Assembly: GCA_027923505.1 (NCBI GenBank)
Contig: BROI01000024.1
Coordinates: 248,001-312,000 of the forward strand
DNA length: 64,000 bases
Origin: Mayamaea pseudoterrestris
Lineage: Eukaryota
Direction of reading: 5' to 3'
Of this stretch, positions 1 to 64,000 are shown in pieces (position 1 is the first letter of the stretch; every line of letters begins with the position of its first letter). The notes beneath the pieces are model-generated. The model had not been told where the DNA came from, did not search any database, and worked only from the letters and a program-made list of their open reading frames with translations. A program made the translations under genes and the position numbers.

Positions 1-380
1 CTCTTTTTGTTGTGGCTCTTGACGCTGACACCCACATTTTCAACCAGTTCTTCAGCAGTTTGAACATTTTCGTCGTCGGCGTTATTATTGTGTTCGTCTA
101 ATTGTTCGTCTGCAGACGAGCTGGTAGTCGTTTGGTGTGGTTCCTCGGGAGAGGCACCATTCTCATGGTGCTCCTCCTCCAAATCGTCACTTGTCAAAAG
201 CATATCCATGGCGCGCACATCATGATTCGCATATTGAAGTTCATGAAACCATCCAGGAGCAATATTGGCTTTGGTCGCCGCTGCTCTTGTTTTGGCAATG
301 GCTGACGATGCCGAAAGAACAAGTATTCCGACGATGATGGCAACGAGACGACGAAGCAGCGGTGATTGCTGTTGCTTCAT
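1..380 (-). CDS. 5' part of a secreted/membrane protein (runs off the window edge)
   Basis: Hand translation from ATG at 380 gives MKQQQSPLLRRLVAIIVGILVLSASSAIAKT..., open to position 1. Hydrophobic signal-like N-terminus followed by an acidic region. Absent from the ORF track because there is no stop in the window. Confidence 0.7.
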   Translation of the reverse strand, partial: MKQQQSPLLRRLVAIIVGILVLSASSAIAKTRAAATKANIAPGWFHELQYANHDVRAMDMLLTSDDLEEEHHENGASPEEPHQTTTSSSADEQLDEHNNNADDENVQTAEELVENVGVSVKSHNKK

Positions 381-705
381 TGTAAGTGCTTTTGTATACA
401 GTCACAAATAGTATCTTGGTGGCTTTTCAAGTCTCTCTCTCTCTCTCTCTTAGTGTTCTGTAACTATTACACTGCAGGATGCGCTTCGATTACCATATCG
501 TTTGCGGTGCGCCCATGGCGATGCGAAAAAGCGCCAAGTGGAAGTCGTACCACGACTGAAACATGAACCCTCAACCCTTTCTAAGCAAAACAATCGCAAC
601 GGTACTCGAGTGAGAGCGCGCGTCGACGCGACGGATCGTCCAAGGTCCATTCGTCGTCTCGCTCATTCCTTCACTCGCTGCAAACAATAGGAAGGAAACT
701 TAATC

Positions 706-2264
706 ATGGCAAGAAACACTTACAAGATGGATGAACGAATAGCTGCAGTTGCTACGAGTCTCTTTGCACTCACGGCTCTTGGATTCCTGCAGCTGCAACG
801 CCGAAAACAACGGCGGCAGCAACCTAACACGTTAATGCACCATGATAGCCTCGTTGGAATCCGAGGCCACAAGGCGCTCCAACCTTCACTTTCCTATCTG
901 GAACAGTTTTTAGCTTGCATGCCAAACATGTGCGATCCACTTACCAATCCATCTGGTTACATTCCACTTTGCATCGCCGAGAATCGTCTCATTGTCGACA
1001 TTTTGGCGGAACGATTCATGCAGGTTGGAACAGCGACCGCCATTTTCTCCGACTCCCAAGTGTACTTTTACAGTAGTTTCCTGGGCATGCCCGTGACGAG
1101 GGAGGCTGCCGCCTACTTTTTGGCGCGGCGTTTTCTGTTTCCTGACGAACTCGACTTGGGACCCGACAAGGCGCTGACGCACGTGCAGCCGAAACATGTC
1201 GCCATTTCGGCGGGAGGCGCCGCCTTGCTGAACAATTTATTCTTTCTGCTGGGCGATGCGGGTGACGCATGCTTGATTCCGCGTCCGTACTATGCGGCGT
1301 TTGAAAACGATATACAATTTAGTGCCGGCATTGTTCCGATTGGGATTCATCAACGTGATCCGGCGGAGGGTCCAACGTTAGCGGAACTGGATGCAGCCTA
1401 TAGTCAAGCAGTGACGCAGGGCCATACGCCAAAGTTCATATTGCTGACGAATCCAAACAATCCGCTGGGAACTGTTTACGCGCCGCAAGTCATGCTGCGG
1501 ATCATTCAGTGGGCCCGGCAAAAGCGCATGCATACCATTGCCGATGAAATGTATGCGCTTGGTGTACATACTGTAGGTATAAATATGAAGAACTTGCAAT
1601 AGTTGCTGCAGCAATGTCTCACAACATTCCTTTACAGAAAACTGGTCATGGCTTCCACTCGGTCATTCAGATACTTGGCAACGAACTCGGCAATGACGTT
1701 CACTTTATATGGGCCGTCTCCAAAGACTTTGGCGCCAGCGGACTCCGCGTCGGCATTGTGTACTCGCAGAATGAAGTATTCATGCAGGGACTTGCCACGG
1801 CCAATATATTCACCTGCGTTAGTCAGCCAATTCAATACTTGGTTTCCGAACTTTGGACGGACGATCAGTTTCTGGATCACTTTTTGGATGAGTCACGGCA
1901 TCGAACATTGATTAGCTATCACATTTGCATCTCCAAGCTGCAGGAAATGGTAGTACCTTTTGTGCCAGCGACGGCAGGGATATTCGTCTATGTGGATTTC
2001 TCGTCGCTGCTGCCGGAAAAGACGTTTGACGGAGAGCAAAGGTTTTGCAAGCTCATGTTTGACTACGCCAGAATCGTCTTGACGCCTGGTGAGAGTCAGC
2101 GCGATCCTCGGCCCGGCATGTTTCGAATTTGCTACGCCTGGGTATCGCCTGCGGTGCTGGCCATCTCCATGGAGCGACTGAGTCGGCTCGTTGCCAAGAT
2201 TCGCAAGCTGGATTGGAGCGATTTAAATGAGCGGAGCTTGCAAGGAGTGTTACATAATACATAG
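706..2264 (+). CDS. PLP-dependent class I/II aminotransferase, ACC synthase-like; exons 706-1572 and 1638-2264
   Basis: Motifs GYIPLCIAEN, LTNPNNPLG, ADEMY and SKDFGASGLRVG (PLP lysine). A GTAGGT...TTTACAG intron at 1573-1637 joins the two ORFs in frame. N-terminal hydrophobic anchor. Confidence 0.88.
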
Positions 2265-2304
2265 ATACAAGAGTTAAATAATTTTTATGATTTGTGTACT
2301 CATT

Positions 2305-5300
2305 TCAAACGTTAAAGCGCACTCTCTTGCAGCCACGATGTTCCAGGTCCTCTATGGGGAGCATGTACTTGGGGCGTTTGCGGTGTATGCTCTCCTCTAC
2401 TTTTAACTTTTTGTTCTCCTTTGCAGTCGTCGTGACATCGGGCGTTTGCGCAAAATAATGGTATTCCGTGAGCAGGCGAAGTGAGCGGAGCAAAAAGTGG
2501 GTCTTGGAAAGTTGATCAGACTTTAGATCACTCGATTCTCCTCTCGCCACGCTCTTTCCTATGCCTACTTTATCCTCATTCATCAGCGCGTCCAGATTTT
2601 CCATAGTCTCCTCCACCGTTTCTTTGGCAATAATCGTTTCCACCTCCAGTCGGCCCATCGCGCCCATCCGCCAAGCTCTCGCAACCGCCTGATCCATCAA
2701 TGACTTATCGAGAATTTCTTCGAGGAAGAATACATGTGTAACAAACGACAGGTCTAAACCCTCACTTCCGTCTTTGCCCAGCAGCATGCAAAAGCAATCG
2801 CTGTTGGAAGCAAATTTAGTGAGCTCTGCCTGACGAGATTTGCCCCAAAACTCAGCGATGCAGGCGCTTCCAAACTCCCAGATAAGACGAGTCCCGATGA
2901 CATTTAGCACCTCACGAAATTGTGAAAAGATAATGGCCTTCAGCGGTCTATGATCGCCCACTATTGCCAAGTTAAATTCCGAACTACCGGAAGCACACCA
3001 TTGGCGCCTTTGTGAGCAGAGTTTTCTAAGCTTTTGCGTGAGATAGAATGCTTTGGACTCGTCCGGTGGACAGGGAATTCCTACGCGGTAACAAGTTGCA
3101 CATCGACTTTTCTCATTTGTGAGCACGCAAGCATTGTGCTCATGCAAGCACAAAACGCAACGTCCGTCAACTGCGAATATATCGAATTCGCATTTGTGAT
3201 CACCGTACTTTCTCGTTCGTCGACGCTCTAGTAAAGGTCGAACAATGGGCTCTAGGTTGATCGTATCTGGTTGCGTTCCAATCGAAATCTCTGACGCTGA
3301 AGGCTTCCTTTGCGGAATATCCTTTTTTTCGTCGACAACAGTACTCCAAGTAAAATCAAAGCCGGGCTGAAGCAACTGGAAGTCGTTTACGTCAAAGTGG
3401 GCGTCACAAAGCGCGCACTCGCTACAACCATCCATACACTCGGGGCAAGCGAGTCCCCCACAACAAGGGAGGAGAAGGAGCATTGCCAGCCGCAAACCAC
3501 AGCACTCACAAGGAAAAATCTGTTCCTCTTGCGCTCCTATCATGTATTGACGAATCTTGTGAATGCGAGACTCGCATATTTCATGTTTTTCAAGAAGTTC
3601 TATAGTCTCCAGAAAGAAGGCAGGTTCAAGCTTAAGCATCACTCGAGAAAATCCTATACATGATCGACGAATATTGTCAAGTGCTTTCTTCGCAGATTTT
3701 CGCTGCGACCGATGCAACAGCGAATCCTGTAGGCCCATCGGACTTCCGCCCATGCCGCAGACAAGCAAATTCGTCTGCACTGCACAAGCGATCGAGTTGT
3801 ACGCCGCCGCTTCCTCAGGGCTCATGGTAACAATCTTCCTATGATATAATGGTGAAGGAAGCTCCACAATGTCCAGCTTCGTATGCCGCTTCGTGAGTAC
3901 TTTCAAAAGATTCCGCAATCTAAAAAATGACGCTAAAGATTCTTCGTTCCACGACGAGGCAATGTTGGATTTCCATATCCTTTCGCCGTCAAGACGAGAA
4001 GAGAAAAACTCGTGTTGTAAAAAGGTCACGAGATGCTTAATCTGAGTAAATTGTGATTTCGTTTGCTTGGTAGGGGTACCGGTCATGGCCCATCGTCGTT
4101 GAGCAGATATCCACGACGCGAACTGAATTGTATTGCTGTTTGGCTGCTGTGCCATCGAATGGCCTTCATCTACCACCAAGCGCAGCCAATGAATTTTAAG
4201 AAGAGGACATGCCTCGTTTGCCTCATCGTCGAGATGATATGATGAGCTGCCATTACGATTCCGCTCAAGTTCCTTTCTTAGAGAGCCATTGCTCCATTCA
4301 TTTTTACACCGCATATTTGACGTAATGACGACTTGAAATTTCGCTAAGAAAGCAGGAGAAGGAAGCTTTCGCGTCGTGGCCATGTCCAAAAAGATAAAGG
4401 GTGAATGCGTCTTGTCATGATCAATCTTCGACAGGGCCATCTCAACCGTCATCTCGCCCTTGGAGGCATGTTGATGGAAGACAAACGTTAATGGACGTCT
4501 TCCAGGTGCAACGACATAACTCGCGTCAACGTGTCGCTCGATCTGTGTTTTCCAGTGATTTAACAATACAGAAGGAACAATTATTATCGTCGCCGAAGTA
4601 GAAAGTAACGCCTCCTCCAATTCTCGCAGTTTTTGCTTTTCGATTATGGCAGTCACTCGTGAATTCGGTCGAGCGGATGCATTAGCGAATGACTTTTTCG
4701 CGGAGCAAAGCTGGCTTGTCTTTAACTCGTAGACAAGCGCTTCGAATACAGATAGGCAATCTTCCCGCTCATCATCGTGGTGGTCAAAAATCGGAAAACG
4801 CTTAATTATGTTGCGAACATTGTCTTCAAACAATCTGAAGCTCGTGCTATATTCATTGTTGTCAACCCGACCCATGATCCGTTTGCACTCAGAGACAAAC
4901 TCACGCCCACTTGCGGGAAGACGACGAAGTAAGTCAAGTACAAGACGGCGCAGCATCGGTCGTTGAAAATCAGTGCTCACATGATCCGAATAATACGTCT
5001 CAAAGATTCTAGCATCATCATTGTTTAAACCTCTTGGCTCGTCATCCACGATCGAGATCTCTTTCATTGGCGCCACCGCAGGCATTGTGGACATGCCGCT
5101 TGTTTGCAATATTAAACTTAGCAGCGTAATTGTCTTGCCCAAGCCGGGGTCATCGCAAAGCAATCCACCACGCGCCACCTTGCGTGGCAATTGTTTCATA
5201 AGTTCAGTGTCCTGGACTTCTCGGCCAGTCCGTTGATCAATCCGAATGCACGATGTAATAGATGAATGACAATCGTTGTCTATGCAACGAGGCCTCAGTA

Positions 5301-6384
5301 ACGTCGTCCACCCGCCCGTCACGGAGCGGTGCAAATCGCCCGGCAACGTTGGATCCAAGCAATCTCGTTCCATCAAGCCTTTGCACTCGCGTTGTCGCAT
5401 CCACGTGAGCGAAGCAACTTGATGCTGATACAAGCGCAGCTTCAAACCCGGCACCACGGCGCGGAGCGTGTCACGCATGCTGGTGCAAGTGTTGCGTAAC
5501 GAGTGTAGCGATTTGGCGCGCAAAAAGGGAGCCAGCGAGTCGACTAGAATCTCCTTGGGAAGCGCGATGAGCAGCGACGTTGAGAGTTTCGCTTTGTATA
5601 ACCTTTTCATGGACGCTAGGTCGCATTCATTTGACCCAGGAATGCGTCGATAGAGCTCCGAAAACGTCATTTTGCTGGGAAAGAGCGGAGGGTTGTCGCG
5701 TCGGTGCTCCAAAGTAGTTTTGTCGTTCTGTTGCAGGCGCTCCATGGCTCCATCCAGCTGAGTCCAATCATTCTGTACCAAGGACAGCAACAGTTGAAGT
5801 GCCGGGGACAATGGTTTGTTAAATTTGGGTGCATTGACTGCTAATAAAAAGCGTGAACCGGGCGTTCCTTGCTGCAGGTAGGGAAAGGACAGCGTCACGA
5901 CAAGAGAGGCGCTCAATCTTGGATTTTTCTTGTCAAGCTCTGAGCAGTGAAGCAGCATTTCTGCTCGTTCAATAGTAACATGGTCTTGACAAGCCTTGAC
6001 CAAGCCCAGCAGTAGATACATGTCACTACGTGCCTCTTGACATTCGTGACAAATAACGTCGGAAGCCTTGCCAGAGAACGAAATTATGCTGCTCAGGTCC
6101 ATGTTTGATCGATTCTTCCCTTTGTCATTGTCGTGCCCATTCCTAGGTTTCTCAAACGTCCAATTCAATTGACACGAGGTGCAGCCCTGCGAGCAATTGT
6201 TGTCGAGTAACGATTTGTCGTTGCGAGCAAAATCAATCGGCAGCCATGTCCTCATCGGCAAGCTTTCAACATCGCCAGCAAAACCGTCCAAGTCGAGCTG
6301 TGACTCCTCAATGAGAAGGTATGCTATTTCCATATTGTTTGGTGCGGTCCTCATGGCACTTTGTTTTGCAAAGGTGGAATGCAT
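2305..6384 (-). CDS. SNF2-family (RAD5/16-like) helicase with F-box-like segment and RING finger
   Basis: GGLLCDDPGLGKT (Walker A), VVDEGH, MTGTP, RING-like CECC...CC...CPEC...CALC, QAVARAWRMG (motif VI); F-box-like LLIALPKEILVDSLAPFL. First in-frame ATG at 6384 (the track start at 6501 is GTG). Confidence 0.85.
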   Translation of the reverse strand: MHSTFAKQSAMRTAPNNMEIAYLLIEESQLDLDGFAGDVESLPMRTWLPIDFARNDKSLLDNNCSQGCTSCQLNWTFEKPRNGHDNDKGKNRSNMDLSSIISFSGKASDVICHECQEARSDMYLLLGLVKACQDHVTIERAEMLLHCSELDKKNPRLSASLVVTLSFPYLQQGTPGSRFLLAVNAPKFNKPLSPALQLLLSLVQNDWTQLDGAMERLQQNDKTTLEHRRDNPPLFPSKMTFSELYRRIPGSNECDLASMKRLYKAKLSTSLLIALPKEILVDSLAPFLRAKSLHSLRNTCTSMRDTLRAVVPGLKLRLYQHQVASLTWMRQRECKGLMERDCLDPTLPGDLHRSVTGGWTTLLRPRCIDNDCHSSITSCIRIDQRTGREVQDTELMKQLPRKVARGGLLCDDPGLGKTITLLSLILQTSGMSTMPAVAPMKEISIVDDEPRGLNNDDARIFETYYSDHVSTDFQRPMLRRLVLDLLRRLPASGREFVSECKRIMGRVDNNEYSTSFRLFEDNVRNIIKRFPIFDHHDDEREDCLSVFEALVYELKTSQLCSAKKSFANASARPNSRVTAIIEKQKLRELEEALLSTSATIIIVPSVLLNHWKTQIERHVDASYVVAPGRRPLTFVFHQHASKGEMTVEMALSKIDHDKTHSPFIFLDMATTRKLPSPAFLAKFQVVITSNMRCKNEWSNGSLRKELERNRNGSSSYHLDDEANEACPLLKIHWLRLVVDEGHSMAQQPNSNTIQFASWISAQRRWAMTGTPTKQTKSQFTQIKHLVTFLQHEFFSSRLDGERIWKSNIASSWNEESLASFFRLRNLLKVLTKRHTKLDIVELPSPLYHRKIVTMSPEEAAAYNSIACAVQTNLLVCGMGGSPMGLQDSLLHRSQRKSAKKALDNIRRSCIGFSRVMLKLEPAFFLETIELLEKHEICESRIHKIRQYMIGAQEEQIFPCECCGLRLAMLLLLPCCGGLACPECMDGCSECALCDAHFDVNDFQLLQPGFDFTWSTVVDEKKDIPQRKPSASEISIGTQPDTINLEPIVRPLLERRRTRKYGDHKCEFDIFAVDGRCVLCLHEHNACVLTNEKSRCATCYRVGIPCPPDESKAFYLTQKLRKLCSQRRQWCASGSSEFNLAIVGDHRPLKAIIFSQFREVLNVIGTRLIWEFGSACIAEFWGKSRQAELTKFASNSDCFCMLLGKDGSEGLDLSFVTHVFFLEEILDKSLMDQAVARAWRMGAMGRLEVETIIAKETVEETMENLDALMNEDKVGIGKSVARGESSDLKSDQLSKTHFLLRSLRLLTEYHYFAQTPDVTTTAKENKKLKVEESIHRKRPKYMLPIEDLEHRGCKRVRFNV

Positions 6385-6559
6385 GCTAGCAAAGAATTTT
6401 GACGGCGCGTGAGCGATCCATCGCGTCACGCTTGACGTCTCACCGTGAATGAGCCGACGTCGGCGTGGTCCTGGATCAGAACCTGGACACGCGCAAGGCA
6501 CACTGAGCGTCCGTTTCTACTACAAGCTGGTTTCGCGTTACGCCGGCCAAGAGTAGGGC

Positions 6560-6744
6560 GAACACCGATTAATCTCTATCCAACACCAGATTCTTCCGTT
6601 TCCTACACAAAGACGGCGATTGCTAAAACTTGGGAAGCTAGGGATAGCTACCCAAGCACCCCCACTGGACAAGCAGAGCAGAGCTAGCTAGATCCGCTCG
6701 GAGAGCAGATCCCTTGCCAGCTGCAGTGAGCTGCTGCTATACCA
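6560..6744 (-). repeat. Repeat B2 (185 bp), 3' terminal copy
   Basis: gaacaccgattaatc...gctgctatacca, identical by eye to 7091-7275. Confidence 0.95.
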
Positions 6745-6762
6745 GGGATGGGCTGGGTGGGT

Positions 6763-7090
6763 ACTTTAATCTATATTACTTGACTCGAGTCGGGATGATC
6801 GAGGCAACAGAGACTGAAGAATGAGGACGATGGCAAGTGCTTGCAATCGATTGCAACTCGGGGAGACTCCGGCAGCTGGTCTTGGGGCTTACTTAGACAG
6901 GGTCACGTGCCCGAATCTTCACGACCAGATCCTTCGGAGTCGCCTAGGAATGACTTCGCGGGGAATCAATTCTCCGAACTTGAAGGGCGGGACGCCAGAT
7001 GATGACGAAATTTGCCGAAGAACGGCTGCGTCATCATGACTAGGCTGTAGCCAATCACCACTTTCCATCCGACACTTCTGAATCCCAAAT
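6763..7090 (-). repeat. Repeat A2 (328 bp), internal copy
   Basis: actttaatctatatt...gaatcccaaat, identical by eye to 14156-14483; the same 72-aa spurious ORF is called in both copies. Confidence 0.95.
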
Positions 7091-7275
7091 GAACACCGAT
7101 TAATCTCTATCCAACACCAGATTCTTCCGTTTCCTACACAAAGACGGCGATTGCTAAAACTTGGGAAGCTAGGGATAGCTACCCAAGCACCCCCACTGGA
7201 CAAGCAGAGCAGAGCTAGCTAGATCCGCTCGGAGAGCAGATCCCTTGCCAGCTGCAGTGAGCTGCTGCTATACCA
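7091..7275 (-). repeat. Repeat B1 (185 bp), directly abutting A2
   Basis: Duplicate of 6560-6744; the B1|A2 junction mimics the joined ends (circle junction) of the element. Confidence 0.95.
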
Positions 7276-7308
7276 TCTTGGAGAGAGCAAGGGATCGCGC
7301 GTTAGGAG

Positions 7309-8487
7309 CTAGACGCCCCAGACGCGACCAAGGTCTAAGGAGGAGTCGTGGCTGATGCCCGTTAATGGAATGGTGGTGGTGACAAGCGCGGGCGTTGGAG
7401 AAGGATTGGTGTTGTTGATGGCTTGAATGCGTTGAGCGGTAATGGTGTTGAACTTGGTGATGGATAGCATCCGTTTAGCTACATCGACGGAGAACATGTC
7501 GACTTGCTTGCGTATGTATTCCATAAATGCCTCGCTGCGCCAGCGTCCCTGCAGCTGAATGGTCCTTAAAGGGACGCCAGACATGTACATTGCCATTGCT
7601 GCAGTTGCGCGGATAGAATGGAGACCAACTGTCTCGACAGAGAGGCCGATGGAGGAAGGATTCTGACCGGCAATGAAATGACGTAGGAATTCGCGCCCCA
7701 TTTTTGTATTGCAAGTGGCGAGTTTGCCTTCTTCGTCTTCGTAACAGTAGAAGTTGGCGTCCTCTTTAACCAGCTTGCGAGCCACTAAACGCCTCGTATT
7801 GCGCACGAGGCGAGCGGCAAAGATAACAGGACAGAAACGCCAATGGCCAGAGCGATGGAGCGTGACGCCTTCATCCTTAGCTTCGTTCTTTTGCATGCCA
7901 AAGATGAGCGTCACTGAATCGGCAAGATGGAGGAATAAACTGTCGTGAGGCACAAGCGTGCCATCCTTCCAAAACTTGGTATCAATAGCTCGGAGCGGGA
8001 GAGTGCGACGTGAGACTTTGTCGCCCCGGTAAATGGCCAAGTACTCACAAGAGCGAAGGGCGAAGAAGGATGCTAAACCAACGAGCAATTGAAAATGCCG
8101 GAAGGCAAAGGACCGCGATTTTTGCGTTGTTAGCTGCATCATGAGGTCCATTGGGAGCGCCTGTTGATGGTTTGTCGACGGATCCATGTTGGCGTAGCCT
8201 CGATAAAGGCGAGCTAAGATGGGTGGCGTGTCGCCTCGTTCGTTTTTGCGAGGATCGGGGTAACCCGCGGACGTAAAGGCCTTAGCCACACCATCGACGG
8301 TGGAACGGACAGATCCAACAACCAATGCATCCTTGCCTTTTGTTGGCTTGGAGTACTCGCCTTGGCGAACGGAATGGATGAAGGCGAGGAAGAGATTGAG
8401 GCGGTCGCCGTAGGAGCAGCGGTCCATGAAGGGATCGTCTGCGAAACCAGCTCGCTCAGCGAACTGCATCCAACGGTCCCAAGCCAT
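7309..8487 (-). CDS. Tyrosine recombinase of the retroelement
   Basis: Catalytic R (ALRSCEY), K (MQKN), H-x-x-R (HSIRATAA), W (QGRWRS), Y (MEYIR). Overlaps the 3' end of pol in another frame. Confidence 0.93.
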   Translation of the reverse strand: MAWDRWMQFAERAGFADDPFMDRCSYGDRLNLFLAFIHSVRQGEYSKPTKGKDALVVGSVRSTVDGVAKAFTSAGYPDPRKNERGDTPPILARLYRGYANMDPSTNHQQALPMDLMMQLTTQKSRSFAFRHFQLLVGLASFFALRSCEYLAIYRGDKVSRRTLPLRAIDTKFWKDGTLVPHDSLFLHLADSVTLIFGMQKNEAKDEGVTLHRSGHWRFCPVIFAARLVRNTRRLVARKLVKEDANFYCYEDEEGKLATCNTKMGREFLRHFIAGQNPSSIGLSVETVGLHSIRATAAMAMYMSGVPLRTIQLQGRWRSEAFMEYIRKQVDMFSVDVAKRMLSITKFNTITAQRIQAINNTNPSPTPALVTTTIPLTGISHDSSLDLGRVWGV

Positions 8488-11400
8488 ATCTTCTCGAACG
8501 TGAGAGGCCCTTGTGACTCCAACAGACTCGGATTGAGCTGCAGCAAGGAGGAGATAGCGGACGTAATCTTGCTGGGCAGAGGTCGCATCGCGAAGGATGC
8601 CGGAACCTGATGCGCCAAAGAAGAAGAAAGGATTAGATTGGTTAGATCAGCATCAGAGCGAGAGAGCTCGCGTGAAATAAGATCAGGCACCACGTTATCC
8701 AGTCCCATCCGCCATTGCGAGTAACAGCAGATGCCAAACTGCGCGCAAATCTCGGCGAGCAGGCGAGCGAGCAGAAGCATCTGCGGAGCAGCCGTTTCGT
8801 TGGAGAAGTTAGACCTTCGCAGCCATCCTGCTGCAGTCGTATTGTCGCCAAGAGCGAGTACGCAGTCTCCTTTGCGTAAGTGTCCTTCTGTCGCGGCAAG
8901 CCAGATGCCGACGAGTGGACCGACAAACTCGAGGACGTTTATATGATGAGCAGGCGCCCCAGGCGGAACAGCGAGTCGCCAGCCGTTGCCGATCGTCATA
9001 TCATGTCCACCAACTTGATGAAGACAAGCATCAGTCGGTATAACAAAGTCAGGAACGCGAGGCACGAGCAGATTGATATCCACGCCAGCACGAGCGGTGG
9101 CGAGTAGACGCAAGCAATGCTCCAAGTCGTGGCGTTCTGCGCGAGTCAATCGAGTGCGCTTATTGTATTTGCCATCTGCTGCCTCTGCGCGAGTCTTTGC
9201 TGAGTGAATACGACCAAGGCGAGGCCTCATTTCAAGTACAACAACAGAAACGTGGACGAGGCGACCAAAAAGCGTGTCGAGCGTGGCTGCCGTGACTAAA
9301 TAGCCTTGGCGATCGAGAAGCTCCTGGATATCCTCCGAGTAGATGCGATACTTGTCGGCAGGCAGGCTAATAAGGAGCTTGCGAGTATCAATCTCCCAGC
9401 CAAGGACCACTTGTATTTCAATCAATCCTCCTTCGGCAATAAGCTTGGAGACTGCAATTAAAGCGTTGCGCGGGAGAGGTTCGTCTCCACGCAATGGGCG
9501 ACCCATCAGGTCAAGCATCAATGGAACGGCATGAGCGCCTCGAAGGATTGCGTCGTCGCTAGTATGGACAATGAGACCAAGATGGTCGTCCAGGAAGACA
9601 TCAAAGAAGGGTAGACCATCCACTGGAATCAATTCTTTTACCGTTGTTGGGCGAGCAATGGCAAACGGCGTGGAAGAATCCGGATACACGACCGGCCTGG
9701 CGTTTATGTGAGCGACAAAGCGAGATTGTAGCGCGGCGGGATCCCAATGAAGGTCTCTAACCAAGTGGTTTGCCGCGTCTGTAACCGTCTCTGATAGATC
9801 ACTAAAGATGGCAGGGCATGGAGACCCTCCAAACGTCATCCGGAGCGCCAAAAGCGCGAGCGTGGAGTCAGTCGTGATCCCTTTTGTGGTGGTTGCCGCT
9901 TGGACGAGTGTTTCAAGGCCAAAATGACAGTTCTTGTAAGCCGATTTCCAATCATACTTGGGTAGATAGATAGGAAGCGTATTGTAGTCAGTCCGTGTAG
10001 CAATGAGTCTGCTTAGAAGGCGTTGCAAGGCAAATCCGTAGAAGACGGGTGGTAACTCGTCCTCCCTAACGCGATCGTTAACGGAGGTGCCGGCGTGCCG
10101 TTGACAGAACGTTTGATCGTGCGTAATTCGACCAGCCTCTTTGCGGGAGCCATCTGCTTGTAGCTTTAGTTGTTTAACGTAGCCAAAAGGAGCAACAGAT
10201 ACATTGGGCAGCAGATGAAGAGCTTCTAGTGGAAGCGGAAGGTGCCAGCCCTTTGCGGTCTCTTCTTGAAGCGTTTCCAAAACGGCGACTCGTTCCTTCG
10301 TTGCCGACTTGTGGTTGCCGTACTCAAGGATTGCCTCCATCTCCTCCTTGCGGAGCTCCTCGGTTAAAGGAGTCAAAGGAAAGCAGGCGCCTTGAGTGAG
10401 TGTGCTGCGAACGCGCTGCCATGTAGGATGGCCAGCAAAGATGGGATCGAGCAACTCAATGGGGCGGAAATTTGAGCCCGGGCAGGTGGGCAGATTTTTG
10501 TTGGAGAACAAGAGGCTAGCTAAATCCATGTTGTTGGCTTGAAGGACTGCGAGGTTAAGCTGGGCAGCTTCGGCAGTCACAGTAAAGCGAAAAGGAGAAG
10601 GCAGCATTGGTGGAGGAGACCATAAAAGAGCTTGCTTGAAATTGCTCATCCAAGAAGACTCGTCTTGAGGCCATGGAGCGAGCGGGTAGTCAAGGCCAGG
10701 ATCCATAACCTCGAGAGGAATAGCTAACTCGGGGACGGGCGTGATGTGTGCCGGAACGGTGATGGACAACGGGATGGACTCGTCGGAGTGGTTATCCCCG
10801 TCGTGATTGTTTATGTTGATAGAAACGTCGTCGTCGTTGTTGTTGTTGTTGTTGTTGTTGTTGATGGCAACAGAACGAGAGGACGAGATGGATGGCGCTG
10901 GCCGAGACTGGTCGGTTGATGGCGTAACAGCACTAGGAGTGCGATGGATCTGCTGGAATGATTCCCAGTAGATGGAAGGTGGCTTGGCGGATGGAATGGG
11001 CGTGGTGATGGCGGATGGGATGGATGGGGAAGGAACTGGAGAAGGCGGCAACTTACTGATATCTTTGTCGATCCGTTCAGCACTCAGATGAGTTGACATT
11101 GGATGCTGATGCTTTTGGCGCTTTGGAGCGCGAGCATGAGGGCGAGTAGCATCGAGGATGCGTTTGTCGGGCGGCGCCGACGCTGGTAACAGCTGGTCCA
11201 ATAGAGGCGACTCGCCTGGTGGACGTAATGGCGTAATGGCGGACTCAAAGAGCGCGGCGGAAGCCGATGCTGTAATAGTCTTTGCCACGCGGGGATCCCG
11301 AGTATCGAGCGAGGAAGACGACGGCAATTCCACTGACTCGAGGGTACGAGACCCCGTCATGTCAATTGGAGCGGCCGCCGATCCTCTAACGCTCGATCCT

Positions 11401-11912
11401 CGCTGGGATGAATTAGAAGAGGAAGAACTCTGTCTAATAGAGGCAACAGCCTCGATGCCGTCCTTTGGACGACTGTCCTGGACTAGAGGCAATGCCCCGC
11501 GTGGCGCTGGTAGGAGAGTGTCGGAGGCGAAGGTAACTCGGGCCGCCACCGGCGTGTTGGGTTTAGTAGTGAAGGACTTAATGATAGATGCCTTGGGTAT
11601 AGTAAGCTCAAGTAGTGATGCCTGTTGACGTCGTGTAGGTCGAGGCGAGCTGATGTGTCTTGACGCCAGAGGCCTAGCTAAGTAGCGTTGGCTTGGGGAT
11701 GTCGTACTCAATAACGGGTAGCGTCGCAGTGTGGAACGTAGTTCGCGAGCAACTTGGAGCGATTTGCGTCGGCCGATTGGACTTGTTGTACTTGCTAAAG
11801 AAGCATGTAGATAAGGGCTGGAACCAGACTCTACTATGTTATCCTCTGCGTCTTTAGTAGTTTGTAAGGCTCCTCCATCGTGGCTTTCCGCCAGCCACGT
11901 GGAGGAGAGTCC
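8214..11912 (-). CDS. Pol: reverse transcriptase + RNase H (frame open from just after the gag TGA)
   Basis: RT motifs KYDWKSAY, LRMTFGGSPCP, FLDD, LGWEIDT; RNase H motifs TDAC, HINVLE, GDNT, DNVVPDLISR. Long low-complexity N-terminal linker. No stop codon between 11912 and the track start at 11711 (hand-translated). Confidence 0.9.
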   Translation of the reverse strand, partial: GLSSTWLAESHDGGALQTTKDAEDNIVESGSSPYLHASLASTTSPIGRRKSLQVARELRSTLRRYPLLSTTSPSQRYLARPLASRHISSPRPTRRQQASLLELTIPKASIIKSFTTKPNTPVAARVTFASDTLLPAPRGALPLVQDSRPKDGIEAVASIRQSSSSSNSSQRGSSVRGSAAAPIDMTGSRTLESVELPSSSSLDTRDPRVAKTITASASAALFESAITPLRPPGESPLLDQLLPASAPPDKRILDATRPHARAPKRQKHQHPMSTHLSAERIDKDISKLPPSPVPSPSIPSAITTPIPSAKPPSIYWESFQQIHRTPSAVTPSTDQSRPAPSISSSRSVAINNNNNNNNNDDDVSININNHDGDNHSDESIPLSITVPAHITPVPELAIPLEVMDPGLDYPLAPWPQDESSWMSNFKQALLWSPPPMLPSPFRFTVTAEAAQLNLAVLQANNMDLASLLFSNKNLPTCPGSNFRPIELLDPIFAGHPTWQRVRSTLTQGACFPLTPLTEELRKEEMEAILEYGNHKSATKERVAVLETLQEETAKGWHLPLPLEALHLLPNVSVAPFGYVKQLKLQADGSRKEAGRITHDQTFCQRHAGTSVNDRVREDELPPVFYGFALQRLLSRLIATRTDYNTLPIYLPKYDWKSAYKNCHFGLETLVQAATTTKGITTDSTLALLALRMTFGGSPCPAIFSDLSETVTDAANHLVRDLHWDPAALQSRFVAHINARPVVYPDSSTPFAIARPTTVKELIPVDGLPFFDVFLDDHLGLIVHTSDDAILRGAHAVPLMLDLMGRPLRGDEPLPRNALIAVSKLIAEGGLIEIQVVLGWEIDTRKLLISLPADKYRIYSEDIQELLDRQGYLVTAATLDTLFGRLVHVSVVVLEMRPRLGRIHSAKTRAEAADGKYNKRTRLTRAERHDLEHCLRLLATARAGVDINLLVPRVPDFVIPTDACLHQVGGHDMTIGNGWRLAVPPGAPAHHINVLEFVGPLVGIWLAATEGHLRKGDCVLALGDNTTAAGWLRRSNFSNETAAPQMLLLARLLAEICAQFGICCYSQWRMGLDNVVPDLISRELSRSDADLTNLILSSSLAHQVPASFAMRPLPSKITSAISSLLQLNPSLLESQGPLTFEKIWLGTVGCSSLSELVSQTIPSWTAAPTATASISSSPSSIPFAKASTPSQQKARMHWLLDLSVPPSMVWLRPLRPRVTPILAKTNEATRHPS
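11870..11907 (-). promoter_or_regulatory. Stem-loop 3' of the gag stop; putative readthrough stimulator
   Basis: Sense strand CTCCTCCA-CGTGGCT [GGCGGAA] AGCCACG-A-TGGAGGAG: 15-bp stem with one bulge, beginning after a 5-nt spacer 3' of the TGA. Confidence 0.65.
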
Positions 11913-14138
11913 TCACGGCGCGTCGTTGTGAGCTTGCTTTTGCGCCTTGACGAACGCTTTAAAGAGGAGGGCATCCGACTGAGAGAGCGGTTCATGCGCA
12001 TGCGGGCAGGCTTTCCAAGTACACTTGCCCGAGCAGAAGAACTTGAGGCAGGGCTGGAGGCGATTGCCGTTCACTGTAACCTTGGGGCAGTTGCCCATTT
12101 CGCCCGAGGGAAAGACTACCTTGATGGGCTGGCGAATCTTGCACTCCGCGTCATACGCTTGGTTTACCTTTGCCTTGCTCCCATTGTTGGTCTTGGTGAG
12201 TTTGGGAGGCGAGTCTTGGCCGTTGTGTCCGCCACCATTGTTGTTGGAGCCGTTGCCGCCGCCGCCGCCGCCGAAACGCTTCTGGTTGGCGCTATTAGCG
12301 AAGGAGGCCGCCATTACCGATGGAAGGAACTTAATGAGGCAAGTAGGGATGCAGGAGTCAGCGACTCGATCGCAATTAAGTTCTTCAATGAGGAAGGCAA
12401 ACTTGTCCAAGTACGTGGTGGTGAACGCGCCCGTGTCGTTGAGGCAGCGGAGCATGTGGTTGTTGATGAGGACGTCCACGTTGTTACTCAAATGAGCAAG
12501 GAAATCAGGCTTGTTTGTAACGTTCTGTTTGATGCGTTTAGTGTGGCCTTTAAGATCCTTTGCCAACTGGCGGAGGGTGGCGCCGAGGTAGGTCTTCTGG
12601 TTGGCCGTCGGGGCGATGCCAGCGAGGATATCAAAGACGTTGGCGAATTCCTCAATACCAGTCATCAATTCCTCTGGGGAATGAGGAAAGCTTGTTTTAA
12701 TCTCGCTGTGTTTCTTCATGGTAGACTCGCGTACATCGTTGCCATCAAGTTGCATGGATTCCTCGAGGAAGGCGGACGGGTTGATGGACTCGGTAGACGC
12801 CGTGAATCCCATGAGGGAGACGAAGAGATACTGGGAGCGATCCTTGGTAGGCAAGTCGCCGCGATGAATGAGTTGCGCCATCGAGGAAGGAATAATGAAC
12901 TGCGACGAGTACTCGTCGAGTGCCGCTTGGAGCAACTGTTGCGCGTTATCCTTCTTGGACGACAGGAGCGTTGTATGGAACGTGGATGGCTCGGTAGGGA
13001 TTTCCTTGGCTTCAGTCGTCGCCAAGCGAAGGAAAAGGCGTTGTTTGGAAGGCAAGACCTTGGACCAGCTGCCGACCGAGTCGCTGGATCCTTTCTGCTT
13101 GGAGAGGGTGGCAATCAAAGTGCGGTCCTCGTCGTTCTGACGCTCGAGCGTGGCGACTCGGGCTTCCTGAGCTTCATTTGCGACTTTGGCCTGGCGACGA
13201 AGCTCATCCAACATGGAGTTGAAGACGGCGAGGCTTTCCGCCTTGGAGGAATCCTTGTTGGTGTTGTTGCCGTCCTCGCTTCCTTCTTCATCTTTATTTT
13301 CGTCGTCGTCCTTTGAGGTGTCGTCGCTGCGTGTTTTCAATGCCGCTCCCGATGGCCAGTTGCGTTGCAGACGATGCTCGGTGACCTCGTTAAAGTCGGC
13401 GATTACTGGAGGCGGGATCTCATCAAGCTTCTCAATGACTGGAAGAGGAGGAAGGCGACCAATGAATGCTTTGTAGGCGGCGGAAGGAGTGGTCGTGTTG
13501 GCTTGTTTCATCAACCACCACAAGATGCGGGCAGGGAGGAAAGCGGCCGTCTTGATGTCGTCGCCGTGGATGTCTTTATAGTTTGACAAGCACTCAATGA
13601 AAGACAAGAAAGAGGTTTGCCAGTTCGCGTTAGAACCAAACTGCTCAAGGACGGCAAAAGCAAAAGGCGGCAACGGGATGCTTGCCGAGAAGGAGAGGGG
13701 ATTGGTTTCGTCGACTGCCATCCCCAAGTAATCGTCGGCGCCAAAGTTGTTCATGGCGTCATCGTCCAGAAGCATGCCAAAGGAAGGCGTGAAGAAAGCC
13801 TCTCCTGGATCAGTAATCACTTGAAGACTCGCGGGCAAGAGACGAACGACGTTCGCCCGCGCCGAGGGACCGTTGAAAGCAAATACGACAGGATCGTCGC
13901 CGTCTTCCAACTCGTAGACGATGGGATGATGGATCATGAGGAAATCAAGCTTGGTAGCCTTCAATCCAAGGACCAAGTAAAGGTCCTCCGGGCCGTGATG
14001 GAGCGCGTTGTGGCGGTCGGAAAGAGAGACACTTGAAAAAGCCGCGCTGTTGTTTGCCAAGTTGCCGTAGCTCGAGCGTGAGCGCTTGGCATCAGAGTAG
14101 AAGCGAAACCATGAGGTTGCAGAGGTGGAGAGCATCAT
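11913..14138 (-). CDS. Gag-like ORF1 of the retroelement with C-terminal CCCH zinc finger
   Basis: ATG lies 18 nt downstream of A1. Contains a coiled coil, a Gly-rich tract and C-x8-C-x4-C-x3-H (CLKFFCSGKCTWKACPHAH). Confidence 0.85.
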   Translation of the reverse strand: MMLSTSATSWFRFYSDAKRSRSSYGNLANNSAAFSSVSLSDRHNALHHGPEDLYLVLGLKATKLDFLMIHHPIVYELEDGDDPVVFAFNGPSARANVVRLLPASLQVITDPGEAFFTPSFGMLLDDDAMNNFGADDYLGMAVDETNPLSFSASIPLPPFAFAVLEQFGSNANWQTSFLSFIECLSNYKDIHGDDIKTAAFLPARILWWLMKQANTTTPSAAYKAFIGRLPPLPVIEKLDEIPPPVIADFNEVTEHRLQRNWPSGAALKTRSDDTSKDDDENKDEEGSEDGNNTNKDSSKAESLAVFNSMLDELRRQAKVANEAQEARVATLERQNDEDRTLIATLSKQKGSSDSVGSWSKVLPSKQRLFLRLATTEAKEIPTEPSTFHTTLLSSKKDNAQQLLQAALDEYSSQFIIPSSMAQLIHRGDLPTKDRSQYLFVSLMGFTASTESINPSAFLEESMQLDGNDVRESTMKKHSEIKTSFPHSPEELMTGIEEFANVFDILAGIAPTANQKTYLGATLRQLAKDLKGHTKRIKQNVTNKPDFLAHLSNNVDVLINNHMLRCLNDTGAFTTTYLDKFAFLIEELNCDRVADSCIPTCLIKFLPSVMAASFANSANQKRFGGGGGGNGSNNNGGGHNGQDSPPKLTKTNNGSKAKVNQAYDAECKIRQPIKVVFPSGEMGNCPKVTVNGNRLQPCLKFFCSGKCTWKACPHAHEPLSQSDALLFKAFVKAQKQAHNDAP

Positions 14139-14155
14139 GATGACTTGGAGGAAAG

Positions 14156-14483
14156 ACTTTAATCTATATTACTTGACTCGAGTCGGGATGATCGAGGCAA
14201 CAGAGACTGAAGAATGAGGACGATGGCAAGTGCTTGCAATCGATTGCAACTCGGGGAGACTCCGGCAGCTGGTCTTGGGGCTTACTTAGACAGGGTCACG
14301 TGCCCGAATCTTCACGACCAGATCCTTCGGAGTCGCCTAGGAATGACTTCGCGGGGAATCAATTCTCCGAACTTGAAGGGCGGGACGCCAGATGATGACG
14401 AAATTTGCCGAAGAACGGCTGCGTCATCATGACTAGGCTGTAGCCAATCACCACTTTCCATCCGACACTTCTGAATCCCAAAT
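14156..14483 (-). repeat. Repeat A1 (328 bp), 5' terminal copy
   Basis: Duplicate of 6763-7090. Confidence 0.95.
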
Positions 14484-15100
14484 CTACCAAAAACAGCTGC
14501 GCCGAATTTGGGGGCATACCGGTACTCACGTTCTCCCGTGTAAAAGCACTCGATAATTCGACGAGCACCCGTACAATGCCTCCATGCGGGACCATTATAC
14601 AAGCGTCACTCTCTATTATTGTTCTAAAAGCTCACTCATTATATAAAGATTAGTTTTGTCAAATAATAGAGAGTGCGACTCTAAAAACGAATGCGCGAAT
14701 GACCATGCAGTGGCTGATTGCCATCAAACAGCGCGGCAATGTGGCGCTCGCAAGGCCAAGGACTCGTTCGAAACCGGCGCAAAGGCACTTTTAGACAGAA
14801 GTGATCATGAAAAGATCATTGACGTGCAGTTCGACAGTCTTGGGCCATAATTTGTGGCATTGCATTCCATATGACGCCGGCAAGGAAGCGCGCAAATGAA
14901 TCCTTCACATTGCAGCGGTTCAAACATACTCAATCAAGCTCCGATTGACTTATTTTTAGCGTCATATGCACTGGATGATTGTATTGTATAAGCCTATGTA
15001 GTCTATATTGCTCCGTTACCTATATACAGCATAAACGGCGGGATCATGACCAGCGTGTCATGGTGATGGTCCGTTTTCGTCTGTCTGGCCTTGGTGCGTC

Positions 15101-16276
15101 ATGATTGAGTTTGTGGAGGAGAATGAGTGCCGGAGCGATGCTGGTAGGGCTACGATCGGCCGGCGCAGCGCGAAACCAGCTTGTACTTCTTTCCACTTCA
15201 TCATGCTTCATTCATCTTCCCATTTGCATGACATGTCAAAGTCAACAAGCTCACAAGACCAAAACGGTACATTCTTGCAAGCGATACAAAATCTCCGAAA
15301 GGTTGGACTCGACAAGAAGGATGTTTCTCACCACGCATCGCTTCGTCGCGCCAGCGTCATGGTCCTCTTGGTGCCGCAGGAAAACAACGATGTCTGTTTG
15401 CTATTGACGCAGCGATCCTTCAAATTAAGGTCACATCCCGGTGAAGTCTGCTTTCCGGGAGGCAAGCAAGACCAGGAGGATGACGAGAATGATGTAACCA
15501 CGGCTTTGCGCGAAACTCACGAGGAAATCGGATTGGAACGACATCACATTGACATTCTTTGTCGGTTACGAAGCATTGAAAGCCTCCATCACCTTTGCGT
15601 GACTCCTATTGTTGGATACATTCATGATTCTGCGACTTCTATAAACTTGCTGTCCCTACTGACAGTCAACTCGACCGAGGTGGAGTCCGTCTTTCTCGCA
15701 CCCCTCGCCTTGTTTCATCGAGCACCCTTACACCAACTCAATGTCGACTGGTCCAAGGAAATATTTGTCATGCGGCACTACGAATATACAACGACAATGA
15801 AGCAAGTGTACGAAATCACAGGCCTCACGGCGCACATTGCTCACCAAGTGGCAGAGATTGCGTTGGGAACATATTCCTCAACGGAACACTTGACAGACGC
15901 AGTTTCTACGGCAACAGCAACAACAGCTATCAATTACTCTGGCCAAGTTTGGATACAGCAGCAATCCAGTTTGGGACGAAGCTACTGGAGTAAACGCTTT
16001 CTCGTTTTGGACCGCCAAATCTTGCACTTGCACGACACGCCAGCGAATGCTTCGAGCAAGGCCACGTCGGCCACCAAGAAGAACCGCATGCTCTTGAAAG
16101 ACTCGACGTGTAGAGTCATGGCAGTGGAACATGATGTGGCCGGAAACAAGCAGGTCTTTGTCGTGAGCGTCTTGGAAGGACGAGTCGAGTGGCGCATGGC
16201 GGTTGAGACGACGAAAGAGCGACAAGCCTGGGTGAATGCCATCCTGGCATCCACGGGACTACACGAACTAGTATGA
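15101..16276 (+). CDS. Nudix CoA pyrophosphatase (NUDT7/PCD1-like) fused to a C-terminal PH domain
   Basis: LTQRS..LRSHPGEVCFPGG..TALRETHEEIGL (UPF0035 motif + Nudix box); PH-like YSGQVW...YWSKRFLVL...ERQAWVNAI. True start may be a downstream Met. Confidence 0.82.
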   Translation: MIEFVEENECRSDAGRATIGRRSAKPACTSFHFIMLHSSSHLHDMSKSTSSQDQNGTFLQAIQNLRKVGLDKKDVSHHASLRRASVMVLLVPQENNDVCLLLTQRSFKLRSHPGEVCFPGGKQDQEDDENDVTTALRETHEEIGLERHHIDILCRLRSIESLHHLCVTPIVGYIHDSATSINLLSLLTVNSTEVESVFLAPLALFHRAPLHQLNVDWSKEIFVMRHYEYTTTMKQVYEITGLTAHIAHQVAEIALGTYSSTEHLTDAVSTATATTAINYSGQVWIQQQSSLGRSYWSKRFLVLDRQILHLHDTPANASSKATSATKKNRMLLKDSTCRVMAVEHDVAGNKQVFVVSVLEGRVEWRMAVETTKERQAWVNAILASTGLHELV

Positions 16277-16313
16277 GTGAAAGACACAAATATTACAAAG
16301 CGATAGCAGATGT

Positions 16314-19300
16314 TTAACCGCCGAAACTAAGCGATTCAAGACCGACTTCCACATTTTCGTCATCAGCCAAGTGATCCGTGGCAGAGTGGAACGAGCTAAA
16401 TGACATGCTGCCGTTAGGGTCTTGTCCGCCTTCGAAACTGTGATGTGAGGAACCAGACATGGAGGCTCGCTTTGAAGTGTTGATGAAATTGTTGGCTCGC
16501 GAAATGGAAGCTTTCAATTCAGGCTGAGGCAGCGGAATTGTTTCCATTGTGTGTCGACGCTGGTTGACTGGTGCCCGCGACTTGCGTGCTTGATAAGTAG
16601 AAGGAGCGATTAGATCCGTGGCTTGTCCAATCAAGAGCTGTCTCATTAAATGTATTCGATACTCGGGCCAGCGATCCAAAGGCACGTTTCGAGCAGCAAG
16701 AATTGTCTGGCGGCGGCGACTCGCGCCTTGGGCTAGGTCAGAACGTTTCTTGTCAAGCGACGTGAACCTGGTTGCCAGGGTGGGAACCAGCCGAAGTGAC
16801 ACATCGGCGACCGCACGAACATACTCGTGAATTCGATTTGAAAGGAACGAATGCGCCCACATTGATCTGTCCAGTTGCCCAAAATGCTCTGACATGGAAC
16901 TGTTTCGGCGAAATCTACGGCTGCCCTTCTTTGACATGTCTGTCAAAATAAGGTTTGTGGTGTGCTGAAGCTCGGGGAATAGTTCCAACATGGTCGTGGT
17001 GGAATCGTCTGCCTGCTCATATTTTGTCCCTAGTTGTAATCAGAAAGACACTGTTAGTCAACATATTCAACAAAATCGTGACATGGCACAAAATGTCGTC
17101 TGGCTAAGCACTTACAGATAGTTGCAGAAAGTTCAAGCTTCTTCTTCGCTTTCGAAGATACTGCGAAACGGTGGAAGTAGCCCATTAGTCGATCGTTACT
17201 CGTTATGGCGCAAAGTCTCTCGTATACTTGTGCCCGCTCGGCCGTTTCACGTAACGCGGATCTCTTCAATTGATCTAAATCAGCATTGGCAGTCTGCATG
17301 GTCACTCCGAGCTAAGCCACAAGGTGTTAATTTCTATACAAGATAGCAGGCAAATCAATCAAGTCCATACATTCTAGCACTCACCCTATATACAAGGCAG
17401 TAGACATGTGTCTTTGTACCGAGACGTGTCGCCAACGTGAACAAGGAATTGTCAGCATGATGCTGCGCCTCATTTCGGTTATTCAAATCGGATGGCGACT
17501 GAAAATTAAACCTCTTCCAAAGCCTGCAAATTTCATCTTCAGCAATGCCCAGCTGGAGCATACCATTAAATTGGACAATAAACCAAAAGTTGGTCCTGTA
17601 CGCGATTGGAGTATGGTCTCGCTGCCACAAATAAATGATGTGCTTGCGATAGACGATTAATCGTCCATCGATGAGACTGCAAAGAAGCTTTCGGATGATA
17701 TAGCCTCGAACTACTGCCTGAAGTTTAATCATGGCTTCACGGAGTAGCATAAACACCCAGCGAGTCCTTCGACTTCTATACAGCGACTGGGAACAGAGGG
17801 CGACAAATCGAGTTCCGTGAAAATTTCGCAGAGCGCAGAAGCATCGAAACATTGATTGTATAGAACAAGCGGCATCGACTGCTGAGAGCTGCATCCTCGT
17901 CGTTTTTGAAAGGTTTTTGAGTCCAAGAGTCTCCAGGCCAGACTCAAAACTGTCACCCGCAAGCGAACCGCGGATTACCTTCTGGCGCATTTGAAAAGTG
18001 GCGAAAATCCCAATGAGAATAGACTGCTTTCGTCTAGCGTTGACGACTACCTTTTCGGCTGATGATAAAATTTCTGAGTTTCTTTTAGGCTTTCGTTTGT
18101 CTGCGTAAGGTGACGAATCTTGATTGATATATGCACTCGTCATTAAATATGAATGGAGAGAACGGTCAAGCAAGGATGGACCAGAAGAAACAGAAGGCAA
18201 GGGGGTAATTTCCGCGGGTTTTCCGTCAAATGCATTCGAAAGAGCACCCAAAGCGTTTTCAAGGCTCTTGGAACCGCGCTTGATTGCGGAGCGCATGTGT
18301 GGCCTTGAACGTAACATTGGAGCCATTGTCTGATAGTAAACGGCCTGCCCGGCTTGATGCTGAACGAGAGACGCTCGTCTACTCTGTCGCAGATTCGAGT
18401 GCCACTTCATCGGCGGTCTTATCTTACCAAATAAATTGGGCCGTAGCGCTGGCAACTTGCTGTAGGAATATCGTCGACCATCATCCGGTAAGCCCCAGTT
18501 CGAAGGTGGAGGCGGCGTGTACGTTTCCTTCACCTATGTACGGTAAGCCGACTTAGAATCAGAGTCAAGGCAGCAACCCAATTGTCTTGCCGAATAAACT
18601 TACCGAATGCGATGTATCGTCAAGAAATGCTGTGTCCTTCATGTCAGGTCGACCAAAGCTCATTAAAGCGTTCTTTTTTGAGCGGTTAATTTTGGCATTG
18701 ATTGACTCATCAAATAAAAGAACTTCAGGATCACTCCGTTCACGTCTTTCCTCTATAAACCGATGAAAGAGCTGAGTCTTGACAAAGCTATCACAGAATT
18801 CGGTGCTGCTCTCACCAAGGCATAGACTCTGAATGAAACAGGTCGCCTGAAATTCTGTTTCCTTCAAAAATGTCCTGTAGTTCTGCAAGAGCGACACGAA
18901 AAATCGGAGGAAACCTTCACGAATTCCCTGTGACGAAAACCCGTCGGGCTGTTAGCGAAGAACGATGATGCGTGAGGTCGAAAGCAAGAGTGAGATATTA
19001 TACTGAAAATGAAGGTTTTAAATATAGATGACGCACCTCATCAAGGTCAAGCAACCCTACAACCTCCGCGGATTTATCATCACGACCCACCGCGTCTAAG
19101 GACTCATGACTTTTACTTCTCGTCAGTCGTTTTAATGGTCGCAGCGATGGAGGCGTCTTTCTCTGCGAATGGTTGGCGGGCATTTCCTGAGCGTAAAGTT
19201 GGCCATGCTCTGTTAAAAAGCCCGAGGAAGGCAACTGAAGATCATTCTCTCTGTATGCTTTCTCTGTCTGCGATAGCAACTCTCTTCTTCGTATCTTCGT

Positions 19301-21354
19301 TCGCGTAGGTACTAGTTCGGTGAAACCGACGTAAGAAGGCCTTCGACTGACAGGTGGACGCTCTCCGGATCCGCATGTTACACTTCCGATACTAAGAGAA
19401 GCGGGCTGCACGTACACTGACGACGCAAACTCGACAAGCTTTGCTTTCAGCTTCGCAGCTTGTCTCTCTGGCAGGCACGGGATATCACGTGGACGGTTTT
19501 CAGAATCTTCGAATCCAAGATGAACCACGTCCGAGTCCAAGTCGACAAAAACGACGCCTCGCGGTCGATGCTCAGGCTTGACTTCGCTAAGGTATCGAGA
19601 ATGTAGACCGACGATGTATGGAACAGGCGCATCTAGAATATCCAGCATAGAATAGGGCATGATTGGCAGATACATTCCCTCCCAGTGGAACGGAAATAGC
19701 AAACTTGTTAAAGCTTCCGCGACTGGACAGAGAATCGAGTAGCATTTCGAGCACAGCGCCACTCGCATTTCTTTCAGCAGACATGCAAAAACAACCAAAA
19801 TATTTGAGCTTGATAACAAGGTGAAAAGTGGGCGAAACGAGAAGTCTGCCAATGGGAGTTCATTGGGTGCCGGGCGGTGGATTGTCCACATTTCAATAAT
19901 TTGAAGTCGTATTTGAATCTTGCCAGGCGGTGGCAGTGGAATTTCGCGCGTGAAATTCGCAATGAACCGCTCAATTGGCAAAGGTGATTCAATTTTTGTA
20001 ATCAGATAAATTTGCAACAAGAACTTTCGCCAGGAGTCGAAGAATGGGTAGTGTGAAAGAACCACCAAGCATTGAGGAAGGAATACCATATCGGAATAAC
20101 CGTTCGAGCGTTGCGACGCCTGCAACTGATCATTCTCTCCCAGCCATTTTGGTAACAGACCCTTATACTCTGAATTTTCAAGTGCTTCCTTGTAGTAGTT
20201 GATATCGCGATCGTCGTCGTAAACTCTCAACGCTCCTCCATAGAGCCGATCACCGTTCGCGGTAGTCAAGACGAATGTGAAAAAGCTTGGAGCAAGAGCA
20301 GATGAACTCCCCTTGCATCCTTCCGGAAATAGAAACGTCGATACGTGTTCTGGAAATTCGAGCCCAACATGAGCATCTTGACCAGGATAGCAGTCGCGTA
20401 CGAACGGAACCAGAAGAATGTCTTCTGGCCCTCGCGTTCTAGACAAGTCTGTAGTAGCTTGCATCGGGTCCACATAGTCTGAGCAAGCAACCACACAAAC
20501 GTAGTCCACCAGCCGGTCCGGTAGCTCCCGATTCACAGCGGCAGGATTCATAACAGCCTGAACAACCGACTCGCCATATCCCATATCAATGTCGGCTGGA
20601 GTCGTTGCATCGTCGCCCCAAAGTTCTCTCCACTCTGGATGTCGCTCTACTATCCTCGTCCATGCCTCAAACGCCTTTGGTCCTGGCTGTGGCAATACAA
20701 AGGCAAGGGCCTCATACTTGGCTCGTATAAAGACTAGCCGATCGCCAATGCTTGAAGCAAAGTTTGGTCGCTTGGACTCCCACGACGGCGGCAAATACGC
20801 CTCCAACACTTGCCACGACCTTGCGTTTCCACCCGACTTGATCAGTTGCACAATCTCCGCTTGACTCCACACGGAAACGTCTTGCACCTCGTGCACCACG
20901 GCGCAGTTGGTACCAAGCAGCTCGTGCGCCGCGGCGCATTTGGAGCAGACAAAGACGCCATGTCCACCGACGCGATGGGATGCCAGCAAGGCGGGATCTA
21001 TACAAGAGTCGTTCGTTTCGTAAAGAGTCAAGTGTCGAGTCTCCGGAACCTTTGGCAAGCCTTTTCCTCGATGGGATGATGATGATGATGGTTTGCCGCT
21101 TTCATGCAGTGCTGCATGCTGGTTGCCATGTAGGTTGTAGTCGCAGTGGCTGACAGAGGCGTGAATCTGCGACGAGTCGACCAAGGTGGCGCGGCAGTCG
21201 GCGCAGGAACGATTCGAGCTCACAGCTAGCAGCTTGGTGAGTGTCTTGGCGATGGAAAGGATCGGTTGTTGTTGCTGATGCTCGTCTTGCCGCCGCCGAC
21301 GACGCTGCATACTCGACATTGGTTCGGGCAGCAGCGAGGAGGAGGATTCCATGA
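16314..21354 (-). CDS. ArfGAP-like + DENN (uDENN/cDENN/dDENN) + IQ-motif protein; 5 exons (~21354-19037, 18948-18604, 18533-17385, 17311-17116, 17029-16314)
   Basis: CADC...CSKC zinc finger and FIRAKYE; DENN motifs FLFPEG, FVLTTANGDRLYG, LSHYPFF, LLFPFHW, LDAPVPYIVG, FVKTQLF; IQ-like IQSMFR and LQAVVRG. Four canonical GT-AG introns join the track ORFs in frame. Confidence 0.82.
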
Positions 21355-21616
21355 TGGAGATGCTTCTGGCCACAGCTGAGTTCAAGTAGACAGGTGTCTT
21401 ATAATGGTAGGTGGATTCTATTCTCCGATTCTCGAATCTGTCCCTTCGCTGTGACAATTGTCATTCCAACGGGTCGTCGTCAATCGTCGCCCGATGGCGC
21501 GCCGATCCAAGGAGAACCGATGCGACGTCAAGATACCATCCTTTCGGTACTCATGGTTCGCTCCGTCGCTTTTCCTTCTCTCACAAAATCGACAATGCGA
21601 CAATCTCACCACAAAC

Positions 21617-23002
21617 ATGTCTGATGCGAAGCAACGCGACGACAATGCTGCAATGGCACTCAGCAATCATATTCACTGGGAATGCTCTCATGGACTTTCA
21701 ACAAGATCCATGCTCATGGCATTGATTCAAATCATGCGGCAGGTCGATCCGTCCGTCACGTCACTGGAGCCGATTGTCACAAGCCTTCAAGCGCATCTGT
21801 TCAGCATTTTCACAAATCTTGGCTTGACGGGTACTATACTTGAAATAAAGCTTGATTCTTTCATGCGAGACATCACAAGCGTCCAAGTTGTTCTTGATCA
21901 TGATGCGATTACTAGAGTCGACGAGCAAGGAAACTTTTCTGATCGCTTTGCAAACACTCTTCGTACAGATCCACACATTTCACTTTCAACATCTCTCGCT
22001 GCTACATCCATCTTGCAGGAGTATCATGAAGCTAGAAAATATTCTGCGGATGAAGCGTTGGCCATGGAGCATGTTCGATCGGAAATTGCCTGCGCCGTTG
22101 AATGCGTTGCCTTGCTTTGGTGCATGGAACGATTGTCAGTCCGATCCATTAGCTACAGTCCCTTGCCGCTTTCATCGAGCATGCTTACGGATGAATCGTC
22201 GCGAGCCAGACTGTATCAAAACATGACAATTGTTCCATTCTCTAGTGACGGCGCTGTCGTGGAGGATGTGGCGGCCATTTTGCTCAAGACCATGACGCGG
22301 TCGACTGGGAACGAACCTTTTGCAATGCAGCTATTGGCAGTCGCCAAGGGAACGGACGAGTCATTATCGGCTACTTTATCAACGAGTGCAATACTAGGAA
22401 AGCTGCCTGTAAACAAACCGGACGACATGGAGACGAGCATGAACATGGCTGGACAACAAGTGCAACCATCACAAACGTTAGCAACATCATCGCAGTGGAA
22501 TGCGGATCAAATGGTGCTCCTTGAAAGCAACATTGACGACATGACGGCTGAGCATCTTTCCTTTTGCGTGGAACGGATGTTGCACGCTGGAGCTGCCGAT
22601 GCATGGACAACGCCAATATTGATGAAGAAGAGTCGACCAGCCGTTACTATCCATTGTCTCTGTCATGCAAGTCATCGCGACGAGCTGCTGGTGGAGATGT
22701 TTCGGCATTCAACGACACTTGGTGTGAGAGTGCAGCTCATTGACCGAGCTATTCTGCGACGAGACTTGCTTGAAATTGAAACGGAATGGACCAATACATC
22801 GAACAAAGGTCGAGTCAGGGTCAAAGTAGGCTACCTTGGTGACGAAGTTGTTTCCATCAAGCCCGAGTTTGATCACTGTCGCGTCATATCGGCGGAAACT
22901 GGCGTAACGATCCAAGCAGTTGCTGAGCAAGCCAAGCGAAAAGCCCAGCAGCAGCTAGATGAAGAGTTGGAAGTGCTGGTGGAGCTGAGCGAGGGTACCT
23001 AA
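21617..23002 (+). CDS. larC: LarC-like protein (nickel-pincer cofactor nickel insertase family)
   Basis: C-terminal LESNIDDM..E...GA.DAWTTPILMKKSRPA...HSTTLGVR...KPEFDHC is typical of LarC; the N-terminal half is divergent. Confidence 0.8.
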   Translation: MSDAKQRDDNAAMALSNHIHWECSHGLSTRSMLMALIQIMRQVDPSVTSLEPIVTSLQAHLFSIFTNLGLTGTILEIKLDSFMRDITSVQVVLDHDAITRVDEQGNFSDRFANTLRTDPHISLSTSLAATSILQEYHEARKYSADEALAMEHVRSEIACAVECVALLWCMERLSVRSISYSPLPLSSSMLTDESSRARLYQNMTIVPFSSDGAVVEDVAAILLKTMTRSTGNEPFAMQLLAVAKGTDESLSATLSTSAILGKLPVNKPDDMETSMNMAGQQVQPSQTLATSSQWNADQMVLLESNIDDMTAEHLSFCVERMLHAGAADAWTTPILMKKSRPAVTIHCLCHASHRDELLVEMFRHSTTLGVRVQLIDRAILRRDLLEIETEWTNTSNKGRVRVKVGYLGDEVVSIKPEFDHCRVISAETGVTIQAVAEQAKRKAQQQLDEELEVLVELSEGT

Positions 23003-23024
23003 TAGACATGACATACTGTACATT

Positions 23025-25348
23025 TTATTTTGTTACATTGTTTGTAACATTATTCGAAACAGATTGCAAGGCACTGACAGAAGAAGCTGTAGCGTTCGCT
23101 TCTTCCCATACGATATGAGACACGGAGCATGCCTTGTCCAAGGACATAATGCGTTGGTTGATCACTCTAATTTGCACTTCCAGACCAATTTTGGCGTCGC
23201 GGACTCGATCCTTCTCCGTCTCTGGTGGCGGCAAGAGACCCGATGGAAGGGCATACTGCTCCTTGATTAAAGCTCGGGTGCTAAATACTGCTGCATCAGG
23301 AACATTTAGGTGGACGCAAATTTTCTTGCCCATGAACACCGTCTTATCAATAATTGTTGACGTCGCATTGACTCCTCCAATCATAAACAAAACATCCTGT
23401 GAAAGATCGCATGCTCCATAATCCCGCTTCTCATTGACTTCGCAAACGACAATGGAACGAAAGAATGAGGATGCAAGATCGCCGGGTCTTGGCGACAAGT
23501 TTCCGTCGTATGGCAGCAACAACCGCATCGCTTTGCTTGTAAACAAACCATAGTAGGCCTTTTTGCTGTCAATAAAGCCGAGATCACCAAAGAGTTCCAG
23601 CTTGCGCTTTGCCTTCTTTTCCTGGTCGCTCATGTCTAGCACCCAGCCACGATTGTAAAACATGTTGGATTTCGGTAGCATCACATTGACATTTTCTCCG
23701 ACGCTGCCAACCACGACAAGGCTTGACAAATCGCCCTTGACAATAGGTTCAAAGGTAGTCCGACAGTGTATTCGATTCATAGACCAGTGCACGTCATTGC
23801 CAAGCTCAGCGCTTGCTTGTCCAAAAAACATGGCAGTCCACGGTTTGGTGAGGTTTGTTTGCGTTGCTTCCACAGCCAACGGCCGAGGTAGAGATCCCGA
23901 TGGCGCTTCCAAAGGCAAACATTGCAGCAAAACACCATCATCCGCAGCCACAATTTCCAGTATACTCAAAAAGTGCATTGTCAAAATCCATGCAATAAAC
24001 TCATGCTCCTTGACACCAGGATGATGCACAACTTGCCCAGGCGCTCCGGGCGGCGCTCCAAACTTGCGCCACTCGGCAAACCCACTGGGCCGCTGACTTT
24101 GCGGCAACTCGAGAAACCAGTCGGCAGCGGCGTCCGACAAAAGCAGTAGTGGATCGTTCAAATATCGAGAATAATGTTGGAGTAACTCTCTTCGCTGCGT
24201 CGCCAGTGGCGTGTCCTTGACAATCAACATGGGGCGCTGCGGTAACTGCGTCAGCACTTGTCTTATATAAGCCTCCAGTCCTACGGGATCACCACCCGCT
24301 TCGTTCATGCCAAAGTCCCAGGAGATGACATCCGCGTCAGTGCCCATGAACTCATTCAAGCACCAGCCATAGGGAAAGCTGGGACAGCCGCCAATCGCGT
24401 GGTTCAACACTTTGAGTTGCACACCGAGTAAGAAAAAGGGTGTATGCAACAGCTGCTCCATGACAAAGGGATATGACTGCGCAAAGTAGTTGCCGCGGCC
24501 ATTGGTGACCGAATATCCGCCAAAGACGAATCGAAACGGGCGGTTGCTCACTTGAGCTTGTTTGATCCGGCAGGCCGTGTGCACAAGGCTGCTTGGAAGA
24601 TCTGGACTGTTTTGGAGATGGAATGATTCATTTCCAACGAATCGATTTAAACCATGCTCTAATATATAGCGCGCCGCATTCTCTCCTCCATACTTCTCCG
24701 CAAACTCGCTTCGTAGCGACTGCGCCGCTCGCCAAAATGTTGCCAGCTGCTGCTGCGAATTGTTGCTTGCATGTTCAGACTCGTAGGCTTGCCTCTGCTG
24801 CCATTGATATCGCTCGGCCAAGCCGTAAACATCTGTTTGACTCGACCAGTCGCTCACATTCAAATGCGCAAGAGCTTTAGGTGTTGGTTTAAGCGTCGCC
24901 GAACGTGGCTCCTGCAGTTGCAGCTTTTCATTGGCCAGCTCCTGCGCGGCTTCCTCCAGCAGTTTGTCCAATTCCGGATCATGCTCTTGCTGCTGCTGCT
25001 CGGATGGAGCATTCAAATTAAAGGCGTCATCATCAAAATCGGCAGTCTCATTGACTGGATAAACGCGCCAATAGGTAGTATGCAATGCAAAGGCAAACAG
25101 CAAAAGGCAGGCCAACGATGAACCAACTTTTAAGACTAGAACGAAAAAAGATGATTCTTCATCATCATTCTGTTTCCGTCGAAACCTTTTTCTATCTTGA
25201 CGCGTTTTGCTTGGTTTGGTTGCTTGTCGTGATGGCGATGTTCCAAGCGAAACATGGACTGTATTGGCGCCTAGAGTACATCGTCTGCCGTCGCATCAAC
25301 AGTTGATAATTCCTTGCGACGTCGGCGTGCGGGTGAACCTGGAACCAT
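23025..25348 (-). CDS. Type II membrane protein with SGNH/GDSL-hydrolase-like domain
   Basis: GGYSVTNG (block I), AIGG, DFGMNE, HHPG..H; N-terminal TM. Start probably ATG 25348, joined via a putative intron at 25338-25271. Confidence 0.6.
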
Positions 25349-25600
25349 GAGATTTTTCACCTTCAATCAATATAGTAGAATATAAAAGTCCAAAACTCGG
25401 GCTGTCCATGGTCGTTAAAAAATTATGGTCGGATCCGTTTTTACAATCGTTGTCCACCGGCGTCGCATATCGTACCGGTACTACATTCGAGTGATGGTAC
25501 GACGACGTCCTTCCGATGCGATGCATCGCGCACGGTTTCGGACAAAAGACGACAATTCCTTGGTGAGAGTAAACTGCTCATCCTTACCGTATCTATTAAA

Positions 25601-27817
25601 ATGAAGTCAAGCTCTGATGTTGACAAGAAAGACACGACTGATTTCAAGCAGTCCTTGGACAGTCAGCAGCAGGATGCTTCATCAATGAGTGTCGCTTTGT
25701 TTGTCTACTGGGTTCTTCCGGTGCTTTTGCTTGCCATTGTCAGTCGATACTTTGTCGATACATCCATTCGGACCATACCAGTTGATCCAAAACGAACGGC
25801 TTCACTCCATCCACCTGTTCGTGTTCCCAGCAGTCTGGCGTCCGACACTGCAAACGCGAGACCTACGAAGAAGGAACAAGTTGCTCCAACTGCCTTGTCG
25901 ACATCTCTGGCGAAACAACCCACAGCTTATCAAGACCTTGTCGAAGTTATCACAAGTAGACGCAGAAAGTCATTTCAGACGCGACGAGGAGACACTACGA
26001 AAAAGCTCTCAGCGACGGTGGAGGACTCTAACAAACCATCTCCACAACCAAATCAGCCATCCTTCAAGACTGGTCCCTCTACGGATCCACAACGGATGAG
26101 AGTCATTGAACAGATCAACAATATGCGACAAGCATACGAAAAGGATCCCTCCAACATTTACAAAGCCATGGACTATGGCGATGCTATGAGATTCTACGAC
26201 TTGCAGTATCACGACGGAGGTACTTACGAGCGCGAAGCCATTCACGTATATCAGCACGTTGTCAAACTCGGCGAAGAGCATCGGCAAGCTCTCTTGAACG
26301 CAGACAAGCCAACGACGAATCCAAATGCACTTGTACAGGATGAAGTTACCATCGAGTACAAGGAAAAGAGCGCTGATGCCTTGCTGTGCGCAATCTATGT
26401 GGCGCAAGGCAAGGTTTACTACATGGCCAACATGTTTGAAAATGCCGAAGCAAGCTACTCCAAGTGCCTTAGTATTGCTCCTGATTACTTGGATGCGCTC
26501 AATGCGCGTGGCAGTACCAACATTATTCTTGGAAAGTACTCTGACGCGGCCAAGGACTTTCAAACTGTCATTACAAAGGATACGAAGCGACTCTTTCCGG
26601 ATGCCTTTACTGGCTTGGCTCGAGTCTTGGCGTCCAAGGAGGATGCTACGGAAGCTGGATGGGATGGAGTTGTTCCTGTTGTAAAAATGCTTCTTTCAAC
26701 GCTCGATCATCAGGCGAAGCAGTATCCTCAAACCAAGACTGCCGTCGCTGGGATACTCACTCGCCTGCATCATGTTTTGTTCACGTATCATGACACTAAA
26801 ACTATGGACACGGACCAGGCGTGGGAGCATCTAACAAAAGCTTATAAGTACAAAATGTCGATACTGCCCCCTTGGGAGAAAGGTTTCGAGGTTCGGAAGG
26901 TAAACCAGTCCAAGGAAATTTTTGTCAAGGGTTTTTGGCCCCTTGGTGTCGGCAGCGAGACGAAGGTTCCTGTGTTTGTCATTGGCTTTGTGCGCAGTGG
27001 ATCAACGTTACTGGAGCGGGTGCTTGATGCTCACCCAATGATTGTTGGAACGGGCGAAAACTCCGTGTTTAATGGTCGACTGGATCACATTCGAAACAAG
27101 ATTGTGGAGACAAGTGTAAATGCCCTGTATCGGATCAATGATGTAACAAAGGAGCTTGCCGAAGAAGTGGTCAATGAGATGAAGGAGCGCTGGGAGATAT
27201 TGGAAGGAAACAAGATGCAGCTTTTAAGTGAGCCTCGCGCGACTCCCAAGCGGTTCGTTGACAAGATGCTGACGAATTACTACAACGTTGGGTTTATCCA
27301 CATGCTGTATCCCAAGGCAGTCATTCTGCATGTGTTTCGTGAGCCCATGGACACCATTTTCTCAGCGTACAAGCACGAATTTCCGCCTGGAACGCTGGAC
27401 TACACGTCAGAGTTTGACGCGCTCGCTGAGTTGTACCACGCCTATCGGGACATTATGGACCATTGGGATAATGTGCTTCCGGGCCGGGTTTTGCATGTTC
27501 GATATGAAGATATGGTGCAAGACATGCCAAACGTGGCACGTGCCGTCATTGATGCGGTGGGCCTTCCGTGGGACGAAACCGTCCTTGACTTCCACAAGAA
27601 GAAACATGCAGTGAATACGCTGTCGTCAATACAAGTACGAAAGGGAGTCTACAAGGACAGTCTTCAGTCTTGGAAAAAGTACGAGGCTCATTTGCAACCA
27701 TTGGTGGAAAAGATTGGCGAGCGAGTCAAATTTGGATTGCGGACGACCTTGCCGGACTACAAGTATGTCGCTTCTTCTGATATAGAGTCGAACTCTAATG
27801 CGAGCGATGAGTTGTAA
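25601..27817 (+). CDS. Membrane-anchored TPR + sulfotransferase (TPST/Sulfotransfer_3-like), C-terminal SDEL
   Basis: FVIGFVRSGSTLLERVLDAHP (5'-PSB loop), DKML.NY, REPMDTIFS, VRYEDMV, TLSSIQVR; TPR repeats; N-terminal TM. Confidence 0.88.
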   Translation: MKSSSDVDKKDTTDFKQSLDSQQQDASSMSVALFVYWVLPVLLLAIVSRYFVDTSIRTIPVDPKRTASLHPPVRVPSSLASDTANARPTKKEQVAPTALSTSLAKQPTAYQDLVEVITSRRRKSFQTRRGDTTKKLSATVEDSNKPSPQPNQPSFKTGPSTDPQRMRVIEQINNMRQAYEKDPSNIYKAMDYGDAMRFYDLQYHDGGTYEREAIHVYQHVVKLGEEHRQALLNADKPTTNPNALVQDEVTIEYKEKSADALLCAIYVAQGKVYYMANMFENAEASYSKCLSIAPDYLDALNARGSTNIILGKYSDAAKDFQTVITKDTKRLFPDAFTGLARVLASKEDATEAGWDGVVPVVKMLLSTLDHQAKQYPQTKTAVAGILTRLHHVLFTYHDTKTMDTDQAWEHLTKAYKYKMSILPPWEKGFEVRKVNQSKEIFVKGFWPLGVGSETKVPVFVIGFVRSGSTLLERVLDAHPMIVGTGENSVFNGRLDHIRNKIVETSVNALYRINDVTKELAEEVVNEMKERWEILEGNKMQLLSEPRATPKRFVDKMLTNYYNVGFIHMLYPKAVILHVFREPMDTIFSAYKHEFPPGTLDYTSEFDALAELYHAYRDIMDHWDNVLPGRVLHVRYEDMVQDMPNVARAVIDAVGLPWDETVLDFHKKKHAVNTLSSIQVRKGVYKDSLQSWKKYEAHLQPLVEKIGERVKFGLRTTLPDYKYVASSDIESNSNASDEL

Positions 27818-28321
27818 GATCGATAATGCTCCTCATTATTGGCAGTGAGGCATTATCAGTGAGCGTATGCCGCTACATACTGTTTGTGCTTGCAGGCAGC
27901 ATGGTCGAATCCATACACCGAAAAAATGAGATTGTTAACTAGCGCTATAATACCAAAATAACCAACTCCGTAACGTTATTCCGCCCTCAGTTTCAACTAA
28001 CTATAATAGATCGACAAGCAATCACCTTTCCCTTTCTACAGAGTACGTCGTACCGGTATTGGATAAAAACGTCGTAGTGGTTTAAAAGCGCAGGATCGCG
28101 TCGTGCCATGGAGCTTGTTCGCCGATCGCCTTCATTCAAGTACATGATCACTATCATCTGGCAAAAGGGAGACGGAACGTTTGGCATATTATAGCAGCGA
28201 CGACGATCCGAACGCATGATTCGCGTCGGCAGACCAACGAGGGATATTGACTTGTTCATCTGATTTCGTTCATCGCAGCTCTCGTTGTTGCTCTTGCCAT
28301 CACTTGCGCACCTTCGTCATC

Positions 28322-29896
28322 ATGACAAGACAAAGGAGATGCTGTCCGTCCATACTCCTACTTATGGTTGTCATGACATGGGCTGCGGTCTTGATGCAGC
28401 AGCATGCGCTGGTGGACAAAGTCTGGCGCGAATACACGGCGGATCTGATGACTGGGCAGACAGTACTTGCAGGATCGCCGCCGCATGATCAAGCTATTGT
28501 CACGCAATTGCTTCAAGTCAACAGCCGAACACAAGCGCAAATAAATGATAAGCAAGAGCAGCAGCGAATGAAACAGCCAAAGGGCAATGTCACGTCGCCG
28601 CAAATGCACTTTAACAATCAGCCATTGACGCTCGTCACGAAACAACTAACGTCCAGCAGCAACTGCTTCAACGAAGCGCCTCGCCAATTTCGAAACATTT
28701 CCTGGCAATTCACCAGCTGCCAATACACCAATCTGTGCTTTAACGTGCAAACGTTCCAGTATGTGCTAGCCGCAGGAGCAACGTCACTACCAGTCGCACT
28801 CGGCGGCATCAATCCGCGCTGGGACGTTGGAGCAGGCTACGATCGCGGTAGTACGAAAGTCAAGTGGTCACCAAACGTCATGGCGGCGGAGGTTGATCAA
28901 TACTACCAACTGCCTGATGACGTTGTGCTGGTGCCCTTTCATTCATTCGCCGGCCATAACGTTGGACATTTGCTATGGGACGACTTTTTCGCAATCTTTC
29001 GACTGCTGCAACTATATAACATGCTTGACGAGCAAGAGCGTTTGCAAATTCTACCCATTCGACAAGTGCTTGAGGAAAAGCTTTACGCCACGTGCGACAT
29101 TCGTCGCAACAAGCGGCTCCAGTGCACCAGCAACTTTCAAAAGTTTTTGCCGCTCATGAACGTTGATCCGATGCATTACTCGAGCCACAAACAAGTCAAT
29201 TTTACTGGTAACGCTAAGTCACCATTGGTGTGCAGTAAACGCGCCGTGGCTGGATTGGGCATGCTCACGGACCATGGCAAGCGAGACCATGGGTGGGAAA
29301 TGCATCAACAACGCGAAGGCATTGGTGAGTCGGTGGTGCCGCACATGCTTGGCAAGGGGAAACTGTTTTGGGACTTTCGATTGTTTGTGTTGCGCAACCT
29401 TGGATTAAAAGATTCCGAACCTGCATTATTTATCAAGGAAACGGCGCCTCGCATCATATTTTCGCTCGAGTCGTCTCGAGATTGGGATCGGCGATTAACG
29501 TTTACGCAACAAATACGTGCATTGGAAAAAGACTTGGCAGCCAACGCGGCAAACATTCAAGCGCATACATTGTGGCAAATGCCACTGGCTGACCAGATAC
29601 AACTCGCAATGAATTGTCACATTTTTGTAACAACATGTGGTGGTGGAAGTATCACGGCTACATTCTTGCCGCGTGGCGCTAGCCTTTTAGTATTTTATAA
29701 CGAAACTGGCGGTTTCGACTTTGGCAGCTTTCAAAGCAACGGTGCTCCGGCGCGACTGGATTGGGACTTGCTTGGCAATGCAGCGCACTTGCGCGTGCAC
29801 TGGTTGCCCATTGGCGGAATGGATACGAAAGATGGTTTGAATTTGTTCGTCAATTTAATCCGACACGAGCTTAAAGTGATCAAAATGTTGAGCTGA
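28322..29896 (+). CDS. Type II membrane glycosyltransferase, GT61/DUF563-like
   Basis: N-terminal TM; NVGHLLWDDF; DQIQLA...IFVTTCGGGS...FLPRGA resembles the GT61 C-terminal motif. Confidence 0.65.
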   Translation: MTRQRRCCPSILLLMVVMTWAAVLMQQHALVDKVWREYTADLMTGQTVLAGSPPHDQAIVTQLLQVNSRTQAQINDKQEQQRMKQPKGNVTSPQMHFNNQPLTLVTKQLTSSSNCFNEAPRQFRNISWQFTSCQYTNLCFNVQTFQYVLAAGATSLPVALGGINPRWDVGAGYDRGSTKVKWSPNVMAAEVDQYYQLPDDVVLVPFHSFAGHNVGHLLWDDFFAIFRLLQLYNMLDEQERLQILPIRQVLEEKLYATCDIRRNKRLQCTSNFQKFLPLMNVDPMHYSSHKQVNFTGNAKSPLVCSKRAVAGLGMLTDHGKRDHGWEMHQQREGIGESVVPHMLGKGKLFWDFRLFVLRNLGLKDSEPALFIKETAPRIIFSLESSRDWDRRLTFTQQIRALEKDLAANAANIQAHTLWQMPLADQIQLAMNCHIFVTTCGGGSITATFLPRGASLLVFYNETGGFDFGSFQSNGAPARLDWDLLGNAAHLRVHWLPIGGMDTKDGLNLFVNLIRHELKVIKMLS

Positions 29897-29933
29897 CAAG
29901 CGACGCTAAACTGAATGATGCTAAAAATGGTCG

Positions 29934-30014
29934 CATGTCTGGCTCACCATCAGTGAACATTACGACAGGCCGTGTCTGGCTCATGATCAGTGAACATTAG
30001 GACAGGCCATGTCT
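29934..30014. repeat. Tandem repeat, 37-bp unit, ~2.2 copies
   Basis: catgtctggctcaccatcagtgaacattacgacaggc / cgtgtctggctcatgatcagtgaacattaggacaggc / catgtct. Confidence 0.85.
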
Positions 30015-30431
30015 CGTCACAGGGAGTTTGTTGGATTAAAACAACGCAATGGTAACACTTTGTTCCCCAGCAAACTGGCAGATGGACGCTGTTGTTGCAA
30101 TATTTGCACAGCCCATTATAGCACTGATTAGCGGTAGCCACTTTCAAGCGCTCTCGATTGATCAAGACGCTGTTCTTGACTTGTTACCACATCTTTGTGA
30201 ATAGCCCAGCGCGCGCAAAAGCTTGTGCCATGAACTCTAGTAGTATGGCAAAGACCCCATAACTTTTGCATGAATCTACCGTTAAGTATCAGAGAAGACA
30301 GTCGATATATAAGTGAATGGTACCGCCAAAGGTGACATACCATTGAGTACGGTTACTACTACTTGTACACCCATTGACAACTAGTAGAATTGTAAGTGAT
30401 CAATTGATATTTAGAATACCGCAGCGCGCAC

Positions 30432-31514
30432 TTAAACCTTGTACTTGACTGCTTCTCGGTCAAAGGCCTGGACGACTCGCTCCAATCCCATCGTATACGG
30501 GTGCTGCGGAAACTTGGACTGCATCTCCTGCACCACTGCTGTTGCAGGCTTGGCCTGCTGCACACTGCAGCAAATCAAATTGATCAACGTGTCTGGCAAG
30601 GTTTTGAACTCTGCAAAATCCTTGATGCATTCCTGAAGTTTGAATTCGGCGCCAGCGTAGTCGCCCTGTTGCATCAACGCGCAAGCAACCAAGTTGAGAA
30701 GCAACGGGGATGGTCCATACTGCTCCGATAGCATACTGAGCGTATGCACCGCATCGGCTGCTCCCGTTGACCCACTCGCAAGGTTCATGTAAACGCTACC
30801 CAATTGCGTCAAGACGGAATCCTCGTCGCCAGAACGCAGACGCATAAGTTGCTGACGTGCCAAGTCAAGGCGATCAATCCGAAGGTAAATCTGTAGCGCC
30901 ATGAGACCATGCTCCATGGTGATGCTGCTTGTGGCAGTAGTTGCAGCCGCAGCACTGACGCACTGGAGAGCTTCCTTGACTTGGCCGGCTGTCAAAAGCA
31001 TGTGGCTGGCAGTGAGCTGAACGCTGGCATCGTTGCTATGCGAGCCAGCAAGTGACTTAATATTGTCAAGCAGAGGCGCCTGCGCAGCTTCATTGCCTGA
31101 AGCAGCATCAAATTGCGCCTTGATGCTCAAAGCCTGCAGGCCTGAAAAAGGATTTAAGGATCAGCGAGTCACGAGTCAGCTTGATGAGTGCAAAAATAAA
31201 GATACAGCAATTGCTCAAATAACTTCGCAATGTTTGATGAGTGCAAGAATAAACGAAACAACAGCTCAAACAACTTCTTTGGAATGCCTTCTCAATATTA
31301 AATATTAAATAAATAACGCACCAGGCGAACTTCCTCCGATACCAGAGTAGTTTCCAAGAGCCAAATTGGCTCGCGCCAGAAACTCTTCACGCTCTTCCTT
31401 CAGCGCCGGACTCATGGGTCGACGAGCGACGGATTTGGCCTCCTCGACGGCTAGGCCATAGTGACCTAGCCAAAACTGCGCTCGGAGAGTATAGAGCTCA
31501 TCAGGTTCCGACAT
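30432..31514 (-). CDS. COPE: Coatomer subunit epsilon; exons 31514-31322 and 31141-30432
   Basis: MSEPDELYTLRAQFWLGHY, LQIYLRIDRLDLA, DEDSVLTQL, PDTLINL, PQHPY; GT-AG intron restores the frame. Confidence 0.9.
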
Positions 31515-32028
31515 GCTTTCGATAAACAAGAAGTACTTTGGCAAGGTTGCTGCTGCAGATGTGTGCGGTCATCGCGGATCCTCATGGTGGAGCGGCATTT
31601 ATGTGTAGCGGTTATGAAAAGACACGTCACTTGCCTATGCGGTAGAATGACCCGGGTAGTTTACACTCCGTACTGGTAGCTGACAGCAGGCCAAAGCTAC
31701 CTTGGACGCTAGGGGAGACCTTTCATTCATGTATCTGTGCATCATGCAAGGCGACCTACTACGACAACAATCAATGCATCTCAGTTAGCGGTCATCAGAA
31801 GCAGAAGGCAGTTATCTGAACAGAATGTCCGTTTGAATAATGGTCCATCGTGCGCCTCTGCTTACTGTTAGTGTCGCATCAACTACTATCTCTGAGCAAG
31901 TTGCCGGCGATATACCAGCCACTAGCAGCTTATCTTGCTTAAATTCAGAGTAAAAACGTAGTCGAGCGACGGAAATGCTGCCTTGCATAACGTTCGTTCA
32001 CCACATTGTGCATACTTTATAAATTTAA

Positions 32029-33271
32029 TTACATACCAAGTAGGGCCTTCCCACCCGCGATTGCCAAACCAGCACCAACCAGTGTATTTATGAAATTGAC
32101 AACCTCGTTTGTCATCCATGCCATGCCCTTCTTTTCCTGCAGCGTCGCTCCGACGACACTCTCCACGTTGGTAGCGACAAAGGCCGCCGCGGTGCACAAG
32201 GCCACCGATGGCAAGTCAATGAGACCAATCAAGTTGGCGTACATGGAGAGTAGAAAGCCACCAACGACTGCAGCAGCCGTTCCCTCTATGAAAGTCAAAG
32301 ATGAACACAAATGAGAACAGTGCATGTGACGCACGGCGTGTAATATGAGCTAATTCATCATGTACGCACCAGCCGAAACGGCTCCCTCGGTCCCCGGCGG
32401 AACCCGCTGAAACGTTGTAATGAGAAAGGTTGTTTTGCCGTACGCCTTGCCAATCTCGGATGCAAAGGTGTCTGCCAACTTGGTTGCCAGAGAGGCCACA
32501 TAGGCAACGATAAAGAGCGAAGGAGACACATTGAAAATGCCACTCTGCGTTGATGCAATGGCACATGCCAGCCCTGTCGCGGCGGATCCCCTGTTGTGAA
32601 TGCGAAAAAGGCAAAGCAATAAGGATGAAATGCTTACGAGTCGTGACATGAAAACGTTATAACACAGTAACCACGAGTCGCCGCTACTAACAACTAATTT
32701 AATACACATACCACACATTTTCAGGTCCTCGTCGGCCTCCTCGTCCTTCCGCGAGTCCCTGCTCCTCCTTGTAGTCAAACTTGACCTTGGTGACCAGTGA
32801 CCCCAAGATCAAGTAGAGGACGCAAACGCTCCAACCCTTCCATCCGGTCACTGCCCAGAGCGCAGTCCCCAACGCGAACGCGTGGGCGTAACCAGCAAAC
32901 GTCAGCGAGGAGAGTAGCTTGCGGCGTCCCAGTGTGAACAAGACAACATTCACGAGCAAGGATTGTGGCAAGGGGACTCTGCCGCTCGAGGCGAAAATTA
33001 TGGACAGCTGAGATGTAATGGCGTCACCACTGAAAGCGCCGAAACCAAGCTGGAGTTGAGTGTTATGACTCCTTGCTGCTGCTGCTCTGGAGTTTCCAAG
33101 TGAAGATTCGCGCGGTTGTAACGATGAGATTACATGCTTCGTTGTCGTGGCAGCAGCCGGCGTGAGAAAACTTTGCTGCTGCCTCGGCCGAGTCCAGCTT
33201 TGTCGTCCAGGGATAAACGCATGTGCGACTGCTGATAGTAATGCAAATGTTAGAAACAGTAGCTTTGCCAT
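32029..33271 (-). CDS. Plastid-targeted DUF92/TMEM19 protein, VTE6-like (phytyl-phosphate kinase family); exons 33271-32712, 32590-32370, 32285-32029
   Basis: RRGPENVWGSAATG, KLADTFASEIGKAYG, PGTEGAVSAEGT, NEVVNFINT; signal peptide ending AHA-F. Confidence 0.85.
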
Positions 33272-33466
33272 GGCTGCTGCAACAGGAGTTGTTTGTTGTT
33301 TGACGTTTCGTTGTGATGGATCGAAAACGATCTTGTCGATGGATTGATGGTTTAGTGCCGCTACGATTTAAGCACCGGTGCGAAGGCATGGATGATCGCG
33401 GTCGCGTCCTGATCACAAAACACAAAACAAAATCCAGCCGCAGTCACCTCTTGCTCTCTCTCTCAC

Positions 33467-34567
33467 ATGGGCCGCCTATCGCGCGACAAGCGAGACATTT
33501 TCTATCGGCTCGCCAAGGAGCGTGGCTATCGGGCGCGATCAGCTTTCAAGCTACTGCAGATTGACGCCGAGTTTCACATTTTTAATGGCGTTGTGCGCGC
33601 CGTGGATTTGGCGGCGGCGCCTGGATCATGGTCGCAAGTACTAGCGGATGCCTTGTATAATGATGATGATGATGATGAAGAAGAAATTGTAATCACTGTG
33701 GCTGCTGTAGAAGCGAATGGAAAAGTAGACATTGATCGAGAGGGAGACGAAGGGCAACCAGCAGCAGCAGCAGCAGCAGCTGACGATGGATGCAGCGAAT
33801 CACATCACGATAACGCTACTAACGCTAACAGTAACCATCATCATACTGATACTGAATCAATCATTGACAACAGAATCATTGCCGTCGACTTGCAGCCCAT
33901 GGCGCCCATTCGCGGCGTCAAATGCTTGCAGGGCGACATGACGACGCTGGACACAGCGCACGCCATATTACGCGAAATGCAGGGTCACCGCGCCGAACTG
34001 GTCGTCTGCGACGGCGCCCCCGACGTGACGGGACTGCACGACGTGGACGAGTACTTGCAGTCGCAGTTGCTACTGTCGGCCATGCTGATTGCGACGCATG
34101 TTTTGAAGCAAGACGGCACGCTGGTGGCCAAGATTTTCCGAGGCTCCCAGGTGGGCTTTCTATATGCGCAGCTGCGCGTTCTCTTTGATCGCGTCAGTGT
34201 CGCCAAGCCTAGTAGCTCGCGCAACTCGAGCATGGAAGCCTTTGTCGTTTGTCAAGGTTTTCACGGTGCGCCGTACTTTGACTTGCCGCTGGATGCGGGT
34301 GGTTTGACGAACGTTTTGGACGCGACCGAGTGGTGCAGCAGTCGCAACGTTGATCCAGAGCTGGATCCGGCCGTCTTGCCATTCTTGGCGTGTGGAGACT
34401 TGCGTGGCTGGAAGCTTCCCGAGGGTGTTACTGTCTTGGATGCCGACAAGAGTTATCCAATGGACGAAACAACTGACAAGTACACACCGCCAGTGGCACC
34501 ACCCATTGATCCTCCCTACCAGCAGAGTCAGGAGCGACAAAAGGAGGAACGACAAAAGCGAGCGTAG
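33467..34567 (+). CDS. TRM7: tRNA (C32/N34) 2'-O-methyltransferase TRM7/FTSJ1
   Basis: MGRLSRDKRDIFYRLAKERGYRARSAFKLLQID, CDGAPDVTGLHD, AKIFRG, SSRNSSMEAF. Confidence 0.95.
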   Translation: MGRLSRDKRDIFYRLAKERGYRARSAFKLLQIDAEFHIFNGVVRAVDLAAAPGSWSQVLADALYNDDDDDEEEIVITVAAVEANGKVDIDREGDEGQPAAAAAAADDGCSESHHDNATNANSNHHHTDTESIIDNRIIAVDLQPMAPIRGVKCLQGDMTTLDTAHAILREMQGHRAELVVCDGAPDVTGLHDVDEYLQSQLLLSAMLIATHVLKQDGTLVAKIFRGSQVGFLYAQLRVLFDRVSVAKPSSSRNSSMEAFVVCQGFHGAPYFDLPLDAGGLTNVLDATEWCSSRNVDPELDPAVLPFLACGDLRGWKLPEGVTVLDADKSYPMDETTDKYTPPVAPPIDPPYQQSQERQKEERQKRA

Positions 34568-34735
34568 CATTTTCATAGGATTGCATTAATTGAGATGATC
34601 ACGACGACGAGGCATCGTACAACTTGTTTGAAGAATAAAACATGAACGGATTATCCGGGATCAAGAAACATGAGTACTTGTACTCGCTTGAAAGAAGCTA
34701 GTTATTAACCGGTTAAATTATATTTTATAATCTGT

Positions 34736-35722
34736 TCACGACAAGTACTGACTCGAGTACATGTCTCGAATCAGTTGCACAATGACAAACATGCAAACCG
34801 TATGTCCTCCGCATCGTATATAGTAGGGAAAGAACCCATTGTACAAGGCCAAGAATCCTTCCTCAACACTCACCTTGCGAATCGTTTGCAGTATGGAATT
34901 GTACGGCGTTTTCCCGGTCGCATCCTTGCGTTGACTCGCCATGCGATTCTTGCATGCCTCCAGCGGCATGGTGGCCACCGAGTAAATGAAACCCGACGTC
35001 ATGGCGGCGGAAAACACGTTCATCATGCTATTCTTGGTTTGCTGAAAATAACTGGCATACAAGTCTTTGAACTGATCCAGCGTCGCCACTTGAAAGACTC
35101 CCACGAACATGGCGCGCATGACAAACGGATTGGACCCTCGCCAAAAGGTCCATATTCCCTCCTCCCTGACAATCTTGGTCGCCGTGTCGAGTACGTTTCT
35201 ATAGTTTCGTCGCTCCTGCAGCGGCAAGCTGCAGTCGTTGCTCATGCGCACCACGCACACCTCCATGGGACAAGACACGTAGGCGGCAACGCCGCCCGTC
35301 GTGGCGCCCACCAACACGCGACTGGCAAAATCCGTGTGGCCGCGGTAGTCGTGCAGCAAGTCGCGCAAGGTTTCAAAGAGACCGAACCGCGTCGTGGCGT
35401 AAAAGACTTGTCGCAGAACGCCCGCCGATAGGCCGTCGTACAAGCTCATCCAGCCAGACTCGCGAATCATGGTGACAAAGGAGAAGGGCTTGCCGTGCAT
35501 GCTGGCCAAATTCATGCGCACGGCCAAAGTGTTGGCTGGATGCACAATGGCCCAGCCGAGGCAGCCGCCGAGGCCGCTGGATGCGAAAATGACTGATTTT
35601 GGTAGCGTGTTCGAGTCTTGTGGTGATGATGGTGCAGCTGTAGTGTTGCTGCTCGTGGCGAGTAGCTGCGATGGAAGCGACGGTTGGAGAGGTGACGGCA
35701 TGGAACGAGGGAACATGATCAA
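34736..35722 (-). CDS. Mitochondrial carrier, 2-oxoglutarate/malate (dicarboxylate) type
   Basis: Three PxExxxxR-like repeats; GLSAGVLRQVFYATTRFG, RRNYRNV, RAMFVGVFQVAT. Confidence 0.88.
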   Translation of the reverse strand: MIMFPRSMPSPLQPSLPSQLLATSSNTTAAPSSPQDSNTLPKSVIFASSGLGGCLGWAIVHPANTLAVRMNLASMHGKPFSFVTMIRESGWMSLYDGLSAGVLRQVFYATTRFGLFETLRDLLHDYRGHTDFASRVLVGATTGGVAAYVSCPMEVCVVRMSNDCSLPLQERRNYRNVLDTATKIVREEGIWTFWRGSNPFVMRAMFVGVFQVATLDQFKDLYASYFQQTKNSMMNVFSAAMTSGFIYSVATMPLEACKNRMASQRKDATGKTPYNSILQTIRKVSVEEGFLALYNGFFPYYIRCGGHTVCMFVIVQLIRDMYSSQYLS

Positions 35723-36059
35723 AATACAGTCGAAATATGGGAAGTAATGCTACGTTGAGTCTCTTTGTTCTTTGATTGATCTTAACATTGATCAAAACTA
35801 GTTTAAAGAGTGAAAAAGGTCGTCGCAATGCAAGCATCGGCGTTGACGGCCGTCAACGTCGTGTCATCGACGGGCCGCGTTTTTGCGTTCGGATTGCGAC
35901 ATTGTCGCAGCGGTTCTAAGAAGGTCGCGTGACATTTTGATTGGCTCAACGCCACGTCACTTGTGACTTCGAAGGAACCGCGCCAAAAACGCTTCACCAT
36001 GGAGAACCCGACGACGAGTAGCTCTCACAAAATCAAACAGCGACGAAACAATCGATCGA

Positions 36060-37112
36060 ATGAAATTAGTTGGCGCATTACAAGCATTCACACTACTCCA
36101 CAGCATTCTCACTACTTCTGCCTTTGAAGCATCATCTACCACAACAACATCATCAAACACTTGTCCATCTGCATCAGCATCCAACACCATGACTCGATTC
36201 CGCGCCGTCAAGCAAGTACTACCTCGTCCTCACCCCCACTGGGTCGGCGACGGATTCAACGTATACCCCGTCTTTGGCGACAAGGCGTTCACGCGCGAAA
36301 TATCACCCCTCCTCATGTTTGACTACGCCGCTCCCAAGCAGTTTCCACCTCGCTCCGACAAGAAACCACTCGGCGTGGGCGAGCATCCGCACCGCGGCTT
36401 TGAAACCGTCACGGTGGCCTTTACAGGCGAGGTGGAGCATCACGACAGCACGGGCAAATCGGGGGTGATTGCGCAGGGTGACGTGCAGTGGATGACGGCG
36501 GGTCGGGGCATTGTCCATCAAGAGTATCACTCCAAGGAATTTACCAAGAGTGGTGGTGTCTTTGAAATGTGTCAATTGTGGGTGAATCTGCCGAAAAAGG
36601 ATAAAATGACGAAACCGGGGTATCAGTTGATCAAGAATGACAAGATTCCAGTCGTGAAGTTGCCGATTGGGGTGACGGAGGAGGCGCACGTGGTTGGAAC
36701 GGCTCGCATCATTGCTGGTGACATTGACAAGACCAAGGGAAGCGCCAAGACGTATTCGCCGGTGCAAATGTGGGATGTGAGTCTACCAAAGGTTGGAACG
36801 GAAGTGGACTTGCCCTTTCCTTCGGACCAAAACTGCGTCTTGTTCGTGCGACGTGGCGGCGTGCAAGTGCTGAGTGGCGCGTCGGACGACCAGAAAGGCA
36901 GCAAGCTTGGGCCGCAGGATGTGGCACTCTTTCACATGGATGGCAGCGATACATTGCGAGTTCGCGTGACGCAACCTGATTCAAGTATCATGGTGCTTGG
37001 TGGCGAGCCTATTGATGAGCCGATTGCCAACATGGGGCCGTTTGTCATGAACACGCAAGAAGAGTTGCAGCAGGCCATGGTTGATTATCGCTCGGGAAAG
37101 TTTGGTAAATAA
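36060..37112 (+). CDS. Pirin family protein
   Basis: HPHRGFETVT, HHDSTG, QWMTAGRGIVHQE, QLWVNLP, GPFVMNT. Confidence 0.93.
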   Translation: MKLVGALQAFTLLHSILTTSAFEASSTTTTSSNTCPSASASNTMTRFRAVKQVLPRPHPHWVGDGFNVYPVFGDKAFTREISPLLMFDYAAPKQFPPRSDKKPLGVGEHPHRGFETVTVAFTGEVEHHDSTGKSGVIAQGDVQWMTAGRGIVHQEYHSKEFTKSGGVFEMCQLWVNLPKKDKMTKPGYQLIKNDKIPVVKLPIGVTEEAHVVGTARIIAGDIDKTKGSAKTYSPVQMWDVSLPKVGTEVDLPFPSDQNCVLFVRRGGVQVLSGASDDQKGSKLGPQDVALFHMDGSDTLRVRVTQPDSSIMVLGGEPIDEPIANMGPFVMNTQEELQQAMVDYRSGKFGK

Positions 37113-37170
37113 GTACATGAGCAGTGGCATGCATTTGTAATCTGATTTTAGCACTAAATATAGTTATTAA

Positions 37171-39420
37171 TTACTCTGCCTTTTGGTCAATCAATCGTTG
37201 TAGAGCCATTTGCAGAAAGAGCCCAAATTCGACATCCGAGTGGAATTTGACCTTTTTGTAAGCTCCAGTATCAATACTCATGCTAGTGACGGTCAACTCC
37301 TCGCCAGACAACAAACAATCAATGACCCATGACTGAAATGAAATGGTAAATTGGGCCTGCAAGTCAAATACTGACAGTGACAACCACTCGGTGCGCAAAC
37401 GATCATCCGTCTTTGGTTGCAGCCACACATTGACGCTCCGAATCGTTGCTCGTATGCGTTGCTCCAACAGTAACTTTGAGCCCAGGGCGCAGCAGTGCTG
37501 CAGAATGCACGGAGATGTTTCAACGTGCTTGCGCGCATGTGTACCCGCCGTTTGGCTCGTTTCCCGCTGCTTGCGTTTTTTGGCCATGCGAATCGAATGC
37601 TTGTGGAAGCGCTCCTGCGCGTCAATCAGGAGAATCCTGCAAAATATCAATAACTGCGCCGCACTTTGGCTGCCGCTGCTACATTTCAACGGCAATTGCG
37701 TCTCGTCAATCTCCATGGCATTGTCATTGTGAATCGCCAAACAATCATCATTTGCTGCAGTCACATTTCCAGCCTCCACGAGTTTGACTGTCAAGGTATA
37801 TTCGCAATCAAGCTGCACCTTGACTTCTCCTTCGTGGCAGTGAATGACGCAAATGGGAGCCAGATCGCCCATCGTCGCGCCACTCATGAGGGAAGGCGGC
37901 GGCAAAAAGTTGGTCTCGGACTCGCTTGACAACCAAACATTTGATAGAGTTTTGCTGGTGCGAACGTTTCCAATCTCCTCCGTGTCGGGCGCGAGCTCTC
38001 GACGAATGGATTCAAATAGTGTAGCACATAGTAACGAGTGTTGCAGTGAAGCCAGCACCTTTTCATCATGCTGCGCCTGCCCATTCTTGTTGCCGGCATC
38101 GTCGTCGTCGTCGTCATCAGTTACAGACAGGGGAGGCAGCTGCGCGCTCTGACGAAACCCTGTCGATGGCTTTTCAATGTCAAACTGTAGAGAAAGCATG
38201 GCGGATTTCTTGGGGTCAAAATCAACGTCAAGTTTGCCAAGGTCTGGATTATACACGGCGAATGGCTCTGCCACGGTCCAGAGTTTGTGCTTTTCCTCCT
38301 GCTCTTTCAATGACGTCTGCTGCATCATTTCCTCATCATTATCATCCACGTCCATGTTATCGTTTGCGATGCTCTCCACTCGCTTTCTCCATTCCTTGAC
38401 ATCCTGCTTGGCGTCATATTCTTGCTTGAGTTCAATCGTCGCCAGCCGCGGCAAACGCTTGGCCTGTTGCCCCAAGACACTACTCGTAGCGGCCAATAAA
38501 TTACCTTGTTGCTGCTGCTGGTTGTTGCTTTGCGTTGCTGCCACGGCATACAGATCCACGTCGCAGGCAATCGTTTCAATGGGCCGCACGGCATGTGGCT
38601 GCGCCCGACTCGCATGCTCCGGCGCCACGAGTCGCCACTGCTGCTTGCGCAGCTCCAGCAGTCGCTCGTCGGGTCGTGTCTGCGAAGCCACGGCTAGCTC
38701 CAAGCGACGAAAGTGGCGCTGCAAGGTTTTGGAAGCAGCTTGGAACTGAGCGCGCTTGCGGTGCAAACTGTAGAGTGTTTTGACTCGTTGCTCCTGCTGC
38801 ATGTTCGAGGCAGAAGCGGATGCTGCAGGCGAAGGCTTGGTAGTAGTTTTGGTTGATGATGATGCAGTCGTATCATTCGTCGTTCCTTGACTCTTGTCGG
38901 GAGCTTCATTCGAGGGTGCTGTAGCAGTTGTAGTATCAACCACCACAATGTTGCTCATGTCAAAGTATTCTGGATACAGCGAGCAAAGGTTAATGGCTCG
39001 ATTGACTTCCTGAATCGCTTCCGTCTGCAAGACGGCCGAAGCCATGGCTAGTGGATGAATCTGAGGAGTATCGGAAGCCTTCTTCTGTTTGCTAGCATTT
39101 TCGTCAGGTTCAACTGATCCTGCTACAGATGCAACATCATCACCAACGGTTTCGACATCCTTTGCCTCATCGCGCAGCTTTGTCTTTTTGCCTCGCAGAT
39201 TCTGCTGCAACAGTCCATGTCGCGCCAGCGATTGCTCAAATATCAAGTTGCGTTGCTTCTGTGATGGTTTGGCGAGAATGACGCCGGTTCCGTCCGGATT
39301 AATGTGCGAAGGTGTGACGGAACGAGTCAATTGATGGTCGGTTTCATCGGGAGCTGAAGAAGCAGCGGACGTTTCGTCAAAGGTCCTTTTTCTCAAAGAA
39401 GCTTCAGTTTCTGTAGACAT
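37171..39420 (-). CDS. MED17: Mediator subunit 17-like
   Basis: KRAQFQAASKTL...LLELRKQQWRL and LQHSLLCATLFESIRRE resemble conserved MED17 segments; recognition is from memory only. Confidence 0.6.
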   Translation of the reverse strand: MSTETEASLRKRTFDETSAASSAPDETDHQLTRSVTPSHINPDGTGVILAKPSQKQRNLIFEQSLARHGLLQQNLRGKKTKLRDEAKDVETVGDDVASVAGSVEPDENASKQKKASDTPQIHPLAMASAVLQTEAIQEVNRAINLCSLYPEYFDMSNIVVVDTTTATAPSNEAPDKSQGTTNDTTASSSTKTTTKPSPAASASASNMQQEQRVKTLYSLHRKRAQFQAASKTLQRHFRRLELAVASQTRPDERLLELRKQQWRLVAPEHASRAQPHAVRPIETIACDVDLYAVAATQSNNQQQQQGNLLAATSSVLGQQAKRLPRLATIELKQEYDAKQDVKEWRKRVESIANDNMDVDDNDEEMMQQTSLKEQEEKHKLWTVAEPFAVYNPDLGKLDVDFDPKKSAMLSLQFDIEKPSTGFRQSAQLPPLSVTDDDDDDDAGNKNGQAQHDEKVLASLQHSLLCATLFESIRRELAPDTEEIGNVRTSKTLSNVWLSSESETNFLPPPSLMSGATMGDLAPICVIHCHEGEVKVQLDCEYTLTVKLVEAGNVTAANDDCLAIHNDNAMEIDETQLPLKCSSGSQSAAQLLIFCRILLIDAQERFHKHSIRMAKKRKQRETSQTAGTHARKHVETSPCILQHCCALGSKLLLEQRIRATIRSVNVWLQPKTDDRLRTEWLSLSVFDLQAQFTISFQSWVIDCLLSGEELTVTSMSIDTGAYKKVKFHSDVEFGLFLQMALQRLIDQKAE

Positions 39421-39718
39421 GTTAGCGTTTAAAAAGTGGTAGTCGTTATTACTAGTTGCTGATTTTTCAAGCAATAATGATCATCGTCGTGAGGGCCGAC
39501 GAATTTCTCATGGTGGCGCGGCGACCGCGCCGCTTCTTTCATTCAGTCGCAGCGGTTTTGACACGCAAAGATTTTTTCGACCATCACAGCATAAGCTACT
39601 CCTGCTTTATCGACAAGTTTGCTATGGCACTTTTTACAATTTAAGAAAGAATGTGCACCTTGACTCGACTCGAAGCAGCCACGATCGATGTGCCCCACGA
39701 TTTACAATGTTTACATAG

Positions 39719-40333
39719 GTGAACTTCCTGGTCCCCTTTTACACGCAGCGTGGGTACAATCTTGGATCAGCTTGCCAGTGTCTGCGTTATATTCACAAAT
39801 CACATTCCTTGCTCGCAGTTTCCCTTCCCATCCAAAAACTTTTGCCCGTCATGCTTATCCGTCTTATGATGCTGGAAGATTATGGTATCAAAAAGGTTTC
39901 GCGAGATATCGCTGCCACATTTGCAGGGCTCAACAGCCAAAGCGCCGCATTTCGTATTTTGTTTATGACATTGCTGGATGATGGAATGATTGACATTTCA
40001 ATGGGAATGGTGCGCTTAACCGAGGCTGGCAAGTCCTTTGTGAATGTGCCGTCTTCCACTGACGCGAATGAGGCTTTGCATCGCCTGCAGCAAATCGCTA
40101 CTATGGGGAACCAAGTCATTGCCCCCCACTCAGATGCGATTGTTGCGCGGCTTTACGACGGCCAGGAGCACTCTAAAAAAGCGCTCGCCGAGGCTTGCGG
40201 TTATAAAAACATCGATTCGCGAGGATTCAAGAGCGTCTTGATCACGTTGAAGAAGATTGGGCTTCTTGACGTGGACCCATATGTTGTAAAGCTCAAGAAC
40301 TGCGCTTTTCCGTTCGGTCCATTGACGCCTTAA
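39719..40333 (+). CDS. Hypothetical protein with two winged-helix-like repeats (5' end uncertain)
   Basis: Internally repeated pattern: R..AATFAG...F......L...GMID...VRLT and K.ALAEACG...F......L...GLLD...VKLK. Confidence 0.5.
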   Translation: MNFLVPFYTQRGYNLGSACQCLRYIHKSHSLLAVSLPIQKLLPVMLIRLMMLEDYGIKKVSRDIAATFAGLNSQSAAFRILFMTLLDDGMIDISMGMVRLTEAGKSFVNVPSSTDANEALHRLQQIATMGNQVIAPHSDAIVARLYDGQEHSKKALAEACGYKNIDSRGFKSVLITLKKIGLLDVDPYVVKLKNCAFPFGPLTP

Positions 40334-41043
40334 ATCTCAACTCCATCCCTTGACGCCTTAAATTTCGACTCCATTTTATTTATCAATGCGTATTGCGGCT
40401 TGATATGTGATGAACAACGGCTTATCCGGGTAAGATAGCTTAAATAACGGCAACAAGAGTTAATTGTAACTTCTACCAAATTCACAATGGCTTGTACTAA
40501 AATAGCGTTCTGTTTCTACCACGTTCATTCAGCGCTGGATCTTTGACATGTCAGACACAGAGCCCATGATAGAAAAGCCACTTCCGGGCGAAGCTACGCT
40601 GGCAACCGTGGAAGATTTTCACGGCGAAGTCGCTTAATTCTGTCGTCGGGCCGGAGAGTGGCTGTTCACGCCGCGTAGTCGAGGAACGACCGTTCAAGCA
40701 CCTCACAAAAGGTTGCCAACCAGAGCAAGTACGTGGATACGTCGCCAAAGCTTTCATTGCTCCTTTTCCGTCGCTCCCGCCGCATCATTCAATCAATCGC
40801 AGCGGTTTTGACGCCCAAAGATTCTTTCGACCATCGCAGCCATCAGCCATGGCGTTTGCTGCAGATGCTACTTCTGCTTTATCTAGCTGTCTAGCTGGTA
40901 AACTCTATGATTATCAAATCATAACACTACGATCGAGTCAGGTTTCTGACTAATTTGGTTTTCGCGACCTCGCAAGTGGCCGTCCTTTGCAGATTGTTGC
41001 AGATCGCAGCAGCTGAGATCCAAGATCCAACATACCTACAAGT

Positions 41044-41721
41044 ATGATGAATGCTGCAAGAGTGACCCGCATTCTTGTTATGCTCATGCTTATACATGAC
41101 TCATTATCTCTGAGACTGATGATTCAACCCATATTTGCAAAAGGCAGGCCGAGACTAAAGCGCCAGTTGACTTCGACCCTGTACGCACACGAAGAAAGTC
41201 GCCGCAATGTTCTGCAACAATGCCTACTGCTCCCAATAATCCTCTCCTGCACTACAATACATCCCACAAATGCAGTCATCATGTCTTCTAGAGAGACTCC
41301 ATTTACACCCGGAGAACTGTTGACCGTGGATCAAGCGCTCGAGCGATTCCAGAAAGGACGCGAAAGTCTCAACTACCTCATTCAACACTACGCTGAAGTG
41401 CAAGCGAACGGCGGCGGCGACAATATACGTCGGTACTTGGGAACCGTTGGAACGTCATCCGGCCTCTACGGCATTTCCAAAGTCATGCGATCACTTCAAC
41501 ACGCCGCCGACGTGGACTTGGTCGAATTTACCGAGTGCATGACGGAGATTGAACAAGCCATTCAGCAGGCGGATGGATCGGCGTACATGGCCATTTTCGT
41601 GACAACATCCACGAGTGGAGTTTCACCGGAAAAGTATTATGGTGACGCTTTGATTGAAGCCAAGCGTGCCGCCAGGAGTATGGATGAAATGGCAGCGTTG
41701 CTGGGACTTGCCGTAGAGTGA
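41044..41721 (+). CDS. Putative plastid thylakoid-lumen protein
   Basis: Signal peptide, transit-like region, twin-Arg RRNVL + hydrophobic + TNA cleavage site; helical mature part with DNIRRYLGTVG. Confidence 0.55.
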   Translation: MMNAARVTRILVMLMLIHDSLSLRLMIQPIFAKGRPRLKRQLTSTLYAHEESRRNVLQQCLLLPIILSCTTIHPTNAVIMSSRETPFTPGELLTVDQALERFQKGRESLNYLIQHYAEVQANGGGDNIRRYLGTVGTSSGLYGISKVMRSLQHAADVDLVEFTECMTEIEQAIQQADGSAYMAIFVTTSTSGVSPEKYYGDALIEAKRAARSMDEMAALLGLAVE

Positions 41722-42004
41722 CGGAAAGAATAAACTGACAAAAGACGATAAGCCTGGTTGACGTCTTTTCTGAGATTCACTCATAAACAAGGTGAAATGT
41801 TGTATGGTTGTGCTTTAGTATTACTTACATTCACGCATCATGAAGCATAACTGCTATTTCCCTATCACCAGTAGATCGCTCATAATTGGTACTTGTACAG
41901 TAGCTGGCGTCATAACGGGACTAAACACGAGCCGTCGAAACGCCCAAATTTGACCGTCTCGTTCACAATCTCGAGAAACCGGTTGACCTTTGCACCTCAT
42001 CACC

Positions 42005-43405
42005 ATGTACGTTCATTGGGCTGTAGAGTGAGAGTCGATTTGCACTAAATGTATTAAGACCCTTATGACGATTGATGTATACGCAAAAATGGAAGTTGCG
42101 ATGCGAAACGGGATCAGACGGCGATCATTCCGACGACACTTCTAGATGGACCACTTACCGCTTTACTAGAATGTTCATTATACCTGCAATACCCCTTTAA
42201 CATGCCATACTACCTCTTAATTCTATAATTACAGGTCTCACCGCAAGTTTGAAGCTCCCCGCAAGGGAAGTTTGGGTTTCTTGCCCAAGAAGCGCACCTT
42301 GAAGCACACTGGTCACGTTCGCTCCTTTCCGCGCGACAATGCTTCCGACGCGCCGCACTTGACGGCCTTTCGCGGCTACAAGGCTGGCATGACGCACGTG
42401 GTCCGCGCCGTGGATCGTCCTGGTGCACTCATGCACAAGCGCGAAGTTGTGGATGCCGTTAGCATCATTGAAACGCCACCCATGGTGGTGGTCGGTATCG
42501 TCGGATACGTTGAAACCCCGCAGGGACTTCGCACCCTCACGACTGTCTTTGCCGAGCACTTGTCGGAGGAGTTCAAGCGCCGCTGCTACAAGAACTGGTA
42601 CCAGAGCAAGAAGAAGGCTTACACCAAGTACGCGGCCAAGTACCAAAAGGATGGCGGCAAGGAGATTGAAGCCGAGATTGACCGCATCAAGAAGCACTGC
42701 TCGGTCGTTCGCGTCATTGCGCACTCGCAGGTCAAGAAGCTTGGACTTCGCGTCAAGAAGGCTCATATCATGGAGATCCAGATCAACGGAGGTGACGCGA
42801 CTGCCAAGGTTGACTATGCCAAGGCATTGCTTGAAAAGGAGGTTACGGTTGACTCGGTCTTTTCCCTTGAGGAGCAGGTGGATGTTATTGGAGTCACCAA
42901 GGGTCGCGGGTACGAGGGCGTTGTCACTCGTTGGGGTGTTACGCGTTTACCACGAAAGACGCATCGCGGTCTCCGCAAGGTTGCCTGCATTGGATCATGG
43001 CATCCTGCCCGCGTCAGTACGACGGTTGCTCGCGCTGGTCAGAATGGGTACCATCACCGTACCGAGATGAACAAGAAGATTTACCGCATTGGTAAGAAGG
43101 GAGACGAAGCTTCATGCCAGACGGAAGCTGACTTAACCAAGAAGAGCATTACGCCCATGGGTGGCTTTGTCCACTATGGTGTTGTTCGTGAGGACTGGCT
43201 CATGCTCAAGGGTGCTGTTGTTGGTGTCAAGAAGCGTCCATTGATTCTTCGCAAGGCCTTGATGAAGCATTCGTCGCGCAAGCATTTGGAGAAGATCGAT
43301 ATCAAGTTCATCGATACATCCTCCAAGCTTGGGCATGGTCGCTTCCAGACTGCAGAGGAGAAGGCCAAGTTCTTGGGTCCGTTGGCGTCCAAGCAGAATC
43401 AGTAA
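42005..43405 (+). CDS. RPL3: 60S ribosomal protein L3; intron 42007-42234 splits the ATG
   Basis: AT|G TCT CAC CGC AAG gives [45 protein letters not shown]. Confidence 0.97.
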
Positions 43406-43620
43406 ATGTTGGATTACGGTTATTCCGATATGGTAATGGCTTGTGGATTTTAAACTTATTAGCATTGCTGCTCTGACTTGGAATGCTATTATGTAGGTGT
43501 AAATTCTTCATAACGCTAGTCCCAAGACGGTATACTAAAATAACTTGGAACTGAGCGACAGGTATACAAAGATATCGCAAATGGTAATACTACAAGCCAG
43601 CCCTAGACGTGACTTGCTAA

Positions 43621-45622
43621 TTACTCAATGACCTCCTCATAGTAAGTGATTTCATCGTAATCTGCATCTTCGTCCGAAAATTCCACACTCGAAGCAAACC
43701 CCGAGCCGGCATCATCTTCATTGTCATCCGATGATGGATCGCCATCGTCGTCATCCGTATCAGTATCCAAAGCCTTCATGGCTTCCATGCGGCGCTGCCG
43801 CTCGGCTGCCTCAATCTTGGCCTGCTCACCCATGACGCGCCGTAGCTCGTGCATGAGGGATCGTTCTCTCACAGTCAATTCGTCAACGGTGGATTTGAGG
43901 TGAGCAACTTCAGAGTTCTTCTCCTGCAAAGAATCCAGCATGTGCGAAACTTCGTCTTGCAACGTTTCCATGACTCGCGTGCTGACAAAATGCTGCACCG
44001 TGCCATCGTCAGCAGTTTCCTCGCGCGAGTAGTCATTTATATATTCCGACATTTTATCTTCCAACAGCGACCGTCGATGGTTTGATCGACGACTTGAAAG
44101 CTGCGCATTTCGTCGTCGACGTTCCGAGTAATCCTCGGGCACGTGATCGTCACCGCCATCATTGTCGTCAGTCGCGTCGTCGTCGTCGTCGTCGTCATCA
44201 TCATCGTCATTCTCTTGAACAGCCTCCACCAGTCTGTCTAGCTGCTCATCCAGCACGGCTTGTACCTGTTCAATTGCCGTCATGGCATCATCCTGTATTG
44301 TATCGAGTCGTTCCAGCAACGCTTCGTCGTCGGGCTTGATGCCAACGTAAACTTTATCATTCTGCAAGCAAAATAGATTGTTGCGTAGCTTGAGCTCGAT
44401 CAACATTAAGCTCACTTTGATCTGACCATGTATCAAAGCGGTAGTTTCAACGGTTGATAGTACTTGCTCGTGCTCGTCAGTCACGGGTTGATTGTTGTTT
44501 GGTGTCAGCGCTTGAATGACTCCGTCCAATTGCTGCATCGTAGACCCAGCCTTTTCCCACATTGACGCAACATGCTCCAGTGTTTCCGTAGCTTCCTCGC
44601 GATCTTGCTGCACTTGCTCCAGCATTTGCGTCGTTGCATTGGTGGAGCGCGTTGTTCAGTTCCGACTGCAGTTGCTCCACTTGTTTCGCCAAATCCTTGC
44701 GGTCCTGCGTCGCTTGGTCAATGGCACTTTTCGCATGCCGCTTCTCTGCAAGCAGCTCTGCATTGAGTTTCGAGTAATCCTTTTTGAGCCGATGTAGCTC
44801 CTTTTGTAAGCGTTTGACTTCGTTTGATGACGGAGCAGCAGCGAGTGCTCTTTCAACGACAGGCGGCGGAGGCGGCGCCGCATCAATTACACTTTTCTGT
44901 TGTTGCTCCGCCGCTTGCAGTTGCACTCTTAAATGATCGCGCTCCTTCTCCAATTGTGATATTTGATTTTTCCAGTGCACTTGCGACTGCGTTTTGGTTG
45001 CCATGAGCGTCGCCAGCTCGTCCTTGTAAGTTTTCACCATGGCGTCGCCCGACGATTGCACCAGACTCACTTGCGCGTGCAAGAGTCGCACCATTTTCTC
45101 CTGCTGCTCCAATGATTGCACCAGTTCCTGCACCTCATTCAGTGACTGCGGCAGTGGTCGCAGCGAACGTTGCAAATTATCGTCTTGCGGCACATGAAGA
45201 AGCTTGTGGAGACGGTCCTGCAGCATCTGTTTATCGTGTTGCATTTTCTCCCGTTCAAGGTTCCACCAGTAACGTTCCTCGGCATGCTTGGCAAACATTT
45301 GATTCAATTGTTCCGTCAAGTCATGAATGGCGTGTTGATTGTTGTCGCCAGTGTGATTGTTACTGTTGGATTGAATGTTGGAACAAGTGACATCAACCGA
45401 TGCAAGTTGAAAGGCACTTTCATTGTCAGCAGAAATAGTCACAGCTCGCTTGGAAGCGCTTGGTCGAGTCGGAGACGCATGCAGTGGCTTGTTTCGTATT
45501 GGATTGATCGGCTTTTTCGGCTTTACTGGCGATGTAGTAGGAGTCACGTTGTTCGAGCTCATGCTTCTGGCTTTATGTATCGCGTGGCGTGGCTTAATGT
45601 CGAAAGCAGAATTTGTCGTCAA
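43621..45622 (-). CDS. Long coiled-coil protein with acidic tail, broken by an apparent frameshift near 44650
   Basis: Overlapping ORFs 44477-45622 and 43621-44625 have continuous coiled-coil character; no plausible intron at the junction. Confidence 0.55.
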
Positions 45623-46099
45623 ACGCTGCCTCGGAAATAGTTTGATCTTCAGGTTACAGTCGTTTCATCCGTCTTTACAACAAGAGGTATAGTTTGCTGC
45701 TGTTCATCTTTGTTTTGTGTTTACTTGGATGACCACATTCTCGCTTTGCGATCTTGTCGTAATCTTGGGTGGAGTCTTTTCAGAAACGCTTAAGTGTGTT
45801 TTAGCCTGGCTCGCTCGCCTTTAAGTCTTACCGGTTTTGACCTCCCCACCACAAAAGGTCGATGGATCGATCGGATCCAATGCTTTCGACGCAGCTGCTG
45901 CTTTTGAGCTCGTATTGATTGCAGTTTAACTTTTACAAGGCTACTAATATCTATTATTCAACGAAGCTTCATTCAGTCGCTACTTTGGAGTCTATATATT
46001 ACCAAGTCAGTCGCGCAGCAAGACCCTTTGCTATCCTCGCAAATCACATCGACACGAACGTTTCAGATATCCATCAACTAAAACAGAGAAACATTCATC

Positions 46100-47323
46100 A
46101 TGGTCAAGAACTGGGCCGATCAGTCGAGCGACGACGAGGAAGATGCGCGCGAGCGTCACGTCATGCTGGACCAGGACATGGAGGCGCTCCAGCAGCAGCC
46201 CCATCGTCCCGAAGCTACGGACTATGCCGACTACGACGACCATGACGCTCCAGCACCATCCAAGGAACGCACTTACGAGTTTCCGAATGAACCTCCCTAC
46301 ACGGCGTACATTGGTAACGTGGCGTACACTGTTACCGATCCAGCCGAGCTGGCCGATGCCATGGTGGCACTCGCCAAGGAGCATTTGAACTTGGATATAG
46401 TGGTGACGAATCCTCGCATTGCCATTGATCGGCGCGAAACGCCGCCCAAGCCGCGCGGCTTTGGCTACGTGACGGTGGAGACGCTGGATCAACTAAAGAG
46501 ACTCATGGAGCTCAACGACAAGGATATTAAGCTTGCCAATCGCAACATTCAAGTCAATGTTGCGGCGCAGCATCGGGGACAAGACAAGCAGCAGCATCAG
46601 CAGCGTAGTGGTGGCGGCGGCGGCAACTACCGCGACCGCAACGACCATCGCCGCAGCTCCGAGACGCACGACGCGCCAAAGTGGGACCGCAACCAGAAGC
46701 AGTCGGCGCGGACGGACCGTCATGACGATGCAGCGGCAGATGCAGCAGTCGACGGCAGCAAGTTTCGCGGCGGCCGCTACCAACACAAGCGCGAGCCGCA
46801 GGCGCCAAACGACAGCGTTGCAGTTGACGCTGCGCCACCAGCGGGACCTCGTCCGCAGCTCAAGCTGCTGCCGCGCACCAAGCCAGTCGAGTCTACTGTA
46901 AGTGGTGGATCGCAGTCGACTCTGTTTGGAGGAGCCAAGCCGCGCGATGAAAGTAGCTGGCAGAAGAAACATTTGGATGAAGGGAGTGGTCGAGGACGTG
47001 GTAATAGTGCCAGAGGAGACGGTGGTCGGGGCACTGGACGAGGTGACGGACGCGGCGGTCGCAGTGAGGGACGCGGAGAGGTTAGTCGTAGCAGTGGTGG
47101 TCAAGGAGGTGCTCGCAGTGGCAGAGGCGAGGGACGTGGTGGCCGAGGACGTGACGGCGCTGATCGCAAGCCTGCAAGCTCGGAAAAGCCCAAGCGTGAG
47201 CCCAGAGTAACTCAGCCAAAGGTTGCTAGCGAATCAAAGCAGGCTGAAGCGGAACCGGAGAAGAAGAAGGAAGTTGTCACGAACAAGTTTGCGGCGCTTG
47301 GCTTTGATTCTGACTCGGATTAG
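46100..47323 (+). CDS. eIF4B: Translation initiation factor eIF4B-like (RRM + RGG)
   Basis: NWAD, PPYTAYIGNV, PRGFGYV, RPQLKLLPRTKP, LFGGAKPRDE, NKFAAL. Confidence 0.8.
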   Translation: MVKNWADQSSDDEEDARERHVMLDQDMEALQQQPHRPEATDYADYDDHDAPAPSKERTYEFPNEPPYTAYIGNVAYTVTDPAELADAMVALAKEHLNLDIVVTNPRIAIDRRETPPKPRGFGYVTVETLDQLKRLMELNDKDIKLANRNIQVNVAAQHRGQDKQQHQQRSGGGGGNYRDRNDHRRSSETHDAPKWDRNQKQSARTDRHDDAAADAAVDGSKFRGGRYQHKREPQAPNDSVAVDAAPPAGPRPQLKLLPRTKPVESTVSGGSQSTLFGGAKPRDESSWQKKHLDEGSGRGRGNSARGDGGRGTGRGDGRGGRSEGRGEVSRSSGGQGGARSGRGEGRGGRGRDGADRKPASSEKPKREPRVTQPKVASESKQAEAEPEKKKEVVTNKFAALGFDSDSD

Positions 47324-47740
47324 GTGCACTGATGCGCTATTTGGTTATATATGAGACGACATTGTTCGTCTGTTTGCTGTGGGAAATCTGTATAACGCGT
47401 ACTTGGTACTTAGTATAAGCTTGTGATTTGACTTGACGTTTCTTCGTCGCCTCTTTATCCGCGGTAGCGTTTAGTGACACATCCTCTGTCTTTCTCAAAC
47501 AAAACGAGCATCGGACTTACTCAATACCGGCATTGTAGTTGTAAATTGATACGGGGTACGGGTTTAACATTGTGCATAGAGGCTTGGCAGTCCGAGTCCG
47601 AACTACGACCTTCTCGTCCGAAAAGCAGCCGCTACAATGTCAGTCACAAACAAACAATAAAAGCAAAAAAGATCTATAATACACAGTTGATAAAGTTGTA
47701 TTCGTCATGGCGAGAGAATTCCCGTAAAAGAAAGACTTAT

Positions 47741-48283
47741 TCATTCTTCCTCTTCCGGCAAGCCCGTCGTCTTGCCGCCGCCAATCTTTTCCACCTTTTC
47801 TGGCTTTTCTCCCTTGACAGCTTCTCTATATTTTCCTAAATATATTTTCAGTGGTTCCACATACTTGTCAAACCCCAGTGTCGACATGGCCCATAGCAAG
47901 TCATCGCCATTGATGGTTTTGCGCTTCTCCTGCAAGCACTTGTCGCTGGCTTCCGATGTAATGAAGGAAATAAACTCGGAGACGCACTCCTGGACCGTCT
48001 CTTTGGAGTCCTTGGCAATCTTTGCATTCTCAGGTAGTGTATTCTTCATTATGCGAGCAATATTGGCAATTGGCAAGTATCGATCCTGTTGTTTTGGAAA
48101 AAATGAACGAATGAGGAAACGGACACGAAACGACGGAATCGCTGTAGCAGCGAGGCTGGCGTCAAGGAAGATTAAACCATGTCATACCTGCTCTCGAATC
48201 TCTTCAAATTCATCACCTCCTTGCGTCGTTGCTTTCGATCCATCTGCATCGCCCATGCTCGACATGATCGCGTTCGGATCCAT
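47741..48283 (-). CDS. NFYB: Nuclear transcription factor Y subunit B; exons 48283-48188 and 48085-47741
   Basis: [17 protein letters not shown]...[23 protein letters not shown]...[13 protein letters not shown]. Confidence 0.95.
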
Positions 48284-48689
48284 TATAAGTTTGTATTTGT
48301 GAAGAAAATGGGGAGAAAGTAGTCGTCTCGCTGTAAGGCTATCGAACCTAGAATCTGTGCCGTTTTGTAGATTGTCTAGAAGAGTCGAATGCGAAAGGGA
48401 GAGAGTATTAAAGCTTTCAAAGCAGTTGTATTTGACAGAGATTGAACCAATCCAGTTCGTGCCTCGGCATGGATGCTTTCGTGTTCGTGCGCGCGAAGGC
48501 TTCCGAAATGCTGCCACGTGGAAGCACGACGAAGAATTGGTTGGCTTTCGTGGATATGGCTCATGACCAGATTCATGTCGGAGCGTTTCTCGTTTCGATC
48601 GGCACTCGACCATGGCGATCATCGCATTGCAAGCGCCAGCAGGAAGCTTCAAACTGCGATTTCTTGACAATTTTTGACAAGAATGAACA

Positions 48690-50108
48690 ATGACAAAGAA
48701 AATAAGCAAACGAAAGCACCGAATCGCAATGGTATGCGATTTTTTCTATCCCAAGCTCGGAGGCGTGGAGAATCACATTTTGAGTCTATCGCATCACCTC
48801 ATTCGACTCGGACACAAGGTCATTGTCATTACACATGCCTACGGTAACCGAAAGGGAGTCAGATACTTGTCAGACTCTTTGAAAGTCTATAACTGTCCAT
48901 TCATACCAATGACGGATCGAGATTCCTTGCCAACCTTTATGGCGACTCTTCCTCTCATGCGATCCATTTTATTGCGCGAAAACATTGAAATAGTCCATGC
49001 ACATCAAGCTACCAGTACCATGGCGAACGAATCCATCGTCTATGGCTCAGCCCTTGGTCTTAAAACAGTCTATACCGACCATTCCCTCTTTGGCTTTGCC
49101 GACCTTGGTTCTGTGGTTTTGAACCGCGTGCTGCAGGCCACCACGAGCACGCTGGACGCTGCCGTTTGCGTGTCACATACTTGTCGCGACAATTTCATAC
49201 TGCGGGCGCGCGTGCGGCAGACAAGTAAGGTAGTAGTCATTCCAAACGCCATTGATCCCTTTCACTTTACTCCGGCGACTGCAAACGAACGAGATTATGC
49301 TGCTTCGACGTTGACCAACAACAGTTACAATACGCAACGCATCAAGATTGTCGTTGTCTCGCGACTCGTCTATCGCAAGGGCGTCGACATTTTGGTGGGT
49401 GTCATTCCCATAATTTGTCGCGCATGTCCCCACGTGGACTTTATCATTGGCGGCGACGGAGCCAAGCTCTTGCTGCTGCAGGAAATGGTGGAGCGAGACC
49501 GACTGGAAGGTCGCGTCGAATTTTTGGGCGCCGTGCCACACGCGCAGGTGCGAAATGTTTTGATTCGGGGTCACGTGTTTCTGAACTGCTCCCTGACCGA
49601 GTCGTTTTGTATAGCGATATTGGAGGCGGCGAGCTGTGGACTGGCTGTGGTTTCGACAAACGTTGGTGGAGTGCCAGAAGTGTTGCCGGGCGATTTGATA
49701 CTGCTGGCGAATCCGAATGTGGGCGACATGGTGGTTCGCCTCCAACAAGCCATTGAGAGTCAATCGAACCCAAAGACTGCACTGGATCCGTACAAGACGC
49801 ACGAACGCATCAAGGAAATGTATTCCTGGAGTCGCGTCGCACTTGAAACAGTTCGAGTGTACGATCGCGTTATGGAACAGAAAAGTCTCGACTTGTGGGA
49901 ACGGTTACAGTGCTACAACGCCATGGGAGGCTTGACTGGCGTTGTGGTTTGCTGTTTGGTGCTTATGTTTCAGGTTTGGTTTTACGTCGTGGAATGGTGG
50001 CTGCCCGCTCGTTCCATTGAAGTGGTTCCAGATCTGACGCAATCACTGCCGAGTAAAGACAGCCATGCTACCTCGTCAAGTGCAACGAAGATAGAACATA
50101 TAGAATAG
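48690..50108 (+). CDS. PIGA: Phosphatidylinositol N-acetylglucosaminyltransferase subunit A
   Basis: MVCDFFYPKLGGVENHI, TDHSLFGFAD, RLVYRKG, FLNCSLTESFCIAILEAASCGL; C-terminal TM. Confidence 0.95.
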   Translation: MTKKISKRKHRIAMVCDFFYPKLGGVENHILSLSHHLIRLGHKVIVITHAYGNRKGVRYLSDSLKVYNCPFIPMTDRDSLPTFMATLPLMRSILLRENIEIVHAHQATSTMANESIVYGSALGLKTVYTDHSLFGFADLGSVVLNRVLQATTSTLDAAVCVSHTCRDNFILRARVRQTSKVVVIPNAIDPFHFTPATANERDYAASTLTNNSYNTQRIKIVVVSRLVYRKGVDILVGVIPIICRACPHVDFIIGGDGAKLLLLQEMVERDRLEGRVEFLGAVPHAQVRNVLIRGHVFLNCSLTESFCIAILEAASCGLAVVSTNVGGVPEVLPGDLILLANPNVGDMVVRLQQAIESQSNPKTALDPYKTHERIKEMYSWSRVALETVRVYDRVMEQKSLDLWERLQCYNAMGGLTGVVVCCLVLMFQVWFYVVEWWLPARSIEVVPDLTQSLPSKDSHATSSSATKIEHIE

Positions 50109-50181
50109 AGTATGGCATCACGACCACGAATAGATCTCCATAATAACTAAAATGATTAGAAATCGCTCATTCTGTCATATT

Positions 50182-51111
50182 TTACTCGTAAACCCAAGCG
50201 TCAACACTCTTGGCGTAATCATTGACTCCCTCTGGAAACCACATTTCAAGCTCATTTTGGGCGCTCTCTGGTGAGTCCGATCCTGTTGATAAGTAGAGCA
50301 TTTAATGAGCGAAAAATGAGAAACACGATGGGGACTTAGTCCATAGAGAAAGTAATGTCTGAACGTACCATGGCAAATGTTTCTACCCAGATCAATGGAG
50401 TAGTCTCCACGAATACTTCCTGGCTTGGAGGCCAGTGGCTGCGTCTCTCCAAGCATTTGGCGTCCTTGCTTGATAATGTCCTTGCCCTTGGGTGAGAGAG
50501 GTGCGTATGTATTCGTGAGAATTATTTTGCCGAGCAAAGCAATATTCAGAAGCAGATAACATTGCATAACATACCTCCCAACACATGCAGACAATGGGTC
50601 CACTACTAAAGAAGTTGACAAGACCAGGAAAGAAAGCCTTGGTCTTCAAGTCGCCGTAATGTTCCTCGGCCATTTCCTTCGTCGGCCATACCATCTTCAA
50701 GCCCACGAGCTTATAACCGCGCTTCTCAAAGCGTGCAATAATGTCTCCCACCAAGCCGCGCTGCACTCCATCCGGCTTGACGGCTAGAAACGTGCGCTCC
50801 TGGTTGGTGCCAGGCTTGCCTTGCACTGGAAGCGCTTCGGCGTGGGCGCGCGAGATGGAACTGGTGGCGAGCGCCAAGCCGGCAGCGGCTCCCAAAAGCC
50901 ATGGAGTTGCAGATGCATTGATTGAAGATGCAGTCAAGGTCTGTGTATGGAGGATGCAGTGCGATTAGCAACGACAATGGAGGCAGGTTGCTCGACGGCC
51001 GACGACCATCCATTTCGTTCGATAACGTACCGAAGCGGCACGGACGCTTGAGCGAGTCACATGCCCACGTGAGATGGTGGAGGAAAGGCGAGAGACGACC
51101 CGGGTGAACAT
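50182..51111 (-). CDS. NDK: Nucleoside diphosphate kinase, mitochondrial-type presequence; exons 51111-51031, 50940-50575, 50486-50369, 50282-50182
   Basis: [32 protein letters not shown]; Arg/Ser-rich N-terminus; three GT-AG introns. Confidence 0.92.
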
Positions 51112-51385
51112 AGTGAATGAAATGGTTGGTGCAAAGTGTGAGGAGGTTTTGGATAGTGCGACCACCGTTCGTCATCGATCATCGTCGACGAATCTTTTGG
51201 CGATGGATCTTGGAATACCGGTACGACATAACCGAGGTGAACATGTTCATACTTTATACTACCGTTAGTTCATGTACTACGCTAAATTAAATGTAAGACA
51301 CTAAAGGCAATAAAAGAATTCGAATGGCCACATTGATGTAGTCACAACCAGCCGCACCTCTCGCAGGCGACATTCAAATCGTGGA

Positions 51386-54300
51386 TTAGTTTGTCCGCTT
51401 TTTTATATTGCTCAAAAAGGCAAGCGTCGCATCCCAATCAAGCGTCTCATTGTTGAAGATATTGTCCGGAAGACAAAAACAAGACTCGGTCGGCGAGCAG
51501 ATGCATTCGACAAGGTCTCGAAAAGTTCCATTCTTGGCGAGGAAAGCTGCAGCCGCTTCGTTGACGGGAGCAACCGACTTGATGCCAAGCTGACAAAGTC
51601 GTTGCCTGTGAGCCGTCAAGCTTGACTTGTCGCGAGCACTCATCGCCAGGTTTCGCGCCAGTAGCCCCGTCGCCAACCCACTCACAAAGCCCAGGTCATC
51701 GCGTGTTTCGTTGCCCTTGAGCACCACGTTCGCAAGCACATCCAGCAGCTCTGGCGAGTCTCTTGTAGATGCGTCAACACTTGGCTGATCCTCCCTCAGG
51801 TAAATTGTTAGCAAGACCTTCAAGTCGTCTCCGTCTACGTTCAACAAGTGTAGCAGACCAGCGAGGCGACGTAACACAAGGCAGCGAATTCTCGTCAGAA
51901 AACTAGGAAGCAAAAATACTCGCAAGCACCGTGCACTCAATGCTTGTATCGCGTTGTTTTCAATAAAGACTTCGCACAGATCGGAGATGAATTCTTCCAC
52001 GACACGAAATGAGTCTTTCGTCTGCAAATCGAAAAGCTTCTTCACTTCAGCTTCCGCAGCGCCATCGGTGGCATCGCTAGTAGCAGACGTTTGCTTCGAG
52101 GATGAGTGAGCTACGCTCGTTTCAATAAAGCTCTGTCCGATACTGTCTTTGCGACTGTACATGTCGACCAATTTACATGCAAGTGATTGTATAGTTGCGT
52201 CACTTGATACCGCGTCAGGATGCAGACAAATGTTCATGACGTAGTACAGCTTGCCGCCCGTCTCTAGACTCGAAGCAAATTTCTCTCCCTCTGCTTCATT
52301 CGTTTCGAAATCGAGAATCAGCTTGAGCGCACATCTCAAAACACTGATTGCTTCAGTGCTGCCTTGTTCACCGAAGGAGATGGAGCCACACAGCACCTGC
52401 CATAGCCACATTTTCCCCATTGGAAGAAGCGGAGTATCTTTCCCATTCGTGCCCTCAGCTTCGCTCAGCAAGGAATGAAGCATTTGTGGACCAGCACCTG
52501 CGCTGTCAATTCCAAACCGTCCAAAAAGCTTAAAGCTGTGGTCTAGCTGACTCCTTGACCGACATAGTTCACGAACAAGAACAGTTGACAAAGCTGAGGT
52601 CTCCTCAAGCGACAAACTCGGTTCAGAAGAAAATAAGCTTTCGTGGCTTAGCAACCTCGCCGCCAACCACTCCTCGCCGAATTGGAGTCTTCCGAATACG
52701 ACAAAGGCACACGCTCGAACATCGAGAGCGATCTCATACTTATCAGAAGCTAACCATGTAACAAGATGAAAGAGAAAAACATTCTGCCAGCAAACTCGAG
52801 GCAAACACAACGCCATGTCGTCCCGCAACAATAAAGCTCCCGAGTTTATTTCCATTCTCGATAGGCCGTCGTTTAACACCTTAATCAAATAGCTTCCAAG
52901 CACTTTCTCACTTGCGCGTGACGTAGAATAAAGGTCTTGCGCGGTGTGAACGAAGCGCAGAATTGAATTAATAAAGGCGAAGCTTGCCGCTTCGATGGCC
53001 GAAACCTCGGTGACAACTTTGAAGCTTTGTAGTGCAGTATCAAGTGCTGTTGCGAAAACGTGGCTTTGCATCAGCGATACGATCGAGTCGCACATATCGT
53101 CCCCTTCCTCAAGCGACATATTTTCCACTTTGAATTCTCCGCCGGTCTCATTGGGTTCTCGTTCAGAAAGAAGTAGGTACGAATCAAGAAAGTGAACACA
53201 ACTAGCCATAAGTTTCAGGAAATCAGGCGTGTACGCTTCCTTTTCGGGTAGGGAACTCAAATGATACTGCGCTTGCCGGCTAAAGGATACTAGCCAAACC
53301 GCAGTGTGTGACAAGCTTCCAGCCACCTCATCCGCTATTTCGCCATGGCTGCTCGATCGACTAACGAAGCGAGCAAGGTCGCAAACACAAGTCAAGGCTG
53401 AGAAATACTCTGCGGCTATGGAAAACCGACCATGACCCAAAGTGGTTGAGGGAGCTGCCAATGTAAGCAGTGGTTGTAGAATTGAGTGACATAACCCATA
53501 CTGTAACATCGTGCGCCATAGTATCAACGCCCGTTGCTGCATCTGATGCTGTGTCTCGTCCAACGCCTCGCTAGCCAAGACTCGTAGAATAATATTTTCA
53601 ACATCAAGTCCTTCAGCGGCAACGCGTGACTGTCTCGCAAGCGTACAAAGGAGAATCATAGCTGATAATCCAAGACTTGAATGATTATGCGAAGTATCGG
53701 CGACATTTGGCAAATTTAACGTCAGGCACTTTATGTTCAACAGAAGTGTCTCGTGTTGAACAATCGCCGACGCTGCGCCAGGCGATCTTTGCGCCAGCAT
53801 GGACAGGATTCCACAAATTAAACGCACGGCATCGCTAGGTAGCGCATAAGGAAGAGTATTGTTTAACAGATGAGCAAGTCGAGGAAGGATGCGCATCCTC
53901 GACAACAAAGTCCACATGGGATCGCGTTGAAACGAGTCGGCATCTGCTTGCGCCGATTTTGTAGTGGACTCTGTTGAATAAGCCACCGGCTGATCCCCTT
54001 CTCCCACATAATGCGACGTCGCGGGTGCAGACGAGTAGCAAGCTGATGCGCGAGGCGTTGGCACTGCGTCGTTCATGTAGTAGAGCTGGAACATATCGCT
54101 GGCAGATGATTGAGTTCCAGTCACATCAACAACGTGCGCTGGATGAGCTCGTAATTGTAGCATAAGGTATATTGACTCGAGTACATATAAACAGAGCAGT
54201 TGGCCATTTGGACGCGAAATGAGTGGGGAGTCGAGCAAGCAGCGGACACTGACCGGCAAAAGATCTGGGTATGGCCAAAGCGCAGAAAGTCCCTCTTGGT

Positions 54301-55336
54301 CAGACAGCGAGCAACATCTCCCACTGTGCAAATCCTCTGTAAGCTTTTCCACAATTTGCTTAGCCGCCCAAAGATTTTGGCGAGGAACAGACGATCGCAG
54401 CAAGTCGCATGCAAGGTCAAAGTCATTCTTTGTTTCGGAACCTTCCACCTTACTTAATTCGGGGTCGTCGCCAACCTCTGCTGCCATGGCGTCATCCAAG
54501 TCGTCGTAAGTCTGAATCGAGGATAAAACCTGCGCTAAACGTTCCTTCTCGTGTCTGACATCTTTCTCGTTGATTGCTACGTGATTTGACTGACTTGTTG
54601 CAGTATCTGGATCATTTGCATCGACATTCTTCTTGCCAGCTCGGCGCTGTAAAAACGCAATCATGTCAGCCGACAAGGATCCCTTCAGCTCCATTTGCTT
54701 TTCTTTAATTTCCGAGACTGAGAGTCCTTCCATCATGGCTTGAGCGTCTCTTTCTGCGTCGATTTGAAGAGTTTCTAGTGAAGCAGTGCCGCCGGCTGCT
54801 GCTGACTGTGATTTATGTGGAAGCACAGGAGAAGCCTTGATCGCCAATGAAGCAGTTTTATTCGCCTTAATAACAAACGTTCCGAGCGGACGATCCAGAG
54901 AAGGAAAGCCCTGACCCGATGGATCACTCAACTGTCGTTGCTGCTGAGCAAATCTGGATGCTTTCTTGACTGTTGTTTTTGTCGAAAACGTTTCTGCCGG
55001 TTGTCGCTGCCTCTCCATGACGGAACCCAAAACTGGCGGCTTGATTTCAGGAGGTTCATTGCTACTGCTTCCACTCTGTTCGATGCCATTTTCATCAGGA
55101 AAAGCTGCGGAAGCTTCATACGCAGTTGCTTCTGGAACGGAGATGGGAGTCGCACGTTTTCCAGTAGATTTGCGAACGACGGTAGCGGCTGGTCGCTCGC
55201 CAAAGGGCATGTCCAGCCGCTGATTCAATGCGTTACGCGCCCTACTTGGACGACTGCTAGGCATGGCTGCACTCCTAGCAGTTGAAGACATGAGAGACTC
55301 CAGTGCTTCATCGGACAAGCCTTGTGTATTCGCCAT
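51386..55336 (-). CDS. RPAP1: RNA polymerase II-associated protein 1 (RPAP1/Rba50)-like
   Basis: KASRF, MMEGLSVSEIKEKQMELKGSLSADMIAFL (RPAP1_N-like), LLRSSVPRQ (RPAP1_C-like), ARM-like body. Confidence 0.75.
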   Translation of the reverse strand: MANTQGLSDEALESLMSSTARSAAMPSSRPSRARNALNQRLDMPFGERPAATVVRKSTGKRATPISVPEATAYEASAAFPDENGIEQSGSSSNEPPEIKPPVLGSVMERQRQPAETFSTKTTVKKASRFAQQQRQLSDPSGQGFPSLDRPLGTFVIKANKTASLAIKASPVLPHKSQSAAAGGTASLETLQIDAERDAQAMMEGLSVSEIKEKQMELKGSLSADMIAFLQRRAGKKNVDANDPDTATSQSNHVAINEKDVRHEKERLAQVLSSIQTYDDLDDAMAAEVGDDPELSKVEGSETKNDFDLACDLLRSSVPRQNLWAAKQIVEKLTEDLHSGRCCSLSDQEGLSALWPYPDLLPVSVRCLLDSPLISRPNGQLLCLYVLESIYLMLQLRAHPAHVVDVTGTQSSASDMFQLYYMNDAVPTPRASACYSSAPATSHYVGEGDQPVAYSTESTTKSAQADADSFQRDPMWTLLSRMRILPRLAHLLNNTLPYALPSDAVRLICGILSMLAQRSPGAASAIVQHETLLLNIKCLTLNLPNVADTSHNHSSLGLSAMILLCTLARQSRVAAEGLDVENIILRVLASEALDETQHQMQQRALILWRTMLQYGLCHSILQPLLTLAAPSTTLGHGRFSIAAEYFSALTCVCDLARFVSRSSSHGEIADEVAGSLSHTAVWLVSFSRQAQYHLSSLPEKEAYTPDFLKLMASCVHFLDSYLLLSEREPNETGGEFKVENMSLEEGDDMCDSIVSLMQSHVFATALDTALQSFKVVTEVSAIEAASFAFINSILRFVHTAQDLYSTSRASEKVLGSYLIKVLNDGLSRMEINSGALLLRDDMALCLPRVCWQNVFLFHLVTWLASDKYEIALDVRACAFVVFGRLQFGEEWLAARLLSHESLFSSEPSLSLEETSALSTVLVRELCRSRSQLDHSFKLFGRFGIDSAGAGPQMLHSLLSEAEGTNGKDTPLLPMGKMWLWQVLCGSISFGEQGSTEAISVLRCALKLILDFETNEAEGEKFASSLETGGKLYYVMNICLHPDAVSSDATIQSLACKLVDMYSRKDSIGQSFIETSVAHSSSKQTSATSDATDGAAEAEVKKLFDLQTKDSFRVVEEFISDLCEVFIENNAIQALSARCLRVFLLPSFLTRIRCLVLRRLAGLLHLLNVDGDDLKVLLTIYLREDQPSVDASTRDSPELLDVLANVVLKGNETRDDLGFVSGLATGLLARNLAMSARDKSSLTAHRQRLCQLGIKSVAPVNEAAAAFLAKNGTFRDLVECICSPTESCFCLPDNIFNNETLDWDATLAFLSNIKKRTN

Positions 55337-55607
55337 GGTGCAGTTGTAAAAAAATGAATGGAGGTTTTGGTCGTCGAGCGAACAAGTGCCGGTAAGACGG
55401 TTGGTACTACCCGACGCCGACGCTTTACATAGTTCTTGGTAGTTTTCCTTCGCCTTCCTGCGTATGTTATCTGACAGAAAGAGCAGAATTATATAGCTTA
55501 AATTATTGCACAAGTCTTTACTTTGGAAGCCGGATATATGCATGGTATCGGCAGGTGCCAAAGATACATTCATAGCGGCGGATCATCTCGAAAACACATT
55601 AATACAC

Positions 55608-58600
55608 TCACACCTTCACAAGCGCACTCCCAGTCGCAACATGTTGCTGCCCAAGGCTCGGAGCGGGACGCATGACGCAGAGACAGCCGCATCCCGTTGG
55701 GCATTCCTCGTGCAGAGCGAACCACGACGTGAGATGCCTCACGTGACCACCATGCCCACAAGCATCGCAGATGGTGAACAATCCACGAACGGCAGTATCG
55801 CAAATTACGCAGCGAAAGGCAAAGTTGCGACAGGATTCGCAGTAAGTTCCGGCGCCGACGATTTCCTTGGCGCATCGGGGACATGAGAGAACAAGAGACA
55901 CGCCGGGAGAGCGATTCTCGTCATCCTCAGGCGGGACGCGCGCCAAGTGCTTGGTTAGCTCGGCACGGGTCGTTAGCAGATTCCAAAGATAGAGAAGATC
56001 TGCGTATTTTTTAATAAAGACATCATACTTGTGTTCCTCGGGACCAGCCGGCAACATCTTAAAAGCAGGATGATTCATAAAAATGGGATGACGAAGGACG
56101 CAGACAATCGTGGCCAGCATTTGAACATCCTTCAACGACTCATAATAGCGCAATATATATCTCACCAAGTTGGTCCCAAGCGCATCACCAGATCGTCCCC
56201 AGTCTCCAGAAAAGGCATTGTGACATCGCACTCGGCTTTCCACCGCCTTGGCAAGCAGCTTCCATGTATCACGTTTGCTATTCTCGCCCAACGATTCAGA
56301 AACTGATGCGTTATGTAGACAAGTCTCCGAAATATCAAGAAGCACGCGGCTGAGGCGGCTCTCTGGGTCCGGATTAATGGCTCGGAGAACAGACACTCCA
56401 CCCACCTGGGGGCGACTCGTACGCTGCGGTGAGTATCGTAAATTCGGCATGGACATTCGCTTCGCCAAATCCCGACCAGACCCTCTATTTGATAGACTGT
56501 TTGGTACTGTAACAAGAATAGAAGACAAATGAGTAAAAAAGTTATCGCGGCGACGATAAAGGAAAGACGACATAAACAACGCACACATGGGACTGTCAGG
56601 AGGCGAAAACATGGCAGCATCATCCTTCGGCTGCTGCGTAAACAGCTTCTTCAAAAAGACCATTGATTCTTGCATGTTGGGCCGCACAGAATACTCGCCC
56701 CCGTGTACTCCTCTCTCCATGTCTTCTTCCTGGGTAAATCCTGTGCCTGCAAAGTTGTGCTTTGGCTGTTGGTTATTAAGCTGCCTCACCAAGGGGTTTT
56801 GTGCCAGCCTTGATAGCGAGTCGGAGCTCCTGGGAGCTCCAGAGCCGTCGACGAGAGGAACGAGGAAACGGTATCGAGGCAAGGTTGTTGCGGTTTTTTG
56901 TGATACAGAAATAGCCTCATATCCCTTGGGTGTATCAGCCACTTCCGTATTCTCATCCCAACCCTCAGAACCCAAGAATCCAGAACCAATTTTCCAGCCC
57001 TCAGCAAGAGCTTTGCTTTGGTTATTGAACGCGAGGACGTCAAAGTTATAAGAGATGCAAACTGATGGCGACAACATATCTGATGTCGGAGAAAGGTTAT
57101 CATCAAGTGCTTCTTCGAGAGGAACCGAAGAAGAATCGGCCACCAAAGGGCGTTTAGCCTCCGAGAAGTAGCTGTCGTACATAGTATGGCTTTCTGAAAC
57201 TTCGGTGGAGTCGTCAAATGAACCCGACGATCCGTCACTTCCGTCATCATCGAAATACTTGCCTGTCAATAAGCGAAAATCGTCCATTGATGACGCATCA
57301 GAATCGTCTTGATCACCCCATTGTGCATTTTTGGCCGCAGCGATCATACTCATTAGGTCTTGAAGCGACCGGGGACAAGCACGAGTCACCGAGACTGCAA
57401 ACTGATGCGGGTGCGATGGGCTGCCTTCACCAGTTTTTCGGGCGTGTGGAACAATTTCTCTGGTGAGTGGCGGTGCAGCTGCCAAGCGCGTTTGCGTATC
57501 TTTGTCCCACCATCGCCACATTTTTCTTACTCCCCCATTATGAAACAAAGCGAGGCCTCCTACTCCTGGGCCAAAGGTTGCGCCACAGAGACGGGGGCAT
57601 GGGATCCGATCTTTCTCAATTTTACTCATCAAAATAGCCGCCTCCCTCGCAATTTCAATAGATCGCTCGTTGGCACTTAATTCGCCTTTATCTTTTTCGA
57701 GCCCATTAACGCCTTCAGGTAAAGCGCGAGATCCGACACCTGCGTATGAAGATGAAATGTCCATGTCAAACGGCATGAACGATTTAATCGGATCGGCAAG
57801 AGTACCTGATTCCTCACGCAAAAACGCAGCACCAATATCACTATCCCTTTTGCCCCAGTTTCGCGCAGCATCCAAAAGCGGAGCTTCATTGTCGGATGGA
57901 AATATTCGCAGTGGAGTTGCGTTATCAAACCTGGCAAACCGCGACCCGTCGTTTCTGATGACAGCATCATTCACGGCCTCAGGAATCACCTAACATGATC
58001 GAGAGTAGAGGTTAGCAATGGTCATGACGACAGCCAATTTCGCTTCATAAGATTTTTCAACTTACATGCGTAGTCACAAAGCCTCTGTCACTGAGACAGC
58101 ACATCATGAGCTCGGAGCAGGCGGCATCAGGGGCAGTGGCAGTCGCTGAACGGGTCACGACCCCAAGCTCAGCAGCGCATACGGCGCCCAGAGTGGTGTC
58201 AGCAAGTCCCAAGGTTTTCGACTCGTTGCCTCCAGAAAAAGAGAAGATACTTTGAAGAGATTCCTTTGCGCCGCCCCCCGCCTTGCGGAGCTTCCATACT
58301 TCAGCTTTCCAGCCCGGCAGTGTGTCGACACCGTTGAATGCGACAGTTACAAAAGAATCTTTCATTGAGGAAAGATTGACCCTTGCACAGGCTAATCTGC
58401 TTACAGTGCACTGACCAATTAGTTGACATCCCAGATATTTGGCTGCACTAGATCCATCGATTAACATTTTTGGGTCCGATGCTCCTTCCATGTACCAATA
58501 CTCGTCAGCGTCACGACCCAACTCGCTAGCTGCGTCTGCCGAGGTCCATATCCTCACAGCCGCATCATTCATCACATCATCAAGACCCCAAGTCATCCAT

Positions 58601-59499
58601 AAAGCAGTACTCCGCTTTTCAGTCGGAAAGTACGAGACTCCTATTCCTGCATGCTGGAAGGCGGCCACCGAGTAGAGCGCACCCGAATCGGCTCGTCCGC
58701 GATCCGTCTTTCGAATGTCAAACACCCGCAACCTTCCAGCCGCATCAATAATCGCACATTCATTATCTTCCGAACAAGCGAGCTGTACATTTGGAGAGGA
58801 TATACCAGACCGTCTCGACACTCCGAAACGTAAACTCGGCTTGAATAGTGAGGCTGACGTACTTGACTCTCGCAAATCCCACAAACACGCCGTAGACGCC
58901 GTAGCACCAGCAAGCAGCTCAGAATTTGGCTTCCACACCAAACTCTTGATGCAAGCCTCAAAATCCGTTCCAGTCCCGCTGTCGACCCTCAATCGCCCTC
59001 GGAGCGGATTCGTCGAGTGTCCACTAGCATCCCACACCAGCGCACTCGCACCCTTGGCGGCTGCCAAATGGAACGAGTTGGAAAATGAAGATTGTTGAAA
59101 AGATAACGAGGAAATTGAATCTGCATTATGATCACTACTGTTACTGACAGATGATCCAAGACTAAAGATCATCAAGGGTGTTTCAGGTCGCGTGATACGA
59201 AACAACGCGACACCATGCGATCCGGCGATGGCTCCGAGCGATGCGGCTGCTAACGGATCGACGTTCACCGCTGTCTTTGGAGCTCCTTTGGACGCATAAT
59301 GAGAATATTGTTCGACTTCTGTATAAGATGATGCGACCGGGAGACTACAAGCGAGCGCTTGCGGTTTGAAGGATCCATATTTGGCAATGGACCGGAGGCG
59401 AGATGGCTCTATAGGCTCATTATGATGTGCTGCATACGGTGTGCTTTCAGGCGATGGAGGAAGTTTCGTCTTGGCAGCAATTGTCGTCCCCTGACTCAT
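55608..59499 (-). CDS. WDR59: GATOR2 subunit WDR59/Sea3-like; introns 58065-57990 and probably 56584-56507
   Basis: N-terminal WD-like repeats; PCPRLCGATF; DVQMLATIVCV; C-terminal CVIC...CDACGHGGH...CPTGCGCLC. Confidence 0.8.
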
Positions 59500-60006
59500 G
59501 ATCGAAGTCTAGTAGATAGTATATTAGCGTTTAGATGGATCCCATGGCGACGAAAGATGCGATGATCCGTTTCAAAATGAACGAGAAAGGTCGTACTGGT
59601 GTTCAGAGCGTTAGCTATTGCATTAGTGCCTCTGGGGATACAATCCGCAGCTACCGAAAGGAAGTATCGTGGTGTTCCGGAAAATGTTTGCTGGGCGCTT
59701 CAGATCCTTCTCTGTCATTACTACTTGTGTTTGTTGAAAGTGTGGAGATGTGGGTAAAACGATTAAAGGGCACAAAAGGAAAGTATTTTTTGATATATAA
59801 AGAATACAGAACGGCAGGAGGCTCTGTTACTCCGCAGCCTGCATCACCACAATACTGCTTCATCCCTTTAGTCGTAAGCCAATCATTGCCTGAAAAAATA
59901 CTTCACATAAGGCCAATCCACTAACAGAAACGGTTGACTTACTGCTAATAGTGGCGTCGCATATATCGAGCACCAGATTCGTGTTTCCCTCCTGATCTGT
60001 CTACGG

Positions 60007-61473
60007 TCAATAATTTCTTGTTTCCTTCTTTGGCTCTTTGAACAAGCGCTTCAATCGAGACTTCATAAAACCTTGATAAATATCTTCCATTTCCGGCGAG
60101 GTGGCGCACTCAACAGTTATATCCTGGTGAAGACCAAGTTTACGTTGCCAGCCTCGTTCGCCGTTAGTGGTCGCAATAAGCCACAAAGGCTTGCACTGAT
60201 CCATGACTGGCACAAGCCGGTCAGCATGTTTTTGAGGAATGTATCCAATGTGGTTGCCGCCCATAGTTGACACCCCAATATAGGTGTGTCGTTTCTTCCA
60301 TCGGAAAAGTTTGACGCGATCACCCGCTGCGGCCCGGCCATTTCGAGTGTATTGTTCCATGCCAATGATTTTGAGATGGATGGTTCCGATTACTCGCAAT
60401 GCATCTTGTCCTGCAACAGTTTCGTGATCTTGTGCGGCTGCCAGGATGGGCAGCGGTAGTTTCTTAGCTGTGTTTTCTGCTCCTACAGCGGGTTGATCAA
60501 TTGGCGGGATCGCGGTGACACTAATTGGCGCTGAAGTGATGCCATAACTTTCAGTCCCTGGAGCATGCTGGAGATATTGACCAAGAATTTTGCTAAGTGC
60601 GCCAAGCGACTGCCCGAGATAAGGGCGAGTCGTGGAATAGTGGACTCTGATTGGAATACTGTCGCCGTATGGACCAGCGACCGTGGCCTGAACAATGACG
60701 TTCGGATACTGGTCGAGCAAGGGGGCGAGACGAGCTGCTTCTTGAGCGCTCAAATTGCCGATTTTCTTGCCCAAAGAGTTCAATATGTCTACGGCAGTGG
60801 CCTCGAATTTCTAGATGTTGGAAAAGGCATCACAATGTCAGTTAGAAACTTCCATCTCCAATAAATTGTCACAAGCCACACTTACATTTTGCTGATCGCG
60901 CTTAAGCTTGACAGGCTCTCGCTCAATTGCAGTGCCCGGACAGAATCTGACTCCGACGATAGTGAAGGTACTCGTACCAATGAGAATGATAGGCAAATCC
61001 TCGACAAATGTCATTGCTGACGCTAAAGAAGCATTCGGAGCCGGTGTCGACAGTAAACGCTTGTTACTGCTGGACAAAACATCTTCACGGTCATCTGGGC
61101 TCGGTAACAATTCGAGTGTCTTGGAAGGGGTTGCTGCAGCTGCTGCAGCTGCTGGGGTTGCGGCCGATGACTGGTGCCCATGGATAGCCGACATGACATT
61201 CGGCCCATGCTGCGAACCCAACACTACGGCTTGATAAACCGGCAATGGAAGTGTCTGTAGAGTGTTCATGCTCTCTGCATTCATGTTTCGCTGCATTTGA
61301 TTCAGGCGAGGGGTGACGGTCCGCGTGTCCGACGCTCCAGACGAGGAGGGCACTGACTGCTGCGCCATCGTCTGGATTGGTTTGCTACCACTTTCACTCA
61401 CTTTAAGACTTGACATGGAATATGCACGCGACTTTTGATCATAGGGAAAATGTGGCTTGGTTGCTGCGCCCAT
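60007..61473 (-). CDS. Protein with two HIRAN domains; intron 60885-60811
   Basis: IVGVRF...VKLKRDQQN|KFEATAVDILN..GKKIGNL..A.RLAPLLD, and a second copy IIGMEQY...VKLFR...HIGYIP..A.RLVPVMD. Confidence 0.72.
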
Positions 61474-61797
61474 GCCCCGATCGAAGTTGCAACAAACCTG
61501 AATTTGAATTTGCCCGCGCCGTCATTGGTCCGTTGATCGGCAACGTTAAGCAAAGCTTTTAAGAATACTTGATATCTACCGGAGTAAGCCACATCAAGTA
61601 AATACCTTCTACCGAAGTGTACCGGTAACGAACTTTGTAAATGCAAAGCTTAAACTTTTGAAAGGCGAGGGCGATCGGAGGTGCCCGTCCTTTCGAACGG
61701 ATTTGCTTGCACAGTGAGAACGACTTGTCAATATAAAAATAAGCTACTAATCAGTAATAGTAAGCACACAACTTTCCATGCCTTCGCGTCAACTAGC

Positions 61798-62673
61798 TCA
61801 AAGCTTATACTTGTCATCCAGACCCATATCCTTGTTCAACTCGCCGGTGCGCTGCTTCATCATGGTCTCTCCAATCATGCGCTTCATATTGTCATCGCCC
61901 TCGTCATACATCTTCTTCATCAAGTCCATAATGCCAGCCGTCGGATCGTCGGCTGTTGACTTCTTCTTTTCGGGATTCTTCTCCGTCAACTGGGTCCAGT
62001 AGTCGTAACCGCCATAGTCCTTTTGCTTGACCTTGTGGAGCTTGATGCGAACTTCGTCCGACTTGATGATCAGCTTGCACTGCTCGGGGTCAATATCCTT
62101 CTCCAGATTGTCTTTATACAAGCGATAAGACTTGCCGTTGAGGTCGTTGACAATCAAGTCAAAGGACGACTTGGTATAGTGGCATTGAACATTCTCCTTT
62201 GGAATCTTGCCGACTCCAGCCAGAGGCACGTAAACTGTGACGAACGGAGCATTGTAGCCGCCGGCGTCAAAGGAGAAGCGATCAATGGAGGTGTACTGCT
62301 TGGATCCAGCCGCAGAGGCATCGACGGATGCATTCACTGGTGTCATGGTGATGGGCCGCGGAGGAGATATTGGTGCAGCAGAAGTCGCAGGCTGCTTTTT
62401 CGACGGTGAACTTTGCGGACTAGCCGATGGACTCTCCGGCTCCTTCATGTGCGCATTCTTCTCCATGCGCTTCAAGGCTTCCGACTCGCGACGAAGCTTC
62501 TTCGCAAGGGCTTGAAGATGAAGACGAGCCGTCGGACGGTCCATGCTTTCGAGTGCCTTTTCAATGGCCAAGGCGTCGAGCAAACGTTCCTGGCTCGGAA
62601 GATCCTGATCCTCCTCGACCTCGTCATCGGCGACGGAGTCAGTATCCATTTCGACTTCTTCGACAGACACCAT
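61798..62673 (-). CDS. CACYBP: Calcyclin-binding protein / Siah-interacting protein (CS + SGS domains)
   Basis: SFDLIVNDLNGKSYRL, DPTAGIMDLMKKMYDEGDDNMKRMI. Confidence 0.88.
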   Translation of the reverse strand: MVSVEEVEMDTDSVADDEVEEDQDLPSQERLLDALAIEKALESMDRPTARLHLQALAKKLRRESEALKRMEKNAHMKEPESPSASPQSSPSKKQPATSAAPISPPRPITMTPVNASVDASAAGSKQYTSIDRFSFDAGGYNAPFVTVYVPLAGVGKIPKENVQCHYTKSSFDLIVNDLNGKSYRLYKDNLEKDIDPEQCKLIIKSDEVRIKLHKVKQKDYGGYDYWTQLTEKNPEKKKSTADDPTAGIMDLMKKMYDEGDDNMKRMIGETMMKQRTGELNKDMGLDDKYKL

Positions 62674-62893
62674 TGTGTTTAGTTTCTTTTTTGAAGATGA
62701 TCGTAAGAAATGTAGCTGTCCCTTGCAATGGGAAGTTGTGCGTGTTGCTTGCGAACTGGTGGTGGATCTTTGCGATGCGCGCGACGGCGCGCCATCCGCG
62801 ACACGTGGAACATGAGCGACTCTTGGAGTACCAATCAGACACGAAGCGCGACTCGACGCGGTCATTTTCTTTGTGGGCGATGACACTTTCACC

Positions 62894-63428
62894 ATGAGGA
62901 TCACCAGCCGTCGGAACTTGTGCTTGCTTCTATGCATAACTATTACTATATCGGCGACTGCTCGTGAACATGTAGAGACAACGGTAAGCCAAAATTCGGA
63001 GCTGGGAAATGGCATTTTGCCTTACATAACTGTTTCAAAACATACGTCACGGCTGACTGACAAAGTTCACAACATTTCGTTCATCACTATCGCCAACTTA
63101 TTACTGTTTTCTTTCAATACAGCGACAAGAAATCTTAGCTGGTCGCAAGAAGCGAATTGAGCAGCTCGAGACCATACTCAATGATGCCAAACAACGCCTC
63201 GACGATCACAAAACCGGCAAGCGATTATTGGAAGAATTGGAAACACTCAAGCTTGAAAAGAAGATTGAAATATTCCAACGCAAACTGGAGCAAATGCAAA
63301 GGGTTCCAGATGATTTGGAGATTGAGAGACTACTGAATCGAGAGAGAATTCGAAACGAACGAGTCGATGACAGAAGGAAACGTGAGGATCCTAGCTACTA
63401 TCGAGCCGAGATGGAAGATGAGTTATAA
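62894..63428 (+). CDS. Small ER-lumen coiled-coil protein (131 aa; signal peptide, C-terminal EDEL); intron 62984-63122
   Basis: MRITSRRNLCLLLCITITISATA..., GTAAGC...ATACAG phase-0 intron, in-frame exon 2 ending MEDEL*. Confidence 0.7.
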
Positions 63429-63493
63429 CATACTTGAAAGTGGGTACTTGCGTGTTCCTACGTTCAAAGCAATGACATAAGAAAGAATAAGAG

Positions 63494-64000
63494 TTATTTT
63501 CCTAGTAATCGCGAGCGTCGCTCCGAGTCGGATTCCATCAGCATCTTCACCGTATCGTAGGCTGTAAAGCTGATTGAGAATGCAATGGGACCCTTCATCC
63601 AGTTCATGGAAACGCCCTTGAAAAAGCCTCGCACTCCTTGCTCTTGGTACAAGTCTTTTATTATCTTGCCAACCGAAGGTGGCTTCATTAAATCTCGTGC
63701 ATGCGCTTCACCCAGTGAACTCAACGCAGTATCATTGCCTACCAAACCAAAGGTTTGCATCCGCCGTCGAACAACCTCCATGGGATATGTACTTGTTTGT
63801 GCAAATAAACCAGCGAATGCTCCGCATTGCATTCGCTCAATCGTTGTCAGTTCGCGTCCCGTTAGCATTTGTATCTGTTAATGATAAAGAAATAACGTTA
63901 CATCATACATCTTTTCGCTGCGACCACGCACTTAACTGAAGCGTATACACTCACCTCTCGCTTGGCTTGCTCATTGAGCGAAAACGCGATTCCCGAGTAC
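63494..64000 (-). CDS. 3' part of a mitochondrial carrier, SLC25A42/CoA-transporter-like; intron 63954-63875
   Basis: YSGIAFSLNE..., GAFAGLFAQTSTYPMEVVRRRMQ, KGVSMNWMKGPIAFSISF. Confidence 0.85.

Follow-up and report, generated by a model that had tools for sequence, protein, structure and literature searches.

Gag and pol in one frame: a candidate UGA readthrough signal in a Ngaro-type tyrosine-recombinase retrotransposon of a diatom

Of all orders of retrotransposons, the tyrosine-recombinase (YR) retroelements are understood least, and the control of their Gag-to-Pol ratio is essentially undescribed. In the 64,000-nt stretch of Mayamaea pseudoterrestris DNA analysed here (the window), the initial annotation had picked out a presumed element of this kind on the minus strand, in which gag and pol lie in one frame, separated by a single TGA and a strong stem-loop. 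The question raised by this locus is how such an element makes its Pol protein. Programmed UGA readthrough giving a Gag-Pol fusion is, in our judgement, the best explanation (probability roughly 0.65), and below we set out the anatomy of the element, the properties of the gag-pol junction, the arrangements found in related clades, and the competing explanations. Coordinates of all features are collected in Table 1.

A young Ngaro-type element

The element is a Ngaro-type tyrosine-recombinase retrotransposon (DIRS order) of a diatom. Its layout, A1-ORFs-B1A2B2, is one of split direct repeats and corresponds to the architecture that defines Ngaro elements in the relevant part of PMC8547959. These repeats, the fold of the reverse transcriptase (RT) and the YR motifs described below bear out the initial assignment to the tyrosine-recombinase retroelements, here of DIRS order and Ngaro type. 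An empty-site allele is also present, as one contig of sequencing run X2 joins position 6559 directly to 14484, skipping 7,924 nt. Because every repeat pair is 100% identical and the empty-site contig exists, the element is young and recently mobile, and its insertion is polymorphic. There is no target-site duplication: the flanks, one ending in GTAGGGC and the other beginning with CTACCAA, have no repeat in common. The window holds only this one copy, and all three of its ORFs are intact.

The RT was recognized by its structure; by sequence, neither Pfam profiles nor PDB sequences gave a recognizable match. An AlphaFold model of the RT-RNase H region (mean pLDDT 83.1, pTM 0.82) has as its best Foldseek matches the RTs of MMLV, CaMV, XMRV and Ty3 (E 2.5e-10 to 1.6e-8, probability 1.00), and the paired D345-D346 of its FLDD motif are invariant. 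Four further residues, D531, E565, D593 and D647, are invariant in 15 sequences and fit the DEDD tetrad of a predicted RNase H, at which the model shows an alpha/beta domain; pol ends about 130 aa past this region. The motifs ALRSCE, HSIR and GRW...EYIR of the recombinase (R...HxxR...Y) are visible in alignment A6, its Pfam match to Phage_integrase (PF00589) is weak (E 0.007, below the Pfam cut-off), and its structural model (pLDDT 64) finds matches in Cre recombinase (E 2.5e-5) and XerH. No methyltransferase of the DIRS1/PAT-like kind, protease or DDE integrase was matched in Pfam, a search that misses this element's RT as well. The gag-like ORF1 likewise has no Pfam match and almost no close relatives in protein collections.

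Table 1. Features of the element and of its gag-pol junction (window positions)
Feature	Position	Strand	Basis or remark
Whole Ngaro-type YR retrotransposon, 7,924 nt	6560..14483	-	repeat ends coincide exactly with the empty-site joint 6559/14484
Split direct repeat A1, 328 nt	14156..14483	-	100% identical to A2
Split direct repeat A2, 328 nt	6763..7090	-	100% identical to A1
Split direct repeat B1, 185 nt	7091..7275	-	100% identical to B2
Split direct repeat B2, 185 nt, after 18-nt spacer	6560..6744	-	100% identical to B1
ORF1, gag-like, 741 aa + TGA	11913..14138	-	ORF list, translation, remote homologues P0009-P0018
CCCH zinc-finger motif of gag (C697, C706, C711, H715)	11994..12050	-	invariant in gag alignment A3
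In-frame UGA: end of gag and candidate readthrough site	11913..11915	-	unchanged in X2 and X6 contigs
15-bp hairpin, one bulge, 7-nt loop; candidate readthrough stimulator	11870..11907	-	RNA folding
Candidate 99-nt in-frame intron, GCC/GTGAGG ... GGTTCCAG/CCC	11818..11916	-	enumeration of GT/AG pairs
Linker from gag stop to RT domain, ~430 codons, Ser/Pro/Thr-rich	10623..11912	-	open in pol frame
ORF2 (pol) read from the UGA, 1,232 codons + stop	8214..11912	-	translation
Reverse transcriptase and predicted RNase H domains	8613..10622	-	AlphaFold model, Foldseek, invariant columns
ORF3, tyrosine recombinase, 392 aa	7309..8487	-	motifs, structure model; 274-nt overlap with pol, in another frame

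A single stop and an exceptional hairpin

Read along the minus strand from 14138 to 8214, gag and pol form a frame of 1,975 codons in which the TGA at 11915-11913 is the sole stop; it divides the 741-aa gag from a further 1,232 aa, and reading through it would give a product of 1,974 aa. Translation thus bears out the initial annotation, both on the frame relation and the lengths of 741 and 1,974 aa and on the 67 stop-free codons between the TGA and a TTG at 11711, and the first pol-frame ATG, which had been placed about 185 codons past the TGA, is found at codon index 184. Over the 430 codons past the TGA the pol frame has no stop where the two other frames have 11 and 16, and a run of 191 open codons would arise by chance with a probability of 0.0015-0.0019. 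The linker encoded there is variable among relatives, and its only in-frame ATGs stand at codons 184, 271, 402 and 421. Independent scanning initiation of pol is unlikely, because the first in-frame ATG comes only after 184 codons and is preceded by 36 ATG triplets in the element RNA. The TGA is kept in an X2 contig (11566-12242) and an X6 contig (11814-11964); copies covering the junction in the sequencing runs are near-identical only.

The stop is also the native end of Gag. The only invariant columns of the gag alignment are the four residues of the CCCH finger and P685, and in six of eight gag homologues, at 20-34% identity, the protein ends at one common alignment column past that finger, give or take a few residues (in P0011 the end comes about a dozen residues further on, in P0013 more than 100). 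Since ORF1 of other clades stops at the equivalent place as well, the gag stop is ancestral and marks a terminus at a conserved position. The in-frame stop seen in the initial annotation is accordingly a conserved feature and no one-off nonsense mutation, as distant gag homologues end alike and a sister clade has an in-frame TGA in 5/5 loci.

Past the stop, the hairpin begins after a spacer of 5 nt; its bulge is a single A and its loop reads GGCGGAA. It is exceptional and well outside chance expectation: the 38 nt of the hairpin have a folding energy of -27.1 kcal/mol, compared with -10.5 +/- 2.8 for shuffled sequence (0/2000 shuffles as stable), and a 71-nt stretch containing it has a z-score of -5.48 (0/200 shuffles as stable). 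Among all 50-nt segments of the 7,924-nt element, the one with the hairpin is the most stable (-30.8, where the mean is -9.25, the standard deviation 4.14 and the runner-up -26.4). In the minimum-energy fold the helix is lengthened by pairing of UGAGG with CCUUA (11915-11865). The strong hairpin at 11907-11870 that the initial annotation had drawn therefore stands, as do its coordinates and spacer. The pseudoknot suggested there fared differently. Complementary letters for pairing of the loop with downstream sequence are present (TTCCAGCC), but the best such duplex reaches only -8.4 kcal/mol, which 29% of 2000 shuffles equal or beat, so an MuLV-type pseudoknot signal, being at chance level, is not supported. 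The base 3' of the UGA is G (UGA-GGA), matching none of the classical leaky contexts UGA-C, UGA-CGG and CUAG.

Taken as a readthrough system, the junction would operate as follows. Full-length element RNA would be translated to Gag, with termination at the UGA; a minority of ribosomes would decode this codon with a near-cognate tRNA, stimulated by the very stable hairpin just downstream; and translation would then run on through a disordered linker of ~430 residues to RT-RNase H, yielding the 1,974-aa Gag-Pol. The recombinase would be read from the third, overlapping ORF. That readthrough occurs, its efficiency, and the part of the hairpin as its stimulator are what we infer from this layout.

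Gag-pol junctions in related clades

A metagenomic clade of five loci (L008, L012, L019, L020 and L021), hereafter the TGA clade, has a gag homologous to that of the window element (hhalign probability 97.3%, E 1.8e-11), with 65-68% identity among its own gag proteins. Gag and pol adjoin in frame at a TGA in all five loci, with 164-302 open codons between the stop and the RT match, and the first ATG comes 78-301 codons past the stop or is absent. Here a 9-bp stem begins 7 nt past the TGA and encloses a loop of ~37 nt, with 44/45 cells paired and two compensatory double changes, a score that 17/500 shuffles reach; one of these changes is synonymous on both sides, and the other combines a synonymous change with Ser-to-Asn. 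With n=5 this covariation gives the stem modest support, and taken singly the stems are weak in 2/5 loci (z -0.66 and -0.96). The stop stands in the context UGA-AGG at four loci and UGA-UGG at one, with no UGA-C. Because the stem is unrelated in sequence to the window hairpin, and because the clade is distant from the window clade on the pol tree (obtained by a quick method and with long-branch warnings), the TGA clade supports the strategy, not the window's own signal.

Two further clades differ at the same junction. The clade L028/L029/L038 carries gag and pol in one unbroken ORF (1,836 residues, with the gag profile reaching to residue 755 and the RT starting at 1014), so a Gag-Pol fusion is a natural product in this lineage. 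Another has a conserved GGAUUUU-stop-NNNGGGGCA motif, a candidate -1 shift site. We tentatively suggest, at somewhat under even odds, that a Ngaro-type lineage of diatoms and other protists may make Pol only as Gag-Pol, and that at a gag stop ~25 residues past the CCCH finger it may have evolved UGA readthrough with two unrelated stimulators in two clades (the compact hairpin of the window element and the long-range stem of the metagenomic clade), a -1 shift at that motif in a third and plain fusion in a fourth. If true, the lineage would hold the full retroviral repertoire of gag-pol solutions at one place, and the DIRS order would have its first described recoding signals, of an origin independent of retroviruses and LTR elements. 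Full-text literature searches turned up no account of readthrough in YR retroelements.

Other routes to Pol, and comparison with known systems

Splicing is the strongest competitor of readthrough, albeit an improbable one. An in-frame intron with a GTGAGG donor, spanning the TGA, would be removed from part of the transcripts, such that unspliced RNA would supply Gag and the template for reverse transcription and spliced RNA the gag-pol fusion. The potential donor GCC/GTGAGG falls exactly on the stop, and 13 in-frame AG acceptors 45-531 nt away would give an open fusion from it, yet in-frame GT/AG pairs are common by chance (40 combinations for three donors), and 4/5 TGA-clade loci lack a GT at the stop, with no conserved donor seen nearby. 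The 99-nt candidate of Table 1 has the size of a typical small intron, takes as its acceptor the TTCCAG earlier read as a pseudoknot arm, and needs chance openness for only 32 codons inside it; it would, however, enclose the element's strongest hairpin, which would have no evident role there and yet sits at the position of a readthrough stimulator. Ogre LTR retrotransposons provide a precedent, with an intron spliced between gag-pro and RT. Reverse transcription of spliced RNA would sometimes yield copies devoid of 11818-11916, and none of the contigs listed lacks this stretch.

Less probable again is translation of pol alone, on a subgenomic RNA or an internally initiated one, with the start at the ATG 184 codons past the TGA or elsewhere, leaving the shared frame functionless. 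The public annotation takes this form, in that the NCBI-named model P0003, of 1,041 aa, begins only at that ATG; over the region searched, the element's pol shows 100% identity to a protein assigned at NCBI to Mayamaea pseudoterrestris. YR retroelements are, moreover, generally described with separate or overlapping ORFs, a point that the initial annotation made for the DIRS order and with which the pertinent parts of PMC3783388 and PMC6681497 agree. Against a separate start, the frame is open throughout the 184 codons before the ATG, with the gag stop as its limit, full-length RNA would present the 36 upstream ATG triplets, the varying or missing first ATG of the TGA clade means that no start is conserved, and in the fused clade the linker is seen to be a translated segment of Gag-Pol.

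We consider it very unlikely that the copy is defective or mobilized only in trans, with the TGA and the frame relation a lineage accident of no role in expression. A single copy in the window and a gag with almost no close relatives would fit such a history; the conserved gag terminus among 20-34%-identical homologues, the identical repeats and empty-site allele, the three intact ORFs, and the retention of the TGA in the X2 and X6 contigs over the site argue otherwise. That the UGA is read as selenocysteine, or that the host uses UGA as a sense codon, is almost certainly wrong: both would show as an in-frame UGA and diatoms have selenoproteins, but no SECIS or other Rfam family appears at E <= 1 on either strand of 6400-14600, exactly one TGA stands in 1,975 codons, and TGA also terminates ORF3 in two TGA-clade loci (L019 and L020), so that it is no general sense codon.

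Should UGA readthrough, along with frameshifting in sister clades, prove true, retrovirus-like recoding for a minor Gag-Pol would have arisen in a lineage apparently without protease, integrase or LTRs, and compact, conserved stimulators from diatoms would be added to those of eukaryotic UGA readthrough, where they could serve as algal expression tools. For annotation, the consequence is that the public model begins pol at an internal ATG and holds gag and pol as unrelated hypothetical proteins.

Gag-pol stop-codon readthrough is found in the LTR retrotransposons Tca2 of Candida albicans and Skipper of Dictyostelium, which resemble the window element as cellular retrotransposons with an in-frame stop between gag and pol, and differ from it as LTR elements with protease and DDE integrase. 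In anatomy the window element is like the Ngaro elements of Cafeteria burkhardae (Hackl et al. 2021, PMC8547959), whose ORFs match PF00078, PF17919 and PF00589: both have the order A1-[ORFs]-B1A2B2, a gag-like ORF1, an ORF2 for RT and (here predicted) RNase H and a tyrosine-recombinase ORF3, with no protease or DDE integrase detected and a stramenopile host. The window element departs from them in several ways: its gag and pol share a frame interrupted by one UGA, which a strong hairpin follows; Pfam recognizes neither its RT nor its predicted RNase H, and its YR match is not above threshold; and its gag bears a C-terminal CCCH finger. The portion of that paper dealing with the Cafeteria elements describes no recoding.

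Among the viral signals covered in the relevant portion of Firth et al. 2011 (PMC3159437), MuLV shares with the window element a gag stop in frame with pol, a short spacer, a stable 3' structure and a minor RT-bearing Gag-Pol (here proposed). Its stop is UAG, its spacer is 8 nt long and purine-rich, and its structure is a compact pseudoknot, whereas the window element has UGA, a 5-nt spacer and a plain 15-bp hairpin, and belongs to an element class without LTRs and apparently without protease or DDE integrase. Alphaviruses and furo-, tobra- and pecluviruses combine UGA with a 7-8-nt spacer and a long-range, extended stem that has a large loop and compensatory changes; their context is usually UGA-C or UGA-CGG, unlike the A, U or G that follows in the window and the TGA clade, and the window structure is a compact hairpin rather than a long-range one. 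Apart from a spacer shorter than the 7-8 nt of these signals, the geometry of the window junction appears to match that of known readthrough signals, and the TGA clade comes close to the viral extended-stem type in its spacer, stem and loop.

Anatomy of the element and its gag-pol frame

The ORFs of the window element lie between repeat A1 and a B1A2B2 block (see table). In the accessible part of Hackl et al. (2021, PMC8547959), this A1-[ORFs]-B1A2B2 arrangement is the defining feature of Ngaro elements. The element has moved recently: one contig of sequencing run X2 joins 6559 straight to 14484, and this empty-site allele, which omits exactly the 7,924 nt, indicates that the element boundaries are right and that the insertion is polymorphic or heterozygous. 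No target-site duplication was found at the flanks. A 1,398-aa SNF2-family helicase ORF (Pfam SNF2-rel_dom, E 5.7e-37) lies 58 nt upstream of the element, in a gene-dense region.

Neither gag nor pol, from the window element or its relatives, had a Pfam match, a PDB sequence search with the pol profile or the tyrosine recombinase (YR) gave nothing meaningful, and Rfam had no match for the window element; since sequence profiles missed these proteins, identification rested on folds and motifs. A model of the reverse transcriptase–RNase H (RT-RH) region, built with 15 aligned relatives (pLDDT 83, pTM 0.82), matches the MMLV, CaMV, XMRV and Ty3 reverse transcriptases (E 2.5e-10 to 1.6e-8), and its invariant residues are consistent with the RT aspartate pair (D345-D346, FLDD motif) and the DEDD RNase H tetrad. 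ORF3, which overlaps pol by 274 nt, carries the motifs ALRSCE, HSIR and GRW..EYIR, and its model matches Cre and XerH. Over the region searched, pol is 100% identical to an NCBI-named protein of the diatom Mayamaea pseudoterrestris. The public pol model, P0003, has 7 residues fewer than the DNA encodes, corresponding to a modelled 21-nt 'intron' (GTAAGT...CCAG) in the Pro/Ser-rich linker. This 'intron' is shorter than spliceosomal introns normally are and is probably an annotation artefact.

ORF listing and translation show a single minus-strand frame of 741 ORF1 codons, a TGA, and then 1,232 codons, with no other stop. This bears out the initial annotation, in which the gag TGA was in frame with pol, followed by 67 open codons down to a TTG at 11711, and the first pol-frame ATG came about 185 codons past the stop (it is the 185th codon, index 184). 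The upstream open limit of the pol frame is exactly the gag stop. Downstream of the TGA, the pol frame stays open for all 430 codons up to the RT domain, against 11 stops in one of the remaining frames and 16 in the other; the probability of merely 191 open codons is approximately 0.002. Antisense to gag runs a 478-codon open frame, probably a by-product of the element's strong GC skew (0.15-0.22 over 10001-14000).

Features of the window element and of related loci
Feature	Sequence	Position	Strand	Remark
Split direct repeat A1	window	14483-14156	-	repeats all 100% identical
Split direct repeat B1	window	7275-7091	-	
Split direct repeat A2	window	7090-6763	-	
Split direct repeat B2	window	6744-6560	-	18-nt spacer between A2 and B2
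Gag-pol frame	window	14138-8214	-	from ATG
Gag stop (TGA)	window	11915-11913	-	
Hairpin	window	11907-11870	-	
ORF3	window	8487-7309	-	
Modelled 'intron' of P0003	window	11036-11056	-	
Gag region shared with P0002	window	13338-14138	-	
SNF2-family helicase ORF	window	2305-6501	-	
Antisense open frame	window	11880-13316	+	
X2 contig over junction	window	11566-12242		1 difference, at 12204
X6 contig over junction	window	11814-11964		0 differences
Linker repeats, 81-nt units	L012	2471-2673		
Linker repeats, ~174-nt spacing	L019	2354-2640		
Fused gag-pol ORF	L028	3-5345		
Fused gag-pol ORF	L029	328-5835		
Fused gag-pol ORF	L038	3139-6414		
'PDF' motif	L002	3521-3547		also in L001, L003, L024, L026
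'PDF' motif	L004	549-575		
'PDF' motif	L006	2461-2487		
'PDF' motif	L041	1671-1697		

The gag stop and the structure behind it

The GC-rich 15-bp hairpin that had been noticed after a 5-nt spacer (38 nt, one bulged A, loop GGCGGAA) is exceptional, and RNA folding places it far beyond chance. Its energy is -27.1 kcal/mol, compared with -10.5 ± 2.8 in shuffles, none of which (0/2000) was as stable, and the 71-nt stretch containing it has z = -5.48. In the minimum-energy fold, UGAGG pairs with CCUUA, so that the helix reaches 11865. When all 50-nt windows of the element RNA were folded (mean -9.25, sd 4.14), the best (-30.8) started one base after the T of the TGA, and the second best (-26.4) fell in the B repeats. 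We rejected the pseudoknot that had been proposed between the hairpin loop and downstream sequence, as this pairing is at chance level (at least equalled in 29% of 2000 shuffles).

A gag search of 1.84 billion representatives returned 12 proteins at E <= 0.001, the window's gag and P0002 included. We aligned the window gag with eight of the other homologues (20-34% identical); invariance was confined to a proline and, close to the C-terminus, a C-x8-C-x4-C-x3-H finger. In six of these eight, the protein ends a few residues from the window gag end; P0011 runs on for about a dozen residues and P0013 for more than 100. In the metagenomic relatives ORF1 terminates at the equivalent place, and the window-side and metagenomic gag sets are homologous (hhalign probability 97.3%, E 1.8e-11; the alignment spans 346 columns and extends to the finger). 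The suggested check for a one-off nonsense mutation found gag ending at about the same position in most of the aligned homologues, and the X2 and X6 contigs keep the TGA and hairpin. The position of the stop is conserved and the stop is no accident; a defective copy is the less likely explanation. Diverged copies (80-95%) in the compared runs span RT/RH/YR only, neither gag nor junction.

Among proteins of near length, the gag search found only gag itself and P0002. The first ~267-324 residues of P0002, from the same species, are as in gag (87-94% identity) and its C-terminal half is unrelated; it may be a chimeric gene model, or else belong to another family of elements whose gag is modular. 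Residues 450-1170 of the read-through product had no match among proteins of 1,085-3,455 aa, and thus no fused close relative was seen.

Gag-pol junctions in related clades

A metagenome scan based on the pol alignment recovered 67 loci (27-44% identity). All were checked for a stop following a gag finger, and the 32 with enough upstream sequence were examined by script. The same scan of viral_contigs and genome_contigs confirmed nothing. At five loci (L008, L012, L019, L020 and L021), ORF1 and ORF2 adjoin in frame at a TGA (5/5), with a complete ORF1 of 676-775 codons, 164-302 open codons from the stop to the RT match, and ORF3 overlapping the end of pol. On a quick maximum-likelihood tree that gave long-branch warnings, the five form one clade (SH-aLRT 100), distant from the window clade, which comprises the window element, P0004 and P0005 (both of the same species) and P0006, then P0007.

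This distant clade carries a parallel signal, with modest support for covariation. Its gag proteins are mutually 65-68% identical, and a 164-nt junction alignment (mean column identity 66%) contains a conserved stem 7 nt past the TGA, GGCUG-C-CGGA ... UCCG-N-CAGCC, with a loop of ~37 nt. Pairing holds in 44 of 45 cells, and two pairs show compensatory double changes: GC to AU in L008, synonymous on both sides, and CG to UA in L012, where a synonymous Leu change is matched by Ser to Asn. This pairing and compensation was reached by 17/500 shuffles, and every slid control was <47% paired. Folded singly, L020 is strong (z -5.9), L021 (-2.5) and L019 (-2.0) are moderate, and L012 (z -0.66) and L008 (z -0.96) are indistinguishable from shuffles. 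The TGA within GGTGAGT at L009 and L010 was rejected as a gag stop; in these degenerate copies it is merely the upstream limit of the pol frame.

The Ser/Pro/Thr-rich linker of the window element, which includes a run of nine Asn, is variable among relatives yet open in every one. Tandem repeats lie just past the putative readthrough site in L012 and L019, and the linker apparently evolves through in-frame duplication. The pol of P0006, whose 7,426-nt contig is absent from the 67 loci, is 65% identical to the window's; its N-terminal 'HDDAPL' may be homologous to the window's 'HNDAP-stop', two stretches that MAFFT left unaligned.

Two further arrangements occur. In L028, L029 and L038, gag and RT-RH form a single uninterrupted ORF of ~1,800 codons; the RTs of L028 and L029 are identical, and of the 1,836 residues in L029, the gag profile reaches as far as 755, with RT starting at 1014. 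The gag of this clade carries a finger variant, C-x7-C-x3-C-x5-H, and L038 seems to be two elements in tandem. In a 'PDF' clade, gag ends ...PDF-stop (conserved nucleotides GGAUUUU-stop-NNNGGGGCA). The stop codon is variable here (TAG, TGA or TAA), unlike the constant TGA of the in-frame clade. Pol lies in the -1 frame with an overlap of 13-52 nt in L002, L004, L006 and L041; in L001, L003, L024, L026 and L007 the pol frame does not adjoin the gag stop. The motif is a candidate site of -1 frameshifting, in which tRNA-Phe would slip on the U_UUU at the gag stop.

Probable readthrough and its alternatives

Programmed UGA readthrough is the best reading of the window junction: stimulated by the hairpin, the ribosome would read through the gag UGA and so make a Gag-Pol fusion in minor amounts. 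We infer both the readthrough itself and the role of the hairpin in driving it. The strongest rival is splicing, in which an in-frame intron would remove the TGA and fuse gag to pol. The TGA does lie within GCC/GTGAGG, with an in-frame acceptor (GGTTCCAG/CCC) 99 nt downstream and further in-frame acceptors present; however, the hairpin occupies the usual place of readthrough stimulators, and four of the five loci of the in-frame TGA clade have no GT at the stop. Also against splicing, no DNA contig among those listed from four of the seven runs (X2, X3, X4 and X6, all contig sets) lacks the stretch. None shows a joint at the TGA either, a result with no bearing on RNA. Independent initiation of pol is less likely, as 36 ATG triplets in the element RNA precede the first pol-frame ATG (the frame has none for 184 codons), the first ATG in the TGA clade comes 78-301 codons past the stop or is missing, and the fused clade places both genes in a single ORF. 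Selenocysteine insertion at the UGA is also less likely, as Rfam found no SECIS.

In agreement with the initial annotation, the accessible parts of PMC3783388 and PMC6681497 describe YR retroelement ORFs as separate, overlapping or frameshifted and do not mention readthrough. The initial annotation knew of no description of readthrough for YR retroelements in algae, and openly searchable full text yielded none for DIRS, Ngaro, PAT or VIPER elements. UGA readthrough is already known as a kind of mechanism; its use by DIRS-order elements, through RNA signals of their own, would be new, although priority is not certain. According to the portion of Firth et al. (2011, PMC3159437) available, the MuLV signal combines an 8-nt spacer with a pseudoknot, and furo-, tobra- and alphaviruses have 7-8-nt spacers and extended stems, where the stem boosts readthrough up to tenfold. 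So far as that portion describes them, the window geometry of stop, short spacer and 3' structure resembles these signals, but differs in its 5-nt spacer, its plain hairpin, and a G rather than a C after the stop.
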